From: Candidatus Dojkabacteria bacterium
GTDB taxonomy: Bacteria > Patescibacteriota > Dojkabacteria > SC72
DNA length: 64,000 nucleotides
Direction of reading: 5' to 3'
Assembly (NCBI GenBank): GCA_050943415.1
Contig: JBMNPD010000002.1
Span: forward strand, 5,036 to 69,035
In this document: positions 1 through 64,000 of the stretch, piece after piece
Numbering within the stretch: position 1 is the first letter of the stretch
Layout of the letters: every line of letters starts with the position of its first letter
Made by a program: the position numbers and the translations under genes
The notes under the pieces: generated by a model
Database searches by the model: none
The model's input: the letters and a program-made list of their open reading frames with translations, nothing else
What the model was told of the DNA's origin: nothing

Positions 1-378
1 ACTCTGTTGTTGCTCTTCCTGTCCTTATTTGTGAGAGGTCTTCTCTAATATGGTTTATACATTTCTCTATATCTGTTTTAAATTCGTCCAAAAGCATATG
101 TTTTTTACTAATGTTATGGTTTTATTTTATACTAAAGATAGATATATTCCAAGTAGTTACATTAGATAAAAACTAGTGTTACTAAAAGTATATCCCGTTA
201 GATAAAAATATACTCATTAAAAATTTATACAGATCGAAAAAATATCATCTAACATTTCTCTACTTTACAATATTTATTTCATTTAGAACAAAGTAGGATA
301 TATTGTTAGAAGGAGTTTCTTACTTATTTCTTTGTGCAAGAAACTCCTTATTCAAACAAAGGATAAAATTTTCCACCA

Positions 379-1215
379 TTAGTGGAATTTAGCGTTTACA
401 ATAAACGCTATGATATCTTCTTCTAATTTAGAACATAAAACTCTTTTTTTGAGTCTTAGATTTACCTCTTGCCCTTTAATGGTCACTTCCGAAACACACA
501 AGAAGTGGTCCACTATACCTGTTTCGATCTCTCGAGCTTTCTCTTCTTCAAAATCCCAAATGAATGTGAATTTTTTTTCTAATTCAACATCCGCAATTTC
601 TACACATCTTTTCCCAGAAATGTAATATTCAAAAAACCTCATAAAAGGAACATCCAAATATTGTTCAACAAATTCTGTGACCGTCTCATCTAGAAATTCG
701 TCATAGGTTTTTGGATATTCTATTGGTAATTCTTCAGGATCAAAATAAATCCGAAGCATTTCACACAATCTGACTGCCCAAAACTCCCAGAACAAACCCA
801 TCAATCCAGGATCTGGTTCAGGTTTTTCTACAACACCAACATTTTGGTTATTGGCCCTGTGTTTAAGATAGTGTCTAAGATGCTTTGATCGATTATTACA
901 CACTTTTTCGATATAGTCATCGATAGCTTGTGTAGTTAGCTCATTACCAGGATTACTAATAAATTCTTTCATAGCCTCACAACGAGCCTCTTCATAAATT
1001 GGCTTAACTTCTCCCAAGCTAACTCCAATCCCAGCAATGAATTCACTTATAGACATTTTTGTTATTTGTTTTGCTTTTTGTTCCTCCAAAAACTTATTTA
1101 TTTGTTGAGATGAATATCTTTGAGAAATCTTCAGAAAAAACTTATCTTTTGTTTTTTTACGGACATACTTATCATATCTTTCACTAATAAATGCGGCTAA
1201 ATCTTCTATAAACAT
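379..1215 (-). CDS. hypothetical protein (278 aa), no recognisable motif
   Basis: Long ORF in the AT-rich coding frame. The 410..625 antisense ORF is nested inside it. I recognise no family signature. Confidence 0.5.
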   Translation of the reverse strand: MFIEDLAAFISERYDKYVRKKTKDKFFLKISQRYSSQQINKFLEEQKAKQITKMSISEFIAGIGVSLGEVKPIYEEARCEAMKEFISNPGNELTTQAIDDYIEKVCNNRSKHLRHYLKHRANNQNVGVVEKPEPDPGLMGLFWEFWAVRLCEMLRIYFDPEELPIEYPKTYDEFLDETVTEFVEQYLDVPFMRFFEYYISGKRCVEIADVELEKKFTFIWDFEEEKAREIETGIVDHFLCVSEVTIKGQEVNLRLKKRVLCSKLEEDIIAFIVNAKFH

Positions 1216-1852
1216 ATTTCTCTCCTTCTTCCATTATGGAATATGTAAAAGTGTTTTCCTCAGTATATGCTGAATACTATTCTTAAAAGGTATTAAGAAC
1301 TAAATACAGCATATACAGATTTAAGAAGAAATACATATAATCCTTTGTTGTTAATGAACAGACACATATATATGCAAAGATAGTATAGGTATCTACCAGT
1401 ATTATATCAGACTATGGGCTACGCTGCAATATAATGTATAGATCAAAACTGCCATTTTACTGATGATAGAAATTCAGGAAATGTTCCTCATTTTGTCTTT
1501 CTATTACTACCAAGGATAGCTTCTGCTTATGAGAATAACGTATATTGTGCAGTTTTATTACATCAAAATAACCACGAAACAAGTATAACTTACCTCTTAG
1601 AAAGGAGAAACATCGTTGTTTTAAAAGAGATGTTAGTTATATTTGTTTTGATATAAGAAATTACCAATGTATGGATGATTTAGGCAACAACAAGAGACCT
1701 GTTGATTGGTTAAACAAGAATGAGTGTAAGGCTGGGTTTAATAAGATACTAAAGAGTGCATTATCTCATTATCCTATATATAACTTGAGTAAAAAACATA
1801 TGGAAATAAAACCAATTTCATATCAATATACAAACAATTTTTAGGTACCAAC

Positions 1853-2569
1853 TTACTTCTTCCCTAACTCCCAAACCAATATTCTAGATATCTTTAATGG
1901 TTCTCCAAGTTTCTGTGTATTCTCATCTAACAAAGCTCCAATTGTCTTAGATTCATCCTTAAACCACTTCTGCTCTAAAAGACATTTCTCAGAAAAGTAT
2001 TTGTTTAGCTTACCTTCTACAATCTTCTCTGCAATCTCCTTTGGTTTGCCCTCTGCTTCAACTTCTTTGTTGAAAACTTCTTTAATCTTAGCAATCTCCT
2101 CTTCTGGAATATCCTCCTTACTTACAAACTCTGGCTTCATAGCTGCAACCTGAAGAGCAATCTCATGAACAAAGGACTTAAAATCATCATTCTTTGCTAC
2201 AAAATCAGTCTTACAATTAACCTCTACCAAAGATACTAATCTCTGATCCTGACCATGAACATAGCAATCAATGATACCTTCGGACTTCACATCATTTTCC
2301 TCCTCTATTGGAGCATCCCAACCTCTTTCCTTAATAATCTCAACTGCTTTCTCAAAATCCTTACCTGCATCTTCATATGCTAATTTACATAAACCAATCT
2401 TTGCTCCAGTTAAATTATGTAGTCTACCCATAACATCACTTCTTTCATTGATATACTCTGTAGCCTTTGCCATATCTCCATCTGATTTCTCTAAAGCCTC
2501 TTTACAAAGAGCCATACCTGCTGAAGTTTTGTTTCTTAAGTTCTTAATATCTTCAATACTGATTGCCAT
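1853..2569 (-). CDS. tsf: translation elongation factor Ts
   Basis: N-terminal IKNLRNKTSAGMALCKEAL matches the EF-Ts UBA-like signature (IKELRERTGAGMMDCKKAL). It lies immediately downstream of rpsB, in the conserved rpsB-tsf order. Confidence 0.9.
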   Translation of the reverse strand: MAISIEDIKNLRNKTSAGMALCKEALEKSDGDMAKATEYINERSDVMGRLHNLTGAKIGLCKLAYEDAGKDFEKAVEIIKERGWDAPIEEENDVKSEGIIDCYVHGQDQRLVSLVEVNCKTDFVAKNDDFKSFVHEIALQVAAMKPEFVSKEDIPEEEIAKIKEVFNKEVEAEGKPKEIAEKIVEGKLNKYFSEKCLLEQKWFKDESKTIGALLDENTQKLGEPLKISRILVWELGKK

Positions 2570-2587
2570 ATGTTTACTGTACTAAAT

Positions 2588-3724
2588 TTATTTTATAGCT
2601 TTTGTAATATCCTCTACTGCCTTAGCACCAATACCCTTAATATCACCTAACTCTTCCTTACTCATTCCCTTCAACATACTAACATTTGTAATACCTGCAT
2701 CAAGTAAAGAGTTAACTACTCTGGTTGCAAGACCTAAATCTTCTACCGACTTACTCTCTTCTTTAGCTTTAACCTTCTCTGCAGCCTCTATCTCTGCATC
2801 AATATCTTTCTCTTTCTTAACAACTCTAATTACAGAACCCTGATCAGTAGCACTTACTTTTCCTTCTCTTAATGCCCTCATTCTCTCTCTGTCTTCCTTT
2901 TCCATCTTCTGAATTCTTTCTCTCTCCTCTAGATACTCTTTATGTAGTTTATCAAGCATTGCCTCATGGTCTCTTCGCAAAGATATGACTGAGAGTGATT
3001 TTGGTGATTTGCCACATACTTCTCCAAACAGATTAGCAAAGAGAGCAATACTCTTTAGTGAGTCATCATTTGCAGGTATTGGATAATCTATGATATCTGG
3101 ATTGCAGTTAGTATCAATCAATCCAATGATTGGAATATTCATTGCCCTAGCCTCTTTAATAGCATTCTCTTCTACTTGGCTATCAATGACAATGATTGCT
3201 GTTGGTAGTTTGTCCATGAACTTAATACCACTGTACAACTTGTTTAACCTATCAATTTCTTTCTGCATAACTAACATCTCTTTCTTTACATGTCCTTTTC
3301 CACCTTTTGCTAATTCTTCTTCTAATTTAAGAAGGTTGTTTACACTCTTTTTGATTGCTTCAAAGTTAGTAAATAGTCCACCAGGCCATCTTCTGTTGAT
3401 GTAGAAGAGTCCTTTCTCAAGTGCAACACTTTGTACAATTGTAGCTGCTTGTCCTTTTGTACCAACAATTAGGATATTTCCTTGTGTACTGTATTTGGAA
3501 AGCTTATCTAAAGCTACTTCTAGCAACTCTAAAGTCTTTACCAAATCGATTATATGAGTGCCGTTTCTTTCTTCATAGATATACTTTTTCATTCTAGGAT
3601 TCCACGCACTTTTCTTGTGTCCAAAATGGGATCCTGCCTTTAGCAGATCTATGAGTTCTGGTAGTTGAAAACTTTTGTTTTTAGTCTCTGTTTTCTTGGA
3701 GACTTCTTTTTTGACTTCTGTCAT
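2588..3724 (-). CDS. rpsB: 30S ribosomal protein S2 with a ~125 aa C-terminal extension (coiled-coil plus HhH, RpoA alpha-CTD-like)
   Basis: S2 core present (LLKAGSHFGHKKSAWNPRM...THIIDL). Extra tail: EERERIQKMEKEDRERMRALREGK, then LGLATRVVNSLLDAGITNVSMLKGMSKEELGDIKGIGAKAVEDI. Confidence 0.9.
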   Translation of the reverse strand: MTEVKKEVSKKTETKNKSFQLPELIDLLKAGSHFGHKKSAWNPRMKKYIYEERNGTHIIDLVKTLELLEVALDKLSKYSTQGNILIVGTKGQAATIVQSVALEKGLFYINRRWPGGLFTNFEAIKKSVNNLLKLEEELAKGGKGHVKKEMLVMQKEIDRLNKLYSGIKFMDKLPTAIIVIDSQVEENAIKEARAMNIPIIGLIDTNCNPDIIDYPIPANDDSLKSIALFANLFGEVCGKSPKSLSVISLRRDHEAMLDKLHKEYLEERERIQKMEKEDRERMRALREGKVSATDQGSVIRVVKKEKDIDAEIEAAEKVKAKEESKSVEDLGLATRVVNSLLDAGITNVSMLKGMSKEELGDIKGIGAKAVEDITKAIK

Positions 3725-3902
3725 ATTTTTCCTTTCCTTTTAAATTAATATTTCTGGAGGGTAATATTTCTATTATCCAGGATAGGCCAGAAATATATGA
3801 GATATATATTAAACGAGATGATTATATAGATTTATGTAAAGTAATGCAACTTTTAAATTTGGTTTCATCATTTCTTGACTAGCATAACACAGTAAATTAA
3901 TT

Positions 3903-4538
3903 TTAAACCTCAACCCTCCTCCATTCTTTGTTCCCAATAACAATATGATCTAAGAGATTTATACCTATCAATTCTGCACCATCCATCAATCTTTTTGTAA
4001 CAGCAACATCTTCCATACTAGGAGTAGGATCTCCTGAAGGATGATTGTGTGCCAATATCACACTATTTGCATTCAACTCCAAAGCTGGAATTATGATATC
4101 CCTAGGTAAAATGGAAACACCATCTAAGCTACCAATACATATAATTTTCTTTTTGATTAACTCAAACCTCGAATTCAGAAACAATCCAACAATATACTCC
4201 TGTTTCTTCTTACCAATATCCTTTAACAACTCATACGCTTCTGCAGAATTCCTTACAAAACACTTCTCACTATTAACAGGTTCATACAATCTACGACCCA
4301 ATTCAATACCTGACAAAATACGCATAGCAGTAACCTTACCGATACCATTAACAGAGACGACATCTTTAACAGTAACAGCCTTTCCATCCTCCAACCCCTT
4401 TCGCAGAACATACAAAACACTCTTAGCAACAGACAGAAAATTCTTTCCTTTAACACCACTACCAACAATAATGGCAATCAATTCCATATCTGAAAGATTT
4501 TCAATACCAAATTTAAGATACTTTTCTCTAGGAAGCAT
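3903..4538 (-). CDS. radC: RadC-family JAB/MPN domain protein
   Basis: N-terminal HhH-like region plus the JAMM motif HNHPSGDPTPSMEDVAVTKRL. Confidence 0.85.
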   Translation of the reverse strand: MLPREKYLKFGIENLSDMELIAIIVGSGVKGKNFLSVAKSVLYVLRKGLEDGKAVTVKDVVSVNGIGKVTAMRILSGIELGRRLYEPVNSEKCFVRNSAEAYELLKDIGKKKQEYIVGLFLNSRFELIKKKIICIGSLDGVSILPRDIIIPALELNANSVILAHNHPSGDPTPSMEDVAVTKRLMDGAELIGINLLDHIVIGNKEWRRVEV

Positions 4539-4572
4539 ATCTTAATAATACGAGGGAAATATTAAAAAAAAA

Positions 4573-6732
4573 TTAAATCTCCTTTTTACTCTTAGACTTC
4601 TTTGCACTCTTCTTAATATACCTACAATCAGGATAATTACTACAACCAATAAAACTTCTACCCCATTTACTCCTTCTTTCAACCAAATGATGCCCACACT
4701 CAGGACACTTCTCATTCAACAACAAAGGAACAACACCCTTACAATCAGGATAATTCTCACAAGCCCAGAATTTGCCGTATTTTCCACTCTTCAATACAAG
4801 GTTAGATTTACACTCAGGACACTCCGTAGGACGAGCATATTTTTCAAAATCTAAACTCTCCTCTGCTCCAGACAAATCTTTCATACCTTTACATTCAGGG
4901 AATTTCGCACAACTCAAAAACTTACCATACCTACCAACCCTTACAACCATTTTTCCACCACAAGTAGGACATTTCTCATCAGAATCTCCTAGTATGACAA
5001 CATCTTCTTTCTTAACATTCTTCTCTGCCAAAGCGATACCCTCCATCATTGGCACATACTCACTCTCGATTACAGGAACATATTTCTTCTTCCCAAGAGC
5101 AATACCATCAAGTTCATCTTCCACCTTAGCAGTATATTTGTAGTCAACAAGTCTCTTAAAATTACCTCTCAAGAAATTAGTTACAACTCTACCAACATCT
5201 GTAGGATATATAGCTTTACCGTCTTTAAGCACGTACCCTCTAGCTAAAATTGTAGAAATAATCGTTGCATATGTAGAAGGTCTTCCAATACCCAACTCCT
5301 CCAATTTCTTAATCAAGGAAGCCTCTGTATACCTTGCAGGTGGCACAGTAAATTTCTGCTCATTCACAAACTCCAACTTCTCAAATTCATCACCCTTCTC
5401 CACTTTAGATATCTCCTGTACATCACCACTCTCTTTACCACCACCTAAAACCTTTCTAAAACCATCAAACAAAATCTTCTCTGCAGCCATACTAAACATA
5501 TACTCTGGATCTTTCAAATCTTTAGGTACTACGAATACAGAAAGCTGTTCAACTTCCCTGTTACTCATCTGACTAGAAACTGCTCTCTTCCATATTAAAG
5601 AGTACAACTTCCCAGCATGTGCACCTAACTCCGAAGCTATCTGCTTTTCTGTAACAGAAAAATCTGTTGGTCTAATAGCCTCGTGTGCTTCCTGAGCATT
5701 CTTAGATTTAGTTTTGTAAAAGTTAGGTTTTTCTGGCAGATACTCTTTACCGTACCTTTCTTCAACTAACTTTCTGATACTATCAACGGCCTTACTTGCA
5801 AGAAAAACAGAATCTGTTCTCATATATGTAATATATCCTGCCTGATACAAGATCTGAGCAATACTCATTGTTCTTTTAGATGTAAAGCCCAATGAATTGT
5901 ATGCTGATTGTTGAAGCGTAGAGGTAGTATATGGAGGATATGCATGTTTACTCACATTCTTTTTAACAATATCCTTTACAACAAACCTACTATCCCCAAT
6001 AAGTTTCTCCATCTCCTCTACCTCTTCCTGCTTCTTGGGAACATATTTCTTTCCGTCCTTCTTACTTAGCTTTGCAATCAAAACATTCTTTTCATCATCC
6101 TTTAATTTGACAGAAACATCCCAATATTCCTCTGGATTAAATGCTTCTCTCTCCTCTTCTTTTTCTACAACAAGCCTTAAAGCTACAGATTGTACTCTTC
6201 CTGCAGAAAGACCGTACCAAATCTTCTTCCAAAGCAATTCTGAAAGCTTGTACCCTACTAATCTATCTAACACTCTTCTTGCTTTTTGAGCATTAACTAA
6301 ATCAATATTAATCTCTTCTACATTATCTAAAGCATCTTTGACAGCACTTTCTGTAATCTCATGGAAAGACACTCTCTTAGGAGACTTCAAGTTCAAGACA
6401 TTAGCTGTATGAAATGCGATAGCTTCACCCTCTCTATCAGGGTCCATTGCAAGATATACTTGCCCATCTTTAGGAATTGCTTTCTTTAGATCTTTAATAA
6501 TTTTGCCTTTACCGTATATCGTTTCAAAGATAGGTTCATATCCATTCTCAATATCAACACCAAGTTTACTCTTTGGCAAGTCAATTATATGGCCAACTGT
6601 AGCCATAACTTTGTAGTCAGAACCTAAATACTTATTTATTGTCTTAGCTTTTGAAGGAGACTCTACTATTAGCAAGTTCTTGTAACTCTTCTTACTAGCT
6701 GTTTCTTTTTTACTGGTTTTCTTCTTTTTCAT
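4573..6732 (-). CDS. topA: DNA topoisomerase I with three C-terminal C4 zinc ribbons
   Basis: TOPRIM start LLIVESPSKAKTINKYLG. Tyrosine-region motifs (YITYMRTDS). C-terminal repeats CPTCG...C..C, CPECK...C..C, CPECG...C..C. Confidence 0.9.
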   Translation of the reverse strand: MKKKKTSKKETASKKSYKNLLIVESPSKAKTINKYLGSDYKVMATVGHIIDLPKSKLGVDIENGYEPIFETIYGKGKIIKDLKKAIPKDGQVYLAMDPDREGEAIAFHTANVLNLKSPKRVSFHEITESAVKDALDNVEEINIDLVNAQKARRVLDRLVGYKLSELLWKKIWYGLSAGRVQSVALRLVVEKEEEREAFNPEEYWDVSVKLKDDEKNVLIAKLSKKDGKKYVPKKQEEVEEMEKLIGDSRFVVKDIVKKNVSKHAYPPYTTSTLQQSAYNSLGFTSKRTMSIAQILYQAGYITYMRTDSVFLASKAVDSIRKLVEERYGKEYLPEKPNFYKTKSKNAQEAHEAIRPTDFSVTEKQIASELGAHAGKLYSLIWKRAVSSQMSNREVEQLSVFVVPKDLKDPEYMFSMAAEKILFDGFRKVLGGGKESGDVQEISKVEKGDEFEKLEFVNEQKFTVPPARYTEASLIKKLEELGIGRPSTYATIISTILARGYVLKDGKAIYPTDVGRVVTNFLRGNFKRLVDYKYTAKVEDELDGIALGKKKYVPVIESEYVPMMEGIALAEKNVKKEDVVILGDSDEKCPTCGGKMVVRVGRYGKFLSCAKFPECKGMKDLSGAEESLDFEKYARPTECPECKSNLVLKSGKYGKFWACENYPDCKGVVPLLLNEKCPECGHHLVERRSKWGRSFIGCSNYPDCRYIKKSAKKSKSKKEI

Positions 6733-6762
6733 ATCTCAATGGTCGTAATAATATATTAGGAA

Positions 6763-7434
6763 TTAAGTAAAAGCAACAAATTGAGTTTTTTGTAAGCCAA
6801 ATATTTCATAGAATTCGTTGATATTATTCAACGGAGTAGCCCCCTGCTTTATCAACTCATTGCATCCTGCAGAAAGCAGATTATTAATATTTCCCGGTAC
6901 TGCATATATGTTTCTGTTGTTTTCTAAAGCATACTGTGCTGTTATCAAAGAACCACTCTTAATTCCTGCTTCTATGATAATACAATTTTTAGACAGACCT
7001 GCCACTATCCTATTCCTCAATACAAACATATATTTTTGAATCTTAGTAGAGTTAGGATATTCTGAGAGTATTAAGCCTTTTTGGGAGATCTCTTCTACTA
7101 AGGGATCTCTAATCTCTAGGTTATTTTCACATACCCCCACAGGTATTACAGCAATTGTCTTAATACCTCTTTTTAGACATATCTCATGCGCATATCTGTC
7201 TACTCCTCTTGCCATTCCACTAACTACTGCTATGTTTAGTTTTGCAAATTGTGAAGTAAAGAAAGTATCGATAGTCCATTTACCGTAATCTGTCATACTT
7301 CTAGTACCAACGACAGAAACCTTGTCCATACGCAACAAATTAACATCTCCATAACAGTAAAGCCTCTGCGGAGGATCATATATTTTCTTTAACAAGCATG
7401 GATACCTACTATCCATATACTCTACAATTTCCAT
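6763..7434 (-). CDS. dprA: DNA processing protein DprA/Smf (Rossmann-fold core only)
   Basis: GTRSMTDYG...VVSGMARGVDRYAHEICLKRGIKTIAVIPVGV is typical of DprA. Confidence 0.85.
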   Translation of the reverse strand: MEIVEYMDSRYPCLLKKIYDPPQRLYCYGDVNLLRMDKVSVVGTRSMTDYGKWTIDTFFTSQFAKLNIAVVSGMARGVDRYAHEICLKRGIKTIAVIPVGVCENNLEIRDPLVEEISQKGLILSEYPNSTKIQKYMFVLRNRIVAGLSKNCIIIEAGIKSGSLITAQYALENNRNIYAVPGNINNLLSAGCNELIKQGATPLNNINEFYEIFGLQKTQFVAFT

Positions 7435-7463
7435 ATATAGAGTATATTGGAGAATTATTAAAT

Positions 7464-9467
7464 CTAGATTAACCCGTTCTCACTCATCCAAATAATCATT
7501 TCTCTTGCTAATGCTGTTGCATTGTAGCTTTGTCCTCCGTCTTCTAAAAAGATTGTTAGAGCATATTTAGGATTCTCATATGGAAAGAATGTTGTCACCC
7601 AAGCATGAGTATGCTCATATATCCCATCTTTGTTTAACTTACCAAACTCAGCAGTACCTGTCTTAGCAACAACTTTAACGCTCAAACCACGCACTCCACC
7701 AATTGTAGCTCTAGGTCCATTAACAGCATTAAACATACCATCTTTCACTATATCTAAAGCTTCAGTAGATACTATATTCTCTTCCAAGTTAGAGAATTCT
7801 ACAGCTTCCTGTTTCTTCTCTTCATTTTCAAAATACTTTGCTAAATGTGGTGTATGTAAAGTACCACCATTAGCTATCGCTGCTGTCCAATTTGCCATCT
7901 GCAATGGAGTGACTAAAGTAATACCCTGCCCTATGACTGAGTTGCAAGAATCACCCTCAGGATACCAGACAGGCTCTAGCCAAGGACTAGTTGTATTTGC
8001 TAAAGCTATCTTGTTTGCAGGTGATGGCAATCTCCCCGCTGCCTCACCTGGTATGTCTATTCCTGTATATCTTCCAATACCAAACTTCTCTAGGTAAGGT
8101 ACCAATGCATTCATATCCCAATTTCTAATCAATTCACAGAAGTATATGTTTGATGATACAGATATTGCATTCACCATATTTAGAGGACCGTAAGAGTTGT
8201 TGTGATACTCTTGAAAAGGTGCTCCACTTGAGAATGTATATCCTGAACGACTAACATATATTGTATTTTTGTTAACAGCTTTCGCATCTAATGCCGCTGC
8301 AGCAACCAACACCTTAAAAGTAGAACCGGGGGGCATTTGTGCAGCTATTGCCCTGTTCATTAAAGGATTTCTGGAATCATTCAACAACGCATTGTAGTTT
8401 GTTTGAGATATTCCATTAACAAAAAGATTGTTGTCATAGGTAGGAAACGATACCAAAGAGAGAAGTTCTCCATTTGTGACATCTTCTAAAACAGCTGCTC
8501 CTCCTACAGCTTTGTATTTACTTACTCCCTCTTCAATTAACGAGTACAGCTTTTTCTGAACATTGATATCTAAAGTCAGATACAGATTACTTCCAGCAAC
8601 AGGCTCTTTCAAAATGTACGGCTCTGTTGACACTGTTTTTCCAACAGCATTTACTTCCCAAGCTGTCTCTCCATGCTCTCCAAAAAGTTTTTTGTCATAC
8701 TCTCTCTCAAGACCTGTTAACCCTACAACATCCGTCATGGACACATAATCTCTTTTTTCCAATATCTCTGCAGTTACTTCTCCCGTATACCCCAACATTT
8801 GAGATACAAAATTATCTTCTGGATACTGTCTTTTGTTACCATCATCAATATATACTCCTTTCATCTCTGCTAAATTTGCCTTTATCTTAATAGCGGTATC
8901 ATTATCTATATCTGTAGCAATTAAGATTTCTCTGAAATATGGACTCTCTTTATGTACAGAGAGTATCTTTTCCATAATTGAGGAGTACTCTGTAACTCCA
9001 TCTGTTTTCTTTTTCTTCCAATTCTCCCCTATTATTTCAGAGAGAGAATTAACTGTTTTCTCTAACTCATCAGCCTTAATATATCCATCAGAATCAAGAT
9101 AGTTCTCTACAAGAATATATACGTTCATAGAGGGATCATTCTTTGCCAAGATTACACCGTTTCTATCCAGTATGACTCCTCTTAAAGGTGCAACTTTAGT
9201 TATCTTAACCTTGTTATTCTCAGATTTACTCAACATCTCTACCCCTTGTGTTACTTGCAGATTAACCAAATCCTTTATCAATATCGCAAATATACCTACA
9301 AAAAGCAGAAAAAGAATGAAGTAGTTCCAAGCCGAATTAAAATTACTCTCATCACTATTTTTAACTGAGGCTCTAATTCCAGCTAAAATATTTTTAGGAT
9401 TTAAGTACGCTCCTCCTACTTTAGATCGTTTCTCTATTTCAATTTTTTTTGAAATTTTAAGATCCAT
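7464..9467 (-). CDS. mrdA: penicillin-binding protein 2 (transpeptidase, class B PBP)
   Basis: N-terminal TM helix. Motifs STFK (PPGSTFKVLVAAAAL), SSN, and KTGTAEF. Sits in an operon downstream of mreBCD. Confidence 0.85.
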   Translation of the reverse strand: MDLKISKKIEIEKRSKVGGAYLNPKNILAGIRASVKNSDESNFNSAWNYFILFLLFVGIFAILIKDLVNLQVTQGVEMLSKSENNKVKITKVAPLRGVILDRNGVILAKNDPSMNVYILVENYLDSDGYIKADELEKTVNSLSEIIGENWKKKKTDGVTEYSSIMEKILSVHKESPYFREILIATDIDNDTAIKIKANLAEMKGVYIDDGNKRQYPEDNFVSQMLGYTGEVTAEILEKRDYVSMTDVVGLTGLEREYDKKLFGEHGETAWEVNAVGKTVSTEPYILKEPVAGSNLYLTLDINVQKKLYSLIEEGVSKYKAVGGAAVLEDVTNGELLSLVSFPTYDNNLFVNGISQTNYNALLNDSRNPLMNRAIAAQMPPGSTFKVLVAAAALDAKAVNKNTIYVSRSGYTFSSGAPFQEYHNNSYGPLNMVNAISVSSNIYFCELIRNWDMNALVPYLEKFGIGRYTGIDIPGEAAGRLPSPANKIALANTTSPWLEPVWYPEGDSCNSVIGQGITLVTPLQMANWTAAIANGGTLHTPHLAKYFENEEKKQEAVEFSNLEENIVSTEALDIVKDGMFNAVNGPRATIGGVRGLSVKVVAKTGTAEFGKLNKDGIYEHTHAWVTTFFPYENPKYALTIFLEDGGQSYNATALAREMIIWMSENGLI

Positions 9468-9468
9468 A

Positions 9469-9996
9469 TTATCTAGACAATTTTATCTTTGACCTCTCTC
9501 CACTTTCATCTCGTATTTTACCAATCATCCTTTGAAGTAATGTTGTTAGCAGTACAGAGATCAACGAGATTAAGAGAGAATGAGTTAGTGTGTTTACAGT
9601 AATATTTGAAAATTTTTGTGATATGAAGAGTGTAGGAACTGTTGCAAGAAGAATATAGTAGAGAAAGAATGTTAAAAACTTAACAAGCCAAGAGAATACT
9701 CCTGTTTCGGTTGTAACAAAAATACAAAGTATTGCAAAAAACACCAAAGACACAAGTGCAATTAACAAGTTAGTTCCTAAAATGTAATGAGATGTGATGT
9801 CTGAGATTAGAAAGAGGAAGAACATGATTAAGAAGAGTATCCTCCAATCAATTTTTTTGTAAAGTAGAAGAAGAATTATGAATGTTATTCTTAAACCAAT
9901 TAGACTAGAAAGGAAACCTTCTAAGAAGGTTACTACAAATATTCCAATTAGTATGTATATTATCTCTAGTAGTATCATATTAATTAATATTAACAA
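9469..9996 (-). CDS. mreD: rod shape-determining protein MreD (polytopic membrane protein)
   Basis: 175 aa, about five TM helices. Positioned between mreC and mrdA. Overlaps mreC by 17 nt. Confidence 0.5.
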   Translation of the reverse strand: MLILINMILLEIIYILIGIFVVTFLEGFLSSLIGLRITFIILLLLYKKIDWRILFLIMFFLFLISDITSHYILGTNLLIALVSLVFFAILCIFVTTETGVFSWLVKFLTFFLYYILLATVPTLFISQKFSNITVNTLTHSLLISLISVLLTTLLQRMIGKIRDESGERSKIKLSR

Positions 9997-10807
9997 ATAC
10001 GGTAATTAAGCTATCATAGTCTGCTAAAGGAGTGACATATCCTGTACGAGATGTACTAGCAGGATTGTCTGAAAGTCCTACCAAATATCCAAGTACTAGG
10101 TACGCCCCTATCTTTTCATCATTTAAAACTACAATGTCTCCATCTTTTACATTTGCATTAACATTGATATTTTCTACACTAATACTATTTCCCAATCCTA
10201 CAACTACTGCTTTTGTTAATACAGTTGGAGATGATGATATTACAGCATCTTTTACACCACTCTCTGTCAAAATGACTTCAAATCTACTGTCTTTTGAAGC
10301 TGCTAATTTAACCAACGAACCGTTTAAGTCAGCTTTAATAACTTGCCCAATATACATATTTCCTATGCTAACAACATCATCTTGTTCTACTCCATCTTTA
10401 GAACCGACATTGATTCGAAGATACTCAGAATTACCACCACTTAGCACTTTTGCTTCTACATATTTCTTAGTAATATCTGCTAGTTGTAACTGTTTTTTGA
10501 GTGCTTCGTTTTCTTCTTTAAGAAGAAGGTAGTATGAATTGTTAACATCTTTTTCATATATATCGACTTTTAGTTTGTTGTAATCTTTTCTAAATTCGTC
10601 CATCTTAGTCAAACTTGCAAAATATTCTCTAACACGACCCCCTATTTCAGAGCCGTTGTAAGAGACAGGTTCAAAAACAAAAGAGATTGTTTTTCTAAGT
10701 GGGTTCACAACTCCTATGGAATCTAAAAGAACGAGCATTAATGTAACAAAAAAAACAAAGATGAAAGATATATATGTTTTATCAAAGATAGAGTTCTTAC
10801 TCTTCAT
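9980..10807 (-). CDS. mreC: rod shape-determining protein MreC
   Basis: N-terminal TM helix, then a coiled-coil (LKEENEALKKQLQLAD), then beta-rich domains. Immediately downstream of mreB. Confidence 0.75.
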   Translation of the reverse strand: MKSKNSIFDKTYISFIFVFFVTLMLVLLDSIGVVNPLRKTISFVFEPVSYNGSEIGGRVREYFASLTKMDEFRKDYNKLKVDIYEKDVNNSYYLLLKEENEALKKQLQLADITKKYVEAKVLSGGNSEYLRINVGSKDGVEQDDVVSIGNMYIGQVIKADLNGSLVKLAASKDSRFEVILTESGVKDAVISSSPTVLTKAVVVGLGNSISVENINVNANVKDGDIVVLNDEKIGAYLVLGYLVGLSDNPASTSRTGYVTPLADYDSLITVFVNIN

Positions 10808-10822
10808 CAGAATTTAGGTTAA

Positions 10823-11878
10823 TTAAACTAATTCGTCCCAAGATTTTTGTACTCTTTGTAACAGGTCAATATGGTCTAACATTAAAGCTGTTCCTCTGGC
10901 TGCAGCGGCAAGTGGATCATCTACTATTTTGACAGGTATATTTAGTTGTTCTGAAAGATATGTATCAATTCCACGAATTAAAGCTCCTCCTCCAGCTAGG
11001 TATACTCCTGATGTAAGTAAATCTTTGAGAAGTTCAGGCGGAGTATCTTCAATGGCATCTTTGACGGATTCTGTAATTATTTCGATTGTATTCATGATTG
11101 CCTCTCTTATCTCAATGCTGTTAATCTCTACTGTTTTTGGTAGTCCTGTAAGTAGATCTCTTCCTTGTACTCCTTGCTTTTTCTCTTTTTTAAGAGGGAT
11201 AGCTGATCCCATTAGTATTTTAATATCTTCAGCACTTCTCTCTCCAATTAGTACGTTATATTTGCTTCGAATATAGTTGATGATATCTTCGTCCATTTCA
11301 TCTCCTGCTATTTTTATTGTTTTATCTACAACAATATCACCAAGGGAAAATACTGCTATGTCGGTTGTACCTCCACCAATATCGATAATCATGCTACCTG
11401 AAGCATCTTCAACAGGTAGTCCTGCCCCTATTGCTCCTGCCATTGATTCTTCAACTATATATGCTTCTCTTGCTCCTGCTGTTTTGACAGCATCTATGAC
11501 AGCTTGTCTTTCTACTTCTGTAACTGAGGAAGTTACTCCAACAATTACTCGTGGTCTTGGTATTTTAAATCCTTTATCAAAATATGTGTGTGCTTTTTTG
11601 ATGAAGTGGGATACCATTGCTTGTGTTGTATCAAAGTCAGAGATAACTCCATCGTGTAATGGTTTAACAGCAACTATATTTGCAGGAGTTCTTCCAATCA
11701 TTTGTCTAGCTTCTTTTCCTACAGCAAGAACTACCTTGGTTCTCTTATCTATTGCAACAACGGATGGTTCAGAGACTACTACTCCATGGTTCCTCATATA
11801 TACCATGGTATTAGCAGTACCTAGGTCTATACCGAAATCGTATGTGACTAGTTCCCAGATTGAATCGAATATACTCAT
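10823..11878 (-). CDS. mreB: rod shape-determining actin homologue MreB
   Basis: FGIDLGTANTMVY...VVAIDK phosphate-1 motif. DIGGGTTDIAV. 351 aa. Confidence 0.9.
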   Translation of the reverse strand: MSIFDSIWELVTYDFGIDLGTANTMVYMRNHGVVVSEPSVVAIDKRTKVVLAVGKEARQMIGRTPANIVAVKPLHDGVISDFDTTQAMVSHFIKKAHTYFDKGFKIPRPRVIVGVTSSVTEVERQAVIDAVKTAGAREAYIVEESMAGAIGAGLPVEDASGSMIIDIGGGTTDIAVFSLGDIVVDKTIKIAGDEMDEDIINYIRSKYNVLIGERSAEDIKILMGSAIPLKKEKKQGVQGRDLLTGLPKTVEINSIEIREAIMNTIEIITESVKDAIEDTPPELLKDLLTSGVYLAGGGALIRGIDTYLSEQLNIPVKIVDDPLAAAARGTALMLDHIDLLQRVQKSWDELV

Positions 11879-12019
11879 GTGTAAAAGACATTACTAATTA
11901 GTTGAGTTATTTTAACATTATTTGAGGAAGAAATGTATATACTTATTTTCAACTTTTTATTACTGTCTATATACAAACAAATAATTTGTTCAGATGTGAA
12001 TAGTTGTAAAAAACTTGTA

Positions 12020-12862
12020 CTACTTATACATAAACGAAATATCCTTTAAGGTAACTCCACTATTCAGATAACTAATCAGAGATGAACCAAGGATACTTTG
12101 CATAGTTGTAGACGTAGCAAGTGAGCATATTTTCTTTACCCTATCATCATTAGAAGTACCTTCTTGAATAATTCCGTTAGCTAGAAAAACATTATCTGCG
12201 AAATTTGCCACAACATATGCTTCATACTCTTTTCTCTCAGGTGGGAGATTAGTTCCAGCTTTATTCTGTAAGATATGTATTAGCTCGTGTAGTATACTCA
12301 TGGAATCAACATTCTCCCTAATCATTTTTTCAGCTTCTCCGACACCTTTCATATCGTCTTCAATCAAAAACATTTCATCTTGATGAGTTACAAATGCTCT
12401 AAGATTAGAAGGAAAATCAACTGGTAATTCTTCTCTTGAAATTCTATTGAAGATTACTCCATTATTAGCAAGGAGACCAATTAGATATGTATAGTAAGAA
12501 TCATATTCATCCTCCTTTTTAATCTGCTCAGGTGGCTTTATCCCATACTTATTAAAGATTTCGACCCTATCCCTAAATAATACATTCATAAGCTGAACAG
12601 GATTCTCATGCATATCTACACCTGTTAGTATTTTTGATAGTTCGTTTGCTGGATCTTTAACTACTTGCTTCTCTTTTTCAACAACTTCTGTATTTGCCGA
12701 TTCTGGAGGTGTTTTTTCTACATCCTGCTTTGCAATATTATTTTCAGACGAATTGTCATCTTCATTAATAATTTCTGGGGAAACTTCATTATCTTTTTCT
12801 GTACCATCAGAACCAAAACTCTCTATCATATGTAGAGAGTAACATAAAAAATTGGAAAACAA
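12020..12862 (-). CDS. hypothetical protein with HExxH motif (possible zincin-like peptidase), acidic N-terminal half
   Basis: LHELIHILQNK carries an HExxH motif. No other family signature. N-terminal region is D/E/N-rich low complexity. Confidence 0.45.
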   Translation of the reverse strand: MFSNFLCYSLHMIESFGSDGTEKDNEVSPEIINEDDNSSENNIAKQDVEKTPPESANTEVVEKEKQVVKDPANELSKILTGVDMHENPVQLMNVLFRDRVEIFNKYGIKPPEQIKKEDEYDSYYTYLIGLLANNGVIFNRISREELPVDFPSNLRAFVTHQDEMFLIEDDMKGVGEAEKMIRENVDSMSILHELIHILQNKAGTNLPPERKEYEAYVVANFADNVFLANGIIQEGTSNDDRVKKICSLATSTTMQSILGSSLISYLNSGVTLKDISFMYK

Positions 12863-12870
12863 AACGAGGT

Positions 12871-13083
12871 TTACTCTTGTTCTTTTCTAAGCTTCTTGTA
12901 GCACTTCATACAAGCAACTATCTTGGTCTTAATACCATCTATTTCCACTTCTATATTTCTTAGATTTGGTTTAAAAGCTCTTTTTGTTTTAGGAGCTTTG
13001 TATCTCCATCCTGTAGAGTGTTTGTGTTGGATTCTATTTCCAAACACAGTAGATTTTGCACATAATTCACATGTCTTTGCCAT
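12871..13083 (-). CDS. rpmB: 50S ribosomal protein L28
   Basis: MAKTCELCAKSTVFGNRIQHKH...KRAFKPNL matches the L28 pattern (C..C/GK..GN..SH...R.F.PNL). Confidence 0.85.
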   Translation of the reverse strand: MAKTCELCAKSTVFGNRIQHKHSTGWRYKAPKTKRAFKPNLRNIEVEIDGIKTKIVACMKCYKKLRKEQE

Positions 13084-13181
13084 AATGGGGAGAATTATAT
13101 ATTAAAAAATGTATAGAAGCAAGGTAAATATTAAATATATGAACTAAGTTGCCCTGTAATAATAATTAGTATAGATATTAG

Positions 13182-14309
13182 TTAGTTTCTATTTCTTAAC
13201 TCCTCTATTTCCTTTTCTCTCTTTTCGTTCTCTTGCGAATAATAGTCATGTGCTTTTTTAAAATTAAAGGGCCTTCCATACATATTAAAACCTTTTTTCA
13301 CTTCAGAAAGTAATATCTTCCGTAATTCACCACTTAGTGGAATTCCGTAATCTGAGAATCTTTGTAAAATAGTATTAAGATTTTCAAATTTATTTTCTAA
13401 AGTTAAATACAAATTTTCTTTCAAACGACGTATTTCTGCTTTGTTTGATTCTAACATTTCTGACTTTATCTTTAATAAACCTCCTTCAACTATCCACGTA
13501 TTTCCACGAGTCTCTTGATCATCTTTATAGTTCCTCCAACACTCTTTCAAATATTCATATATATCTTCTTCCTTTTCTTGCCTTTTTTGATAATTCTTTA
13601 AGTCGATTATGTATTCCATAACAATCGACTTATCAGAATACTCTCTCGCATTATAAGATAATCTGACTTGTATATCAGCCCTAAATTCATCTGGTGTACC
13701 TATCAAACCTTTTTCTAAGAAATAAGAATGACGGTATCTAGAACCTAAACCAATTAAATCTTCTTCACGGAAGAACTGTCTATTAAATCTATTTCTAGAG
13801 ATTCTTTGAAGTGCTAAACCTCTACATCTTTCTATTTGACTTTTTTGTTTTTCAAATTGCTCCTCATCGTTTTTTTCATCATTTTTATCCAAACGCCATA
13901 ACTCTTCTGAGAAAAAATTAGCTGCTAAAATATCCAAAACATAATCCCTATATTGTACTTTATAGCTTTTTTCTTCATCATCCTCTGTTGTTTCTGTTAC
14001 ACTATTGATTATGTCAGATGCATGATTAATATATACATCCCAACTTTCATCACCTTCTTCATAAACATACCAATTTTCATAATCTTTGTCTTCTGAAGAA
14101 AGGAAACCAAATTGCACAACTCCAAGTCCGCCTAATACATTACTACCTTCTTTTAAATTTCTTAAATAGGACATAGCAACTTTTGCAAATAATTCTTTAT
14201 CTGCTAAAAGTTCTTCATCTGTTTTCTCACTTGCAATAGCTATTACTTCTTCAACTCCTATATAGCTATCAACTTCTTGAGAGTTACAACCAATTTTTCT
14301 TTCTATCAT
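13182..14309 (-). CDS. hypothetical protein (375 aa, highly charged, coiled-coil rich)
   Basis: Clean long ORF. No recognisable catalytic motif. Confidence 0.5.
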   Translation of the reverse strand: MIERKIGCNSQEVDSYIGVEEVIAIASEKTDEELLADKELFAKVAMSYLRNLKEGSNVLGGLGVVQFGFLSSEDKDYENWYVYEEGDESWDVYINHASDIINSVTETTEDDEEKSYKVQYRDYVLDILAANFFSEELWRLDKNDEKNDEEQFEKQKSQIERCRGLALQRISRNRFNRQFFREEDLIGLGSRYRHSYFLEKGLIGTPDEFRADIQVRLSYNAREYSDKSIVMEYIIDLKNYQKRQEKEEDIYEYLKECWRNYKDDQETRGNTWIVEGGLLKIKSEMLESNKAEIRRLKENLYLTLENKFENLNTILQRFSDYGIPLSGELRKILLSEVKKGFNMYGRPFNFKKAHDYYSQENEKREKEIEELRNRN

Positions 14310-14477
14310 AGCTTTTTAATTTTTAAATTTATTGGGCGATTATATCCTATAGGTATTTATTTAGCAATATTATGTATTGGATAGAAAAGTATTACTGAAA
14401 AGGAAATAAATATATACTTTCTTCTAAACTTAACTCGGTCGAATTCGACTGAATTAAATCCTTTGTAACACATACTA

Positions 14478-14510
14478 CATACAAAAACCCCTCGAATTCG
14501 AGGGGTTATA
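14478..14510 (-). terminator. rho-independent terminator after the murD-murC-murE operon
   Basis: Perfect palindrome CCCCTCGAATTCGAGGGG (14488..14505) immediately after the murE stop. On the minus strand it is followed by TTTTTGT. A second TCGAATTCGA palindrome lies about 50 nt further on. Confidence 0.7.
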
Positions 14511-16094
14511 TTACAGGCTCTCCTGCACAATCAACTTCCTAACCTCATCTATATCATTCCAATCATACTCTACATTCCCAAAACAAAGAGAACTCTCATG
14601 AGATTTACCAGTAATAATAACAACATCATTCTCTTTAGCTAACTCAAAAGCTTTCAATATAGCATCTCTTCTAACCTGTACATTTATAGTATCATCATCA
14701 AACCGAAATATCTCAGCCTCTTTGTTACCACCCTCTCTCCACCCCCTCTCTATCTCATCATTAATATCTTTCAAACTCTCAAATCTAGGATCTTCTGCTG
14801 TAAGAATTGAAATATCCGCATACTCATTAGATGTCTTACCCATATTAAACCTCTTCCCAGGATCTCTCTGCCCTGCACAACCAAAGACATGAATTAATTT
14901 AGAACCATCTTTTAGAAGTTTCTTAGCTGCCTTTAAAGCATTTAAAGTTGAATTAGAAGTATGTGCAAAATCTACAATCACAACAAAAGGTTTCTGTTGA
15001 AGAACCTCCATTCTCCCAGCAACAGGCTGAAAAGTAGCTATACTCTTTACCAAATCTTCTAATGCAACACCCTCATTAGAACAAATAGAGAGAGCACAAA
15101 GGAAATTACTTACATTAAACAACCCAATTAGAGGAAGTGTACACTCTAAACCATTTACCTTTAGAGTTATGCTACTCTCATTCTCAACAATATCTGTAGC
15201 ACAGAAGTCCGCCTCCTTAGTTATACTGTATGAAGAATAGCCTTTTGTTATGCTTTTCAACTTCTCAAAAGAATCATCATCTTCATTTAATGTAACTTTG
15301 CCATTCTCTTTTAAATGATCCGTTATTAACAAAGCCTTAGATTGAAAGTATTTCTCTAATGTTTTGTGATAGTCTAGATGCTCTGTAGTAATATTGGTAT
15401 ATCCAACATTATCAAACTTAATACCTGCCAACCTACCCTGCTCTAGACCATGCGAAGTTGACTCAATGATAATATGGGTACACTCATTCTCCTCTGCCTT
15501 CTTTATCAATTCAAAAAGATTCTGTGCAGTAGGAGTTGTAGTATGGAAACCTGTATCTATCTGCTCGTCACCTATGTATGCAGCTACTGTTGTAATCAAT
15601 GCAGGTTTAAAACCATTCTCTTTTAACATATGGTATATCATTGTTGATGTTGTAGTCTTACCATCTGTACCTGTCACAGAGATATACCTCATCTTCTCAA
15701 GGTCAATGTTAAACAATGGAGCTATATTTGACTTCAAAAAAGCCTCTTTCTCTTTTTCATTAAGTAAATTGTTCTCATAATCTTTAACTAATTTGTGATA
15801 GAACTCACCTACCTCAAATTTTGGTAATGTTGGATTAGCTTTAGTCACCTTATCCAAGATAGCCGAAGGAATATTTGAGGAAAAAATGTAAAAATCTGTA
15901 TCAAAAACCTCCTCTTCTGGATTTCTGTAGTTTATCTTTACTCCCAAATCCTCTAACTCTTTTGTCCTCTCACCCTCTTTTACATCAAAACCCTCTACAT
16001 GAACACCTAATGCAACTAAGAATTTAGCTAAATAATATGCACCTTCTCCACCGATTCCTAAAACAGTAGCGTTCTTCATTTCTGAATATTTCAT
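14511..16094 (-). CDS. murE: UDP-N-acetylmuramoyl-tripeptide synthetase MurE-like Mur ligase with an extra N-terminal Rossmann-like (GxGxxG) segment
   Basis: VTGTDGKTTTSTMI P-loop. MurE-type middle domain (ESTSHGLEQGRLAGIKFDNVGYTNITTEHLDYHKT). C-terminal domain (IVDFAHTSNS...VFGCAGQRDPGKR). The first ~60 aa (ATVLGIGGEGAYYLAKFL) resemble a MurC/D N-terminal domain. Confidence 0.7.
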   Translation of the reverse strand: MKYSEMKNATVLGIGGEGAYYLAKFLVALGVHVEGFDVKEGERTKELEDLGVKINYRNPEEEVFDTDFYIFSSNIPSAILDKVTKANPTLPKFEVGEFYHKLVKDYENNLLNEKEKEAFLKSNIAPLFNIDLEKMRYISVTGTDGKTTTSTMIYHMLKENGFKPALITTVAAYIGDEQIDTGFHTTTPTAQNLFELIKKAEENECTHIIIESTSHGLEQGRLAGIKFDNVGYTNITTEHLDYHKTLEKYFQSKALLITDHLKENGKVTLNEDDDSFEKLKSITKGYSSYSITKEADFCATDIVENESSITLKVNGLECTLPLIGLFNVSNFLCALSICSNEGVALEDLVKSIATFQPVAGRMEVLQQKPFVVIVDFAHTSNSTLNALKAAKKLLKDGSKLIHVFGCAGQRDPGKRFNMGKTSNEYADISILTAEDPRFESLKDINDEIERGWREGGNKEAEIFRFDDDTINVQVRRDAILKAFELAKENDVVIITGKSHESSLCFGNVEYDWNDIDEVRKLIVQESL

Positions 16095-17413
16095 TTTGAT
16101 ATATTGATAAAATTAAGAATTTTCTTTAAATCTCCAGCACTAGCCAATATACCCACCCAGGTATCGTCAAAACCCTCTACGTCAATCATTTTAGCAGTCT
16201 CTTCAAAAGAGTGAGTGTTCAATATCTCCTTCTCAGGATTCTTCTTTTGCAAAATATCAACAAATTCATCAACCGTTATTAACTTCCTCTCCTCTTCTGT
16301 TTCCCTTGCAGGAGAAAAGATATTTGGTATATACAGAACATCTAAATCAGATATACTCTCTGCAAATTGATTTTTAAAAGAGTATGTCCTCTCATGGCTA
16401 TGTGGTTGCCATACTAACAAAATCTTCTTCTCTGGAAAACAACTTTTAACTCCATTTAAGCAGGATGCTATTTTCTTTGGATTATGGGCATAATCTAGAT
16501 ACAAAGACATACCATTTTTAGTTCTACCTAGCAATTCCATTCTAGATGCAACACCAGGGAAGTCACTAATATCTACGTTAAAACCAAGAATTTTACCAAC
16601 ACATAACGCTCTAAGAACATTCTCCTTGTTATACTCCCCCATTAAATTACAATTCACACTTGCACACTCTTCTCTAAATTCTCCACAATCCATTATCTTT
16701 GCATCACTCTTAACATTCTTCAGTACATCTTCAGCATTAGAACCACCTCTATCTATAACTATTGTATTAACTGTATTGGAAAGGAATTCAGAGAAAGCAC
16801 TGCTGTAGTCATTTTGGTCTTTGTAATAATCCGTATGATCTAGTTCAATATTTGTAACTACAGAGATATATGGAGCTGGAGCTCTATCTAGAAATTGTCT
16901 TCTGTATTCACACGCTTCAATAACAAGATATTCAGATTCTTCATTGTAGTTCCAAGATTTGTTAATACCTAAAATACTGTCTCCAATTATGAAGTTTGGT
17001 AAATATCCAAAAGCTTTGTACAAAGCCCATGTTGTTAGTGCAGATGTTGTAGTCTTACCATGTGTTCCAGCAATCGCTATAACCTTAAAATCTTTCCCTA
17101 TCTCTCCTACTAGCTTTGGCAGAATTATGGACTTAAGACCCTTTCTCTCTGTTTCCTCATACTCTGGATTGCCAGGTATTGGACCATTAGGATAGACAAC
17201 TAAATCGATATCATCTGTAATATACCTACTATCATGTCCTCCCTCGTACAAAACTCCTCTCTTTATCCACTCTTTCGCACTTTTGGATTCTTGATTGAAT
17301 TCAGATGCTGTAACTTTTACTCCTTTGTTAATGAGGTAGTTTGCACAGAAACTACTAAAGCCAGACGCTATTCCTATGAAGTGTACTTTTTTAAGTTTAC
17401 TAATATCTATCAT
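16091..17413 (-). CDS. murC: UDP-N-acetylmuramate--L-alanine ligase
   Basis: KVHFIGIASGFSSFCANYL, IAIAGTHGKTTTSAL, YLVIEACEYRRQF and VVTNIELDHTDYY all parallel E. coli MurC. It shares 4-nt overlaps with both neighbouring genes. Confidence 0.85.
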   Translation of the reverse strand: MIDISKLKKVHFIGIASGFSSFCANYLINKGVKVTASEFNQESKSAKEWIKRGVLYEGGHDSRYITDDIDLVVYPNGPIPGNPEYEETERKGLKSIILPKLVGEIGKDFKVIAIAGTHGKTTTSALTTWALYKAFGYLPNFIIGDSILGINKSWNYNEESEYLVIEACEYRRQFLDRAPAPYISVVTNIELDHTDYYKDQNDYSSAFSEFLSNTVNTIVIDRGGSNAEDVLKNVKSDAKIMDCGEFREECASVNCNLMGEYNKENVLRALCVGKILGFNVDISDFPGVASRMELLGRTKNGMSLYLDYAHNPKKIASCLNGVKSCFPEKKILLVWQPHSHERTYSFKNQFAESISDLDVLYIPNIFSPARETEEERKLITVDEFVDILQKKNPEKEILNTHSFEETAKMIDVEGFDDTWVGILASAGDLKKILNFINISK

Positions 17414-18786
17414 TTTAATGAATTAACATAGTTTACATATTTCGCACCTCTATCAAATTCATTAAGGAACATATTAAAGCTGGTTGCACCTGGGCAGAGA
17501 ATTACCATATCTCCACTAGTAGCAAGTTCTAGTGCTTTGTCTACTGCTCCCTCAAGAGTTCCGTAGTATTTATGTACATAATCCTGTCCATTCATTAAGT
17601 CTGCAATCTTTTCAGAAGCTGTTCCCTCAAAAAGAACAAGTGCTTTTAATTGTTTTTTCATTTTTTCAACAACTTTGCTGTACTCTAAACCTTTATCCAT
17701 ACCTCCAGCTATCATCACTATCTTCCCACTTTGATCTTTAAATCTATCTAGCATGGCTACCATAGCTTCAACAGAAGTTGCAGTAGTATCGTTGTAGAAC
17801 TTAATACCTCTAATCTCTCTAACAAATTGTTGTCTGCCTTCAACTCCTTGGAAGTCTTTTAGAACAGCCATTATATCTGATACCTCTACTCCTAATTTTC
17901 TAGCAACAGCAACAGCTCCAAGAATATTGTAATGGTTATGTGTTCCTTGTAAAGGAATATGTTTAATATTCAGAAGCTTCTCTCCTTTCTCATATATGTC
18001 TAGGTTGGCATCCATATAGTACTCAGATTCACTGTTCTGTAAAGAGAATCGTATACCCTCGTGGGTATATCCATCTAGGGATGTAGAGGCTCTTTCATTA
18101 TCTAAATTAACAACAAGAACCCCATCTTTGTCTTGATATTTACATATGTTCTTCTTAGCCTCTATATATTCATCTAGATTTCCATGCCAATCTAGATGAT
18201 CTTCGTAGATATTTGTAACAACAGCAATATCTGGAGATTGTTTATTCTCTTCCATTGCATCTAGCTGGAAGCTTGAGAGTTCCAAAACTGCAATATCATC
18301 TTTGGTTAGTCTTGGAAGTTCCCTAATTACACTTTTTCCAATGTTACCTCCTAACAAGACCTTTTCTCCATACTTCTTTTTCAGAAATTCATATATTAAG
18401 GTACTAGTAGTCGATTTACCCTTTGTTCCTGTAATTCCTACTATCTTACAAGGAGCTAGTCTATGGAAAAGACTCATCTCCATCTCTATTCTCTTTCCCC
18501 CGTCTCTAGCTATTTGTAGGTACTTGTTGTTTGGTTTAATTGCAGGATTACGAACTACGATGTCATTGGATATGAAATCTGATTCTGTATGACCTCCTAG
18601 ATGAAGAGTTATCCTGTCTTTGTACTTCTCCAACTTTTCAAGTGTAGGCTTTAGTTCCTCCTTACTTTTACCATCAGTGATTGTAACGATAGCTCCTTGT
18701 TCTAAGAAGAACTCTGTCATTCCAAGGCCACCATCATTTAGACCGAGACCAAATATTAGCACTTTCTTACCTTTAAAGTCTTCCAT
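17410..18786 (-). CDS. murD: UDP-N-acetylmuramoylalanine--D-glutamate ligase
   Basis: KVLIFGLGLNDGGLGMTEFF Rossmann start. VGITGTKGKSTTSTLIYEFL P-loop. 458 aa. Confidence 0.8.
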   Translation of the reverse strand: MEDFKGKKVLIFGLGLNDGGLGMTEFFLEQGAIVTITDGKSKEELKPTLEKLEKYKDRITLHLGGHTESDFISNDIVVRNPAIKPNNKYLQIARDGGKRIEMEMSLFHRLAPCKIVGITGTKGKSTTSTLIYEFLKKKYGEKVLLGGNIGKSVIRELPRLTKDDIAVLELSSFQLDAMEENKQSPDIAVVTNIYEDHLDWHGNLDEYIEAKKNICKYQDKDGVLVVNLDNERASTSLDGYTHEGIRFSLQNSESEYYMDANLDIYEKGEKLLNIKHIPLQGTHNHYNILGAVAVARKLGVEVSDIMAVLKDFQGVEGRQQFVREIRGIKFYNDTTATSVEAMVAMLDRFKDQSGKIVMIAGGMDKGLEYSKVVEKMKKQLKALVLFEGTASEKIADLMNGQDYVHKYYGTLEGAVDKALELATSGDMVILCPGATSFNMFLNEFDRGAKYVNYVNSLK

Positions 18787-18861
18787 ATTTTTACCAAATA
18801 TATACTAGTTAAACGCTACCCCCTGATACCTCAGGGGGTATGCAGGACGGCCTGGCAACAA

Positions 18862-19590
18862 CTACTTCTTTGACTTCTGGAGTTTCTTCTCTATCTCTCC
18901 TTTGCTTAATTTCTTTGTACAGAAGAACCAGTCATAGCACTTCATTGTTCTCTTGTCTTCCATTCTAGCCTTTGCTACACCACAAGAACCTGCAGTAGGA
19001 ACAATAACATCATCTCCTGGTCTCCAATCAGCTGGGGTTGCAACTCCGAATTCATCAGCTGTCTGCAATGCTTCCAAAACTCTTAGAATCTCATCAAAGT
19101 TTCTACCAGTACTTATTGGATAGTAGAGAATCGTTCGAATAATACCCTTTGGATCGATTATAAACACAGCTCTAACAGCTTTTGTACTACTCTCTCCGTC
19201 CTGTATCATTCCATACTTCTTAGCTACCTCCATTGTAATATCCTCTATTAGTGGGAATTTAACCTCAATATCCTTCATCCCTTTGTACTCTATCTTCTCC
19301 TTAATGGTTCGTAGCCAAGCAATATGACTGTACAAACCATCTACAGAAAGACCTACTAGCTTACAATTCAACTTCTCAAACTCTTTCTCAAGAGAGGCAA
19401 ATGTCATAAACTCAGAGGTACAAACAGGAGTAAAATCTGCAGGATGACTAAAAAGAATTACCCAACTACCTTTGTACTGCTCTGGAAATTTAATATCTCC
19501 CTGAGTTGTAACAGCCTTAAAAGAAGGTGCCTTATCCCCTATCCTCGGCATACTAAACTCTTGAGCCACATCCTTTACTTGCTCTTCCAT
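18862..19590 (-). CDS. peroxiredoxin (1-Cys Prx6-like, AhpC/TSA family)
   Basis: DFTPVCTSEF peroxidatic Cys motif. Thioredoxin fold. Short Cys-containing C-terminal tail. A palindrome CCCCCTGA/TCAGGGGG sits in the downstream intergenic region. Confidence 0.85.
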   Translation of the reverse strand: MEEQVKDVAQEFSMPRIGDKAPSFKAVTTQGDIKFPEQYKGSWVILFSHPADFTPVCTSEFMTFASLEKEFEKLNCKLVGLSVDGLYSHIAWLRTIKEKIEYKGMKDIEVKFPLIEDITMEVAKKYGMIQDGESSTKAVRAVFIIDPKGIIRTILYYPISTGRNFDEILRVLEALQTADEFGVATPADWRPGDDVIVPTAGSCGVAKARMEDKRTMKCYDWFFCTKKLSKGEIEKKLQKSKK

Positions 19591-19657
19591 AATTATCTAA
19601 AACTAAATTTAACTACACTCTATTGTAGCATACTGGGGCAGGCCTAGGCCTGCCCCA

Positions 19658-20296
19658 GTGAGATGGTGTATACTTTTAGCTATGACATTAGATACAACAT
19701 GGATAATATTTGCACTACCATCAATAATTATCGCTTCTGGCGTCCATGAATTTGCTCATGCTTTTGCAGCTTTCAAGCTTGGCGATGCAACTGCTAAAGC
19801 AAATGGTAGAATGACAATAAATCCACTTGCACATATAGATCTTCTTGGAGTATTAAGTATGATATTTTTCAGATTTGGGTGGAGCAAACCTGTTCCAATA
19901 AATGAATATAACTTTGCAAACAGAAGACTTGGAACAGCACTAACAGCATTAGCAGGACCGTTTTCTAATCTCCTACTTCTACTTCTAGCAGCATTACTAA
20001 ACTGTATTTTTAAACCTGAACTTGGTTCAATGCTTCAACTTTTCCTTTTGATATTTGCAATTGTGAATTGTGCACTTGCTGTTTTTAACTTAATCCCCAT
20101 TCCACCACTAGATGGGCATAAGATTGTAAGAGGGCTTCTTCCAAAAAAACCAAGTTACTACTGGGATGATTTGGAGAATTATTCTGTAATATTGATTGTT
20201 TTACTAGTTATACCTGTCTTTCCATTTGGTTCTATAGCTTCGTTAATAATATCAACAGCTGTTAATGGAATCATTGATATACTAGGCTTTTATTAA
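19658..20296 (+). CDS. M50-family (site-2 protease-like) membrane metallopeptidase
   Basis: HEFAHAFAAFKLGD HExxH lies within a TM helix. Multiple TM segments. A downstream LDG motif is present. The start may really be the internal Met at 19679, because a GGGGCAGGCCTAGGCCTGCCCC hairpin overlaps the first codons. Confidence 0.75.
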   Translation: MRWCILLAMTLDTTWIIFALPSIIIASGVHEFAHAFAAFKLGDATAKANGRMTINPLAHIDLLGVLSMIFFRFGWSKPVPINEYNFANRRLGTALTALAGPFSNLLLLLLAALLNCIFKPELGSMLQLFLLIFAIVNCALAVFNLIPIPPLDGHKIVRGLLPKKPSYYWDDLENYSVILIVLLVIPVFPFGSIASLIISTAVNGIIDILGFY

Positions 20297-20344
20297 AGAC
20301 ACACTATCAGCCTAATTATATTTGTTTTGATTTTGCACCCATTA

Positions 20345-20500
20345 TATAATTAATTGCTCTAGAGGGAACTATGGCGGTTTCATAGCTCGTTACAGTAGAG
20401 CTTGGGATCCCAAACAAAATCGCTCAGTCCCGTGGGATTGAGTTGAGGGAACCCACTTAGTTTTCAGAGCTCTATGATTCTGCCCCCTCTCGGAGCGTTT
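20345..20500 (+). ncRNA. candidate structured ncRNA (GC-rich island, identity unknown)
   Basis: About 150 nt at roughly 50% GC in a ~33% GC genome. 5' GCTCTAGAGGG can pair with 3' CCCTCTCGGAGC to close a domain. Internal hairpins: CTATGG/CCATAG-like, GCTC/GAGC, TTGGGATCCCAA, TCCCGTGGGA. No ORF other than a weak 61-aa one. Confidence 0.3.
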
Positions 20501-20582
20501 GTTCCACTAGTCATCCATATTATCTCTCAGACAAACATATTAAAATTGATAATCTTTACCCTTTTTAATATAATACGACACT

Positions 20583-21191
20583 TTGGAAAAGGACATAACA
20601 GAATCATACAAAATAGATATATTAACAACTGCACTAGAGATAACAAGTCAGAGACTTAAAACAACAAAAAATTCTGAATATATATCTAGAAAGTTCTCTA
20701 TATTCCAAGAACTAGAGCAATATCAACAAAATATCACACATCACTACCCTGCAAATCTTACAGGAATACTCTCAGAATCACTCTTCTATAAAGTATACTC
20801 ACAAGTTCTAGGAGAAGAAAACATAACTATAGCGACAGGAGAAGAGGATATGCAAGGCATAGATTTTTACATTAACGAATATCCTATAGATGTAACATCA
20901 AGTAGCCATTATTTAACCAAAAAAATCTCAACTGTAAGAGTACCTACAATATTCCTACCAAATCACATCCAGCAACAAAGTATACATGAAAAAACAAGCT
21001 ATAACTACGAGACAAACTATATAATGCAAGCAATACATATGAACAAAATAAACTGTAATCAATATATACAAGATACATACAATATTAACAAAGACATATA
21101 TCAACAAATAGAACAAAATCCTAACTTAGCACCAGAAGCAGGAGTAAATAATATAACAAATATGAAAGTAATATTGGGCATACTAGATTAA
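20583..21191 (+). CDS. hypothetical protein (202 aa, N/Q/Y-rich)
   Basis: ORF only. A-rich sequence. No motif. Confidence 0.35.
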   Translation: MEKDITESYKIDILTTALEITSQRLKTTKNSEYISRKFSIFQELEQYQQNITHHYPANLTGILSESLFYKVYSQVLGEENITIATGEEDMQGIDFYINEYPIDVTSSSHYLTKKISTVRVPTIFLPNHIQQQSIHEKTSYNYETNYIMQAIHMNKINCNQYIQDTYNINKDIYQQIEQNPNLAPEAGVNNITNMKVILGILD

Positions 21192-21242
21192 TATAGGTAC
21201 AACAAAAACATTGACTAACAAACGGATATATAATAGACTCTC

Positions 21243-21319
21243 TCTGATACTTAAGCCGAAGTAGCTCAGTTGGTCAGAGCAGCTGTTTTGTAAACAGCAG
21301 GTCAAGAGTTCGAATCTCT
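21243..21319 (+). tRNA. tRNA-Thr (anticodon UGU), CCA encoded
   Basis: GCCGAAG/CTTCGGC acceptor stem. D-arm GCTCAGTTGGTCAGAGC. Anticodon stem GCTGT/ACAGC with loop TTTGTAA. T-arm AAGAGTTCGAATCTCTT. 3' TCCA. Confidence 0.85.
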
Positions 21320-21355
21320 TCTTCGGCTCCAGTAGTAGTTTACACAGACTAAACA

Positions 21356-22495
21356 TCAATCTTTTGTTAAACCTAAAAACCTCTTGTAGTTATCAATATT
21401 CACAACTTGGTATGTAGCATTTGGATACTTCAACCAACTCTTAGGAGCACTCTTAACCTTACTCCACTTAAATTCATACCCATCTAAACTATCCGCATAC
21501 TTCTCTACATAGTCAACCTCTGCACCATCATATGTTCTCCAAAAGAATCTTGATACATACCTCCTACTATATTCATTCCTCTTCATTCTCTCCAATATTA
21601 AGAAGTTCTCCCACAATACTCCCCTATCATTCCTTTTACTTAATGGATTAAAATTGTTAATTAGAGCATTTCTAATACCTAAATCATAGAAATATATCTT
21701 GTTTTGTTTAGAAAGAACTTTCCTTTCATTACTGTAATACGGTGGTAATCGGAATATAACATAGTTTTTCTCCAACAGATCTATATATCTTTCAACTGTT
21801 TTACTATCCAAACCTACAAGCTTACTGAGCTCTGTTAATGACACCTCTGAACCTATTTGCAACGCCAATGCTGAGAGCAATTTATCAAGATATGAAGAAT
21901 CCTTTACCTTTTCCAATTCTAGAATGTCTTTGTAAAGATAACTCTTACTTATCTCTCTTAACAATCTTTCCTTCTCAGAAATATCACTAGTATATATAGC
22001 TGGATACATACCGTATATGAGGAGTAACTCCAACTCCTTATCTATACTCAAAGGATGCTTTTCTGAATATATTTCACCAACAGAGAGAGGATACAGTTCG
22101 TAGACATATTTTCTACCAGTTAACGGTTCAGATGTATTTGAAAGAAGGTTAAGGCTAGATGATCCTGTTGCAATTATTTGCTTTTTCTCTCCATAGTTAT
22201 CTACTAAAAGTTTTAGTGTATTCCCTATCTCTTTGATTTTTTGAGCCTCATCTATGAATACAATATTTTTGTCAGCTATAAGGTTGTTTAGGTAGTCAAA
22301 ATCTCTTTCTTGAAGATTTGACCTGTCATTAGGGTTATCTGCATTTAAATACAACACATTCTCATACTCTTTTAGTATGTGCATTGCTAAAGTCGTCTTA
22401 CCAACTTGTCTAGGACCGGAGATAATGATAACTCTGCCCTTAAAGAAGTCTTTCTTAATATTTTCTTCAATTGTTCTTTCTAATTTGTACTTCAT
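21356..22495 (-). CDS. AAA+ ATPase with C-terminal DUF4143-like domain (COG1373-type)
   Basis: Walker A ISGPRQVGKTTL. Walker B VFIDEAQ. 379 aa. Typical architecture. Confidence 0.8.
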   Translation of the reverse strand: MKYKLERTIEENIKKDFFKGRVIIISGPRQVGKTTLAMHILKEYENVLYLNADNPNDRSNLQERDFDYLNNLIADKNIVFIDEAQKIKEIGNTLKLLVDNYGEKKQIIATGSSSLNLLSNTSEPLTGRKYVYELYPLSVGEIYSEKHPLSIDKELELLLIYGMYPAIYTSDISEKERLLREISKSYLYKDILELEKVKDSSYLDKLLSALALQIGSEVSLTELSKLVGLDSKTVERYIDLLEKNYVIFRLPPYYSNERKVLSKQNKIYFYDLGIRNALINNFNPLSKRNDRGVLWENFLILERMKRNEYSRRYVSRFFWRTYDGAEVDYVEKYADSLDGYEFKWSKVKSAPKSWLKYPNATYQVVNIDNYKRFLGLTKD

Positions 22496-22608
22496 TCCAG
22501 TTATTTGGCCTAATTTAAGGATTTACTTCCATATTTTAGGCCTAATTTACGGAATTGGCAAGTATTTGATCGCTTACAGTTTAGTTTAGAGGCCAACATT
22601 TTCATTTT

Positions 22609-23535
22609 CTAACTTATCTTGTTCTGAGGTTTTCCACTTGTAATAGCAATTACATTTTGACACCATATCTCAATCAATCGTTCTATTGCTTCTTTTGTAT
22701 AAAAAGCATATGGTGCTGTTGCCATAATATTTCCTTTATATTCATATATCTTTTTACCATTACCATATATTTCAAAAGCGTAACCTATCTCTTCTTTTTC
22801 TGCACGTTCTATCAATAATTTGTGATTATATATCTCTTCAGGATTATTTATTATGTTAATAAAAAAGTTGCCAAACATCTTATTTATTAACTCATCAGTA
22901 ATAATCTTTTTAGTTTCGTTGTTTGTCGAAAAAGCCGGTATTACAAAATCAGCAGTGGTGAAAATCGTTTCTAAGTCAACTGCTTTGTAGTTATTCTCCT
23001 TTTTTGTCCTATTCCAATATATTACATTCATACCTAAACCTTGACACATCTCTGCTATTCTTATCCCTATTGTTCCTAAACCAATAATCCCAACAGTTTT
23101 ATTCCTTACTTCAGTATTTAACATAGAAACAGAATATTCTGTTTTGTAATCATTTTTTAATTGTATTGGAAATTTCCTTGCTAAACACATCATAAGAAAT
23201 ACAGCATATTCAGCAACAGAATCTGTTGAATACTTAGGAATGTTTGTAACTACTATTTTATTCTTCTTACAATATTCTAAATCTATCCAATCATAGGCAG
23301 TTGTTGACAAACAAACTGCTTTTAAATTCTCAACTTTTTTCAAATGTTTTTCATCAAGATTCCAATCGTACCAATCAGGATCAACCACTAATATTTTTTC
23401 ATCAGAATCCTTTAGATAAGAAGCTTTGTCTAAATCAAAATAATCTTCTAAAAATATAACTTCTCCTGTATTTTCTAAATTATTAATCTGCTCTTCTTTA
23501 AAACTATCTTTTGTATATGTTATATATATTTTCAT
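22609..23535 (-). CDS. D-isomer-specific 2-hydroxyacid dehydrogenase family, NAD-binding
   Basis: GIIGLGTIGIRIAEMCQGLGMNVIYWNRT Rossmann motif. Catalytic-region pattern (R..E..H) plausible. Confidence 0.8.
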   Translation of the reverse strand: MKIYITYTKDSFKEEQINNLENTGEVIFLEDYFDLDKASYLKDSDEKILVVDPDWYDWNLDEKHLKKVENLKAVCLSTTAYDWIDLEYCKKNKIVVTNIPKYSTDSVAEYAVFLMMCLARKFPIQLKNDYKTEYSVSMLNTEVRNKTVGIIGLGTIGIRIAEMCQGLGMNVIYWNRTKKENNYKAVDLETIFTTADFVIPAFSTNNETKKIITDELINKMFGNFFINIINNPEEIYNHKLLIERAEKEEIGYAFEIYGNGKKIYEYKGNIMATAPYAFYTKEAIERLIEIWCQNVIAITSGKPQNKIS

Positions 23536-23698
23536 TTTACCTTTTCTATATAAAGCTTAAATTACATTGTTAAAATTATACTATAAAACACACCTTTTTT
23601 TCTTTTATGAATATGTTATGCTATAATTCGTTTGTTATTTGAAGCACTTTCTATTTTTAATATATCTTCTTACAATATAGGAGATATTACTCTAATAT

Positions 23699-23781
23699 GC
23701 AGGGGTGGCGGAGTGGTCAATCGCGGCAGACTGTAAATCTGCTCCCTTCGGGGTTCATTGGTTCAAATCCAATCCTCTGCA
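23699..23781 (+). tRNA. tRNA-Tyr (anticodon GUA), class II with long variable arm
   Basis: GCAGGGG acceptor stem (G5-U wobble). 3-bp D-stem. Anticodon stem GCAGA/TCTGC with loop CTGTAAA. Variable hairpin TCCCTTCGGGG. T-arm ATTGGTTCAAATCCAAT. Confidence 0.8.
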
Positions 23782-23822
23782 TTCTTGCTCTTTAGTATAT
23801 AAATTTATTCTCTATTTAAAAT

Positions 23823-24542
23823 ATGGGAATCCTTATAGTCATAGCAGGAATCCTTATCCCTCTCATTGGTGTTGGCACCGTAGTTTATATATTAATCCCT
23901 CTCTCAAAGAGTAAAGGCAAGAAAAAGATTTTCACTTCTAAAAACCTGCTCCACTTCTATCTGTACTTAATCTCTTTTGCTTCATTAATCATAGGTGTAG
24001 TAGCATTAGCTGTTGCTCTAAACGGTTTGTTTGGACATAAATATTCACCTGAATTTTCTTTCAATTTGGAGTCACCAACAACAATGTATGTACCTGAAGA
24101 GAAGATTGATTACATAGACCCTGATTTTAAAGAGTGTTACAAAGGAGAACTTACAGAGATAGATGGTCAAAAGGTTTGTTTTGACAAACAACAAGCAAAG
24201 AAAGATGTCATTAATGGCTTGTCTGTTGCTATCCCAATGATTATTCTTTTCCTAATTCACAGACTCTCCATTTACTACATAGAAAGAAAAGGTACTTCTA
24301 CAGAGAACTTAAAAAAGATTTACCATTTTGCTTCACTAATACTGTTTAGTATTGGTGGATTAATAGCTATTCCTGTTGCAATATATCAACTACTTAACTA
24401 CCTTAACTTCAGACCTGAGGATGTAACTATGATAGATCCACCAGGGTTAGCAATATCCTTTGTCATCTTGGTTGTACCTGTATGGATAGTATTTCTTGTT
24501 AAAACAATTAAAATGAAGGATATTGAAGATAAGGACGAATAA
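23823..24542 (+). CDS. hypothetical polytopic membrane protein
   Basis: 239 aa. At least four hydrophobic helices. No motif. Confidence 0.5.
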   Translation: MGILIVIAGILIPLIGVGTVVYILIPLSKSKGKKKIFTSKNLLHFYLYLISFASLIIGVVALAVALNGLFGHKYSPEFSFNLESPTTMYVPEEKIDYIDPDFKECYKGELTEIDGQKVCFDKQQAKKDVINGLSVAIPMIILFLIHRLSIYYIERKGTSTENLKKIYHFASLILFSIGGLIAIPVAIYQLLNYLNFRPEDVTMIDPPGLAISFVILVVPVWIVFLVKTIKMKDIEDKDE

Positions 24543-24584
24543 TTAGAAGACTTTTGTAAAATATATAGTATAATCATACTCACT

Positions 24585-24661
24585 GCTGGATTAGCTCAGT
24601 TGGTTAGAGCACATTCATGGTAAGAATGAGGTCCTGAGTTCGACTCTCAGATCCAGCTCCA
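24585..24661 (+). tRNA. tRNA-Thr (anticodon GGU), CCA encoded
   Basis: GCTGGAT/ATCCAGC acceptor. D-arm TAGCTCAGTTGGTTAGAGC. Anticodon stem CATTC/GAATG with loop ATGGTAA. T-arm CTGAGTTCGACTCTCAG. Confidence 0.85.
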
Positions 24662-24666
24662 TTTTC

Positions 24667-24900
24667 ATGAAGATAGAGTTAAATGTAAAGACACAACAGA
24701 AAGTTAGTAAGGTAGAAATGAGAGATGATGGTATTATGAATGTTTTTGTTAAATCCTCCCCTATTGAGAACAAGGCTAATGTAGAGATTATTAAGTTACT
24801 TTCTAAATATTACGATATTCCTAAATCCAGTATATCCATAAAGACAGGAAAGAAGAGTAAGAGAAAAATAGTGGAGATTGAGAGAATCATTATCACATGA
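24667..24900 (+). CDS. DUF167 (YggU/UPF0235) family small protein
   Basis: The pattern NVKTQQKVSKVE...IMNVFVKSSPIENKANVEIIKLLSKYYDIPKSSISIKTGKKSKRKIVEI parallels the YggU consensus (vkv.P.a.kn....l.v....P.eGkAN..l...La..l.v.ks.v.l..G..Sr.K.v.i). Confidence 0.7.
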   Translation: MKIELNVKTQQKVSKVEMRDDGIMNVFVKSSPIENKANVEIIKLLSKYYDIPKSSISIKTGKKSKRKIVEIERIIIT

Positions 24901-25053
24901 TATAATACTCTATAGGTCAACATTTTTGACTGCTCTTTAAAAATCTATCTACTCTATTTCTCCTTTGCAGATTATTATCTCAATACAGATATTACTATGT
25001 GATATTTGTTATGAGGTAATAGTCTCAGAAAAATTAAAAAACTGGAGGAGAAA

Positions 25054-25413
25054 ATGAAAAAAAGTATTGACGGAGAAGAGCTATGGAAAACATTATCTAG
25101 GATAGGAAATAAGATATTAAATGTTTTACAAATCCTTTTCGGATTTTTCATCGCTCTTTTTATCTTTTGTATTGTAATTCATAATGGCATATTACTAATT
25201 TACTTCCACCTATACGAAGTAATATTAGGGAGTATTATTGCCATCATATTAACTTCAATTACATCATACTTCGTGCGTAATTTTTATTACAAGGTTTGGT
25301 TTTTCCTTTTATTAACCGCAATCTTTGTTGCGATAATAATCGTGATAGATCCATTCCCCTCACTACATTATTACATAGCTCCATTAGGGGAACTTGTGAA
25401 GAAGAATTATTAA
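25054..25413 (+). CDS. hypothetical membrane protein (119 aa, 3-4 TM)
   Basis: ORF with an RBS-like GGAGGAG upstream. Hydrophobic. Confidence 0.45.
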   Translation: MKKSIDGEELWKTLSRIGNKILNVLQILFGFFIALFIFCIVIHNGILLIYFHLYEVILGSIIAIILTSITSYFVRNFYYKVWFFLLLTAIFVAIIIVIDPFPSLHYYIAPLGELVKKNY

Positions 25414-25429
25414 AAAAAGAGGATGAAAA

Positions 25430-25957
25430 ATGAAAGAGAAAAAAATATTGCTATTATTATTACTATTATTCTCGACAGCATTATTAAAGATAGTCGAAAT
25501 AAAGAATGCCTTACTATCTCAGAAAGAGGTTGTAATTAGACAATCGACCTGTTGGAACAGTTGTTGGAACAATTGGCAACAACCAACAGGACCTAGTCTA
25601 GGCCTACTGGAGATCTCGGAATATACTGATTCCAGAAATGGACAAGAATTCTATGATCTCTTTCTCGAGGTCAAAGTTGAGAACCAAACATTAAAGTGTT
25701 CTCTCCGTAGGAGTAAAGAAATTGTGGCGGTAGAGCCATATTACTTTACCCCATTTCAACCTTGTTTTCTTTATTTAGATGGACAAGAAGATGAGTTAAC
25801 ACAAGAACAAATCGAAGAACTAGACAGTTCTTTCGGAGTGGTAATCAATCTTCTTAATCCATTTGAAGTTTCTTCAAAGGTTATAGTTACCAAACAAAAT
25901 GGTAACATAGAAACCTTAGATAATGTAATCCTTTTGAACACAGAAGGATTAAAATGA
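25430..25957 (+). CDS. hypothetical secreted protein (signal peptide plus CWNSCWNNW Cys/Trp motif)
   Basis: MKEKKILLLLLLLFSTALL is signal-like. No family identified. Confidence 0.45.
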   Translation: MKEKKILLLLLLLFSTALLKIVEIKNALLSQKEVVIRQSTCWNSCWNNWQQPTGPSLGLLEISEYTDSRNGQEFYDLFLEVKVENQTLKCSLRRSKEIVAVEPYYFTPFQPCFLYLDGQEDELTQEQIEELDSSFGVVINLLNPFEVSSKVIVTKQNGNIETLDNVILLNTEGLK

Positions 25958-26138
25958 GTAGACAGATTAAGGGTAGCCCCTATACAATATTTTTATGTAT
26001 ACGGGGCTCCCTCTACTCTTCCCCACATATATTCAAACAAAAAATATTCCTTTTGAAAAATTTGACCTAAAAACATATTTCCAATATAATACACCGATAT
26101 TTCCCATATATATAAAATAGTAGTAACAGATTCCAAAA

Positions 26139-26304
26139 CATGGCGAAAGTAAAAAGAGACATAATAGCTTTTAAATGTACAGAATGTGGTCGTAAAAACT
26201 ACACTCAATTTAAAACTAAAAATGTTAAAGATAAAATAGAAAAAAACAAATATTGCTCTACTTGTAAAAAACATGTATTGCATAAGGAGACTAAGATAAA
26301 ATAA
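26139..26304 (+). CDS. rpmG: 50S ribosomal protein L33 (zinc-ribbon type); apparent +1 frameshift 7 codons before the end
   Basis: MAKVKRDIIAFKCTECGRKNYTQFKTKNVKDKIEKNKYCSTCKKHVL aligns with Thermus L33 (…[43 protein letters not shown]). The in-frame read ends ...HVLP* at 26285. The conserved C-terminus HKETKIK* is in the +1 frame, at an extra C in TTGCCAT at 26280/26281. Below the 60-aa ORF-track cutoff. Confidence 0.7.
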
Positions 26305-26324
26305 TATTGCTCTTACCAAGAACT

Positions 26325-26400
26325 GGGCCCATAGTTTCAATTGGTAAAACAGCGGTCTCCAAAACCGTAGTTCACCGTTCGAGTCGGTGTGGGCCTGCCA
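26325..26400 (+). tRNA. tRNA-Trp (anticodon CCA), CCA end encoded
   Basis: GGGCCCA acceptor. Anticodon stem GCGGT/ACCGT with loop CTCCAAA. T-arm CACCGTTCGAGTCGGTG. Sits between rpmG and secE, as in many bacteria. Confidence 0.85.
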
Positions 26401-26412
26401 AAATATAAAGAT

Positions 26413-26586
26413 ATGAAAATAATAAAAAACATTGTAAACGAAGCAAAAAATACCAAGTGGCCTACTCTAAAAGAGGTTGCTGTAATGACAATATATACCA
26501 TAATTGTCTGTGGTATAATCTCTCTCATCATGGTAGGACTAGATTTAGTCCTAGCAAAGTTAAGAGATTTGTTCCTTAATATGTAA
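26413..26586 (+). CDS. secE: preprotein translocase subunit SecE
   Basis: MKIIKNIVNEAKNTKWPTLKEVAVMTIYTIIVCGIISLIMVGLDLVLAKL matches the SecE consensus (E.kKV.WP.r.E....t..V......l..G.D.....l). The start is the ATG at 26413, because the track ORF start overlaps tRNA-Trp. Confidence 0.8.
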   Translation: MKIIKNIVNEAKNTKWPTLKEVAVMTIYTIIVCGIISLIMVGLDLVLAKLRDLFLNM

Positions 26587-26596
26587 ATAAACAAAG

Positions 26597-27160
26597 ATGG
26601 TAAAAAAGAAAGAAAAAGAAACAAAAAAAGATAACCCAAATGCAAAGTGGTATGTTTTGAATATTAGAACTGGATATGAGAACAGTATTCAGAAAGAAAT
26701 TCAGCAAAGAGCTGATGCAACAGGTTTAGAAGACAAAATTGTTGAAATTTTAGTTCCTACACAGAAGAAGATTGTTGTAAAGAAAGGAAAACAAGATGTT
26801 AAGGAAGAAAAGATATTTCCAGGATATGTATTGATAAAGATGGAGTTAGATAACAGTACATGGGACTTGGTTCAAAATACAGAAGGTGTTAGAGGTTTTG
26901 TCAAAACAGATAGATACCCAAAGCCCTTGGATGAAGCAGAAGTAAAAGCAATCACTAAGTTTATGGAAGTAGAACAACCATCATATCAGACATCATTTAG
27001 CGTTGGTGAAGCAGTCAAGATTACAGAGGGTGCATTTGCAGACTTCATAGGAAGCGTACAAGAAATTGATACTACTAAGGGTAAGATAAAAGTCCTCATC
27101 TCATTCTTAGGTAGAGAAGCTCCTGTTGAACTAGAATTCTCTCAAGTATCAAAGCTTTAG
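26597..27160 (+). CDS. nusG: transcription termination/antitermination factor NusG
   Basis: KWYVLNIRTGYENSIQKEI NGN domain. KOW motif FSVGEAVKITEGAFADFIGSV. Confidence 0.9.
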   Translation: MVKKKEKETKKDNPNAKWYVLNIRTGYENSIQKEIQQRADATGLEDKIVEILVPTQKKIVVKKGKQDVKEEKIFPGYVLIKMELDNSTWDLVQNTEGVRGFVKTDRYPKPLDEAEVKAITKFMEVEQPSYQTSFSVGEAVKITEGAFADFIGSVQEIDTTKGKIKVLISFLGREAPVELEFSQVSKL

Positions 27161-27182
27161 TAATATTAAACATTAGCAATAT

Positions 27183-27611
27183 ATGGCAAAAGAAGTAAAA
27201 AAAATAATTAAAATTGTAATACCAGCAGGAATGGCTACAATGGCACCTCCAATTGGTCCTACCCTAGCCCCTTACGGTATTAACACACAGGATTTCTGTT
27301 CTCAATTTAACGAACAGACTAGAGAGAACAACGGTATTCTTACACCTGTTGTCTTAACAATCTATGAGGATAGAACATTCGATTTCATACTTAAGACTCC
27401 TCCTACATCCGAATTGATTAGAAGAGAATTAAAGATTAAGAAAGGTTCAGGTAAACCAAACCTTGAGAAGGTTGGTAAACTAACAAAAGAGCAAATCATG
27501 AAGATTGTTGAGATAAAGATGCCAGATTTAAATACATCTGATCCAGAGCAAGCAGCAAAGATTGTTGCAGGAACAGCTATGCAGATGGGTATAGAAACTG
27601 ATATTAAATAA
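27183..27611 (+). CDS. rplK: 50S ribosomal protein L11
   Basis: PAGMATMAPPIGPTLAPYGINTQDFCSQFNEQT. Confidence 0.9.
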   Translation: MAKEVKKIIKIVIPAGMATMAPPIGPTLAPYGINTQDFCSQFNEQTRENNGILTPVVLTIYEDRTFDFILKTPPTSELIRRELKIKKGSGKPNLEKVGKLTKEQIMKIVEIKMPDLNTSDPEQAAKIVAGTAMQMGIETDIK

Positions 27612-27627
27612 TTGAGTAAAGAAATAT

Positions 27628-28311
27628 ATGAAAAGAGGAAAAAACTACAAAAAAATAGTAAAAGATTTAGATAGAAATCTTTCTTACACACTTGCAGATG
27701 GTATAAAGAAAGTTAAAACACTCTCCTACTCTAAGTTTGTAGGTACATTAGAAATGCATTTAGATATTAAGGTCCCTAAGGACAAAGATCCTAAATCTCT
27801 AAAGGGTGCAGTATCACTACCACACAGTACAACAACAAAGAGTGTAAAGATTGCAGTATTCTGTACTCCAGATAAGGAAGAAGAGGCTAAGAAAGCAGGT
27901 GCAGATATGGTAGGTTTGGATAGCTTGATAAAGGAGATTAAGGAAAAGGGAGCTGATTTTGATGTAGCTATTGCTACTCCATCAGTCATGCCAAAGATTG
28001 CAGTACTTGGTAAGGAGTTAGGTCCTAAGGGTTTAATGCCAAATCCAAAGAATGGTACTGTTACCGATGACATTGCATCAGCAGTTGCAGAATACAAGAA
28101 AGGTAAACAGACATTTGCTTGTGATCCTTCAGGTGTAGTACATATGAGTGTTGGTAAGCTTGATTTAGAAGATGAGAAACTAGAAGAGAATGTACATGTA
28201 GCTGTATCAGCTATTGCAGAGGTTGTAGGTAAATCTTACGACCAACTTATTCAGAAGATGAGTCTATGTCCTACTATGGGGCCAAGTGTTAGGATAGATT
28301 ATTCTAAATAA
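27628..28311 (+). CDS. rplA: 50S ribosomal protein L1
   Basis: 227 aa. Pattern KFVGTLEMHLDIKVPKDKDPKSLKGAV...ATPSVMPKIAVLGKELGPKGLMPNPK. Confidence 0.9.
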   Translation: MKRGKNYKKIVKDLDRNLSYTLADGIKKVKTLSYSKFVGTLEMHLDIKVPKDKDPKSLKGAVSLPHSTTTKSVKIAVFCTPDKEEEAKKAGADMVGLDSLIKEIKEKGADFDVAIATPSVMPKIAVLGKELGPKGLMPNPKNGTVTDDIASAVAEYKKGKQTFACDPSGVVHMSVGKLDLEDEKLEENVHVAVSAIAEVVGKSYDQLIQKMSLCPTMGPSVRIDYSK

Positions 28312-28348
28312 AGGAATACTTGTTACATAGTTATTTGAAAGGAAGTCT

Positions 28349-28385
28349 AATTGGCTTCCTTTTTTATTTAAATAGTTTAAATTTC
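28349..28385 (+). terminator. rho-independent terminator/attenuator after rplA
   Basis: AGGAAGTCTAATTGGCTTCCT hairpin followed by TTTTTATTT. Confidence 0.5.
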
Positions 28386-28493
28386 TATTACATTTCTAAT
28401 TCTTATCTATAGTACATTCCCCCATAGTCTGTATTTTCTTCCCTGTTTTTAGTATAATATATATGTGGTGGATCTTTAAAAAAGGAGAGTAAA

Positions 28494-28664
28494 ATGAAGA
28501 TAGGTTTTGTTATCGGTTTTACAACAATATCTCTTTGGGGTATATCTGCCCTTGGGGCAGTATATGCTTTAACAAAAGAGAGAAAAGAGTTGGATAGACA
28601 TGAGTCTGCAATACTCATGCTGATTCCATTTATATTCTTATTAATCTTATTCAGAGCCCTATGA
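28494..28664 (+). CDS. small hydrophobic protein (56 aa, 2 TM)
   Basis: Own extended -10 (TTTTAGTATAAT) and strong RBS AAAAAGGAGAG 8 nt before the ATG. MKIGFVIGFTTISLWGISALGAVYALTKERKELDRHESAILMLIPFIFLLILFRAL. Below the 60-aa ORF-track cutoff. Confidence 0.35.
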   Translation: MKIGFVIGFTTISLWGISALGAVYALTKERKELDRHESAILMLIPFIFLLILFRAL

Positions 28665-28699
28665 CTCTGAATTTTTTTAACCACCAACCTGGGGAATAT

Positions 28700-28766
28700 A
28701 GAGTAGATAGAATTTGTGATATATATATCCAAAATATATGTTTTAACATATGTTCTCATCTACTCT
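28700..28766 (+). promoter_or_regulatory. 13-bp inverted repeat hairpin (AGAGTAGATAGAA...TTCTCATCTACTCT) between the small ORF and the rplJ promoter
   Basis: Imperfect IR with a 40-nt loop. No T-tract follows. Could be a terminator or an L10-leader-associated structure. Confidence 0.3.
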
Positions 28767-28819
28767 CCCCCATCAAATTTCATACATCGTTTTCTGTCTA
28801 ATACAAAAATTTGACTTAA

Positions 28820-28848
28820 ACCTCATCTTCTAATATAATCCAACAGTT
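28820..28848 (+). promoter_or_regulatory. sigma70-type consensus promoter for rplJL (TTGACT-17-TATAAT) plus ~70-nt leader
   Basis: TTGACTTAAACCTCATCTTCTAATATAAT. The leader runs to the ATG at 28920. Confidence 0.55.
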
Positions 28849-28919
28849 TTACCAAAGAAACAGGGTACAAAAATAAATCCTTGCGAGGTAAACATACATT
28901 CAAATTAATAAATATAACA

Positions 28920-29441
28920 ATGGCTAAAACTCGTTCACAAAAAACAGAGTTGTTAGATAAATATAAAGAGATAATAAAAAATAAAGCAGGCTATCTCTTA
29001 GTAAACTCTGATAAAACAAGTACTTCAGACATTACAAAACTGAAGATACAACTAAAAGATGTAAATGCTAACTACGCAGTAGTTAAAAACAGCATCTTTA
29101 AAGTAGCATTGCAAGAAACAAACCAACCACTAGAAACACAAGAAATAGATGGTCCTACTGCAATCATATACTTTGATGAAGATCCAACAGCACCTGCAAA
29201 ATTAATAAAAGAAACACAGAAAGAAACAGAATTACTAGATGCAAAGTTTGGAGTATTTGAAGGAGAATTCCTCTCAGAAGAAAGAGTTATGCAGTTAGCA
29301 GAAATTCCATCAAGAGAAGTTCTACTCTCAAGACTAGTTGGTACTATGAACGCTCCATTAACTGGATTCATGAATGCAATTACTGGAAACGTGAGAGGTT
29401 TAACTATGGTTCTTAAGGGCATCTCTGAAAAGAGTGCTTAA
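28920..29441 (+). CDS. rplJ: 50S ribosomal protein L10
   Basis: MAKTRSQKTELLDKYKEIIKNKAGYLLVN... The start is at the internal Met of the track ORF that begins at 28881. Confidence 0.85.
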   Translation: MAKTRSQKTELLDKYKEIIKNKAGYLLVNSDKTSTSDITKLKIQLKDVNANYAVVKNSIFKVALQETNQPLETQEIDGPTAIIYFDEDPTAPAKLIKETQKETELLDAKFGVFEGEFLSEERVMQLAEIPSREVLLSRLVGTMNAPLTGFMNAITGNVRGLTMVLKGISEKSA

Positions 29442-29478
29442 TTTAGAAACAAATTACTTAACTTAAATAAATACAAAA

Positions 29479-29883
29479 ATGGCAGACGAAGCAAAAACAC
29501 TACCAGAGTTATCAGCAGATGGTAAGAAAGTTCTTGAGATGGTTGAAAAAATGACCGTTTTAGAACTTGCAGACTTGGTCAAAGTTATGGAAGACAAGTT
29601 TGGAGTATCTGCAGCAGCACCTGTTGCAGTAGCAGCAGCACCAGCTGAGGCAGCAGCACCAGAAGAAGAGAAAACAATATTCAATGTTGTTCTCAAAGAT
29701 GCAGGAGCAAACAAAATTGCTGTAATCAAAGTAGTAAGAGAAATCACAGAGCTTGGCTTGAAAGAAGCTAAGGATCTTGTAGATACTGCACCTCAGACAA
29801 TCAAAGAGGGTGTCAAGAAAGAGGAAGCAGAAGAGATGAAAGCAAAGTTCGAGGAAGCAGGAGCAACTGCAGAATTAGAATAA
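29479..29883 (+). CDS. rplL: 50S ribosomal protein L7/L12
   Basis: N-terminal dimerisation region. Ala/Pro/Glu hinge ([20 protein letters not shown]). C-terminal domain [24 protein letters not shown]. Confidence 0.9.
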
Positions 29884-29904
29884 TTGCTAAATGCATACTT
29901 AATG

Positions 29905-29937
29905 AAAGACCACCATTACGGTGGTCTTTTTCTTTTT
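29905..29937 (+). terminator. rho-independent terminator ending the ribosomal-protein cluster (no rpoBC follows)
   Basis: AGACCACCATTACGGTGGTCT followed by TTTTTCTTTTT. Confidence 0.75.
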
Positions 29938-29968
29938 ACATACCCTACTCTTTTACACCATCACTATT

Positions 29969-31408
29969 CTAAATAGTATCTATCTCTTCATTCTCTACTA
30001 CATCTACTTTACAACTCCCTCCTTGATATACACCATATCCTCCATGTTCAAAGTAAGTATTCTGACATGTCAAAACATCAATATTCTCCTGTGAAGAAAT
30101 TACTAAAATATCAACATTGTAAACCTTAGCATAATTCCTAAGAGTACGATTCTTTAAATCTGTAAACAACATATCCCTAAACACATTAGCATCATTCCTG
30201 TTCTTCTCTTCAAAATAAAGATAGATTGTAGAACTCTCATCATTTCTAACATCATCATAACGGAAAGAATTAAAATCATCAGCATACATAACCTTGACCT
30301 TAACAGTATCTTTCAAAGAATCATCAACTTCATACATAACGCCATTTATATGCCCATAAGTATTAAAAAACAACTTCTCATCCATATCAAAATCAACAAC
30401 CTCTGTCTTCATCTCTACACCCTCTGGTGCTTCATCTACAAACTTCATTTTCGAAACCTCATACGAAGAAATACCTACACCGAAAGCTAATCCCAATATG
30501 GAAGCTACAAAAGCTATGAAGACACGAGTCCACTTACTTCTTCTACTTAATACAAAATTAAAACCAACATACAGAAGCATTACAACAAAAGCAATAAATG
30601 ATACTGCTAGTAATATTGGACCAAAATATGCAATACCATTAAACAACAGAACAAACAACATAGAGAGACCTACACCAGAACAGAAAAGTAAGAAAAGAAA
30701 TGGTAATAGTACAAATATTACAAAAATCTTAACAAAAAACAAAAAGACATTACCTAAAAAAGAAAGAATACCAAAATCATACCTAACAACCTTTGTCTCA
30801 GTAACAACACTCTCATTACTCACCTCTTCCTCAATCTCAACATCTTTACTTTTCTCTTTTTCTTCTTCAAACCTATCCAAAAATCTTACTTTGTAAATAT
30901 ATACAAACAAACCAACTGCAACTATGAAATATGCAACCTCTACAACTAAATGCCAAATATTTGCAAAAACAACCCCAATATTCCTACCTAAACACAGAAA
31001 GACATTTCCCCCTAGACTATCCAAAGAGCTGAAAGGTATTTTGACACATAGGATTAATAGAAATAGCACAAAAATTTCCAATAGAAACTTAAACCTACCC
31101 TTTGTTGTAAGTGCTGCGAAATTCTTAAAAGTACCTCTAAGTAAGAGATTAAAGCCATTAAGCATATCTGAAAAAGTATATTTTTTACTCTGTTCACTCC
31201 TAATCTGTGCAACATCATCTTTCATTAACTCATCAAGAGTACAATTAAAAATATCACACATCTTAAGAATCTTTTCTGTCTCAGGATACGCTGCTCCAGA
31301 CTCCCATTTAGAGACAGCTTGTCTGGATACACCTAGCTTGTAAGCAAAATCTTCCTGAGAGAGATTTGCTGACTTACGTAGATGTTCTAAATTTTTTCTA
31401 AAACTCAT
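29969..31408 (-). CDS. XRE-family HTH protein fused to a multi-TM region and an extracytoplasmic domain (membrane-bound regulator)
   Basis: N-terminal LRKSANLSQEDFAYKLGVSRQAVSKWESG is a Cro/C1-type HTH. About four TM helices. C-terminal ~200 aa soluble domain. Confidence 0.7.
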   Translation of the reverse strand: MSFRKNLEHLRKSANLSQEDFAYKLGVSRQAVSKWESGAAYPETEKILKMCDIFNCTLDELMKDDVAQIRSEQSKKYTFSDMLNGFNLLLRGTFKNFAALTTKGRFKFLLEIFVLFLLILCVKIPFSSLDSLGGNVFLCLGRNIGVVFANIWHLVVEVAYFIVAVGLFVYIYKVRFLDRFEEEKEKSKDVEIEEEVSNESVVTETKVVRYDFGILSFLGNVFLFFVKIFVIFVLLPFLFLLFCSGVGLSMLFVLLFNGIAYFGPILLAVSFIAFVVMLLYVGFNFVLSRRSKWTRVFIAFVASILGLAFGVGISSYEVSKMKFVDEAPEGVEMKTEVVDFDMDEKLFFNTYGHINGVMYEVDDSLKDTVKVKVMYADDFNSFRYDDVRNDESSTIYLYFEEKNRNDANVFRDMLFTDLKNRTLRNYAKVYNVDILVISSQENIDVLTCQNTYFEHGGYGVYQGGSCKVDVVENEEIDTI

Positions 31409-31734
31409 AACTACTAATATATATTAATTTAAATTAGCTGATTATATTCATATATCACAAACGCAACCACCAACTTACGGTTGTTTTATGACAACTACAG
31501 GTTGCATATTAGTAGAATATACCAAATTTCCAAGAAAAACACTCCTATGGCAGACCTAGGTTTAACCTAGGTTACACCTCAAACAGGAGAAAATAAACAT
31601 AAGCCAATACTCACTTTTTAAACACCAAAAAGGTTAGACCTAAGCTCAACCTAAATCCCTTTTGTAATTCCTTACTAGCTATATACTTCTGAGAGGTGGG
31701 AATAGGTCTGGCCTAGGTTTAACCCCACCCGCAT

Positions 31735-31768
31735 TTTGTCCTATAAAATTAAGAAGCATGATATAATA
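31735..31768 (+). promoter_or_regulatory. extended -10 promoter (TGATATAAT) for duplicated small gene copy 1
   Basis: CATTTTGTCCTATAAAATTAAGAAGCATGATATAAT followed by AAAAGGAGAAATAAG ATG. Confidence 0.5.
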
Positions 31769-31799
31769 ATCCCCTAGCACATTTAAAAGGAGAAATAAG

Positions 31800-32153
31800 A
31801 TGAGTAAAATTTACTTATACAAAACAACTTACGTGTCGAAACCAGAATTTTTGGCAGCTGCATACAATGCAGCTATTCTCATCGATCCTAGCTATGCTCA
31901 CTACATAATGACCAAATCAGAGGCACTCTTTCTTTTATGTCAAAAAATGTGGCGTGGTCATCCACAATACTTTGGCATCCTAAAAGGTAAACAAATTTTC
32001 CTCAACTTAGACGAAGAATGTGTTGATGTAGCAGCATACAATAAACACAATGGTAGGAGACTTGCTCAAAAGGTTCTACTCCTTTTGCAACAATCGCACC
32101 AACCTGAATCAGATGAAATACGAACGGCTCGCGATTACAACCCGTTCACTTAA
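31800..32153 (+). CDS. hypothetical small protein, paralog A (117 aa)
   Basis: Own promoter and AAGGAG RBS. Shares with paralog B: LAAAYNA/LAAFYNA, N..GxxLAQKVLxLLxQ, and an (I/E)(R/C)TAR C-terminus. Confidence 0.55.
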   Translation: MSKIYLYKTTYVSKPEFLAAAYNAAILIDPSYAHYIMTKSEALFLLCQKMWRGHPQYFGILKGKQIFLNLDEECVDVAAYNKHNGRRLAQKVLLLLQQSHQPESDEIRTARDYNPFT

Positions 32154-32291
32154 TTAATCTCTTCATGATGAGCTAGAATGCCTAGGGTAGTTATATCTAC
32201 ATGAGTTCCACTCTGTAACCCTAGACATATTTCTCTCCTTGCCAACCCATGCATAAATATAATTCAGTATCTAAATTATCATGCCATATCT

Positions 32292-32350
32292 TTGATGACA
32301 TACTCTCCTTTTACAACATGGGTATTAGAAAATGGAATATCTCAACAAAC
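32292..32350 (+). pseudogene. duplicated 5' fragment of the 7TM gene (MMTYSPFTTWVLENGISQQTLQLL…) created by the cassette duplication
   Basis: The first ~20 codons are identical to the start of the intact 33054 gene. The frame then runs into repeat-derived sequence (track ORF 32292..32501). Confidence 0.6.
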
Positions 32351-32542
32351 ATTACAGTTACTACTTAGATTAAACCTAAGTAGAACCTCAAACCAGCAGA
32401 TAAAGAGAGAAGCCTACACCCACTTTTCAAACACCAAAAAGGCTAGACCTAGGCCTAACCTAAATCCCTTTCCTAACTCCTTACTAGCTATATACTTCTG
32501 AGAAGTGGAAATAGGTCTGACCTAGGTTTAACCTCACCCGCA

Positions 32543-32576
32543 TTTTGTCCTATAACATCAAGAAGCATGATATAAT
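32543..32576 (+). promoter_or_regulatory. extended -10 promoter (TGATATAAT) for duplicated small gene copy 2
   Basis: CATTTTGTCCTATAACATCAAGAAGCATGATATAAT followed by GAAAGGAGATAAA ATG. Confidence 0.5.
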
Positions 32577-32606
32577 GATGTCCTAGCTCATTAGAAAGGA
32601 GATAAA

Positions 32607-32927
32607 ATGAGTACTATTATTTCTGGTAAACCATTCACCAGGTCCCAATTATTAGCAGCTTTTTACAATGCAACCGCTACACCTCCTGGCATTAGGAACT
32701 TCCTGATGACCGAAGAAGATGCTGATAGATACTTGTATCAGTATAGCGACTACATAGATGAAGTAGAGGGCAAAAAACTTTACATCAATCTCTTCTTTCT
32801 TGACGAGATAGATGTAACCAAATATAACGAATTCAACGGCGAGAACTTGGCACAAAAAGTTCTCAACCTCCTCGAGCAAGGGTACGCCCCTGACTCAAAG
32901 GAAATCTGTACAGCTAGAATGAGCTAG
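32607..32927 (+). CDS. hypothetical small protein, paralog B (106 aa)
   Basis: See paralog A. The 3' end merges into the conserved flank (GCTAGAATGAGCTAGAATTAGAATGCCTAGG). Confidence 0.55.
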   Translation: MSTIISGKPFTRSQLLAAFYNATATPPGIRNFLMTEEDADRYLYQYSDYIDEVEGKKLYINLFFLDEIDVTKYNEFNGENLAQKVLNLLEQGYAPDSKEICTARMS

Positions 32928-33053
32928 AATTAGAATGCCTAGGATAGTTATATCTACATGAGTTCCACTCTATAAACCCTAGGCATATTTCTCTCCTTGC
33001 CAACCCATCCATAAATAAATATAATTCAGTATCTAAATTATCATGCCATATCT

Positions 33054-33725
33054 TTGATGACATACTCTCCTTTTACAACATGGATGTTAGAAAATGGAAT
33101 ATCTCAACAAACATTACAGTTACTAGTATCCATAACAGTAATAGCCACCATAGTAAGTATATTTCGATACATCATCGGAACAAAATCATACGGCATCTAC
33201 GCACCAATAATCCTAGCAATATCCTACTCATACACAGGACTAAGATACGGACTAGCAATAACCTTCATTACCGTAGCCACCACCCTACTCTCATACACCA
33301 TGCTTAAAAAAATACGAATGCACTACATCACTAGAATAGCCATCAACTACTGCTTACTTGCCATGACAATAATCATATTCATCATGACAATAAACAAATA
33401 CGGATTAGGACTAGAAAAAGTCTCCCTCATATCACCCCTAGCCCTCATATCAATAACTGCCCTCTCAGACTTCTTCATAAAACAATTCACACAGAAATCA
33501 TTAAAAGTATCAATCTCACTCCTACTAGAAACCGTACTCATAGCAACAATCGGTTGGTACATAATCACAAGAGTTTCCATCTCTAACTACATGATTAACA
33601 ACCTCTGGATAATTCCAATCCTCATCATAATCAACCTAGTCATAGGACAATTTAAAGGATTAAGAATCAAAGAAATAATTAGATTTAAATCACTTTCAGA
33701 CGAGAAAGAAAATGTTTCTAAATAA
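33054..33725 (+). CDS. polytopic (about 7TM) membrane protein of the kind associated with alpha-L-glutamate-ligase-like ATP-grasp systems (7TM module without transglutaminase domain)
   Basis: 223 aa, 6-7 hydrophobic helices. Overlaps the downstream ATP-grasp gene by 14 nt. The classification comes from gene context, not from a sequence motif. Confidence 0.6.
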   Translation: MMTYSPFTTWMLENGISQQTLQLLVSITVIATIVSIFRYIIGTKSYGIYAPIILAISYSYTGLRYGLAITFITVATTLLSYTMLKKIRMHYITRIAINYCLLAMTIIIFIMTINKYGLGLEKVSLISPLALISITALSDFFIKQFTQKSLKVSISLLLETVLIATIGWYIITRVSISNYMINNLWIIPILIIINLVIGQFKGLRIKEIIRFKSLSDEKENVSK

Positions 33726-35160
33726 CAAATACAAAGAAATACTTGGAGTAAACAGACGAAATCAAGAATATATTCGACCATACAACTCCAACAAAGCAAA
33801 AAATATTGCTGACAACAAAATATTAACAAAAAGAATTCTTAGTAGAAATGGAATTCAAACGCCTGAAGTATACAAACTAATTAGAAACAGAAAACAATTA
33901 GAGTTTCTAAATTGGGAATCATTACCAAAAAGCTTTGTCATAAAACCAAATAAAGGAACTGGAGGTAGTGGAATAGTAATCTTCTACGGTAAGAAGAAAG
34001 GAGAACTTGCATGGATTAGACCTAATGGTGATGTAATGAGTAAGAAAGATATAACCCTTCACATAGCAAACATACTAGAAGGCAGATACTCCATGGGTAA
34101 CAAAAATGATATAGCCATAATTGAGGAACGAGTAAAAACTGACCCATTCCTAAAGCAATACTCCTACAAAGGAGTACCAGACCTTAGAATAATCTGCTTC
34201 AATGGAGTACCTGTAATGGCAATGACTAGAATCCCAACCAAAAGATCAAACGGTACTGCGAACCTACACTCAGGAGCAATATGTACAGGAATTGATATTG
34301 CAACAGGCATTACTACCTACTCTATGCAGATGAATCTTAAAAGTCCTCTAGATGATATATATGAAGATATAGAGGCCACTACAGATCTAAAAGAAAACAA
34401 AAAGTTAAGTGGAATAGCTATACCTAACTGGAATGAGATATTGGAAATAGCTTTGAAATGTCAAAAAGTAAGCAAAATTGGCTTCATAGGTGTAGATATA
34501 ACAATCGATGCAGACAAAGGACCTGTTGTATTTGAACTAAACGCTAGACCAGGACTTGGTATACAAGTTGCAAACAAAGCAGGTTTAAGATCTAGGTTAG
34601 AATTAGTTAAAGGGATTAAAGTAAAAAGCATTAAACACGGTATTAAGATTGCAAAAGATCTCTTCGGTGGAGAGATAGAGGAAAGTATCGAATCCATTAG
34701 TGGTAGAAAAGTTGTAAATATTGTAGAAAAAGTAACCATATTTAAACAGACAAATAAGAAAGAAAAAGAAGACAAATTACAACCACTCAGAGCCTTTATG
34801 GACACAGGATACATGACATCTAGAATAACAGAGACAACCGCACACAGAATGGGCTTCATCTCTACAACAAAATATTTCAATTCTTTAGATATACCTAAAA
34901 AATTCAATTCACATAAAGAGGCACAGGAATATATCGATCAGAATAACAAAATATTGACTATGGAAGAAAAAATAAAGAGAATTGCTAGAGTTGTTGATGA
35001 TGGTGATATTAAAATCCGTCCAGTCATTGACGTTACTATTAAAATTGCAGGAGAGATAAAGGATTTAGAAGTTGTAATAATGCAGGACCTAGAGTATCCT
35101 GTAATCATAGGACGTACTGATTTAAAAGGCTATTTAATTGATACAACAAATACATTTTAA
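33712..35160 (+). CDS. alpha-L-glutamate-ligase-like ATP-grasp enzyme (RimK-related, GVNRRNxEYI type) fused to a C-terminal retropepsin-like aspartic protease domain
   Basis: N-terminal ILGVNRRNQEYIRPYNSNKAKNIADNKILTKRIL...GIQTPEVY signature. ATP-grasp core (FVIKPNKGTGGSGIVIF; VVFELNARPGLG). C-terminal ~140 aa carries DTG (LRAFMDTGYMTSRI) and YPVIIGRTDLKGYLIDT. Confidence 0.75.
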   Translation: MFLNNKYKEILGVNRRNQEYIRPYNSNKAKNIADNKILTKRILSRNGIQTPEVYKLIRNRKQLEFLNWESLPKSFVIKPNKGTGGSGIVIFYGKKKGELAWIRPNGDVMSKKDITLHIANILEGRYSMGNKNDIAIIEERVKTDPFLKQYSYKGVPDLRIICFNGVPVMAMTRIPTKRSNGTANLHSGAICTGIDIATGITTYSMQMNLKSPLDDIYEDIEATTDLKENKKLSGIAIPNWNEILEIALKCQKVSKIGFIGVDITIDADKGPVVFELNARPGLGIQVANKAGLRSRLELVKGIKVKSIKHGIKIAKDLFGGEIEESIESISGRKVVNIVEKVTIFKQTNKKEKEDKLQPLRAFMDTGYMTSRITETTAHRMGFISTTKYFNSLDIPKKFNSHKEAQEYIDQNNKILTMEEKIKRIARVVDDGDIKIRPVIDVTIKIAGEIKDLEVVIMQDLEYPVIIGRTDLKGYLIDTTNTF

Positions 35161-35162
35161 TT

Positions 35163-36143
35163 ATGAAAACATACAAAGAATATCTAAAAGAATCAGGGAA
35201 CATACATCTAGCATATTATGTACAAGCAGCAGACAAGCTTGGGATTAAGTATAAGATTTTGGTTAAAGGCTTACTTGCTGAATTTAATGCAAATAACAAA
35301 TATTGGCATATAATAAATACAGCTACTCCACTAACAACAACTACATCTACAACAATATGTAAAAGAAAAAATCTAACACATTTGATTTTAAGAGAACATA
35401 ATGTACCTGTACCTATTCAACAAGATTTACTCGCACCAATAGATGCTATAAAATTCTTTGCTGAACATAAAGATATTGTCATCAAGCCAACACAACAGCT
35501 AGGAGGAAAAGGTGTTACAATACTACCTCAGAACGAGGAGCAAGTACTAAAGGCTTTTGATATAGCCCTAGAATCTTCACATTCTAAGACTACTACAAAA
35601 GTCATAGGTGAGAAGTTTGTCCATGGAGAGAACTACAGATTCTTAGTACTAGGAGATGAGGTTATAGCAGTTGCTAGAAGAAAGTCCGCCCATGTTATAG
35701 GAAATAGCAAGGACAGTATAAGAAAACTCATAGAGAACAGTAATGCACAAAGAAAAGACACTCTCCTCATGCCCATTGTCATAGATAACGAAGTAAACAT
35801 TAAGCTACAAAGAGATGGTCTAAATCTAGAAAGTGTTCCAAAAGAAGGGCAAGAAGTCATACTTCGATATAACTGCAATCTTACTACAGGCGGTACTACA
35901 GAAGAATGTATGGAGGAAGTAAATGATTACTACAAGCAAATAGCCATAAAAGCAGTAAAGGTTGTAGGTTCTAAATTTGGAGGTGTTGATATAATAGCTA
36001 AGGACATATCAAAGCCTGACGAAGTTGCTGTTAATGAGATAAACTACAATCCAGGTTTGAGATTACATTACAAAGTAGACAAAGGAAACGTGGTTGATGT
36101 TGCCTCCATCATAATGGAATACATCAGAGATAAATATATATAA
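35163..36143 (+). CDS. ATP-grasp ligase, cyanophycin-synthetase N-domain-like (326 aa)
   Basis: VIKPTQQLGGKGVTIL. ENYRFLVLGDEVIAVARRKSAHVIGNSKDSIRKLIENSNAQR parallels CphA (DYRLLVVG.K.VAA..R.PA.VIGDGK.TI.ELIE..N.DP.R). VDIIAKDISKP. Confidence 0.7.
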   Translation: MKTYKEYLKESGNIHLAYYVQAADKLGIKYKILVKGLLAEFNANNKYWHIINTATPLTTTTSTTICKRKNLTHLILREHNVPVPIQQDLLAPIDAIKFFAEHKDIVIKPTQQLGGKGVTILPQNEEQVLKAFDIALESSHSKTTTKVIGEKFVHGENYRFLVLGDEVIAVARRKSAHVIGNSKDSIRKLIENSNAQRKDTLLMPIVIDNEVNIKLQRDGLNLESVPKEGQEVILRYNCNLTTGGTTEECMEEVNDYYKQIAIKAVKVVGSKFGGVDIIAKDISKPDEVAVNEINYNPGLRLHYKVDKGNVVDVASIIMEYIRDKYI

Positions 36144-36161
36144 TTTAACACTCCAAATCCA

Positions 36162-37865
36162 ATGAAAGACACATGGGTTCTACAAGGCTTAAATTTCATT
36201 TCACCTACTTCAGTAGTAGTTATGGGAATGGAAGAAAACAAAGATGTTAAAAAACTACTTGATTTAATATCATCATATCACCCCATTTTTATAAAAAAGT
36301 ACTACTTCAAAGACTCCTATCTGTATATTGAAACACCTATACCATTTCTTTGGAGAGAAGCTAGTGAATACCTAAAGAAGCTTGCCAAACAGAAAATGTC
36401 ATATGAAGAATGTAGAGAATATATTGTAGAAGTCATCATAAAACACCGAATAAAATCTATGTCAACCATACCTATATTACATAGTGCATTAACACAAGGG
36501 TACGAGGTTACACCATATATTGTGAGCGACAAAGTTATAGCTGTTGATGATGTAGGTTATACAAAAACATTCAACCGTAGATATACCTTAGGTTGTGGAA
36601 AGAATTCCCATGTAACTTTTTCTATATCTTCTTCTAAAGACGCTGTCGTAGCAAAAACAACTCAAAGAGACAAATATATTACTAATACGATGATTTCTAA
36701 ACTTGGTCTTCCTATGCCTACAAACTATATTGTTAATGATAAAGCTGATATTAAAAAAGTTTGGAAAAAACTTAATAAACCTGTTGTTGTTAAACCAGTA
36801 GGTTTAACAGGTGGTTCAGGAGTTGTAGTAGATATTAATACAATAGAACAAGCAGAGAAAGCATTTGATTTTGCTACCAAAGGTATTAAAACAAAACAAA
36901 GGAAAGAGTGGCAAACTAAAATAATGGTACAAGAACAGGTAGAAGGTGAAGATTATAGATTACTAGTTGTAGATGAGAAATTGGAAGTTGTTACCAAAAG
37001 AATCCCTGCATTCATCGTAGGTGACGGCAAGAGTACAATCGAGGAACTAATCGAACAAACCAATGCGGATCCTAGAAGAGATATTACTAATCCAACTCAT
37101 ACTTTGAAACCCATAAAGATAGATGATCCCCTACTCGACTATCTTAAGGAACAGAAACTTTCGTTGAAAGATATTCCAGAGAAAGATGAGAAGATACAGG
37201 TAAGAAAGGTTGCAAGTATGAGTCAGGGAGGTATAACTGAGGATTTTACAGATCAGGTTAGTGCAGAGATTAAATATATTGTTGAAAGTATTGCTCAATC
37301 TATTCATGCATTTACATTAGGTGTAGATATTTTGTGTAAAGATATTAGCAAACCACTTACTCAAGACAATGGTGCTATTCTAGAGGTCAATACTATGCCA
37401 GAGGCATATCTAAATCTCTACCCTGTTTTGGGTACAAAGAGAGATTATGTAGCAGATACATATGTTAAGAAATTACTCAAGGATAATAGATGCAAAAAAA
37501 TAGTAGTTGTTGGTAATCCTGAGAAAGATATACCTACTCTTCTTAAGGACAAGTTCCTTTTCTGGTCATATCTAAAACAAGATGATGTAGTTGGAGAATA
37601 CAGAGAGGGAGAGATAAGGATAAATGGATTGGAAATAAATAATGGCTTAGAGAAATGGAAAGGTATAGAGGCACTAAAGGTTAATGCTTCTCTAGATGCA
37701 ATAGTTATTCATCATAGGAATTGGGAGGATGTACAAGCTAATGGTTTAGGTTTCAACAAGATAGACTTGTTAATAGTTACTAAAGATATGAGAAAAGATG
37801 ATAGATTTAAGCAAATGATTAAATATAGGTTAAGTGGTTATATATCTAGAATAAGGGTAATCTAA
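36162..37865 (+). CDS. ATP-grasp ligase, cyanophycin-synthetase N-domain-like (567 aa, extra N- and C-terminal regions, no Mur-ligase domain)
   Basis: VVKPVGLTGGSGVVV. DYRLLVVDEKLEVVTKRIPAFIVGDGKSTIEELIEQTNADPRRDITNP is the CphA hallmark. GVDILCKDISKPL. EVNTMPEAYLN. Confidence 0.75.
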   Translation: MKDTWVLQGLNFISPTSVVVMGMEENKDVKKLLDLISSYHPIFIKKYYFKDSYLYIETPIPFLWREASEYLKKLAKQKMSYEECREYIVEVIIKHRIKSMSTIPILHSALTQGYEVTPYIVSDKVIAVDDVGYTKTFNRRYTLGCGKNSHVTFSISSSKDAVVAKTTQRDKYITNTMISKLGLPMPTNYIVNDKADIKKVWKKLNKPVVVKPVGLTGGSGVVVDINTIEQAEKAFDFATKGIKTKQRKEWQTKIMVQEQVEGEDYRLLVVDEKLEVVTKRIPAFIVGDGKSTIEELIEQTNADPRRDITNPTHTLKPIKIDDPLLDYLKEQKLSLKDIPEKDEKIQVRKVASMSQGGITEDFTDQVSAEIKYIVESIAQSIHAFTLGVDILCKDISKPLTQDNGAILEVNTMPEAYLNLYPVLGTKRDYVADTYVKKLLKDNRCKKIVVVGNPEKDIPTLLKDKFLFWSYLKQDDVVGEYREGEIRINGLEINNGLEKWKGIEALKVNASLDAIVIHHRNWEDVQANGLGFNKIDLLIVTKDMRKDDRFKQMIKYRLSGYISRIRVI

Positions 37866-37977
37866 TACCCTACTCACCAAATTAAGTCAAATTTGGTGAA
37901 TGACACTCACTAGATTTGTGTGAATATGGGGAATGGGTTTGTTGTTTTTTAAAGGAGAGATTTTATAAAAGAAACAT

Positions 37978-38029
37978 CCTAGTGCCTGAGATTTATGAGG
38001 GAATAATCCACTCTACTCAGGACACTAGG
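37978..38029. terminator. long inverted-repeat hairpin (copy 0): bidirectional terminator between the ATP-grasp operon and small gene 1
   Basis: CCTAGTGCCTGAG...CTCAGGACACTAGG around a ~26-nt loop GGGAATAATCCACTCTA. Same family as the hairpins at 38470..38525 and 39021..39075. Confidence 0.5.
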
Positions 38030-38041
38030 TCCACATTAAAA

Positions 38042-38290
38042 TTATTTCTTATCCTTAATCTTTTCTATAAAGAAGATTACTGATACTCCATAATATAGCC
38101 ACCCTACTATGCTTACAAACACATATAGGAATTTAATTGGTAATAAGTCGGCTAGTAGGATTGTAAATGGTCCAACTAGCATTGCAGATGAATACTCATA
38201 TTTCTCGAAATCCTTTCTCCATAAATAATATGATCTAACAACTAAACCAATAATTATACTAAGTAGACAAAACCAACGATGAAAACTCAT
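38042..38290 (-). CDS. small membrane protein 1 (82 aa, 2-3 TM)
   Basis: Consensus promoter TTGTCA-17-(TG)TACAAT upstream at 38345..38378 and RBS AAGGAGAAACAG ATG. A terminator hairpin lies downstream. Confidence 0.5.
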   Translation of the reverse strand: MSFHRWFCLLSIIIGLVVRSYYLWRKDFEKYEYSSAMLVGPFTILLADLLPIKFLYVFVSIVGWLYYGVSVIFFIEKIKDKK

Positions 38291-38329
38291 CTGTTTCTCC
38301 TTTTCTTTTTAATTCCTCTAAAGAAATTT

Positions 38330-38530
38330 TTAATGCGCTACACTACATTGTACCAATTTTTGCCTCACTTGACAATACTATAGGTCGGGATACTTCTAAT
38401 ATAATAAAACTCCTCTTCACAAGTAAATAACAAAAAAGAAAAGTTAAAACCATATATACAAAAATAATAATCTAGCGCCTGAGATTCTGGGGAATAATCC
38501 ACCCTATATATCTCAGGCACTAGATCCATG
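38330..38530 (-). repeat. conserved ~200-bp non-coding module (terminator hairpin + spacer + near-consensus promoter), copy 1 of 2 full copies
   Basis: About 85% identical to 38880..39085. Shared pieces: CTCCTCTTCACAAGTAAA…AAAAGAAAAGTTAAAACCATATATACAAAAA…TAATAATCTAGCGCCTGAGATTCTG(G/A)GG…ATATATCTCAG…, and the promoter core TACCAATTTTTGCC(T/C)CACTT(G/A)ACAA. Confidence 0.7.
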
Positions 38531-38533
38531 CAA

Positions 38534-38833
38534 TCAAGATTTTAAGGATTTAATTTTATTTCTTAGAAGAGACAAATTCTTTCTGCAGTTCAAAAAGGAT
38601 TTCTTTAATGAGGACCATTCGTCCTTACAATAATAACCGATATTTACACATAAGATTGCCCAAACAACCCATTTATTGCTTATACCCTCCAATCCGTCAG
38701 AGAATACTGCAATAAACAGTGTTGATAAGAACATGACATTTCTCCTGATATGTTGATCATTCTTTAAATCCATATAACACAAACAAGAGAAATAAAAACC
38801 TACAACACCTAATAATATAAACCCTGTCCACAT
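38534..38833 (-). CDS. small membrane protein 2 (99 aa, Cys-rich, about 3 TM)
   Basis: Promoter TTGTTA-17-(TG)TATAAT at 38891..38925. RBS AAAGGAGAATGTT ATG. A terminator hairpin lies downstream. Confidence 0.5.
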   Translation of the reverse strand: MWTGFILLGVVGFYFSCLCYMDLKNDQHIRRNVMFLSTLFIAVFSDGLEGISNKWVVWAILCVNIGYYCKDEWSSLKKSFLNCRKNLSLLRNKIKSLKS

Positions 38834-38879
38834 AACATTCTCCTTTATTTTTCGATCCTATCCTAAAAAATCTTGATTT

Positions 38880-39085
38880 TGAAAGTACGACTGTACATTA
38901 TACCAATTTTTGCCCCACTTAACAACGCTATAGGATAACACACTTCTAATATAATAAAACTCCTCTTCACAAGTAAAAACAAAAAAGAAAAGTTAAAACC
39001 ATATATACAAAAAAATAATAATCTAGCGCCTGAGATTCTGAGGGATAACCACTCTATATATCTCAGACACCAGATCTCCGTACAA
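38880..39085 (-). repeat. conserved ~200-bp non-coding module (terminator hairpin + spacer + promoter), copy 2
   Basis: See 38330..38530. Confidence 0.7.
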
Positions 39086-39086
39086 A

Positions 39087-39248
39087 TTAAAAGGTGGAGT
39101 TTAACAACTCCTTAATACCTTTAATTTCTTCTCTCGCAAGAGAGAGGTAGGTTTCCAATTCTTGCAACATCTTACACCTCTTTCTTACTGCGTAAACTAC
39201 TACTAATGCTACTCCCAGAGCAGCAAAGACAAAAAGTATTGCATACAT
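39087..39248 (-). CDS. small membrane-anchored protein 3 (53 aa, 1 TM + amphipathic tail)
   Basis: MYAILFVFAALGVALVVVYAVRKRCKMLQELETYLSLAREEIKGIKELLNSTF. Own promoter (TGATATAAT) and RBS AAGAAAGAGG. Followed by the conserved hairpin. Below the 60-aa ORF-track cutoff. Confidence 0.35.
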   Translation of the reverse strand: MYAILFVFAALGVALVVVYAVRKRCKMLQELETYLSLAREEIKGIKELLNSTF

Positions 39249-39388
39249 AATTAAACCTCTTTCTTACTGAATGTACGATAATGTAATTATATCAAGCTTG
39301 TATACACTACTCAACACTATAAGACCACATACTCCTCCCCACCCATGATATAATAAAACATTAATATTAATTTAAAAATATTCAAACA

Positions 39389-40342
39389 ATGAAATACCTA
39401 ATCATAGACAAAAGACAAAGAGTAGAAGTTAAAACTATGGGTGAAATACCTACAGGTTCTGCAAGATTAGTTGAAGAATTAGAAAAAAGAAACATAGAAT
39501 GTGATTTCATATACAATGACCAACTCGAATTCATATACCAAGACCAAAAAACAACAATACTAGCTGGTGGCAACGACATTCTCACATATACCCACATCAT
39601 ATTCAGAGGCCATGCACTACACATAGACAAGGAATACCATTTCAAGAGATACATAATCGACCATATAGACGAATACAATTCCAAAAATCCAGACAAGAAG
39701 ATACTAGTGCAAAACTCAGAAGCAATCAAAAGATTCCCCTACTACAACAAAATAGAAATTGCTCAAATCTGTAACAAACACAACCTCCCATACTTCAACA
39801 CATACTACAGAACAGATGGAGAATATACACAAGAAAGAAACTACCTTAAACAATACCCACTCATCATAAAAGAGTATACAGGTGCAAACAGAGTAGAAAT
39901 GATAGATGGAGTTGAAAAAATCAAAAAGAATGTATTTAAACTAGAGAAAGACGAAGACTACAAACAAGAAGGATTAGATGGACAAGACCTAACCAACTTC
40001 TTTATCCAAGAATTCTCAGATGCAGGCGAAGACTACAGAATCTTCGTAAAGCTAGGAAAAGTAATAGCAGGATGGAAAAGAAAAGCTACCTCTGGATTTA
40101 TGACAGTAAGCAAAGGAGAGTATGAAATGTACAATGAGCCAAATGAAGAAATAAAAGAGATTGCTGAGAAAATGGCATCTGTTTTAGATGCAGACTTCAT
40201 GGCTGTAGACTTCATGTACATCCATGGTAAGCCACACATACAAGAGATAAGCTTCCATCCAGGATACAAAGCATACGAGACAAAGATAGAGGGTACTCCT
40301 GTGAACATCGCAGAAGCAATAATTACTGCGTTTAAGGAGTAA
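39389..40342 (+). CDS. RimK-like ATP-grasp ligase (317 aa)
   Basis: LIIKEYTGANRVEM. EDYRIFVKLGKVIAGWKRKATSGFMT is the ATP-grasp central/flexible-loop pattern (DYR..V.G.KV.A..KR). AVDFMYIHGKPHIQEI. Extended -10 promoter TGATATAAT at about 39346. The stop abuts the convergent DUF1704 gene. Confidence 0.65.
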   Translation: MKYLIIDKRQRVEVKTMGEIPTGSARLVEELEKRNIECDFIYNDQLEFIYQDQKTTILAGGNDILTYTHIIFRGHALHIDKEYHFKRYIIDHIDEYNSKNPDKKILVQNSEAIKRFPYYNKIEIAQICNKHNLPYFNTYYRTDGEYTQERNYLKQYPLIIKEYTGANRVEMIDGVEKIKKNVFKLEKDEDYKQEGLDGQDLTNFFIQEFSDAGEDYRIFVKLGKVIAGWKRKATSGFMTVSKGEYEMYNEPNEEIKEIAEKMASVLDADFMAVDFMYIHGKPHIQEISFHPGYKAYETKIEGTPVNIAEAIITAFKE

Positions 40343-41506
40343 TTAGAGACCTACCTTCTTAAATATACTTAACCACTCTTCCTTACTAGGAACATTGGTA
40401 GCCTTTGGAATAAGACCGTCCTCTACCCATTCACATTGCTTGAAAGTAATCTTTCCTGAGTAAAGCATATTGTACAACAAAGGATTCTTCTCTAATCTAG
40501 CAGACACCTTCTTAAAACCTCTAAAGTAAACAACATCCTTAGCATAGATACCTGGTTTTGAAGTGTCTGATAATCCTCTCTTCACCCTGTATGTAGTACT
40601 AAATGCAGAGAATTTCGGCAATATTGCATACAAACAGTTATACAACTCTCTAAACGTCATCTTTTGACCAACATATATAGCATATACAAGAGCAACCTTT
40701 TTTCTAAGCCAATTCTCTGTAAGAAGATCCATATTACTTTCATTCCACGTAGCAAGACCCTCCTCTACATCTAAATACTCTGGTAAAGTAGCATTACCAA
40801 GTGCGGGAAACCCACTATTAGAACCATTTACAGACCTTAACACATGCGTACCAACCTCATGAACAATGGTCTTTTTCAATTTCAACTTACTCCTAACAAT
40901 ATTTTTATCAACCAATATTTGCTTCCTTTTAATACCTACTTTTACACTATTCTTAGCAATATTCATAGATTCAGCAACCTCCCAATCATCAAGACCTAAT
41001 ATTGAAAACACCTTTCTAAAAACCTCTGAAATCTCATCATAACCTAACAATTCATCAGTATCAACTTTCTTGCTACTTTCTATAAGGTTGTAGTTACTAA
41101 CATTCCCCCGAAGTACTCTACATGAATTCCTAAACAACTTAGCAAAAGGCAAACCAAACCTAGCAGTAGAAATCTCTGTTACCAACTCATTATTTCCTAC
41201 AGCTTTTATTAATTCGTTAGCCTCCTTTTTTGAAGCTATGAGGTCAATATAGAAAGAAGAAATCCTAGGATCAACATCAGAAATTTCCTCCACAGTAGAG
41301 AGAAACTTCAGTATTTTATCATTCTTGTTAGCAACACCCCTATATTTGAACACAGGATTATATGTATCTGAATCAAAAAATTTCTTCTTCTCCTCCTCAA
41401 GATTAATTGGGGTAAAAACTAAAGCTGTTGGAAGTCTTAACTGATCTAAGAAAGTTGTTACTTCATCAAGCTTCATCTGCTTTTTCTTTTTATCAAAAAT
41501 CCCCAT
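40343..41506 (-). CDS. DUF1704 (QEGLA-motif, flavohemoglobin expression-modulating family; MATCAP-like zinc carboxypeptidase fold)
   Basis: HEVGTHVLRSVNG is a putative HExx(x)H zinc site. EEGLATW is a variant of the family-defining QEGLA motif. 387 aa, typical for this family. Confidence 0.65.
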   Translation of the reverse strand: MGIFDKKKKQMKLDEVTTFLDQLRLPTALVFTPINLEEEKKKFFDSDTYNPVFKYRGVANKNDKILKFLSTVEEISDVDPRISSFYIDLIASKKEANELIKAVGNNELVTEISTARFGLPFAKLFRNSCRVLRGNVSNYNLIESSKKVDTDELLGYDEISEVFRKVFSILGLDDWEVAESMNIAKNSVKVGIKRKQILVDKNIVRSKLKLKKTIVHEVGTHVLRSVNGSNSGFPALGNATLPEYLDVEEGLATWNESNMDLLTENWLRKKVALVYAIYVGQKMTFRELYNCLYAILPKFSAFSTTYRVKRGLSDTSKPGIYAKDVVYFRGFKKVSARLEKNPLLYNMLYSGKITFKQCEWVEDGLIPKATNVPSKEEWLSIFKKVGL

Positions 41507-41525
41507 ATTTACTATAGCGCTAAAA

Positions 41526-42545
41526 TTATCTCCTAAAATCTCGGTTAAAGGTAAAACTCCTCTCTCCAGTAGCTATCAATTCCAAAGCTATACCTGTACC
41601 CTTAACAACACAGTATATCGGTTCATCGGCAACATGTGAAGGAACGCCTGTAGCCCTAGAGAACAACTTGTCCAAATTCCTCAACTTAGATGTACCACCA
41701 CTCATCACCATTCCTCTGTCTATGATATCAGCAGAAAGCTCAGGCGGAGTCTTCTCCAAAACATTCTTAATACTTCGAATAATTGACTTCAAAGGAAAAT
41801 CAATAGCCTTAGCCACATCATTAGAATTAACAACAATCGACTTCGGCATACCTGCACCAACATCTCTACCCCTTACCTCCATCTCTGCAGGATCTTTAAC
41901 CTCAACTGCAGACCCTATCTTTATCTTAATACTCTCTGCAGTCTGCTCTCCAATCATAAGTCCTTTTTTCTTCCTCATGTATGAAATGATATATTCATTA
42001 AGAGAATCTCCTGCTACTCTTAGCGACTCATACTCCACTATTCCATCAAGAGACATAACAGCAATCTCTGCAGTACCACCTCCCATATTCACAATCATAT
42101 TACCAGAGGAAGTATGAATAGGAAGCTGTGCACCTAAAGCTGCAAGAAGAGGCTCTGGCAAAAGCGTAATACTCTTTGCACCAACAGAGTTAGCTGCTTT
42201 CAAAACAGCTCTCTCCTCCACAGATGTAATACCTGCAGGAACACTAATAACAACATCAGGCTTAAAGAACCTAGATTTACCAAGTGCTTTGTCAAAGAAA
42301 TACCTAAGCAATGCCTCTGTTACCCTAGAATCAGCTATAACTCCACTTCTCAAAGGCCTCTTTGCAACAATATTATCGGGAGTCTTGCCAATCATCTCCT
42401 TTGCTTCCTTACCAACAGCTATGACTGTAAAAGTATTAACATCAATAGCAACAACAGTTGGCTCTGTGAGAACAATACCCTCCCCCTGTACAAAAACTAC
42501 AGAGTTTGCAGTACCTAAATCTATACCCAGTTTTTTTCCAATCAT
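41526..42545 (-). CDS. second MreB/Mbl-like actin-family ATPase (orphan paralog)
   Basis: LGIDLGTANSVVF...PTVVAIDV. NMGGGTAEIAV. 339 aa. Diverged from the mreB at 10823. Confidence 0.8.
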   Translation of the reverse strand: MIGKKLGIDLGTANSVVFVQGEGIVLTEPTVVAIDVNTFTVIAVGKEAKEMIGKTPDNIVAKRPLRSGVIADSRVTEALLRYFFDKALGKSRFFKPDVVISVPAGITSVEERAVLKAANSVGAKSITLLPEPLLAALGAQLPIHTSSGNMIVNMGGGTAEIAVMSLDGIVEYESLRVAGDSLNEYIISYMRKKKGLMIGEQTAESIKIKIGSAVEVKDPAEMEVRGRDVGAGMPKSIVVNSNDVAKAIDFPLKSIIRSIKNVLEKTPPELSADIIDRGMVMSGGTSKLRNLDKLFSRATGVPSHVADEPIYCVVKGTGIALELIATGERSFTFNRDFRR

Positions 42546-42575
42546 CAGAAAATTTCAACTACAAGTTAGCTACAT

Positions 42576-43589
42576 TTATTTAAACTTCAACAACATTGCT
42601 TCTTTCATCAAATCAACAGTTTCCTTAGCAATATCTGAAACCCTCTTACTGCCTTCTAAAGCTCTTTCTAACAATTCATCTTTCATACTTTCCGCTTCTA
42701 TCCTTCTATTCCTAATCGGAGTTAAAGTCTCATTCATCACCTCAAACAACCTCTCCTTTACCTCAACATCCTTAATCTTCCCCTCTCTATACCTCTTCTT
42801 CATATCCTCAACCTCTTCCTTGTCTTCATTAAAATAATCATGATAGACAAAAGCCACATTACCCTCTACCTTACCTGGATCTGTAGCATGAATTCTATTT
42901 GGATCTGTGTACACCTTAAACACCTTCTTCCTCAACTCCTCCTCACTATCGGATAGATATATACCGTTATTCAAACTCTTACCCATCTTCTCTGCACCAT
43001 CAATTCCAGGAATATTAATCTTCGATCCAATCAAAACCTCTGGATAATGGAAAAAATCAACACCGTATGTAGCATTAAACTTCTTTACAATCTCTCTAGT
43101 ATCTTCAACCATAGGACTCTGATCCTTACCTGCAGGCACCAAATCAGCATTAACAGAAAGAATATCAGCTGCTTGATGCACAGGATACAAGAAAAACCCT
43201 AAAGGAGTAGATTTAGTATAGCCTTTCTGTGCCATCTCAGTCTTAATCGTCGGATTATGCTGAACTTTCTGAACAGTTGTAAAGTTTGCAAGATATATGA
43301 ATATTTCATGAATCTCAGGAACCTCACTCTGTATGAAAACGGTACTCTTTTCAAAATCAATACCCGAGGCATAATAATCACAAAGAAGCTCTAATACACT
43401 CTCTCTAACCTTACCAGGATTATCAAAATTATCAGCAATAGCTTGAACATTCGCAATCTCTATAAAACTCTCATATTCATCAGCAAGCTTAACCCTATTT
43501 TGTATAGAACCAATCAAATGACCAATATGCAATTTACCACTAGGCCTATCTCCAGTCAGTATTCTTTTCCTTTCTTTAATATTTTCCAT
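42576..43589 (-). CDS. trpS: tryptophanyl-tRNA synthetase
   Basis: TGDRPSGKLHIGHLIGS HIGH motif. KMGKS motif. About 337 aa, the class Ic TrpS size. Confidence 0.85.
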   Translation of the reverse strand: MENIKERKRILTGDRPSGKLHIGHLIGSIQNRVKLADEYESFIEIANVQAIADNFDNPGKVRESVLELLCDYYASGIDFEKSTVFIQSEVPEIHEIFIYLANFTTVQKVQHNPTIKTEMAQKGYTKSTPLGFFLYPVHQAADILSVNADLVPAGKDQSPMVEDTREIVKKFNATYGVDFFHYPEVLIGSKINIPGIDGAEKMGKSLNNGIYLSDSEEELRKKVFKVYTDPNRIHATDPGKVEGNVAFVYHDYFNEDKEEVEDMKKRYREGKIKDVEVKERLFEVMNETLTPIRNRRIEAESMKDELLERALEGSKRVSDIAKETVDLMKEAMLLKFK

Positions 43590-43666
43590 ATACCATATTT
43601 TAACAACTAATCAGCTATTATGCTATACTCAATAACACTTAATTTTGTCTGTAGAATACTGTCATT

Positions 43667-45184
43667 ATGAAAAAGAAACAAAAGAAATATTTAGGCATAG
43701 CACTAAAAGTTGGCATATACCTCTTCATTATTCTGTTCACAGTACTCATATACTATTTTGCAAAAGGATACAGAATTAATCTAAACGACCAACAAATTAC
43801 TAAAACTGGAGTACTTAATATCAAAGCAGACCCATTCTGGTCCGATATATATATAGATGGGAAAAAAGATGGAAGATCACCAAAAAGCAAAAGTTTAGAT
43901 ATCGGGGTATATAACGTAGATATTAAAAAAGACGGATACAAAACATGGACAAAACGAGTTGAAATATTTGATGAGAAATCAACAATTGTAAGACCGTGGC
44001 TTATGTTGGAAGAACCAAAAACAGCAACTGTATGGAATTCTGAACAATTATTTGAAAAAATATGGACAAATAGATCTTCTCAATTAGCCGTAATACAACT
44101 AAAAGATTCTAACGAACAATCAACACTTTGGGCTTACAGAACAACTACCCCATTCCTAAGCTTCTCAAACAACTTAGTAAAACTACTAACCACAGATGCT
44201 GAAATAGTTGATTTAAAACTCTCACCAGATGGGAACAAAGCCTTAATTACACTAAAAGACAAGTTAGAAGAAAAAACATACCTACTAGACACATCCTCAC
44301 CCGTAAAACTTGATTCCACTCATGAAATAGACCTTAGGAACTACAATAATTACAAAATATCTTGGGCTGAAGATAATGACAAACTCATATTAGATTCGGA
44401 AACAGATATAGTTGCATACGATACAACAAGGAAGACATTCACAATATTGCAAAAAAAAGATAATGGAGACAAGTACATCTGGACTACTGATACAGCAGGA
44501 TACTTCTACTTAGTTCGCAAAGAAGATGATAAAAATACTGAAGTTAATAAATATTCGATACAACAATCTAAATTAGACGGCTCAAACCTTTTGAAAATTT
44601 TACCCGAGATATATTTTCAGAAAGACAACAGCTACATAGAGTACTACAGAACTAATGAATACACATGTGTACCATGTACAAATTCTCCAGAAAACACTAA
44701 AACTGTTGGTGAAATAACAGAGATTTCAATTGCACCAAAAGCTACAGGTATATTCATTAAAACTACAGATGCATCATACTGGTACAATACTTTAACAAAG
44801 ACATACTTCCTTGTTTCTGCATATCCATCTGAAATACTAGAATACTCCTACGACAACAACAAGTTTATCTACAAAAATGAATTTGGCTACTTTACATTCA
44901 CCTTGTTAGAAGATGCAGCAAATCCTGTAGAACAACTAGGAAGGAAGATGATTAAAGAGGTATCTTCTCCCGACATGATTCACTGGACAAATGATTCTGA
45001 GTCAATATTTTATCTTGAAGAGAGTAAGGTTTATGTAGCTGACAACGACGGAGAAAACAAAACTCAAATAGTTTTTTCAAATAATCTAAAAGGTGTTCTT
45101 TTAGGAACTGTTAAAGAGGATATATATTTATTAGAAACTGACAATAAAGGAGTTTTCTCGATTACCAAATATACGGTTAATTAG
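43667..45184 (+). CDS. membrane-anchored PEGA-domain protein with beta-rich extracytoplasmic region
   Basis: N-terminal TM helix. PEGA-like segment NIKADPFWSDIYIDGKKDGRSP...LDIGVYNVDIKKDGYKTWTKRVEI. Confidence 0.6.
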   Translation: MKKKQKKYLGIALKVGIYLFIILFTVLIYYFAKGYRINLNDQQITKTGVLNIKADPFWSDIYIDGKKDGRSPKSKSLDIGVYNVDIKKDGYKTWTKRVEIFDEKSTIVRPWLMLEEPKTATVWNSEQLFEKIWTNRSSQLAVIQLKDSNEQSTLWAYRTTTPFLSFSNNLVKLLTTDAEIVDLKLSPDGNKALITLKDKLEEKTYLLDTSSPVKLDSTHEIDLRNYNNYKISWAEDNDKLILDSETDIVAYDTTRKTFTILQKKDNGDKYIWTTDTAGYFYLVRKEDDKNTEVNKYSIQQSKLDGSNLLKILPEIYFQKDNSYIEYYRTNEYTCVPCTNSPENTKTVGEITEISIAPKATGIFIKTTDASYWYNTLTKTYFLVSAYPSEILEYSYDNNKFIYKNEFGYFTFTLLEDAANPVEQLGRKMIKEVSSPDMIHWTNDSESIFYLEESKVYVADNDGENKTQIVFSNNLKGVLLGTVKEDIYLLETDNKGVFSITKYTVN

Positions 45185-45210
45185 CTAATGCTAATTAATA
45201 AGATGATACA

Positions 45211-45284
45211 CACACCCGGTCGGAATCGAACCAACAACCTACGCGTTAGGAGTGCGTTGCTCTATCCAATTGAGCTACGGGTGC
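45211..45284 (-). tRNA. tRNA-Arg (anticodon CCU)
   Basis: Reverse complement GCACCCGTAGCTCAATTGGATAGAGCAACGCACTCCTAACGCGTAGGTTGTTGGTTCGATTCCGACCGGGTGTG. Arg-type D-arm. Anticodon loop CTCCTAA. Confidence 0.8.
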
Positions 45285-45590
45285 ATTTCTAGGATTATAC
45301 CTTAAACAACCTTTAAGGTAAACGAATACTCTTTCACAGTAATGATTAGTTGCAACTTTTTAACAAATATTTAAGATTATATAGGTCAAATATTCTCAAA
45401 ATAGGTAGGGTATTACTGATGTTCAGATTTAATCCACATTCATATATTAACAGCCTTATTTTGTGGATAGTGCTCGAGATAAGGTAAACAATGAATAAAC
45501 TGTCTCATAGTATCTTAAATATTTATTAAAAACCTCCTGTTTATCCTTATCCATATTTAACTTCTAGCTATCCTTAAGGTATAATTAAAC
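45285..45590. repeat. ~300-bp nested-inverted-repeat (MITE-like) element, copy 1
   Basis: Outer IR ATTATACCTTAA...TTAAGGTATAAT together with CCTTTAAGG/CCTTAAGG. Inner IR AAATATTTAAGAT...ATCTTAAATATTT. Homologous to 53610..53914. Confidence 0.6.
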
Positions 45591-48476
45591 ATGGAATACA
45601 TTAAGATTCGTGGTGCTAACGAGAACAATTTAAAAAATGTAGATATAGATATACCGAAGAACAAATTCGTGGTATTCACAGGTGTTTCGGGTTGTGGAAA
45701 ATCCTCCCTAGCATTTGACACAATATATGCAGAAGGACAAAGAAGGTATGTTGAATCAATCTCTTCTTATGCTCGTCAGTTTTTGGGAGTGATGAAAAAG
45801 CCAAAAGTAGAGTCCATAACTGGTCTCTCCCCTGCTATTTCAATCGATCAAAAGACTGTAAATGTAAATCCTCGTTCTACTGTTGGCACTATAACTGAAA
45901 TATACAACTATCTTAGATTGCTCTACGGAAATGTTGGTCAAGCTTACTGTCCTAAATGCCAGATTCCAATTCAATCTCAAACAATACAGGAGATTTCACA
46001 AAAGGTACTCAAAATTTTACGAGGTACAGATCAAACAATACAAATCATCTCCCCTATTGTAAAAGGTAGGAAAGGACAATTCAAAACGTTACTATCAAAA
46101 CTTTTAGAGAAGGGGTTCTTAAGAGTGTTAATTGATGGAGATCTATACTTTCTTGATGATTTAGATTCAATAGATTTAGATGAAAACAAGAAGCACTCTG
46201 TAGATTTGGTTGTAGACAGACTTACTAGTAAGGATATGGATAGTAAGGAGTTTAGGAAGAGGCTCATAGATGCGATTGAGTTAGCCACTTTTCACTCAGA
46301 TGGTGAGGTTAAGATTCTCACAGAGAAGGAGGAGTTGTTTTTTTCCGAAAACAACACATGTACGGAATGTGGTACATCGTATCCAAAGATTTCTTCCGCA
46401 TCTTTTTCTTTTAATGCTCCAGAAGGTGCTTGTGTTAATTGTGCTGGTTTGGGTTTTCTTAATCAGATAGATATTAATTCAATATATAATCCTAAGTTAA
46501 CAATTAAGGAAGGTGGTATATTTCCTTGGGGTAATAGAATAGTAAAGGATAGTTGGACTACAAGAGTGTTGGAAGAGGTTGCCAGAGTTCATAATTTTTC
46601 TCTCACCGTTCCTATTCAAGAGTATCCACAAGAGGTTTTTGACCTCATATTTTATGGTAAGAATGCTAAGGAGTACTATGTGATTGAGTATACAAATAGG
46701 TTTGGAGTTACAAATATTCATCATGCTCAGTATGAGGGTGTTGTTCCTGAGTTGAACAGAAGGTACAAGGAAACGACTTCAGAATATTCTAGATATGAGA
46801 TCGAGAAGTATATGCGAGAAACTGTTTGTCCTGTATGTGAGGGAAAGAGGTTGAAGCCTTACTCTCTTGCTGTAAGGATTGACGGAAAGAATATTGAGGA
46901 GGTTACTAATATGCCGATTGTTGAATTGGAGAAGTATTTTAGCAATCTTAAATTAAAAGGTAACAAAGCTGAAATAGCTAAGCCTATTCTGAAAGAGATA
47001 AATGTTCGTTTGCAATTTTTGTTGAATTTAGGATTAGGGTATTTAACTTTGGCTAGAAAAGCCAATACTCTTTCAGGTGGAGAATCTCAGAGGATTCGTC
47101 TTGCTTCTCAGATAGGTACTGGTCTGTCCGGAGTTGTGTATGTATTAGATGAGCCTTCTGTTGGTCTTCATGCTAGAGATGTTTCGAAGTTAACAGATTC
47201 ATTAAAAGAGTTGAGAGATAGTGGAAATACTGTTTTGGTTGTAGAGCATGACTTCGAGACTATGAGCCAAGCTGATTGGATTATAGATATTGGACCAAAA
47301 GCAGGTAAGCATGGTGGCGAAATCATTGCTCAGGGGACATATGAGGATATTAAGCACTTGAGTACGTTGACTGCAAAGTATTTAAACAATTCACTTATAA
47401 TAGGCTCTAATTTGAAAAGAAGTAAAAAGAAAGATCCTAAAAAGTCTATAAATCTTTACTCTGTTTCTACCAATAATTTAAAGAACATAGATGTGGAATT
47501 CCCTCTATCAAAGCTTATTGCAATAACTGGAGTTTCTGGCAGTGGTAAATCATCTTTGATAGCAAATACATTAGTTCCTGTTCTTATGAACAAAATTATG
47601 AATGCAAAGCAGGTTGAGGGAATATATAAAGATGTATCTGGCATTGAGAATATTAATAAAGTTATTAACATAGACCAGTCCCCTATAGGCCGTACTCCAC
47701 GATCCAATCCAGCAACATATACAGGTCTATTCACTCTCATTCGAGATGTCTTCGCTTCCACAAATGAAGCAAAAGCAAGGGGCTATAATTCTGGTAGATT
47801 TAGTTTCAATGTCAAAGGTGGTCGATGTGAAAAATGTAAGGGAGATGGTCAGATAAAAATTGAAATGCAATTTTTACCTGATGTGTATATCACATGTGAT
47901 GAGTGTCATGGGTCTAGATATAATAATGAGGCCTTACAGATTGATTTTAAGGGAAAAAATATCGCAGATGTACTAAAAATGACTGTTGATGAAGCAATTC
48001 CTTTCTTTAAAAATAATATGGCTATATCAAAAAAGCTTGATACACTAAGCAAAGTTGGGTTAGGATATATAGAGCTTGGTCAATCTTCACTTACCCTCTC
48101 AGGTGGAGAATCTCAACGAGTAAAATTAGCAAAAGAGTTGTCGAGGATCTCGACTGGTCATACTTTGTACATTTTAGACGAGCCAACTACAGGACTCCAC
48201 TATTACGATGTAGATAATTTGCTGTCAATTTTGCGTGAACTTGTTTCTAAGGGCAACACTGTCATAGTTGTCGAACATCACTTAGATGTAATTAAAAATT
48301 CTGATTGGGTTATTGACTTAGGTCCTGAAGGTGGAGATGCTGGAGGGTATATTGTCGCTCAGGGTACAGTTGAAGATATTATGAAATGCAAGGAGAGTTA
48401 TACTGGTCAATTTTTGAAAAGATATATTAAAAAGTTGGAAAAACCCTCGGTGAAACAAACAGCCAAAATTAGATAA
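45591..48476 (+). CDS. uvrA: excinuclease ABC subunit A
   Basis: Two ABC modules (GVSGCGKSSL; GVSGSGKSSL). LSGGESQR signatures twice. Zn-finger CxxC pairs. 961 aa. Confidence 0.92.
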   Translation: MEYIKIRGANENNLKNVDIDIPKNKFVVFTGVSGCGKSSLAFDTIYAEGQRRYVESISSYARQFLGVMKKPKVESITGLSPAISIDQKTVNVNPRSTVGTITEIYNYLRLLYGNVGQAYCPKCQIPIQSQTIQEISQKVLKILRGTDQTIQIISPIVKGRKGQFKTLLSKLLEKGFLRVLIDGDLYFLDDLDSIDLDENKKHSVDLVVDRLTSKDMDSKEFRKRLIDAIELATFHSDGEVKILTEKEELFFSENNTCTECGTSYPKISSASFSFNAPEGACVNCAGLGFLNQIDINSIYNPKLTIKEGGIFPWGNRIVKDSWTTRVLEEVARVHNFSLTVPIQEYPQEVFDLIFYGKNAKEYYVIEYTNRFGVTNIHHAQYEGVVPELNRRYKETTSEYSRYEIEKYMRETVCPVCEGKRLKPYSLAVRIDGKNIEEVTNMPIVELEKYFSNLKLKGNKAEIAKPILKEINVRLQFLLNLGLGYLTLARKANTLSGGESQRIRLASQIGTGLSGVVYVLDEPSVGLHARDVSKLTDSLKELRDSGNTVLVVEHDFETMSQADWIIDIGPKAGKHGGEIIAQGTYEDIKHLSTLTAKYLNNSLIIGSNLKRSKKKDPKKSINLYSVSTNNLKNIDVEFPLSKLIAITGVSGSGKSSLIANTLVPVLMNKIMNAKQVEGIYKDVSGIENINKVINIDQSPIGRTPRSNPATYTGLFTLIRDVFASTNEAKARGYNSGRFSFNVKGGRCEKCKGDGQIKIEMQFLPDVYITCDECHGSRYNNEALQIDFKGKNIADVLKMTVDEAIPFFKNNMAISKKLDTLSKVGLGYIELGQSSLTLSGGESQRVKLAKELSRISTGHTLYILDEPTTGLHYYDVDNLLSILRELVSKGNTVIVVEHHLDVIKNSDWVIDLGPEGGDAGGYIVAQGTVEDIMKCKESYTGQFLKRYIKKLEKPSVKQTAKIR

Positions 48477-48663
48477 ACCTACTTTCTAAAATTGCAAGAG
48501 TCTGTAGTTCAAATTTATCTAGTCAAAAAAGAATATAGTTGCACTAGTCAGATTTTTATAGTCTAAAATTTTACTGTTTAAAAATAATTATCATTGAGTA
48601 TAATTATTGGGCTCGATGTGAAAAATTCCTCTTTTGAAAATTTCCTAATGTTACACAGATGGA

Positions 48664-50145
48664 TTAGTACGATTTTCCAAACACCCACTCTTCTGTACAA
48701 TCTTTTCCACAGTAAATACACTTACCTTTTTTTCCTATACCAGATTCTGGTAAGCATCTGGTAGTTGCTTTGGTTTCGTACTTAATATTTTCTTCACATT
48801 CAGGAGAACCACACCAATTTGCTAAAACAAATCCCAAATTCTCTTTAAATATTTTTTTCATCTCATCATACGACTCGACTCTATGGGACTTTGCTATCAA
48901 ACTCTCTTTTGATTTTCTGTATAACTCATTTTGAATATCTTGGAGAATATTTTTAATCTCTCCATTTAAAATATCAGAATCCAACATTAATTTTTCTCCG
49001 TTGTCTCTTCGAACAATTTGGCATTTTGACTCCTCAGCTTCTCTCCCACCTATTTCAATTCTAATAGGTACTCCTTTCTTTTCCCATTCATTAAATTTCT
49101 CACCTGTAGAAACATACTCTCTGTCATCATACATAATCTCATCTAAACCAAACTCACTGCTTAATGAACGATATACATTTCCTGCAAATTCCAATACTTT
49201 CTCCTTGTTTTCATTATTCCATATAGGAACTATTACTGCTTTTATAGGGGCAATATTAGGAGGCAACACCAAGCCATTATCATCAGAATGAGCCATTATT
49301 ATAGCACCCATCATTCTTGTACTTGCTCCCCAACTTGTTTGCCAAGGATATTTTCTCTCACCATCTTTATCTACAAACTGTAGATTGAATGGTTTAGCAA
49401 AGTTTTGTCCTAAATCATGAGAAGTGCTGAATTGGAGAGCTTTTCCATCTTGCATCATAGCTTCTGCTCCGTATGTGTTGACAGCACCTGCAAATTTCTC
49501 TGATTCCGATTTACGTCCGCTATATACCTCTAAAGCAAGATACTCTCTTGCAAAGGTAGCATACATTTCTGCTCTATCAAGAACTTCTTTCTCTGCTTCT
49601 TCATGTGTGGCATGTACTGTGTGACCTTCCTGCCAAAGAAATTCAGAAGATCTCAAGAATAATCTGGTTCTTTTCTCCCACCTTACAACATTTGCCCATT
49701 GGTTAATCTTTAAAGGTAAATCCCTCCATGAATTTATCCATTTTGAAAAAGTATCGTAAATTATGGTTTCAGAAGTAGGTCTAACTATCAATTCTTCCTC
49801 TAATTTTGCATCAGGATCAACCTCTACACCATTACCATCTTCCTTTTCTTTTAATCGATAATGGGTGACTATGGCACACTCCTTTGCAAATCCTTTAACA
49901 TGATCAGCTTCTCTTGAGAAGAAAGATTTAGGTATGAATATTGGAAAATATGCACCCTTAGCACCTGATTCCTTTATCATTCTATCCAAATTTTTCTGAA
50001 TATTTTCCCAAATAGCAAAACCGTAAGGTTTAATTACCATACAACCTCTCACAGATGAATTCTCCGCTAAATCAGCTCTTTCTATGACATCTAAATACCA
50101 CTGAGAGTAGTCTTCAGATCTTTTAGTTATACCTTTGTTTGCCAT
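48664..50145 (-). CDS. proS: prolyl-tRNA synthetase, archaeal/eukaryotic-type (class II, C-terminal Zn-binding domain, no INS editing domain)
   Basis: DWYLDVIERADL...VRGCMVIKPYGFAIWE. Class II motifs 2 and 3. C-terminal cysteine cluster (CGSPECEENIK...C..CGK). Confidence 0.85.
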   Translation of the reverse strand: MANKGITKRSEDYSQWYLDVIERADLAENSSVRGCMVIKPYGFAIWENIQKNLDRMIKESGAKGAYFPIFIPKSFFSREADHVKGFAKECAIVTHYRLKEKEDGNGVEVDPDAKLEEELIVRPTSETIIYDTFSKWINSWRDLPLKINQWANVVRWEKRTRLFLRSSEFLWQEGHTVHATHEEAEKEVLDRAEMYATFAREYLALEVYSGRKSESEKFAGAVNTYGAEAMMQDGKALQFSTSHDLGQNFAKPFNLQFVDKDGERKYPWQTSWGASTRMMGAIIMAHSDDNGLVLPPNIAPIKAVIVPIWNNENKEKVLEFAGNVYRSLSSEFGLDEIMYDDREYVSTGEKFNEWEKKGVPIRIEIGGREAEESKCQIVRRDNGEKLMLDSDILNGEIKNILQDIQNELYRKSKESLIAKSHRVESYDEMKKIFKENLGFVLANWCGSPECEENIKYETKATTRCLPESGIGKKGKCIYCGKDCTEEWVFGKSY

Positions 50146-50184
50146 ATACGCAGTATTTTACAGTATTTTTGAAATATTACCAGA

Positions 50185-51555
50185 CTAATATACAATTTTA
50201 GGAGCAAAACCCCAATGATCAGCTGCTTTTGCTAAAGCAGAATCAGGATGCTCTTTAATCCATTCATCTAAATTTCCTCTACCTAAAGCAATATCTTTAG
50301 CTTGTACTACAGCTTCTACCCCTGCCTCTATGCCCCAAGGATGACCTAACACTCCTCCTCCACACTGAATCATAATATTTTCACCTAAACGAGCGATGAC
50401 ATCTTGCAGTACACCAGGATGCAAACCTCCTGAAGCTACATGCCAAACAGGCTTCATACCGTACCAATTCTGACCAAGTGTAATACTTGATGGCGGAGTA
50501 ATATCTAATTCTAAAACATCTCTGACTAGTTTAGGCTCTCCATAGTTCTCCATTTTAGTCTTTGGTGCACCTCCATGAAAAGAGTCTACACCTAACAATC
50601 TCATAATTTTAGCAATGGCAACCATTGACATAGAGAAGTCTAAAATCTCTCCCTTATCATATACACCAGGTCCGGATTCTCTACTAAACAAACTATGCAT
50701 TGCTCTATGTGCATGTATTGCAAGGCCAGGATTTTTCAACCTCATTGTATGAACTGCAGAAAATCCAGTAGTAACAACATCCATCATCAACCACCTACCA
50801 CCATGAGCTTTTATGAGTCCTGCTCTGTCAAGCATAGTTTCCATATTCGAATGAGTTACATTGCAAAAGTAGAACTTCTTTTTTCCTGTACTCTCCTCGA
50901 CCTCTTTCTGCACTTCTAAAACAGCCTTACATCTATCTTCAAATTTGTTAAAAAACAAACTGGTTAGATTTTCATCATCTTTCATACCATGATATTCACC
51001 ATTTGCAGCAGTAAAGAGAATCCTTGCCAAATCAGCCTGTTCCTGTGCTGTTCTACCAACTTTTGGCTTTGGAACAGTAAGAAGAAGTGGACCTCTCTCA
51101 ATCTGCATCTGCTCTCGTATACCATCTATACCAAATTGAGGTCCAGGAAAGGCTTGTACCATCTTCCTTGGAAACCTAATATCTATGCATCTAAATGCCT
51201 TTAACATCTTCATTCCACCAACATTCCCAACAATTCCTGCAAGCAAACCTGACATATTATCAACTTCAAACAAATCTACCTTGTACGCAATTTTGAAAGT
51301 ATTGGTCTCTGGTTCAAGATCGTAAGCTACAGCTTTCATCTCATCAGCCATAGGTACACCAGAACTTTCACCATCATACACTTTTGTCCATGTACCTGTA
51401 GAACTCTCTGCTGCACACGCTCCTGCTACTTCCACAAACTTATCTTTAGCCTCATCGATCATTTCTACATCCAGATATGTAATGATGTAGTCCTCATCAG
51501 GATTTTTAGGTTGCCATCCTTTCGGTGCAACATATGGATTTTCTTTCTCAGCCAT
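50185..51555 (-). CDS. rbcL: RuBisCO large-subunit homologue, form II/III-like
   Basis: Catalytic K-D-D-E cluster (GMKDDENLTS). IHAHRAMH (His294 region). SGGLHPG loop. 456 aa. The GGLDF segment is altered to GEYHG. Confidence 0.8.
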   Translation of the reverse strand: MAEKENPYVAPKGWQPKNPDEDYIITYLDVEMIDEAKDKFVEVAGACAAESSTGTWTKVYDGESSGVPMADEMKAVAYDLEPETNTFKIAYKVDLFEVDNMSGLLAGIVGNVGGMKMLKAFRCIDIRFPRKMVQAFPGPQFGIDGIREQMQIERGPLLLTVPKPKVGRTAQEQADLARILFTAANGEYHGMKDDENLTSLFFNKFEDRCKAVLEVQKEVEESTGKKKFYFCNVTHSNMETMLDRAGLIKAHGGRWLMMDVVTTGFSAVHTMRLKNPGLAIHAHRAMHSLFSRESGPGVYDKGEILDFSMSMVAIAKIMRLLGVDSFHGGAPKTKMENYGEPKLVRDVLELDITPPSSITLGQNWYGMKPVWHVASGGLHPGVLQDVIARLGENIMIQCGGGVLGHPWGIEAGVEAVVQAKDIALGRGNLDEWIKEHPDSALAKAADHWGFAPKIVY

Positions 51556-51646
51556 GGCAGTTTTTGAATCAAATTAGACATTAATATTAAACAGCTAAAT
51601 AGTTGAAAAAGCAAATATATTCAACAGAAACATACGAAAAAGAAAA

Positions 51647-51720
51647 TCGGGGTGATCCGACTTGAACGGACGACCTCTACATCCCGAATGTAGCGTTCTA
51701 GCCAACTGAACTACACCCCG
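51647..51720 (-). tRNA. tRNA-Pro (anticodon CGG)
   Basis: Reverse complement CGGGGTGTAGTTCAGTTGGCTAGAACGCTACATTCGGGATGTAGAGGTCGTCCGTTCAAGTCGGATCACCCCGA. C1-G72 pair typical of tRNA-Pro. Anticodon loop TTCGGGA with G37. Confidence 0.8.
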
Positions 51721-51723
51721 CTG

Positions 51724-53514
51724 TTACATTTTCTCCACAGTTTCAATGCCCAGACAATACAAAGATGTTTTAATAACATTCATTACTGCTTTTAGCAAAA
51801 TGACCAGAAAAGCTTTCTCAGATTCAGGAGCATCAAGTACCCTTACATTTTGGTAGAAAACACTAAACTGTTGGGCAAGAGAGAATAGATATTGACATAA
51901 TGTTGATGGTGAATATCTCCTAGCAGAATCAAGCAGAGCAAATCTCGATTCGCTAAGTCGCGCCATTAAGTCTCGTACTTCAGGATTATTAGGAATTACA
52001 TAATTACAATCAGATTCTACATTCTCTATATTTTCAATCTTTTCCAATATAGAATTACATCTAGAATACGCATACATTATATATGGACCCGTATCACCAT
52101 CAAACGATATAGATTTCTCCAAATCAAACACAATATCGTTACCAACCTCACTTCTTAAAAAAGCATACTTAACAGCACCAACAGCTATCTTCTCACACGC
52201 ACTAGCACCAAGCCTTGATTGTTTGCTAGAATCGTTGGAAATCCCCTCCACTCTAGCAATAACCTCGTTTAACAAATCTTCACCTGATACATACCCACCT
52301 TTTCGACTTGCCATCTTCTTCCCTCCCGGTGTCTTTATCCACCCATGATGGACATGCACAAGACCCTCTGCTGCCTCTGGCGAAATCTTCCTTAAAGCAT
52401 CAAGAACAACTTCAAAATACCCTTTCTGCTCCTTACCTGTGATAATTATTGATTCATCATATTTAATCTGTTCATACTTTGCCAAAGCAAGCCCAAGCTC
52501 TTTCGCCTCATATGTAGGTAGTCCATACTTGTTCAAGAAAACCCTAGTATGTAAATTCTTTTCAGTATCACCTCTGTACACTACAGCACCATCATCTTCT
52601 TCAAACACCTTTCCAATATTTTCTTTGACAATATTCAAGCCACGTTCACCTACCTCACTTTCTAAGAAATAGTAATCAAACTTCGTACCTAAAACCTGAT
52701 ATATCTCCTCAAAACGATCTAAACACCATTGCCTTCCCTTTAGATATATCTCTTTCATACCAACTTCTTCGTACTTGGAAAAATCCTTCTTAGGTAAAGA
52801 CGGAATTGAAAAAGAGAAGATATAGTAGTTGATATTATCAATCTCATCTTTAATCTCCAAGTCATCACCATCATCATACGCATCTGCACCTAAAATATAT
52901 GCTTCCCCTAAAAATTTGACCCTTTCACTTAAAGATCTTTTCTCAATATCCTGAATTGTTAAACCTTCTTTGGCAAATTTCTCAACAACACCCCACATAG
53001 TTTTAGCAACATGCAAACCGACATCTCCTTGATATATGACTCTTTTAACATTCGTTCCTAAAACTTCCTGTAACCTACAAAATGACTCGCCTACTACATT
53101 GGTGTACAGATGCCCCACATGCAGAACTTTAAAAGGATTAGCATCTGTATATTCAATCAGTACATTCTTTCCACTATTTTCATCTGATTTGAAATATTCA
53201 TCTCCAAGCTCCGCAATCTTTTTTATCTCATTAACAAGGTATTTATCTGAAAGATAGAAATTGATGAAGCCTGGACCCGCCACCTCTACTTTTTCGATAT
53301 CCTCATCAATAGGAATTTTTTCAACTATCTCCTTGGCTAGTTCTACTGGATTCTTCTTAAGAACCTTAGCGAATTTCATAGCAACATTAGTAGAATACTC
53401 TCCCATATCAGGATTGTTTGGCTTCTCTACATCTATCTGATCAGTTGGAATATCATAATCCAAAGACAATATAGCCTCGCTGATAAGTTCTGTTATTTTC
53501 TTAGTAATATCCAT
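51724..53514 (-). CDS. argS: arginyl-tRNA synthetase
   Basis: N-terminal Add-1 domain. HVGHLYTNVVGESF HIGH-like motif. C-terminal DALR anticodon-binding domain. 596 aa. Confidence 0.85.
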   Translation of the reverse strand: MDITKKITELISEAILSLDYDIPTDQIDVEKPNNPDMGEYSTNVAMKFAKVLKKNPVELAKEIVEKIPIDEDIEKVEVAGPGFINFYLSDKYLVNEIKKIAELGDEYFKSDENSGKNVLIEYTDANPFKVLHVGHLYTNVVGESFCRLQEVLGTNVKRVIYQGDVGLHVAKTMWGVVEKFAKEGLTIQDIEKRSLSERVKFLGEAYILGADAYDDGDDLEIKDEIDNINYYIFSFSIPSLPKKDFSKYEEVGMKEIYLKGRQWCLDRFEEIYQVLGTKFDYYFLESEVGERGLNIVKENIGKVFEEDDGAVVYRGDTEKNLHTRVFLNKYGLPTYEAKELGLALAKYEQIKYDESIIITGKEQKGYFEVVLDALRKISPEAAEGLVHVHHGWIKTPGGKKMASRKGGYVSGEDLLNEVIARVEGISNDSSKQSRLGASACEKIAVGAVKYAFLRSEVGNDIVFDLEKSISFDGDTGPYIMYAYSRCNSILEKIENIENVESDCNYVIPNNPEVRDLMARLSESRFALLDSARRYSPSTLCQYLFSLAQQFSVFYQNVRVLDAPESEKAFLVILLKAVMNVIKTSLYCLGIETVEKM

Positions 53515-53535
53515 ATTTATACTATACCATTAAAA

Positions 53536-53609
53536 CGCATCCGGAAGGATTCGAACCCTCAACCCTCGGTTCCGAAGACCGATGCTCTATCCAGTTGAGC
53601 TACGGATGC
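53536..53609 (-). tRNA. tRNA-Arg (anticodon UCG)
   Basis: Reverse complement GCATCCGTAGCTCAACTGGATAGAGCATCGGTCTTCGGAACCGAGGGTTGAGGGTTCGAATCCTTCCGGATGC. Confidence 0.8.
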
Positions 53610-53914
53610 ATATACGCATATGGATATTATACCACTACTACTGCCTTTAAGGTGGATGTATAGGTACACAGCAAGTGGACAAACAGAGTATATTTCATAA
53701 ATATTTAAGATATTATGGGGTAAATATCAGAATCTTTCGTTGTTAAATTGTACTTTCCACATTTTCTTCTGTTCATTTATGAATGTGTATATGTAGCTGT
53801 CGGTTGGTTGTTAAAGTAGAATTTCTTTCTTATTATCTTGTAGTATCTTAAATATTTATGAAATAGTCTAAAGAAACCTTTACAGAGAGAGCAGATACAT
53901 CCACCTTAAAGGTA
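53610..53914. repeat. ~300-bp nested-inverted-repeat (MITE-like) element, copy 2, lying between two tRNA-Arg genes
   Basis: Perfect 18-bp outer IR CCTTTAAGGTGGATGTAT...ATACATCCACCTTAAAGG about 225 bp apart. Inner IR CATAAATATTTAAGATAT...ATCTTAAATATTTATG. Confidence 0.65.
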
Positions 53915-53988
53915 CGTACCTGGCCGGAATCGAACCGACAACCTTTGGTTCCGCAAACCAATGCTCTATCCAATTGAGCTACAGGTAC
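53915..53988 (-). tRNA. tRNA-Arg (anticodon GCG, as read from the sequence)
   Basis: Reverse complement GTACCTGTAGCTCAATTGGATAGAGCATTGGTTTGCGGAACCAAAGGTTGTCGGTTCGATTCCGGCCAGGTAC. Anticodon loop TTGCGGA. Confidence 0.75.
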
Positions 53989-54021
53989 ATTTCTAAGGAG
54001 ATGATATCACAAAAGCAGAGT

Positions 54022-54870
54022 TCAGAATACATATCGAACGTCTCCACTTTCGTAAGTTAAAATATATTGCACATTGTACTTTCTAAAAATTTCCAATGTT
54101 TCATTCGATGGGTGACCGAATTTATTCTTCTCACCACAAGAACAAATGGCCATCTGAGGTTCTAGCTTTTGTATGAAATTTTCGTGTGACGAAGTTCGAG
54201 AACAATGGTGTCCTGCTTTGAGTAAAAATATATTGTTTAAAAAAGAGTAGTCGTATAGCTCCTCTTCTACTTCTTTTTCTGCATCTCCCATAAGAAGAAT
54301 TTTCTTCTCTTTAATATACAACAAGGTAACTACAGATTCGTTATTAATATTCTTTTTTCTCTCCTCTAAAGAGTTTCTCTCAAATGGGTATATTATGATT
54401 CCAAACCACTCTCCGATTCGGACATCACCACCAGCCTCAACATCTACCAGTATGTCCGAATAGTTCTCAAGAAGATAATTATACCCATTGTTGCCATATT
54501 CCACAGGATTATACAGTATCTTTCCAACTTTATACTTTTTCAATATCGAATATATCCCTCCGATATGGTCTTCATGCGGATGTGTTAACACCAATACCTC
54601 TATTTCTCTGTCATACCAAGGCATGTATTTTGACAGTGCAAACATAACAGACTCGTCAGGACCTGTATCTACAAGCATTTGTTGAGTTCCTTGCTGAACT
54701 AATATTGCATCTCCCTGTCCTACATTTAAAAACACAATTTCTGGGTCTTTAATATATCTGACATTACCTTGATATGTATATACTACAGCTAAAAGAATGA
54801 ATAGCAGATCTATACCATTCTTGAATATGAACTGTTTAGCTTTTCTTAAGATAGTAATTGTACTGTTCAT
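54022..54870 (-). CDS. comEC: ComEC C-terminal metallo-beta-lactamase-fold domain (ORF 3 of a tripartite ComEC)
   Basis: FLNVGQGDAILVQ. VLVLTHPHEDHIGG. Overlaps the upstream ORF by 35 nt in another frame. Confidence 0.75.
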   Translation of the reverse strand: MNSTITILRKAKQFIFKNGIDLLFILLAVVYTYQGNVRYIKDPEIVFLNVGQGDAILVQQGTQQMLVDTGPDESVMFALSKYMPWYDREIEVLVLTHPHEDHIGGIYSILKKYKVGKILYNPVEYGNNGYNYLLENYSDILVDVEAGGDVRIGEWFGIIIYPFERNSLEERKKNINNESVVTLLYIKEKKILLMGDAEKEVEEELYDYSFLNNIFLLKAGHHCSRTSSHENFIQKLEPQMAICSCGEKNKFGHPSNETLEIFRKYNVQYILTYESGDVRYVF

Positions 54871-55804
54871 TTTTTATGGGATAAAAATATATTACCACGA
54901 TTATGAATACAAAGAGAAGTATAAATAACAAAGGTAATGCATATTGATCTGCTATGTTAAATGCTCCAAAACCTAAACTTTGTATCTTCATTACAATTAG
55001 TTCGAAGTATTTTAGTTGTAGGTTAACAATTGTAAAGAAGAAATACGAAATTTCTGATACGAACTTTGCACTTGCCAAGCCTAATATTCCAAATATCATT
55101 GTTGATCCTACGACTGGAAGTATTAGTACATTAGCTGGAACAGACCAGATGGACAAGGTTTTAAAAAAGAATATTGATATGGGAAGAGTTGATATAGTGC
55201 AACTCATAGTAGACAAGATGTTCTCCTTTACAAAGCTTGATGTTGGTAATACTTTTTCTAAAATTGGTTGAATGTATATTAACCCTATCATTGCACTTAG
55301 AGACAACAGAAATCCGGCATCAAATATTATTAGAGGCTCCATTATTAAAAATATTACAGCTGTTAGAGGGAGTGCAACATGCATGCTACTATCTCGTCCG
55401 AACAGTTTAGCTACGAATGAGAGACTACTCATTATACAGGCTCGAACTATAGAGGCAGAGAATCCTGAGAATATTGCAAACAGCCATATTACTATCAGGC
55501 TTAGAATTATTCTCTTCTTTTTACTCAAAAAAGAAGTCACTTTAGACAATGACATAGACAAAACAGTAATATTGTATCCAGAAGCAGAAACAATATGACT
55601 AACTCCAGCAATTCGCACTCCTTCTTCAAAATTCTTTTCCAGAAGTCTCTTAGATCCAAAGAGTATACCTGCAAGTAATGAACTTTGAGGCTCGTTTAAT
55701 ACAGAATCTATTTTTTCTTCCAAAAATATACGAAGATTAGTCAAAATATTTTTCACTCTGCTCCTCTTTACATTATTCTCACACTCAAGCAGAGGGTAAT
55801 CCAT
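54836..55804 (-). CDS. comEC: ComEC competence (membrane channel) domain (ORF 2 of 3)
   Basis: Polytopic. EPQSSLLAGILFGSKRLLEKNFEEGVRIAGVSHIVSASGYNITVL is the Competence-domain signature. Confidence 0.7.
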   Translation of the reverse strand: MDYPLLECENNVKRSRVKNILTNLRIFLEEKIDSVLNEPQSSLLAGILFGSKRLLEKNFEEGVRIAGVSHIVSASGYNITVLSMSLSKVTSFLSKKKRIILSLIVIWLFAIFSGFSASIVRACIMSSLSFVAKLFGRDSSMHVALPLTAVIFLIMEPLIIFDAGFLLSLSAMIGLIYIQPILEKVLPTSSFVKENILSTMSCTISTLPISIFFFKTLSIWSVPANVLILPVVGSTMIFGILGLASAKFVSEISYFFFTIVNLQLKYFELIVMKIQSLGFGAFNIADQYALPLLFILLFVFIIVVIYFYPIKNEQYNYYLKKS

Positions 55805-56487
55805 CGTAAAATATATTTTTTTGTTTTTAGAAAATTTTTGTAGTTAAAATCTTCAGAACTTCTTGGTTCCACAAGTTGTCCTCTTGATTTACATGTCTGC
55901 CCTATGTGAATGTTTTGAAATTTCTCAACTTTTAGAATTACACCTATCTCTTTGTTAGAAATTTTTTGCTCACATTCTCCCCTAGCCTGTAGTATGTTTA
56001 TGGTGACTTGTTGATTGGAATATTTTTGAGTAGGTTCTTCTGTAATGTAAAGCTCTCGTACTGTGGAACATTGAGTGAAACAATTTAAATTTTCCTCAAT
56101 TCTTCTCTCCGTAGTAATTGTAGACCAAAAGCGTATGACTTGAAAAAGCATTGCGCTATTGACAAAAAGCAGAAGAGTACAAAGTTGCATACACCTTTTG
56201 TTGTTGAAAAAACCTAATTTTTCTTGCTTAAAAATTTCCACTCCTACTCTAGTTTTTAACTTGATGATAACTGTAAGAAGAACAATAAACAGAAGACAAC
56301 AAAACAAGCCGATAGTTTGCGCCTCGTTTATGTTTCTTAGAATAGTGATGGTCAGCGGTTGTAGTAAGATATATGTCAAACAGAAAGCAATGACTTTGTA
56401 CTCATGTAAATACAGTAGCAACCCCTTAACTCTTCGTCTAAACTTCTCAAAGATTTTTCTTAAACTGTTTAACAATTTTAAATACAT
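55768..56487 (-). CDS. comEC: ComEC N-terminal region (DUF4131/OB-fold-like) (ORF 1 of 3)
   Basis: TM helices. Loop ending ...SEDFNYKNFLKTKKI (FDYR.YL-like). Same frame as ORF 3. Overlaps ORF 2 by 37 nt. Confidence 0.55.
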   Translation of the reverse strand: MYLKLLNSLRKIFEKFRRRVKGLLLYLHEYKVIAFCLTYILLQPLTITILRNINEAQTIGLFCCLLFIVLLTVIIKLKTRVGVEIFKQEKLGFFNNKRCMQLCTLLLFVNSAMLFQVIRFWSTITTERRIEENLNCFTQCSTVRELYITEEPTQKYSNQQVTINILQARGECEQKISNKEIGVILKVEKFQNIHIGQTCKSRGQLVEPRSSEDFNYKNFLKTKKYILRWITLCLSVRIM

Positions 56488-57239
56488 ATCTTTTCTCTAA
56501 ATTTTGCAAATGAACTCTCCCCTATTCCAGAAACATTCAATATATCCTCTATCTTTTCATATGGACGACCATCTATGATCTTCTGTGCAGTGCTTGGACC
56601 TACTCCTGTTAGTGAATCTAGTTCCTCCAGGGAAGCACTATTGATATTTATGCACTCCTCTGTATTACTACTACTCCCACCACTACTATTATTACTATTA
56701 CTCTCAGAAGAGCTAGTCGTGGTATTCTCTCCAATATCTCCTACACTATTGTTTACAATTATTTCTACTTTCTCTGCTTCTGGTAGAAAGCTTAATATTT
56801 TGCAATCCATTTCTTTTTCGAATGGGAAATATATTTTTTGATTTTCTACTATCTTCTGTGCTAGGTTGATTTTTCTTGATACGAATCTGTAGGCTACTTC
56901 GTTTGTAAATCCTCCTGCTTTGTTTACAGCATCTATGATGAGTGCATCCTTGGGCATACAGTACACTCCTGGTTCTTTTAAGGCTCCACTAACATCAACA
57001 TAGATGCTACAAGGTGTGTTTGTATCTCTCAGTATTTTCTTGTCCTCCAAAGGGATACTATCTTGTTCTACATCTACAGTAATTTGGCTTTCTACTTGTT
57101 TTTCTTCATAGTTTTCTTCTTTAGAATTAAGGAATTTTGTAATCACAAAGTGGTCAAAGAGTATTCCTAAAAGAAAAAAGATTACTGCTGTAGGAAGTAT
57201 GTATTTTAGCTTCTCTTTGGTGAATATATTCTCCTTCAT
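56478..57239 (-). CDS. comEA: ComEA DNA-binding competence protein (TM + SLBB + HhH)
   Basis: C-terminal ININSASLEELDSLTGVGPSTAQKIIDGRPYEKIEDILNVSGIGESSFAKFREKI is the HhH pair. Low-complexity S/N linker. Confidence 0.8.
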   Translation of the reverse strand: MKENIFTKEKLKYILPTAVIFFLLGILFDHFVITKFLNSKEENYEEKQVESQITVDVEQDSIPLEDKKILRDTNTPCSIYVDVSGALKEPGVYCMPKDALIIDAVNKAGGFTNEVAYRFVSRKINLAQKIVENQKIYFPFEKEMDCKILSFLPEAEKVEIIVNNSVGDIGENTTTSSSESNSNNSSGGSSSNTEECININSASLEELDSLTGVGPSTAQKIIDGRPYEKIEDILNVSGIGESSFAKFREKICI

Positions 57240-57274
57240 AGAGAATATATTACTAGATGATTATGAAATTTCGA

Positions 57275-57934
57275 TTAATTTTCAAGAATTTGAATACTCT
57301 CTATGATTACATCATTTTGTGGCTTATCGTTACTATCGACAGCAACTTTTTCAATTGAATCTACTACTGGAAATCCACTTGTTACCTCTCCAAAGATTGT
57401 ATATACTCCATCGTTTAATGCAGCGAGGTTCTTTTCTGAGATTGTTCCTGTGGTTATGAAGAATTGTGATCCGTTAGTATTAGGACCAGAGTTTGCCATT
57501 CCTAATGTGTATTTTTTGTACTGCCTACTGCTTGTTTCGTCTTGGAATTTGTATCCTGGGTCTCCTGTTCCGTCTCCTTCTGGATCTCCTCCTTGAATAA
57601 CGAATCCTTTTACTACTCTGTGGAATGTGAGGTTGTCATAGAAGCGTTCTTTAGCTAAGAAAAGGAAGTTGTTTACTGCTATTGGAGCATCTTCTTCGAA
57701 TAGGTCTAGTTCTATGTTGCCTAGGTTAGTTTTGATAATGGCTCCATAGTTTATACCCTGTAGTAGCACTTTTTCTGCTTGTGTATATGTTTTTCTTTGT
57801 TGTATTGGTGCTATATTTGTACTGTTCATTCCTTGTTTTGTTAAAATTAAGCCAAATACAGAGACTGCAAGTAGACCAAATGCTAGTAGTATTATTTTTT
57901 TTGATTCTTTTAATGAATCTGCTAGTGCACTCAT
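57275..57934 (-). CDS. cyclophilin-type peptidyl-prolyl cis-trans isomerase with N-terminal TM anchor
   Basis: FHRVVKGFVIQGGDPEGDGTGDPGYKFQDE. ...KYTLGMANSGPNTNGSQFFITT. Confidence 0.85.
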   Translation of the reverse strand: MSALADSLKESKKIILLAFGLLAVSVFGLILTKQGMNSTNIAPIQQRKTYTQAEKVLLQGINYGAIIKTNLGNIELDLFEEDAPIAVNNFLFLAKERFYDNLTFHRVVKGFVIQGGDPEGDGTGDPGYKFQDETSSRQYKKYTLGMANSGPNTNGSQFFITTGTISEKNLAALNDGVYTIFGEVTSGFPVVDSIEKVAVDSNDKPQNDVIIESIQILEN

Positions 57935-57974
57935 ATCTAAAGTTTATATTTTAAGTTAGATATAGTCAATCTTT

Positions 57975-60900
57975 TTATTTAGCCCACCAGAATGGTTGTT
58001 TCGTTCCATTGTTAAACCTTTTACCATGTCTCATAATTTGTTCCATTGTTGGACCATCAGAAGTATAGTCTAGTTGTACTTGTTGAATGATTGGAGATGT
58101 GTTGGTGTCTGTACTAGTGAGTACAGCTTTGTATTGGAAGAATCTGTAGCTATCTCCTAAGTTTATGGTTTCAGTAGATACAGTTGGTGTATATTCTTCT
58201 GTTGTTAGATTATCTATCCATATGTTTCTTCCTCCATATCCATTCTCTATTCGCATGGTTAGTAGGTTGGCTTGGTCTAGGTGTGTGTCTAGTGTTCTTC
58301 CTTTAATAGGGAGGTATTCTTTTTGCCACTTGAATACATTTGCTTTAGTAGTAAAGCCTCCTGTTGGAAAGGTTGAGATACTCTCCCACTCTTTTACTGT
58401 TATGGCTCCTGTATCTTTGTTTACACTTGTTACTATACCTTGGGCTATGTATTCACCTGTACTGTTTTGTTCTCTTACAATTATTTTTTCACCTGTGTAT
58501 ATATTACTTCCTTTATCTCTCATTCCTTTAGTTGTTCCATCTACTGTAAAGGAGGTATCTGTTGAATCAGATATGAGGTTAGAGTTATCTAACATAGCGC
58601 CAAACTCTATCTCAATGTTGTGTGTTCTTAGACCTACTTCATATGCTTGTCTAATTTCATCAGGAGTTCTTGCTATGTTAGAGATACGGACTTCATCGAT
58701 GAGGCCAGTGAAGGATTCTGTATTGCTACTTCCATATCTCCCTCCTATACGAAGGGGATCCGTAGTTACAGGAGATCCATATGCTGTTGTGTTTGAAGCT
58801 ACTAACACACCATTGATATATATTTTAAGCCCAGTAGAATCACCTGTGGCTACTGCGTGTGTCCATTGGTTAAGAGGAATAGTATTTGGAGAAGTAAGCA
58901 TGTTTGTAGCTCCTCTATCCAAAAGACGAATAGTTCCAGAAGTCTCGACTCTAAAACGGTATCCTGTATTATTTCCTTTGCTTATGAAGTTTGCTGATCT
59001 ATCAAAGTTACTAGGTTTTATCCATGCTTCTAAGGTAATAGCTGTAGGGTTTAAGCTAGTAGAATCTTTTATGGATATATATTCGTCATTTACAGCGTTA
59101 AAACTTCTTGCACCTCCTATTGATCCATCTGGTACATATATTGAACCTACTGGTATACCATCGTTACCGTATCCTGAACTATCTTTTATGAATGGACCAT
59201 TACCATCTATTTCATCTAAATACCAGAGACCTACTGTATTTGCATCTGGTTGATAGTTTGCATATGCACTTTTTCCTACTGTAGTAGATATATGTTCACC
59301 TACAGTATCACTAGCTATATATACAGGGAGAGATATTTTAGAAGAAAGATTTGTTGTTGGAAGAGTATGGTTTAGATGTATTAATTTAGGAGAGAAGTTT
59401 CTATCTATTCCTTGACCATATTCTGTTGATACTTCAGATGCGGTCAGAGCTCTGTTGTATACTTTTACCTCATCCAAGTAACCTTGATAATAGTATCGAT
59501 TAGACATAGTATCAGCTCCTAATCGAGTATTTGCAGTAGTAGAGACATAGCTGCCTGCATTTGTTGTAGATGTTTGTAACAAACCATTAACATATAGGTA
59601 TCTTCCTGAAGAATTTCTCACGACAGTTATATTCGTCCATGTATTTAATGGAGGAAGATATCCTGTATTCCACCTATTTGAACTTCCTCCAAAATCTAAT
59701 GTCAAAGAAGTTTTATTCAAAACAAACAATATTATTCCATTATTTACGGTAGTTCTACATGCAAATAAAGATATGTGTTGTTGATGAGTCCAAGAAGTAG
59801 GATATATCCACATCGATATGGTTATATTTTCTGAAAGAACATTGGGAGCTTGTATATAATCGCTAATACCATTAAAATTTCTTCCTTTCTCGATTCTTCC
59901 ATCAATTATTGTAGTACCTGTAGCTGTACCAGCGGTGTTGTTTATATAATCTCCTACAGATGTACCACTTACTTCATCCATGTCCCAATATGCAACTAAA
60001 CCTGTATTCTTTTTCTCAAAAGTTGTTTTTAATAACGAATATTCTTCCAATACTTCTTGAGGAGTAAGTACACGGTTATACATCTTTGCCTCATCTAGTT
60101 GTCCATTTAAATAATCAAAATTTCCTGCATTTGTTCCAAAATATGTATCTTTGTTTTCTCCTAATGCAAATGTTGAAGAAAATTCATTCTCAAGTACGCC
60201 GTCTACATATAACCTAGTTGTAGTTCCATCGTTAGTACCCGTAATTAAGTGCCAATTACCATCATTAACCGAAGTTTTACTCTCATCTACAGCTGAATTA
60301 TTTCCAGATCCATTATCAAAATCCATAAACACTTTACCTGTAGATGTGAATCTGTTTATGAAAAGGAGTAATCCTTGTGATTGAAACAACATAGCCTTTG
60401 ATGTAGTAGTAGTTTTCACCCAAATACTTGCACTCATAGAGGTCAGAGAAGAGAGATCTATTTGTGGAATTTGTACATAGTCACTACTCGTACCATTAAA
60501 TACCCTTGCACTATTTATACGCCCGTTAGGAGTAATTGTAGTACCAGTAGCAGTACCATCATTTGTACCTACAGAATCTGCTACAGTGTTCCCACTACTC
60601 TCATCGAATTTCCAATATGATATTAGCCCATCGTTTACAGTTGTTCTTATTCTATTTGACCTGTATGGTAATTCTTCAGCACCATTTATGTCAGACACTA
60701 TATTACTACTGTTATATGTTAGTGCATTTCTTTTATCTATACCTTCTAAATAGTCTAAAATAACTCTATCTTGTGTGAATACTTTGTTGTATATTTTAAC
60801 TTCGTCCATTTCTCCCTTATATAAAGCATCACTGCTTTTGTTACTTCTGCCTATGTAGTTACTTGTTCTAGTTACATTCGCTGGTAAATGTAAACTACCT

Positions 60901-63900
60901 TCTGTTAGTAATATTCCATCTCTATATATTTTTCCTGCACCTGAAGTGTCTATAGTGGCAGTATATAAATGCCATTCATTATTGATTATTCCATTTAGAG
61001 CAACTATTTGTTTTAGTTCTGTACCATTCCCTACTTCTAATCTCAAAGTGTCTGTTTCTCCCCATCTATCAAAAACAATATTACTATTATCTTGCTCTTC
61101 ACTTTCTGCAAGATTTACGAATCTTGTATTTATAGTAGATAGAGTCTCTTCTGCTGTATAGTTAGATAAAACCTCTTGAGCTGTTAATGCTCTGTTATAG
61201 ATACGAACTGTATCTAGAGTTCCATTAAGATAAGTGCCATTTCGGCATACATTCGTCGTAAGTTCGCGGTAACAACCAAAATACATGATACCAGTATTAG
61301 AAGTTAAAGCACTACCAAAACTTTTAGAAACCTTTTCTACTCCATTTAAATAGATCTTTACAATACCGTTCGACTTAGTTACTGCAATATGTTGCCACTT
61401 ATCTATTTCTAATCCAATATTATGATATCCGAAATCATCATAACTCCAGTAAGAACTATCTGCCCAACTGATAGTGTTATTAGATTTTATTAAAATGGAA
61501 TACTGCTGTCCCTTATGTACTACAGTATGGTTTTGTGAATTATTTAAATTTACCCAAAACTCTATTGATATGTCTCCAGTTATATTTGCTTTGTCTGAAT
61601 CTGCTAGACCTACAACATCATCTGATCCATCAAACATTAAAGCTCCCTGACCATTCTTCCTATTATCATATGTCCAACCACTACCTATAACTTTATCTTG
61701 ACCAGTAGTATCTGCAAAATCAGTTAAGGTTCCGTAACATTCAGTACTACAACTTCCTCCACTACTGGCAACTGTTCCACTAGTTTCGTTAAAATTCCAT
61801 TGTCCTACTAAACCTGTTGTACTGTAAGAAGCCTCTTCTACGGTAGGTTTAGCCCATAAATTGATGGTCATCCCAGTTGTGAAATCATTAAAACCTGATG
61901 GAAGAGTCACATAATCACTACTACCGTTAAAACTTCTCCCCTTGCCATACCTACCATCTACTATACTTGTTCCTGTAGCTGTCCCATTATTACCTGTTCC
62001 TGACACATCATTTACTGTAGTACCACTCTCTTCATCCATACTCCAATATCCTACTAATCCATCTTCTTCACTTTCATATAAACTTGTATTATCAAATGAT
62101 CTTAATGTACTCTTTGTAGTATTATCTTTCCATTCACTCCATGTACCATCATTAGGATTATTACTATTACCTCCTCTAATAGCATATTTAACAGCATTAG
62201 AATTATAATTAGATAATACTTCTGACGATGTTAAGGCTCTGTTGTAGATACGAACAGTATCTATTATTCCATTAAAAGCAATAGTACCGTCTTGTCTAGC
62301 TCCAATAGCAAGGTTGTATCCTGAAGCACCAATTGTACTGGTGATACTCTTTTCAAAAATTTTCTTATTATTAAGAAAAATATTCTCAACAGTACCATCA
62401 TAGGTTAAGACTGTGTGATACCACTTATTTATTTCTAAATTCTCTGTGGCACAATTCCAACCAATAGGGTTAAGAAATGCACATAATTGACCATTATATA
62501 TACTAATTCCATAAGAGCTATCCTTATCTAAAATATGGTTGTATCCACTCTTAGGAGGTGCAAGAAGCTTGAACCAAAGCTCTATAGCTCCCACCGTTAA
62601 ATTCAGATTAGAATTATGATTAACAACAACACGGTTACCTGTACCATTAAACATTAGAGCACCTTCTCCCCATCTCCTGTTATCATATGTCCAACCACTA
62701 CCTATTACTTTATCTTGACCACCAGTATCTGAAAAATTAGTTAATGTTCCATTACATGTACTACCACAACTACCTCCACTACTAGCTACTGTTCCACTTG
62801 TTTCATTAAAATTCCATTGAGCTACTAAACCTGTTGTACTGTAAGGAGTCTCTCCATCTCCTGTACTAACACCTGACACAGTAGAAGATATATCTACCTT
62901 AGATATACTCATCTCTGAATCTAGCACCCCAGATATATATTCACCTGAATGTTTACGTTTACCTTCATACATATATAATTTATATATTTCATCTGCACTT
63001 CTAGCTACATTGGATATCCTAATCTCATCTAGAGTACTGTTAAGATATTCACCTATACAAGTCGAGGGTTCACTATAACAACCAATATGCATAATGTTAG
63101 AAGTAGATGTTAAAGCACCACCAAAACTCTTAGAGACTTTCTCTACACTATTTAAATAAATTTTAACAACACCGTTTGATTTAGTTACTGCAATATGTTG
63201 CCACTTACCTATTTCTAATCCTATGTTATGATGTCCAAAATTATCATATGACCAATCAGAACTATCGGCCCAAGTAATTGTACTATTAGATAATATTTGA
63301 ATACTATACTGATGATCCTTATGTACAATATTTTGAGGACTAGTAGAAGGATTATGTTTTATCCAAAACTCTATTGATATATCATTCACGACATCTACTT
63401 TTGTAGAATCTTCTAAACGAATATAATCATTCTCCCCATCAAACTCATACGCTTTACCTATTCTTCCATCTGTACTAAGAGGCCATATATCTAATACATT
63501 CAATGCTGTAAAAAATGTAACCTCAGCTACAATAATATTATTTGCTGTAGGAGTAAAGTTCACCCATGTACTATTGTTATTATATTGCCAACTACCCCCA
63601 CTATATCTTACTGCTACAAAATGATCACCATTATTACCTTCCAAACCAGTTATACCTTGTCCAGAAAGAGACGGAGAATACATAATATATCCATTTCCTG
63701 TCTGACTATCTGTTACAGCAATACCATAGTTAATTGTTGGAGTATCAAGCCTAACACCATCTCGATTAATAATATGGCAATTAATATCGCCACCAGGACA
63801 TTCAATATCAATCTCTCCATTATTAGCTGCACCATTGTACCTATTAAGATAGAAAGTGAGATTAGAACTTTGTATACCGTAATTCATACCGTACAAAGTA

Positions 63901-64000
63901 GTAGTACCATGATTAGCATTGCTAGAAGAATCATTTACATTTTCGTCTAACTTCCAATATCCAACAGTATTCTCATCTATAATTGGTTTCTCTACACCCA
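57975..64000 (-). CDS. giant LamG/concanavalin-A-like lectin repeat surface protein (>2000 aa; 5' end lies beyond the window)
   Basis: At least 8 repeats of the Laminin_G_3-like unit (e.g. LVAQWNFNETSGTVA…, LISYWKFDESSGNTVADSVGTNDGTATG…GRINSARVFNG, LVAYWDMDEVSGTSVGD…, LVGYWSMDEESGTTVNDVSGTGNNGTATG…) each followed by LDEVRIYNRALT-type strands. The reading frame stays open upstream of the first Met to position 64000 (…GYWKLDENVNDSS…). Confidence 0.75.
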   Translation of the reverse strand, partial: GVEKPIIDENTVGYWKLDENVNDSSSNANHGTTTLYGMNYGIQSSNLTFYLNRYNGAANNGEIDIECPGGDINCHIINRDGVRLDTPTINYGIAVTDSQTGNGYIMYSPSLSGQGITGLEGNNGDHFVAVRYSGGSWQYNNNSTWVNFTPTANNIIVAEVTFFTALNVLDIWPLSTDGRIGKAYEFDGENDYIRLEDSTKVDVVNDISIEFWIKHNPSTSPQNIVHKDHQYSIQILSNSTITWADSSDWSYDNFGHHNIGLEIGKWQHIAVTKSNGVVKIYLNSVEKVSKSFGGALTSTSNIMHIGCYSEPSTCIGEYLNSTLDEIRISNVARSADEIYKLYMYEGKRKHSGEYISGVLDSEMSISKVDISSTVSGVSTGDGETPYSTTGLVAQWNFNETSGTVASSGGSCGSTCNGTLTNFSDTGGQDKVIGSGWTYDNRRWGEGALMFNGTGNRVVVNHNSNLNLTVGAIELWFKLLAPPKSGYNHILDKDSSYGISIYNGQLCAFLNPIGWNCATENLEINKWYHTVLTYDGTVENIFLNNKKIFEKSITSTIGASGYNLAIGARQDGTIAFNGIIDTVRIYNRALTSSEVLSNYNSNAVKYAIRGGNSNNPNDGTWSEWKDNTTKSTLRSFDNTSLYESEEDGLVGYWSMDEESGTTVNDVSGTGNNGTATGTSIVDGRYGKGRSFNGSSDYVTLPSGFNDFTTGMTINLWAKPTVEEASYSTTGLVGQWNFNETSGTVASSGGSCSTECYGTLTDFADTTGQDKVIGSGWTYDNRKNGQGALMFDGSDDVVGLADSDKANITGDISIEFWVNLNNSQNHTVVHKGQQYSILIKSNNTISWADSSYWSYDDFGYHNIGLEIDKWQHIAVTKSNGIVKIYLNGVEKVSKSFGSALTSNTGIMYFGCYRELTTNVCRNGTYLNGTLDTVRIYNRALTAQEVLSNYTAEETLSTINTRFVNLAESEEQDNSNIVFDRWGETDTLRLEVGNGTELKQIVALNGIINNEWHLYTATIDTSGAGKIYRDGILLTEGSLHLPANVTRTSNYIGRSNKSSDALYKGEMDEVKIYNKVFTQDRVILDYLEGIDKRNALTYNSSNIVSDINGAEELPYRSNRIRTTVNDGLISYWKFDESSGNTVADSVGTNDGTATGTTITPNGRINSARVFNGTSSDYVQIPQIDLSSLTSMSASIWVKTTTTSKAMLFQSQGLLLFINRFTSTGKVFMDFDNGSGNNSAVDESKTSVNDGNWHLITGTNDGTTTRLYVDGVLENEFSSTFALGENKDTYFGTNAGNFDYLNGQLDEAKMYNRVLTPQEVLEEYSLLKTTFEKKNTGLVAYWDMDEVSGTSVGDYINNTAGTATGTTIIDGRIEKGRNFNGISDYIQAPNVLSENITISMWIYPTSWTHQQHISLFACRTTVNNGIILFVLNKTSLTLDFGGSSNRWNTGYLPPLNTWTNITVVRNSSGRYLYVNGLLQTSTTNAGSYVSTTANTRLGADTMSNRYYYQGYLDEVKVYNRALTASEVSTEYGQGIDRNFSPKLIHLNHTLPTTNLSSKISLPVYIASDTVGEHISTTVGKSAYANYQPDANTVGLWYLDEIDGNGPFIKDSSGYGNDGIPVGSIYVPDGSIGGARSFNAVNDEYISIKDSTSLNPTAITLEAWIKPSNFDRSANFISKGNNTGYRFRVETSGTIRLLDRGATNMLTSPNTIPLNQWTHAVATGDSTGLKIYINGVLVASNTTAYGSPVTTDPLRIGGRYGSSNTESFTGLIDEVRISNIARTPDEIRQAYEVGLRTHNIEIEFGAMLDNSNLISDSTDTSFTVDGTTKGMRDKGSNIYTGEKIIVREQNSTGEYIAQGIVTSVNKDTGAITVKEWESISTFPTGGFTTKANVFKWQKEYLPIKGRTLDTHLDQANLLTMRIENGYGGRNIWIDNLTTEEYTPTVSTETINLGDSYRFFQYKAVLTSTDTNTSPIIQQVQLDYTSDGPTMEQIMRHGKRFNNGTKQPFWWAK

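Follow-up and report, generated by a model that had tools for sequence, protein, structure and literature searches.

A Dojkabacteria Rlo-type amidoligase locus with a convergent gene for a MATCAP-like carboxypeptidase that probably trims its product

In a 64,000-nucleotide stretch of a Candidatus Dojkabacteria genome (assembly GCA_050943415.1, contig JBMNPD010000002.1; hereafter, the window), a gene for a RimK-like ATP-grasp protein (39389-40342, plus strand; 317 aa; stop codon TAA at 40340-40342) and a gene for a predicted zinc metallocarboxypeptidase of the MATCAP/DUF1704 family (40343-41506, minus strand; 387 aa; stop codon at 40343-40345) converge with zero spacing, as originally described. 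The question raised by this locus is whether a ligase and a peptidase that abut in this manner act together, as in the original prediction of a writer and an eraser of a C-terminal amino acid tag, or merely share a conserved stretch of gene order. The analysis described here retains the functional link between ligase and peptidase, on the strength of genome context, and replaces the two-gene unit with a five-gene Rlo-like operon accompanied by the convergent MATCAP-like gene.

Prokaryotic members of the DUF1704/MATCAP family, bacterial and archaeal, fall into no fewer than 1,700 clusters when grouped at 50% identity, and no biochemical function of any of them is reported in the literature that we searched. 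The product of 40343-41506 matches the MATCAP profile PF08014 (E-value 4.2e-26, 92.2 bits against a gathering cutoff of 27), with residues 42-362 aligned to profile positions 2-329 of 365, that is, over most of the domain. Its score against the QEGLA model TIGR02421 (E-value 3e-30, 105.7 bits) is below the curated cutoff of 338.65, and its motif is EEGLA, not QEGLA. The original claim that bacterial DUF1704 proteins are annotated only as QEGLA proteins no longer holds, some family members being now named 'tyrosine/phenylalanine carboxypeptidase domain-containing protein' at NCBI. The protein contains both HEVGTH (H216, E217, H221) and EEGLA (E248, E249), which constitute the extended gluzincin motif, HExxxH followed by a downstream Glu that is the third metal ligand, and match HEIGTH and EEGLA of human MATCAP position by position (PDB 7z5g/7z6s, E-value 1.8e-14). 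The comparison of this region with MATCAP, on which the original prediction hinged, is favorable: among 96 aligned family members, the zinc ligands and the catalytic Glu are conserved throughout, with H216, E217 and H221 invariant and E249 nearly so (at least 90%). In TMCP2, activity requires both E329 and E364 (PMC10499314). The AF2 model of the window protein (pLDDT 95.4) has human MATCAP as its only significant Foldseek match in the PDB (7z5g_B, E-value 1e-10, probability 1.00, TM-scores 0.60/0.69 over 370 columns; next E-value 0.24), and the absence of a signal peptide places the protein in the cytoplasm. Judging from motifs and model, the window encodes an active-looking cytoplasmic zinc carboxypeptidase.

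The RimK-like protein encoded by the final gene of the ligase operon passes the gathering score of the Pfam RimK domain only (PF08443, E-value 2.9e-7, 30.7 bits against 21), and remains far under all equivalog cutoffs of the RimK family (TIGR00768, E-value 9e-13, 48.2 bits against 143.4; NF007764, S6-Glu ligase, 19.1 bits against 331). Its AF2 model (pLDDT 92.3) adopts the three-domain RimK-like ATP-grasp fold; the best Foldseek match is RimK itself (5zct/7qys, E-value 6e-16, TM-scores 0.70/0.76), with ArgX/LysX and graspetide ligases also among the top matches. Residues K161, D215, R217, R231, D274 and E286 are invariant in the alignment. Of the Mg2+ ligands in the ATP-grasp catalytic set D ... 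E-x-N, the protein retains D274 and E286 only: its Mg-site motif is the non-canonical E286-I-S288, in which S288 aligns with the Asn of the RimK motif E-V-N, and this position is occupied by Ser in 44 and Gly in 4 of the 48 Dojkabacteria sequences, the Mg-binding Asn being found in none.

The operon to which this gene belongs spans 33054-40342 on the plus strand and consists of five genes, four of which encode ATP-grasp ligases. The first gene (33054-33725; 223 aa), the position of which is conserved in Dojkabacteria loci, encodes a RloB-like 7TM membrane protein (PF14402, 7TM_transglut, E-value 9e-17) with a match limited to the 7TM part (profile positions 52-247) and without an extracytoplasmic domain, either inactive transglutaminase or PKD. 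It overlaps by 14 nt the second gene (33712-35160), whose product joins a RloC-like ATP-grasp region (residues ~1-300; PF14397, ATPgrasp_ST, E-value 2.9e-68; TIGR02291, 293.4 bits, just under the cutoff of 314.2), with an intact E-x-N motif (E275 and N277 invariant), to a retropepsin-like, RimB/RloA-like domain (~350-482). The latter carries the D-T-G signature within MDTG and produces matches to PF05618 (E-value 1.1e-4, below the gathering cutoff), to the RloA3 and RloA2 NCBIfam models (E-value ~4e-3) and, as the best PDB match, to 9g59/9g58 (E-value 0.11, with MDTG aligned). The RloC-type ATP-grasp (PF14397) and the neighboring PF14402 7TM gene are two features of Rlo-type systems. The third gene (35163-36143) encodes a stand-alone ATP-grasp protein resembling the backbone-elongating G domain of cyanophycin synthetase (NF010623, E-value 1.6e-64, model positions 166-470; 218 bits against a cutoff of 877), with the canonical E-I-N in its sequence, and the fourth (36162-37865) a 567-aa CphA2-like ATP-grasp protein with an N-terminal domain, a G domain and a C-terminal remnant (NF010623, E-value 2.5e-76, model positions 186-573; 258 bits against 877), for which the best PDB sequence matches are 8fxh (E-value 1.1e-45), followed by CphA1 (7wac/7lg5, E-value ~1e-42) and 7ta5 (E-value 2.5e-41). 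The N-G-M architecture of cyanophycin synthetase (TIGR02068/NF010623) is not full length in either protein. Between the fourth gene and the RimK-like gene lies an insertion (37866-39388) of ~550-bp tandem repeat units and small minus-strand membrane ORFs. This insertion is lineage-specific and is outside the system in most relatives: the two genes abut in three loci (L001-L003) and most metagenome loci, and inserts of similar size occur at the same junction in L088, L133-L137 and L143. Promoter and terminator scans of the region performed no better than on shuffled sequence (the best promoter-like site, 11/12 at 32997-33025, is not statistically enriched), an Rfam search detected no element within the cluster, and none of the six cluster proteins matched in a PADLOC search for anti-phage defence.

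On the other side of the junction, mreB (41526-42545, minus strand; PF06723, E-value 1.5e-128), which is mentioned as context and need not belong to the system, lies upstream of the MATCAP-like gene, with the same orientation and a gap of 19 nt, and the two genes probably share a transcript. In approximately 47 Dojkabacteria-like metagenome contigs that reach both genes, the MATCAP-like gene (50-69% identical to that of the window at the protein level) is convergent with the RimK-like gene, with a spacing of less than 20 nt in 28 of them; because the arrangement is kept in so many related contigs, it is not due to chance. It is part of a 20-kb block that is syntenic across the class, namely rplA-rplJ-rplL, the ligase operon (with rplL directly upstream of it in most relatives) and MATCAP-mreB-(trpS)-PEGA-uvrA; therefore, adjacency in this lineage alone could be inherited gene order. 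Accordingly, the strongest competing explanation, possible but not likely in our estimation, is that the MATCAP-like enzyme works alone as a housekeeping carboxypeptidase in the turnover of peptides, its gene sharing a transcript with mreB and trpS, and that in this organism its abutment with the ligase operon has no functional meaning, even if the domain serves ATP-grasp ligases in other lineages. The class-wide synteny fits this explanation, as do the orientation of the MATCAP-like gene, opposite to the ligase operon and the same as that of mreB and trpS in Dojkabacteria, and the insertions of 0.2-4 kb, including an IS200-type transposase, that are tolerated at the MATCAP/RimK-like junction in several other contigs. 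The persistence of the junction despite such insertions, down to 52% MATCAP identity, suggests, on the contrary, that the neighborhood is maintained, and the evidence from other lineages also weighs against the housekeeping explanation.

When the co-occurrence of DUF1704 and ATP-grasp genes, anticipated in the original prediction, was sought in other genomes, the two were found to be fused or adjacent in several unrelated lineages. Among the best 150 representatives of the family, nine combine ATPgrasp_ST (PF14397) and MATCAP (PF08014) in a single chain of 644-814 aa, and this RloC-type ATP-grasp::MATCAP fusion is present in 27 of the 80 species-level genome loci, these 27 being from CPR bacteria (Peregrinibacteria, Gracilibacteria, Peribacteria and other Patescibacteria). 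Directly upstream of the fusion, 25 of these 27 loci carry a 7TM_transglut gene; the encoded proteins, of ~500 aa with a PKD domain, are homologous to the 7TM protein of the window. The ATP-grasp half of the fusion belongs to the same family as the window gene 33712-35160, and the MATCAP domain occupies the C-terminal place that the retropepsin-like domain takes in the window protein. One locus (L023) encompasses co-directional genes with overlapping or abutting ends for a 7TM protein, ATPgrasp_ST+retropepsin, MATCAP, FGase, ATP-grasp, CphA-like ATP-grasp and GNAT, and another (L082) combines the ATP-grasp::MATCAP fusion with a CphA-like ATP-grasp gene and a second, convergent MATCAP gene. In Rhizobiaceae (Shinella, Sinorhizobium), FGase, MATCAP and a GSH-S-type ATP-grasp are encoded together, and in Vibrionaceae (Photobacterium) a GshB-like ATP-grasp gene overlaps one for an FGase::MATCAP fusion; in P. 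damselae at low salinity, the adjacent GshB-like and QEGLA genes are co-induced (38x and 27.5x, respectively; PMC10308900). In three DPANN archaea, the MATCAP gene is immediately followed by a RimK-like gene. Given the invariant zinc ligands and these fusions and adjacencies in unrelated lineages, the functional link between ligase and peptidase is well supported by genome context, and the recruitment of MATCAP to the same parts (7TM, PF14397 ATP-grasp, CphA-like ATP-grasp) in at least four lineages other than Dojkabacteria argues against inherited gene order as the sole explanation. We found no published link between MATCAP/DUF1704 and ATP-grasp proteins in the literature searched, although an earlier description is possible.

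The link does not extend to the whole family, since most archaeal members lack a ligase neighbor. At 64 of the 67 non-fusion loci (from DPANN, Methanosarcinales and unassigned metagenome contigs; mostly archaeal), no ATP-grasp protein was detectable within the stretch examined, and the neighbors are housekeeping genes, so that MATCAP proteins can work without a neighboring ligase; the solitary archaeal members are in line with a housekeeping role. Clustering of the ±2 neighbors at 52 archaeal loci, with identities assigned by sequence inspection rather than by profile search, yielded recurrent NOL1/NOP2-type methyltransferase, RNase HII, peptidyl-tRNA hydrolase, HtpX, ThrRS and the like; these are housekeeping genes, and we discarded the archaeal neighborhoods as uninformative.

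The same comparisons bear on the identity of the partner. A dedicated two-enzyme system, in which the RimK-like ligase and the MATCAP-like peptidase would write and erase a C-terminal tag on a specific protein, in the manner of RimK and S6 or of TTL and MATCAP on tubulin, appears improbable. The RimK-like model does most resemble enzymes whose targets are protein C-termini (RimK on RpsF, ArgX/LysX on LysW), many Dojkabacteria contigs retain the zero spacing, and the three DPANN archaea show the same pair of genes. Against this stand the substitution of Ser or Gly for the Mg-binding Asn in all 48 Dojkabacteria RimK-like sequences, the distance of the protein from every RimK-family equivalog cutoff, and the invariable location of its gene at the end of a four-ligase operon, never as a solitary partner. 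Thus, the RimK-like gene does abut the MATCAP-like gene, but the fusions in other lineages single out the RloC-type (PF14397) ligase as the partner. Nor did a candidate for the tagged protein emerge: the syntenic ribosomal protein L7/L12 (rplL) ends in ELA, ELE or ELV, and both its C-termini and those of MreB are variable and not acidic. The acceptor need not be a protein C-terminus; a poly(amino acid) or peptide, whether free or exported, would fit equally well. Finally, processing of MreB or another filament protein, by analogy with tubulin detyrosination, is suggested by the mreB-MATCAP adjacency that is kept in all Dojkabacteria-like contigs and by the cytoskeletal polymer target of the eukaryotic homolog, but is very unlikely considering that mreB is near MATCAP in none of the 80 genome loci outside Dojkabacteria, that MreB C-termini vary (…FRR, …SIT, …GYN) and share neither a removable residue nor an acidic tail, and that only the catalytic domain of human MATCAP is covered by the alignment with the window protein.

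The peptidase and the RloC-type ligase are fused in related bacteria, so that joint building and trimming of the same peptide is the most likely interpretation; specifically, we consider it probable, with moderate confidence, that the window contains a Dojkabacteria Rlo-type amidoligase system, the product of which is trimmed by the MATCAP-like zinc carboxypeptidase. By analogy with RimK, CphA and LysX/ArgX, the four ATP-grasp ligases would extend a growing peptide, polymer or protein tail at its C-terminal carboxylate, attaching amino acids that are probably acidic at the expense of ATP. The carboxypeptidase would remove residues from the C-terminus of the product and in this way control how long it is, undo the modification or allow the product to be recycled, a role parallel to those of the retropepsins RimB (for RimK) and RloA (for RloC). 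What the analysis shows directly is the identity of the genes, their intact catalytic motifs, the fold, the maintained arrangement and the fusions and gene neighborhoods of other lineages; that the enzymes share one target molecule, which residues they add, what the acceptor is and which way regulation runs are inferred. A further consideration speaks against the scheme: because the window system already includes a retropepsin-like domain, a second trimming enzyme is less obviously needed.

The proposed system can be classed as a variation on known ligase/peptidase systems, RimK/RimB and RloABC. A close counterpart is RloABC of Pseudomonas aeruginosa (PMC11957051), in which, as in the window, a 7TM_transglut protein, a cytoplasmic ATP-grasp of the PF14397/TIGR02291 type and a retropepsin-like peptidase are co-encoded. 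RloA cleaves poly-Glu, the phenotypes of rloA-null mutants are suppressed by the loss of RloB or RloC, and in Pseudomonas the system is important for the integrity of the envelope, tolerance of hypo-osmotic conditions and resistance to antibiotics (PMC11957051). The inactive-transglutaminase domain that RloB carries in the periplasm is missing from the window 7TM protein and is replaced by PKD in CPR relatives. RloA is secreted and has a signal peptide, whereas the retropepsin-like domain of the window is joined to the C-terminus of the ATP-grasp and, being fused to a cytoplasmic enzyme, is itself cytoplasmic, without a signal peptide. The window system exceeds RloABC by three ATP-grasp ligases and the MATCAP-type metallocarboxypeptidase, and in sister CPR lineages MATCAP fully replaces the retropepsin. 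In the RimK/RimB system, the ATP-grasp enzyme adds alpha-linked Glu to ribosomal protein S6 at its C-terminus and a retropepsin-like peptidase encoded by an adjacent gene removes residues, RimB cleaving the Glu tails that RimK makes (PMC11957051). In structure, the 317-aa protein of the window comes nearest to RimK, yet it scores under the cutoffs of that family and lacks the Asn of E-x-N, and RimB is an aspartic endopeptidase, unlike the MATCAP-like metallocarboxypeptidase, which by analogy would be exo-acting. Cyanophycin synthetase and cyanophycinase, a polymer-making enzyme with a hydrolase of its own, follow a like logic, and two of the ligases in the window most closely resemble the G domain of CphA1/CphA2, which elongates the poly-Asp backbone at its C-terminus. 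However, the window lacks the Mur-ligase-like M domain and cyanophycinase (a serine peptidase, S51), and the scores are far below cutoffs, so that cyanophycin cannot be assumed to be the product. The proteobacterial QEGLA members share PF08014 and are also linked to ATP-grasp proteins, but of the glutathione-synthetase type, with an FGase amidohydrolase as neighbor or fusion partner; the window has another partner ligase family, the EEGLA motif and no FGase.

Human MATCAP/TMCP1 (KIAA0895L; PDB 7z5g, 7z6s) and TMCP2 (KIAA0895) have in common with the window protein PF08014, HExxxH with the Glu of EEGLA, and the fold. The eukaryotic carboxypeptidases of this family act on Glu-rich C-terminal tails, with deglutamylation among their activities (PMC10499314), and these tails are lengthened by the ATP-grasp enzymes TTL/TTLL, so that the writer/eraser logic is alike. 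The human and window proteins are ~21% identical, in an alignment confined to the catalytic domain, and the substrate cannot be carried over to an organism without tubulin. The partner ligases also differ, being of the RloC, CphA, RimK and GSH-S types in prokaryotes as opposed to TTL. A special relationship between RloC-type ATP-grasp and TTL was considered and rejected: the leading matches of a profile search are RimK and CphA, with TTL-family chains matched only weakly (E-value 1e-3 to 1). In terms of similarity to human MATCAP, the proteobacterial branch of the family is the most distant (21 bits, compared to 47-65 bits for the archaeal and CPR branch). A more speculative view, which we deem rather doubtful, is that MATCAP and ATP-grasp ligases comprise an ancient, repeatedly re-assorted prokaryotic writer/eraser module for C-terminal tails, that the eukaryotic tubulin-tail cycle (TTL/TTLL versus MATCAP/TMCP) descends from such a pair, and that the Dojkabacteria module reversibly tags a cellular protein, not a free polymer.

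The fusions and operons described here provide prokaryotic DUF1704/MATCAP proteins with a concrete and testable role, as carboxypeptidases whose substrates would be made by ATP-grasp amino-acid ligases. RloB was previously found to be 96% proteobacterial (PMC11957051); the present observations extend the range of Rlo systems well past Proteobacteria, into CPR bacteria, where the peptidase module is exchangeable and consists of a retropepsin, of a MATCAP metallopeptidase or of the two together. They also offer a prokaryotic background for considering how the tubulin-code eraser arose.

The two genes that prompted this analysis, a RimK-like ATP-grasp ORF (39389-40342, plus strand, 317 aa; Pfam RimK domain, E 2.9e-7; TIGR00768 below cutoff) and a MATCAP-like ORF (40343-41506, minus strand, 387 aa; Pfam MATCAP, PF08014, E 4.2e-26), are convergent with zero spacing, as originally predicted: their stop codons abut, with no intergenic base between the ORF coordinates. 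By profile search, the MATCAP-like protein belongs to Pfam's MATCAP family but falls outside TIGR02421 ('QEGLA'; 105.7 bits, cutoff 338.65). Homologs of both proteins carry the names Candidatus Dojkabacteria or candidate division WS6, which assigns the window to a CPR bacterium, and one metagenome contig (L087) encodes a MATCAP-like protein identical to that of the window over the 361 residues covered.

The H216-E217-V-G-T-H221 and E248-E249-G-L-A motifs of this protein align to HEIGTH and EEGLA of human MATCAP (PDB 7z5g; 7z6s has HQIGTH owing to mutation of the catalytic Glu). The zinc ligands that the original prediction presupposed are retained: across 96 aligned family members, which share 24-86% identity with the window protein, H216, E217 and H221 never vary and E249 shows at least 90% conservation, with K309, Y327, R310 and others likewise conserved. 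The activity of the human paralog TMCP2 depends on two Glu residues, E329 of HExxxH and E364, which lies 35 positions further on (PMC10499314). The AlphaFold2 model (mean pLDDT 95.4) has human MATCAP as its sole PDB match (E 1e-10, TM 0.60/0.69; next E 0.24), and inspection of the N-terminus revealed no signal peptide. By its motifs and modeled fold, the peptidase looks active.

The original prediction treated the pair as a two-gene unit; the pair is real but the unit is larger, with four more genes upstream of the RimK-like gene on the same strand. These encode a 7TM protein (33054-33725, plus strand; PF14402, E 9e-17), an RloC-type ATP-grasp protein (33712-35160, plus strand; PF14397, E 2.9e-68; TIGR02291, 293 bits) with a C-terminal retropepsin-like domain containing MDTG (PF05618, E 1e-4; top PDB match 9g59, E 0.11), and two ligases resembling the cyanophycin synthetase G domain (35163-36143, plus strand, NF010623, E 1.6e-64; 36162-37865, plus strand, NF010623, E 2.5e-76), the second of which has 8fxh (E 1.1e-45), CphA1 7wac/7lg5 (~1e-42) and 7ta5 (2.5e-41) as top PDB matches. 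The canonical E-x-N Mg site is intact in three of the four ligases. In the RimK-like protein the motif reads E286-I-S288, with Ser in place of the Asn that binds Mg in ATP-grasp enzymes; of 48 Dojkabacteria sequences, 44 have Ser here and 4 have Gly, and Asn occupies the position in archaeal relatives. Elsewhere its sequence is highly conserved (63-89% identity, 47 relatives); with S288, the protein could be a modified subunit or one that lacks catalytic activity. The structures nearest to its model (pLDDT 92.3) are those of RimK, ArgX/LysX and graspetide ligases, enzymes that take peptides or proteins as substrates. The ligase is RimK-like in modeled fold, yet its sequence scores below the cutoffs of the RimK family and departs from E-x-N.

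Scanning metagenomes yielded 80 loci, and MATCAP is convergent with the RimK-like gene in the approximately 47 Dojkabacteria-like contigs that reach both (MATCAP identity to the window protein, 50-69%). In longer contigs, the gene order is uvrA, PEGA, (trpS), mreB, MATCAP, the convergent RimK-like gene and a 567-aa ligase, continuing with a 326-aa ligase, RloC+retropepsin and 7TM, usually followed by rplL, rplJ and rplA. Because the whole block is syntenic, conservation alone cannot tell function from inherited order. The convergent junction tolerates insertions, 0.2-4 kb in some contigs; an IS200-type Y1 transposase occupies it in L001 (9227-9673), and inserts of about 4 kb are found in L096, L097, L100, L105, L107 and L138. 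The five operon genes are contiguous in other Dojkabacteria, and in the window a 1.5-kb insert parts the last two (37866-39388); some relatives carry insertions of ~1.3-2.3 kb at this junction, among them the similar-sized ones of L088, L133-L137 and L143. The lineage-specific window insert consists of ~550-bp tandem repeat units (e.g., 38326-38448 and 38876-38998, 79% identical), each with a small membrane ORF (38042-38290, 38534-38833 and 39087-39248, minus strand), a promoter-like site of the extended -10 type and an imperfect hairpin (CTAGCGCCTGAGAT...ATCTCAGGCACTAG). In most Dojkabacteria-like contigs, the 7TM gene directly follows rplL on the same strand; in the window, the two are separated by an HTH/membrane gene on the minus strand (29969-31408) and by a pair of small ORFs that are paralogs of each other (31800-32153, 32607-32927). 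The interval from the PEGA-domain gene to uvrA contains a tRNA gene (45211-45284, minus strand; Rfam RF00005, 61.6 bits).

Other lineages bear out the predicted co-occurrence, with MATCAP fused or adjacent to ATP-grasp in Patescibacteria, Rhizobiaceae, Vibrionaceae and DPANN. An exhaustive HMMER search yielded 1,731 family representatives, and nine long proteins among the best 150 are PF14397 ATP-grasp-PF08014 MATCAP fusions. In a scan limited to one genome per species, 344 loci were confirmed, and 27 of the best 80, from Peregrinibacteria, Gracilibacteria, Peribacteria and other Patescibacteria, contain the fusion, directly preceded in 25 by a ~500-aa PKD+7TM_transglut gene. Locus L082 has, besides the fusion, a gene for a CphA-like ligase and another MATCAP gene in convergent orientation; in L023, co-directional, overlapping genes encode 7TM, RloC+retropepsin, MATCAP, an N-formylglutamate-amidohydrolase (FGase)-domain protein, ATP-grasp, CphA-like ATP-grasp and GNAT. 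Among annotated proteobacterial replicons, those of Shinella and Sinorhizobium encode FGase, MATCAP and a glutathione-synthetase-type ATP-grasp, Vibrio encodes an FGase::MATCAP fusion, and in Photobacterium a GshB-like ATP-grasp gene overlaps an FGase::MATCAP gene; in P. damselae at low salinity, GshB-like and QEGLA neighbors are induced 38-fold and 27.5-fold, and rimK 52-fold (PMC10308900). In three DPANN archaea, a RimK-like gene directly follows MATCAP. These architectures, at least five, therefore link the MATCAP family to three ATP-grasp subfamilies. Counting against the link, no ligase neighbor was found in the stretch examined in 64 of the 67 other loci (DPANN, Methanosarcinales, unassigned), where the neighbors are housekeeping genes. 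The predicted ligase/peptidase link is supported in its general form by fusions, neighborhoods and intact motifs; the partner, system size and substrate nature need revision. As to the partner, the fusions use an RloC-type ATP-grasp rather than a RimK-like one. In the literature searched, no paper brings DUF1704 or MATCAP together with ATP-grasp; the proteobacterial neighborhood of FGase, COG3930 and GshB-like genes may have been mentioned before, in the amidoligase survey of Iyer et al. 2009.

The FGase domain, absent from the window, recurs as a fusion partner or neighbor of MATCAP-family genes in Vibrionaceae, in Rhizobiaceae and in a single CPR-like MAG (loci L084 6053-8044, L168 4804-6798 and L023 9059-10894), which suggests a third hydrolase acting on the same product. 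The FGase and QEGLA genes are adjacent and overlapping in Shinella (L167); in Sinorhizobium medicae (L085 2342-5500), two group II intron reverse-transcriptase genes split them. Downstream of the fusion, nine fusion loci (L025 10165-10821 and equivalents in eight others) also encode a ribosomal protein L25/Ctc whose C-terminal tail is long and acidic (…EEEPVEAAEEAEKPAEEGGEEGEKKEEGSEEEGEK); its gene comes after queA on the opposite strand and, in L025, L052 and L053, is two genes from the fusion. The synteny may be coincidental.

RimK adds alpha-Glu to the S6 C-terminus and makes poly-Glu, and the retropepsin RimB removes the residues so added; in Pseudomonas aeruginosa, RloA cleaves poly-Glu, and rloA-null defects are suppressed by loss of RloB or RloC (PMC11957051). 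MATCAP/TMCP enzymes are carboxypeptidases acting on Glu-rich tubulin tails (PMC10499314). By analogy with RimK/RimB and RloABC, the window ligases would assemble a peptide or tail, probably acidic, that grows at its C-terminus, with a protein, free polymer or envelope component as candidate acceptor, and the MATCAP-like enzyme would trim it from the C-terminus, in parallel to the fused retropepsin-like domain or in its place, with the 7TM protein presumably tying the system to the membrane. The cluster shares its ligase and 7TM families with Rlo but lacks the periplasmic domain and secreted peptidase of that system. More speculatively, the system may contribute to osmotic or envelope homeostasis, a role hinted at by the induction at low salinity in Photobacterium and by the hypo-osmotic phenotype that rlo mutants show.
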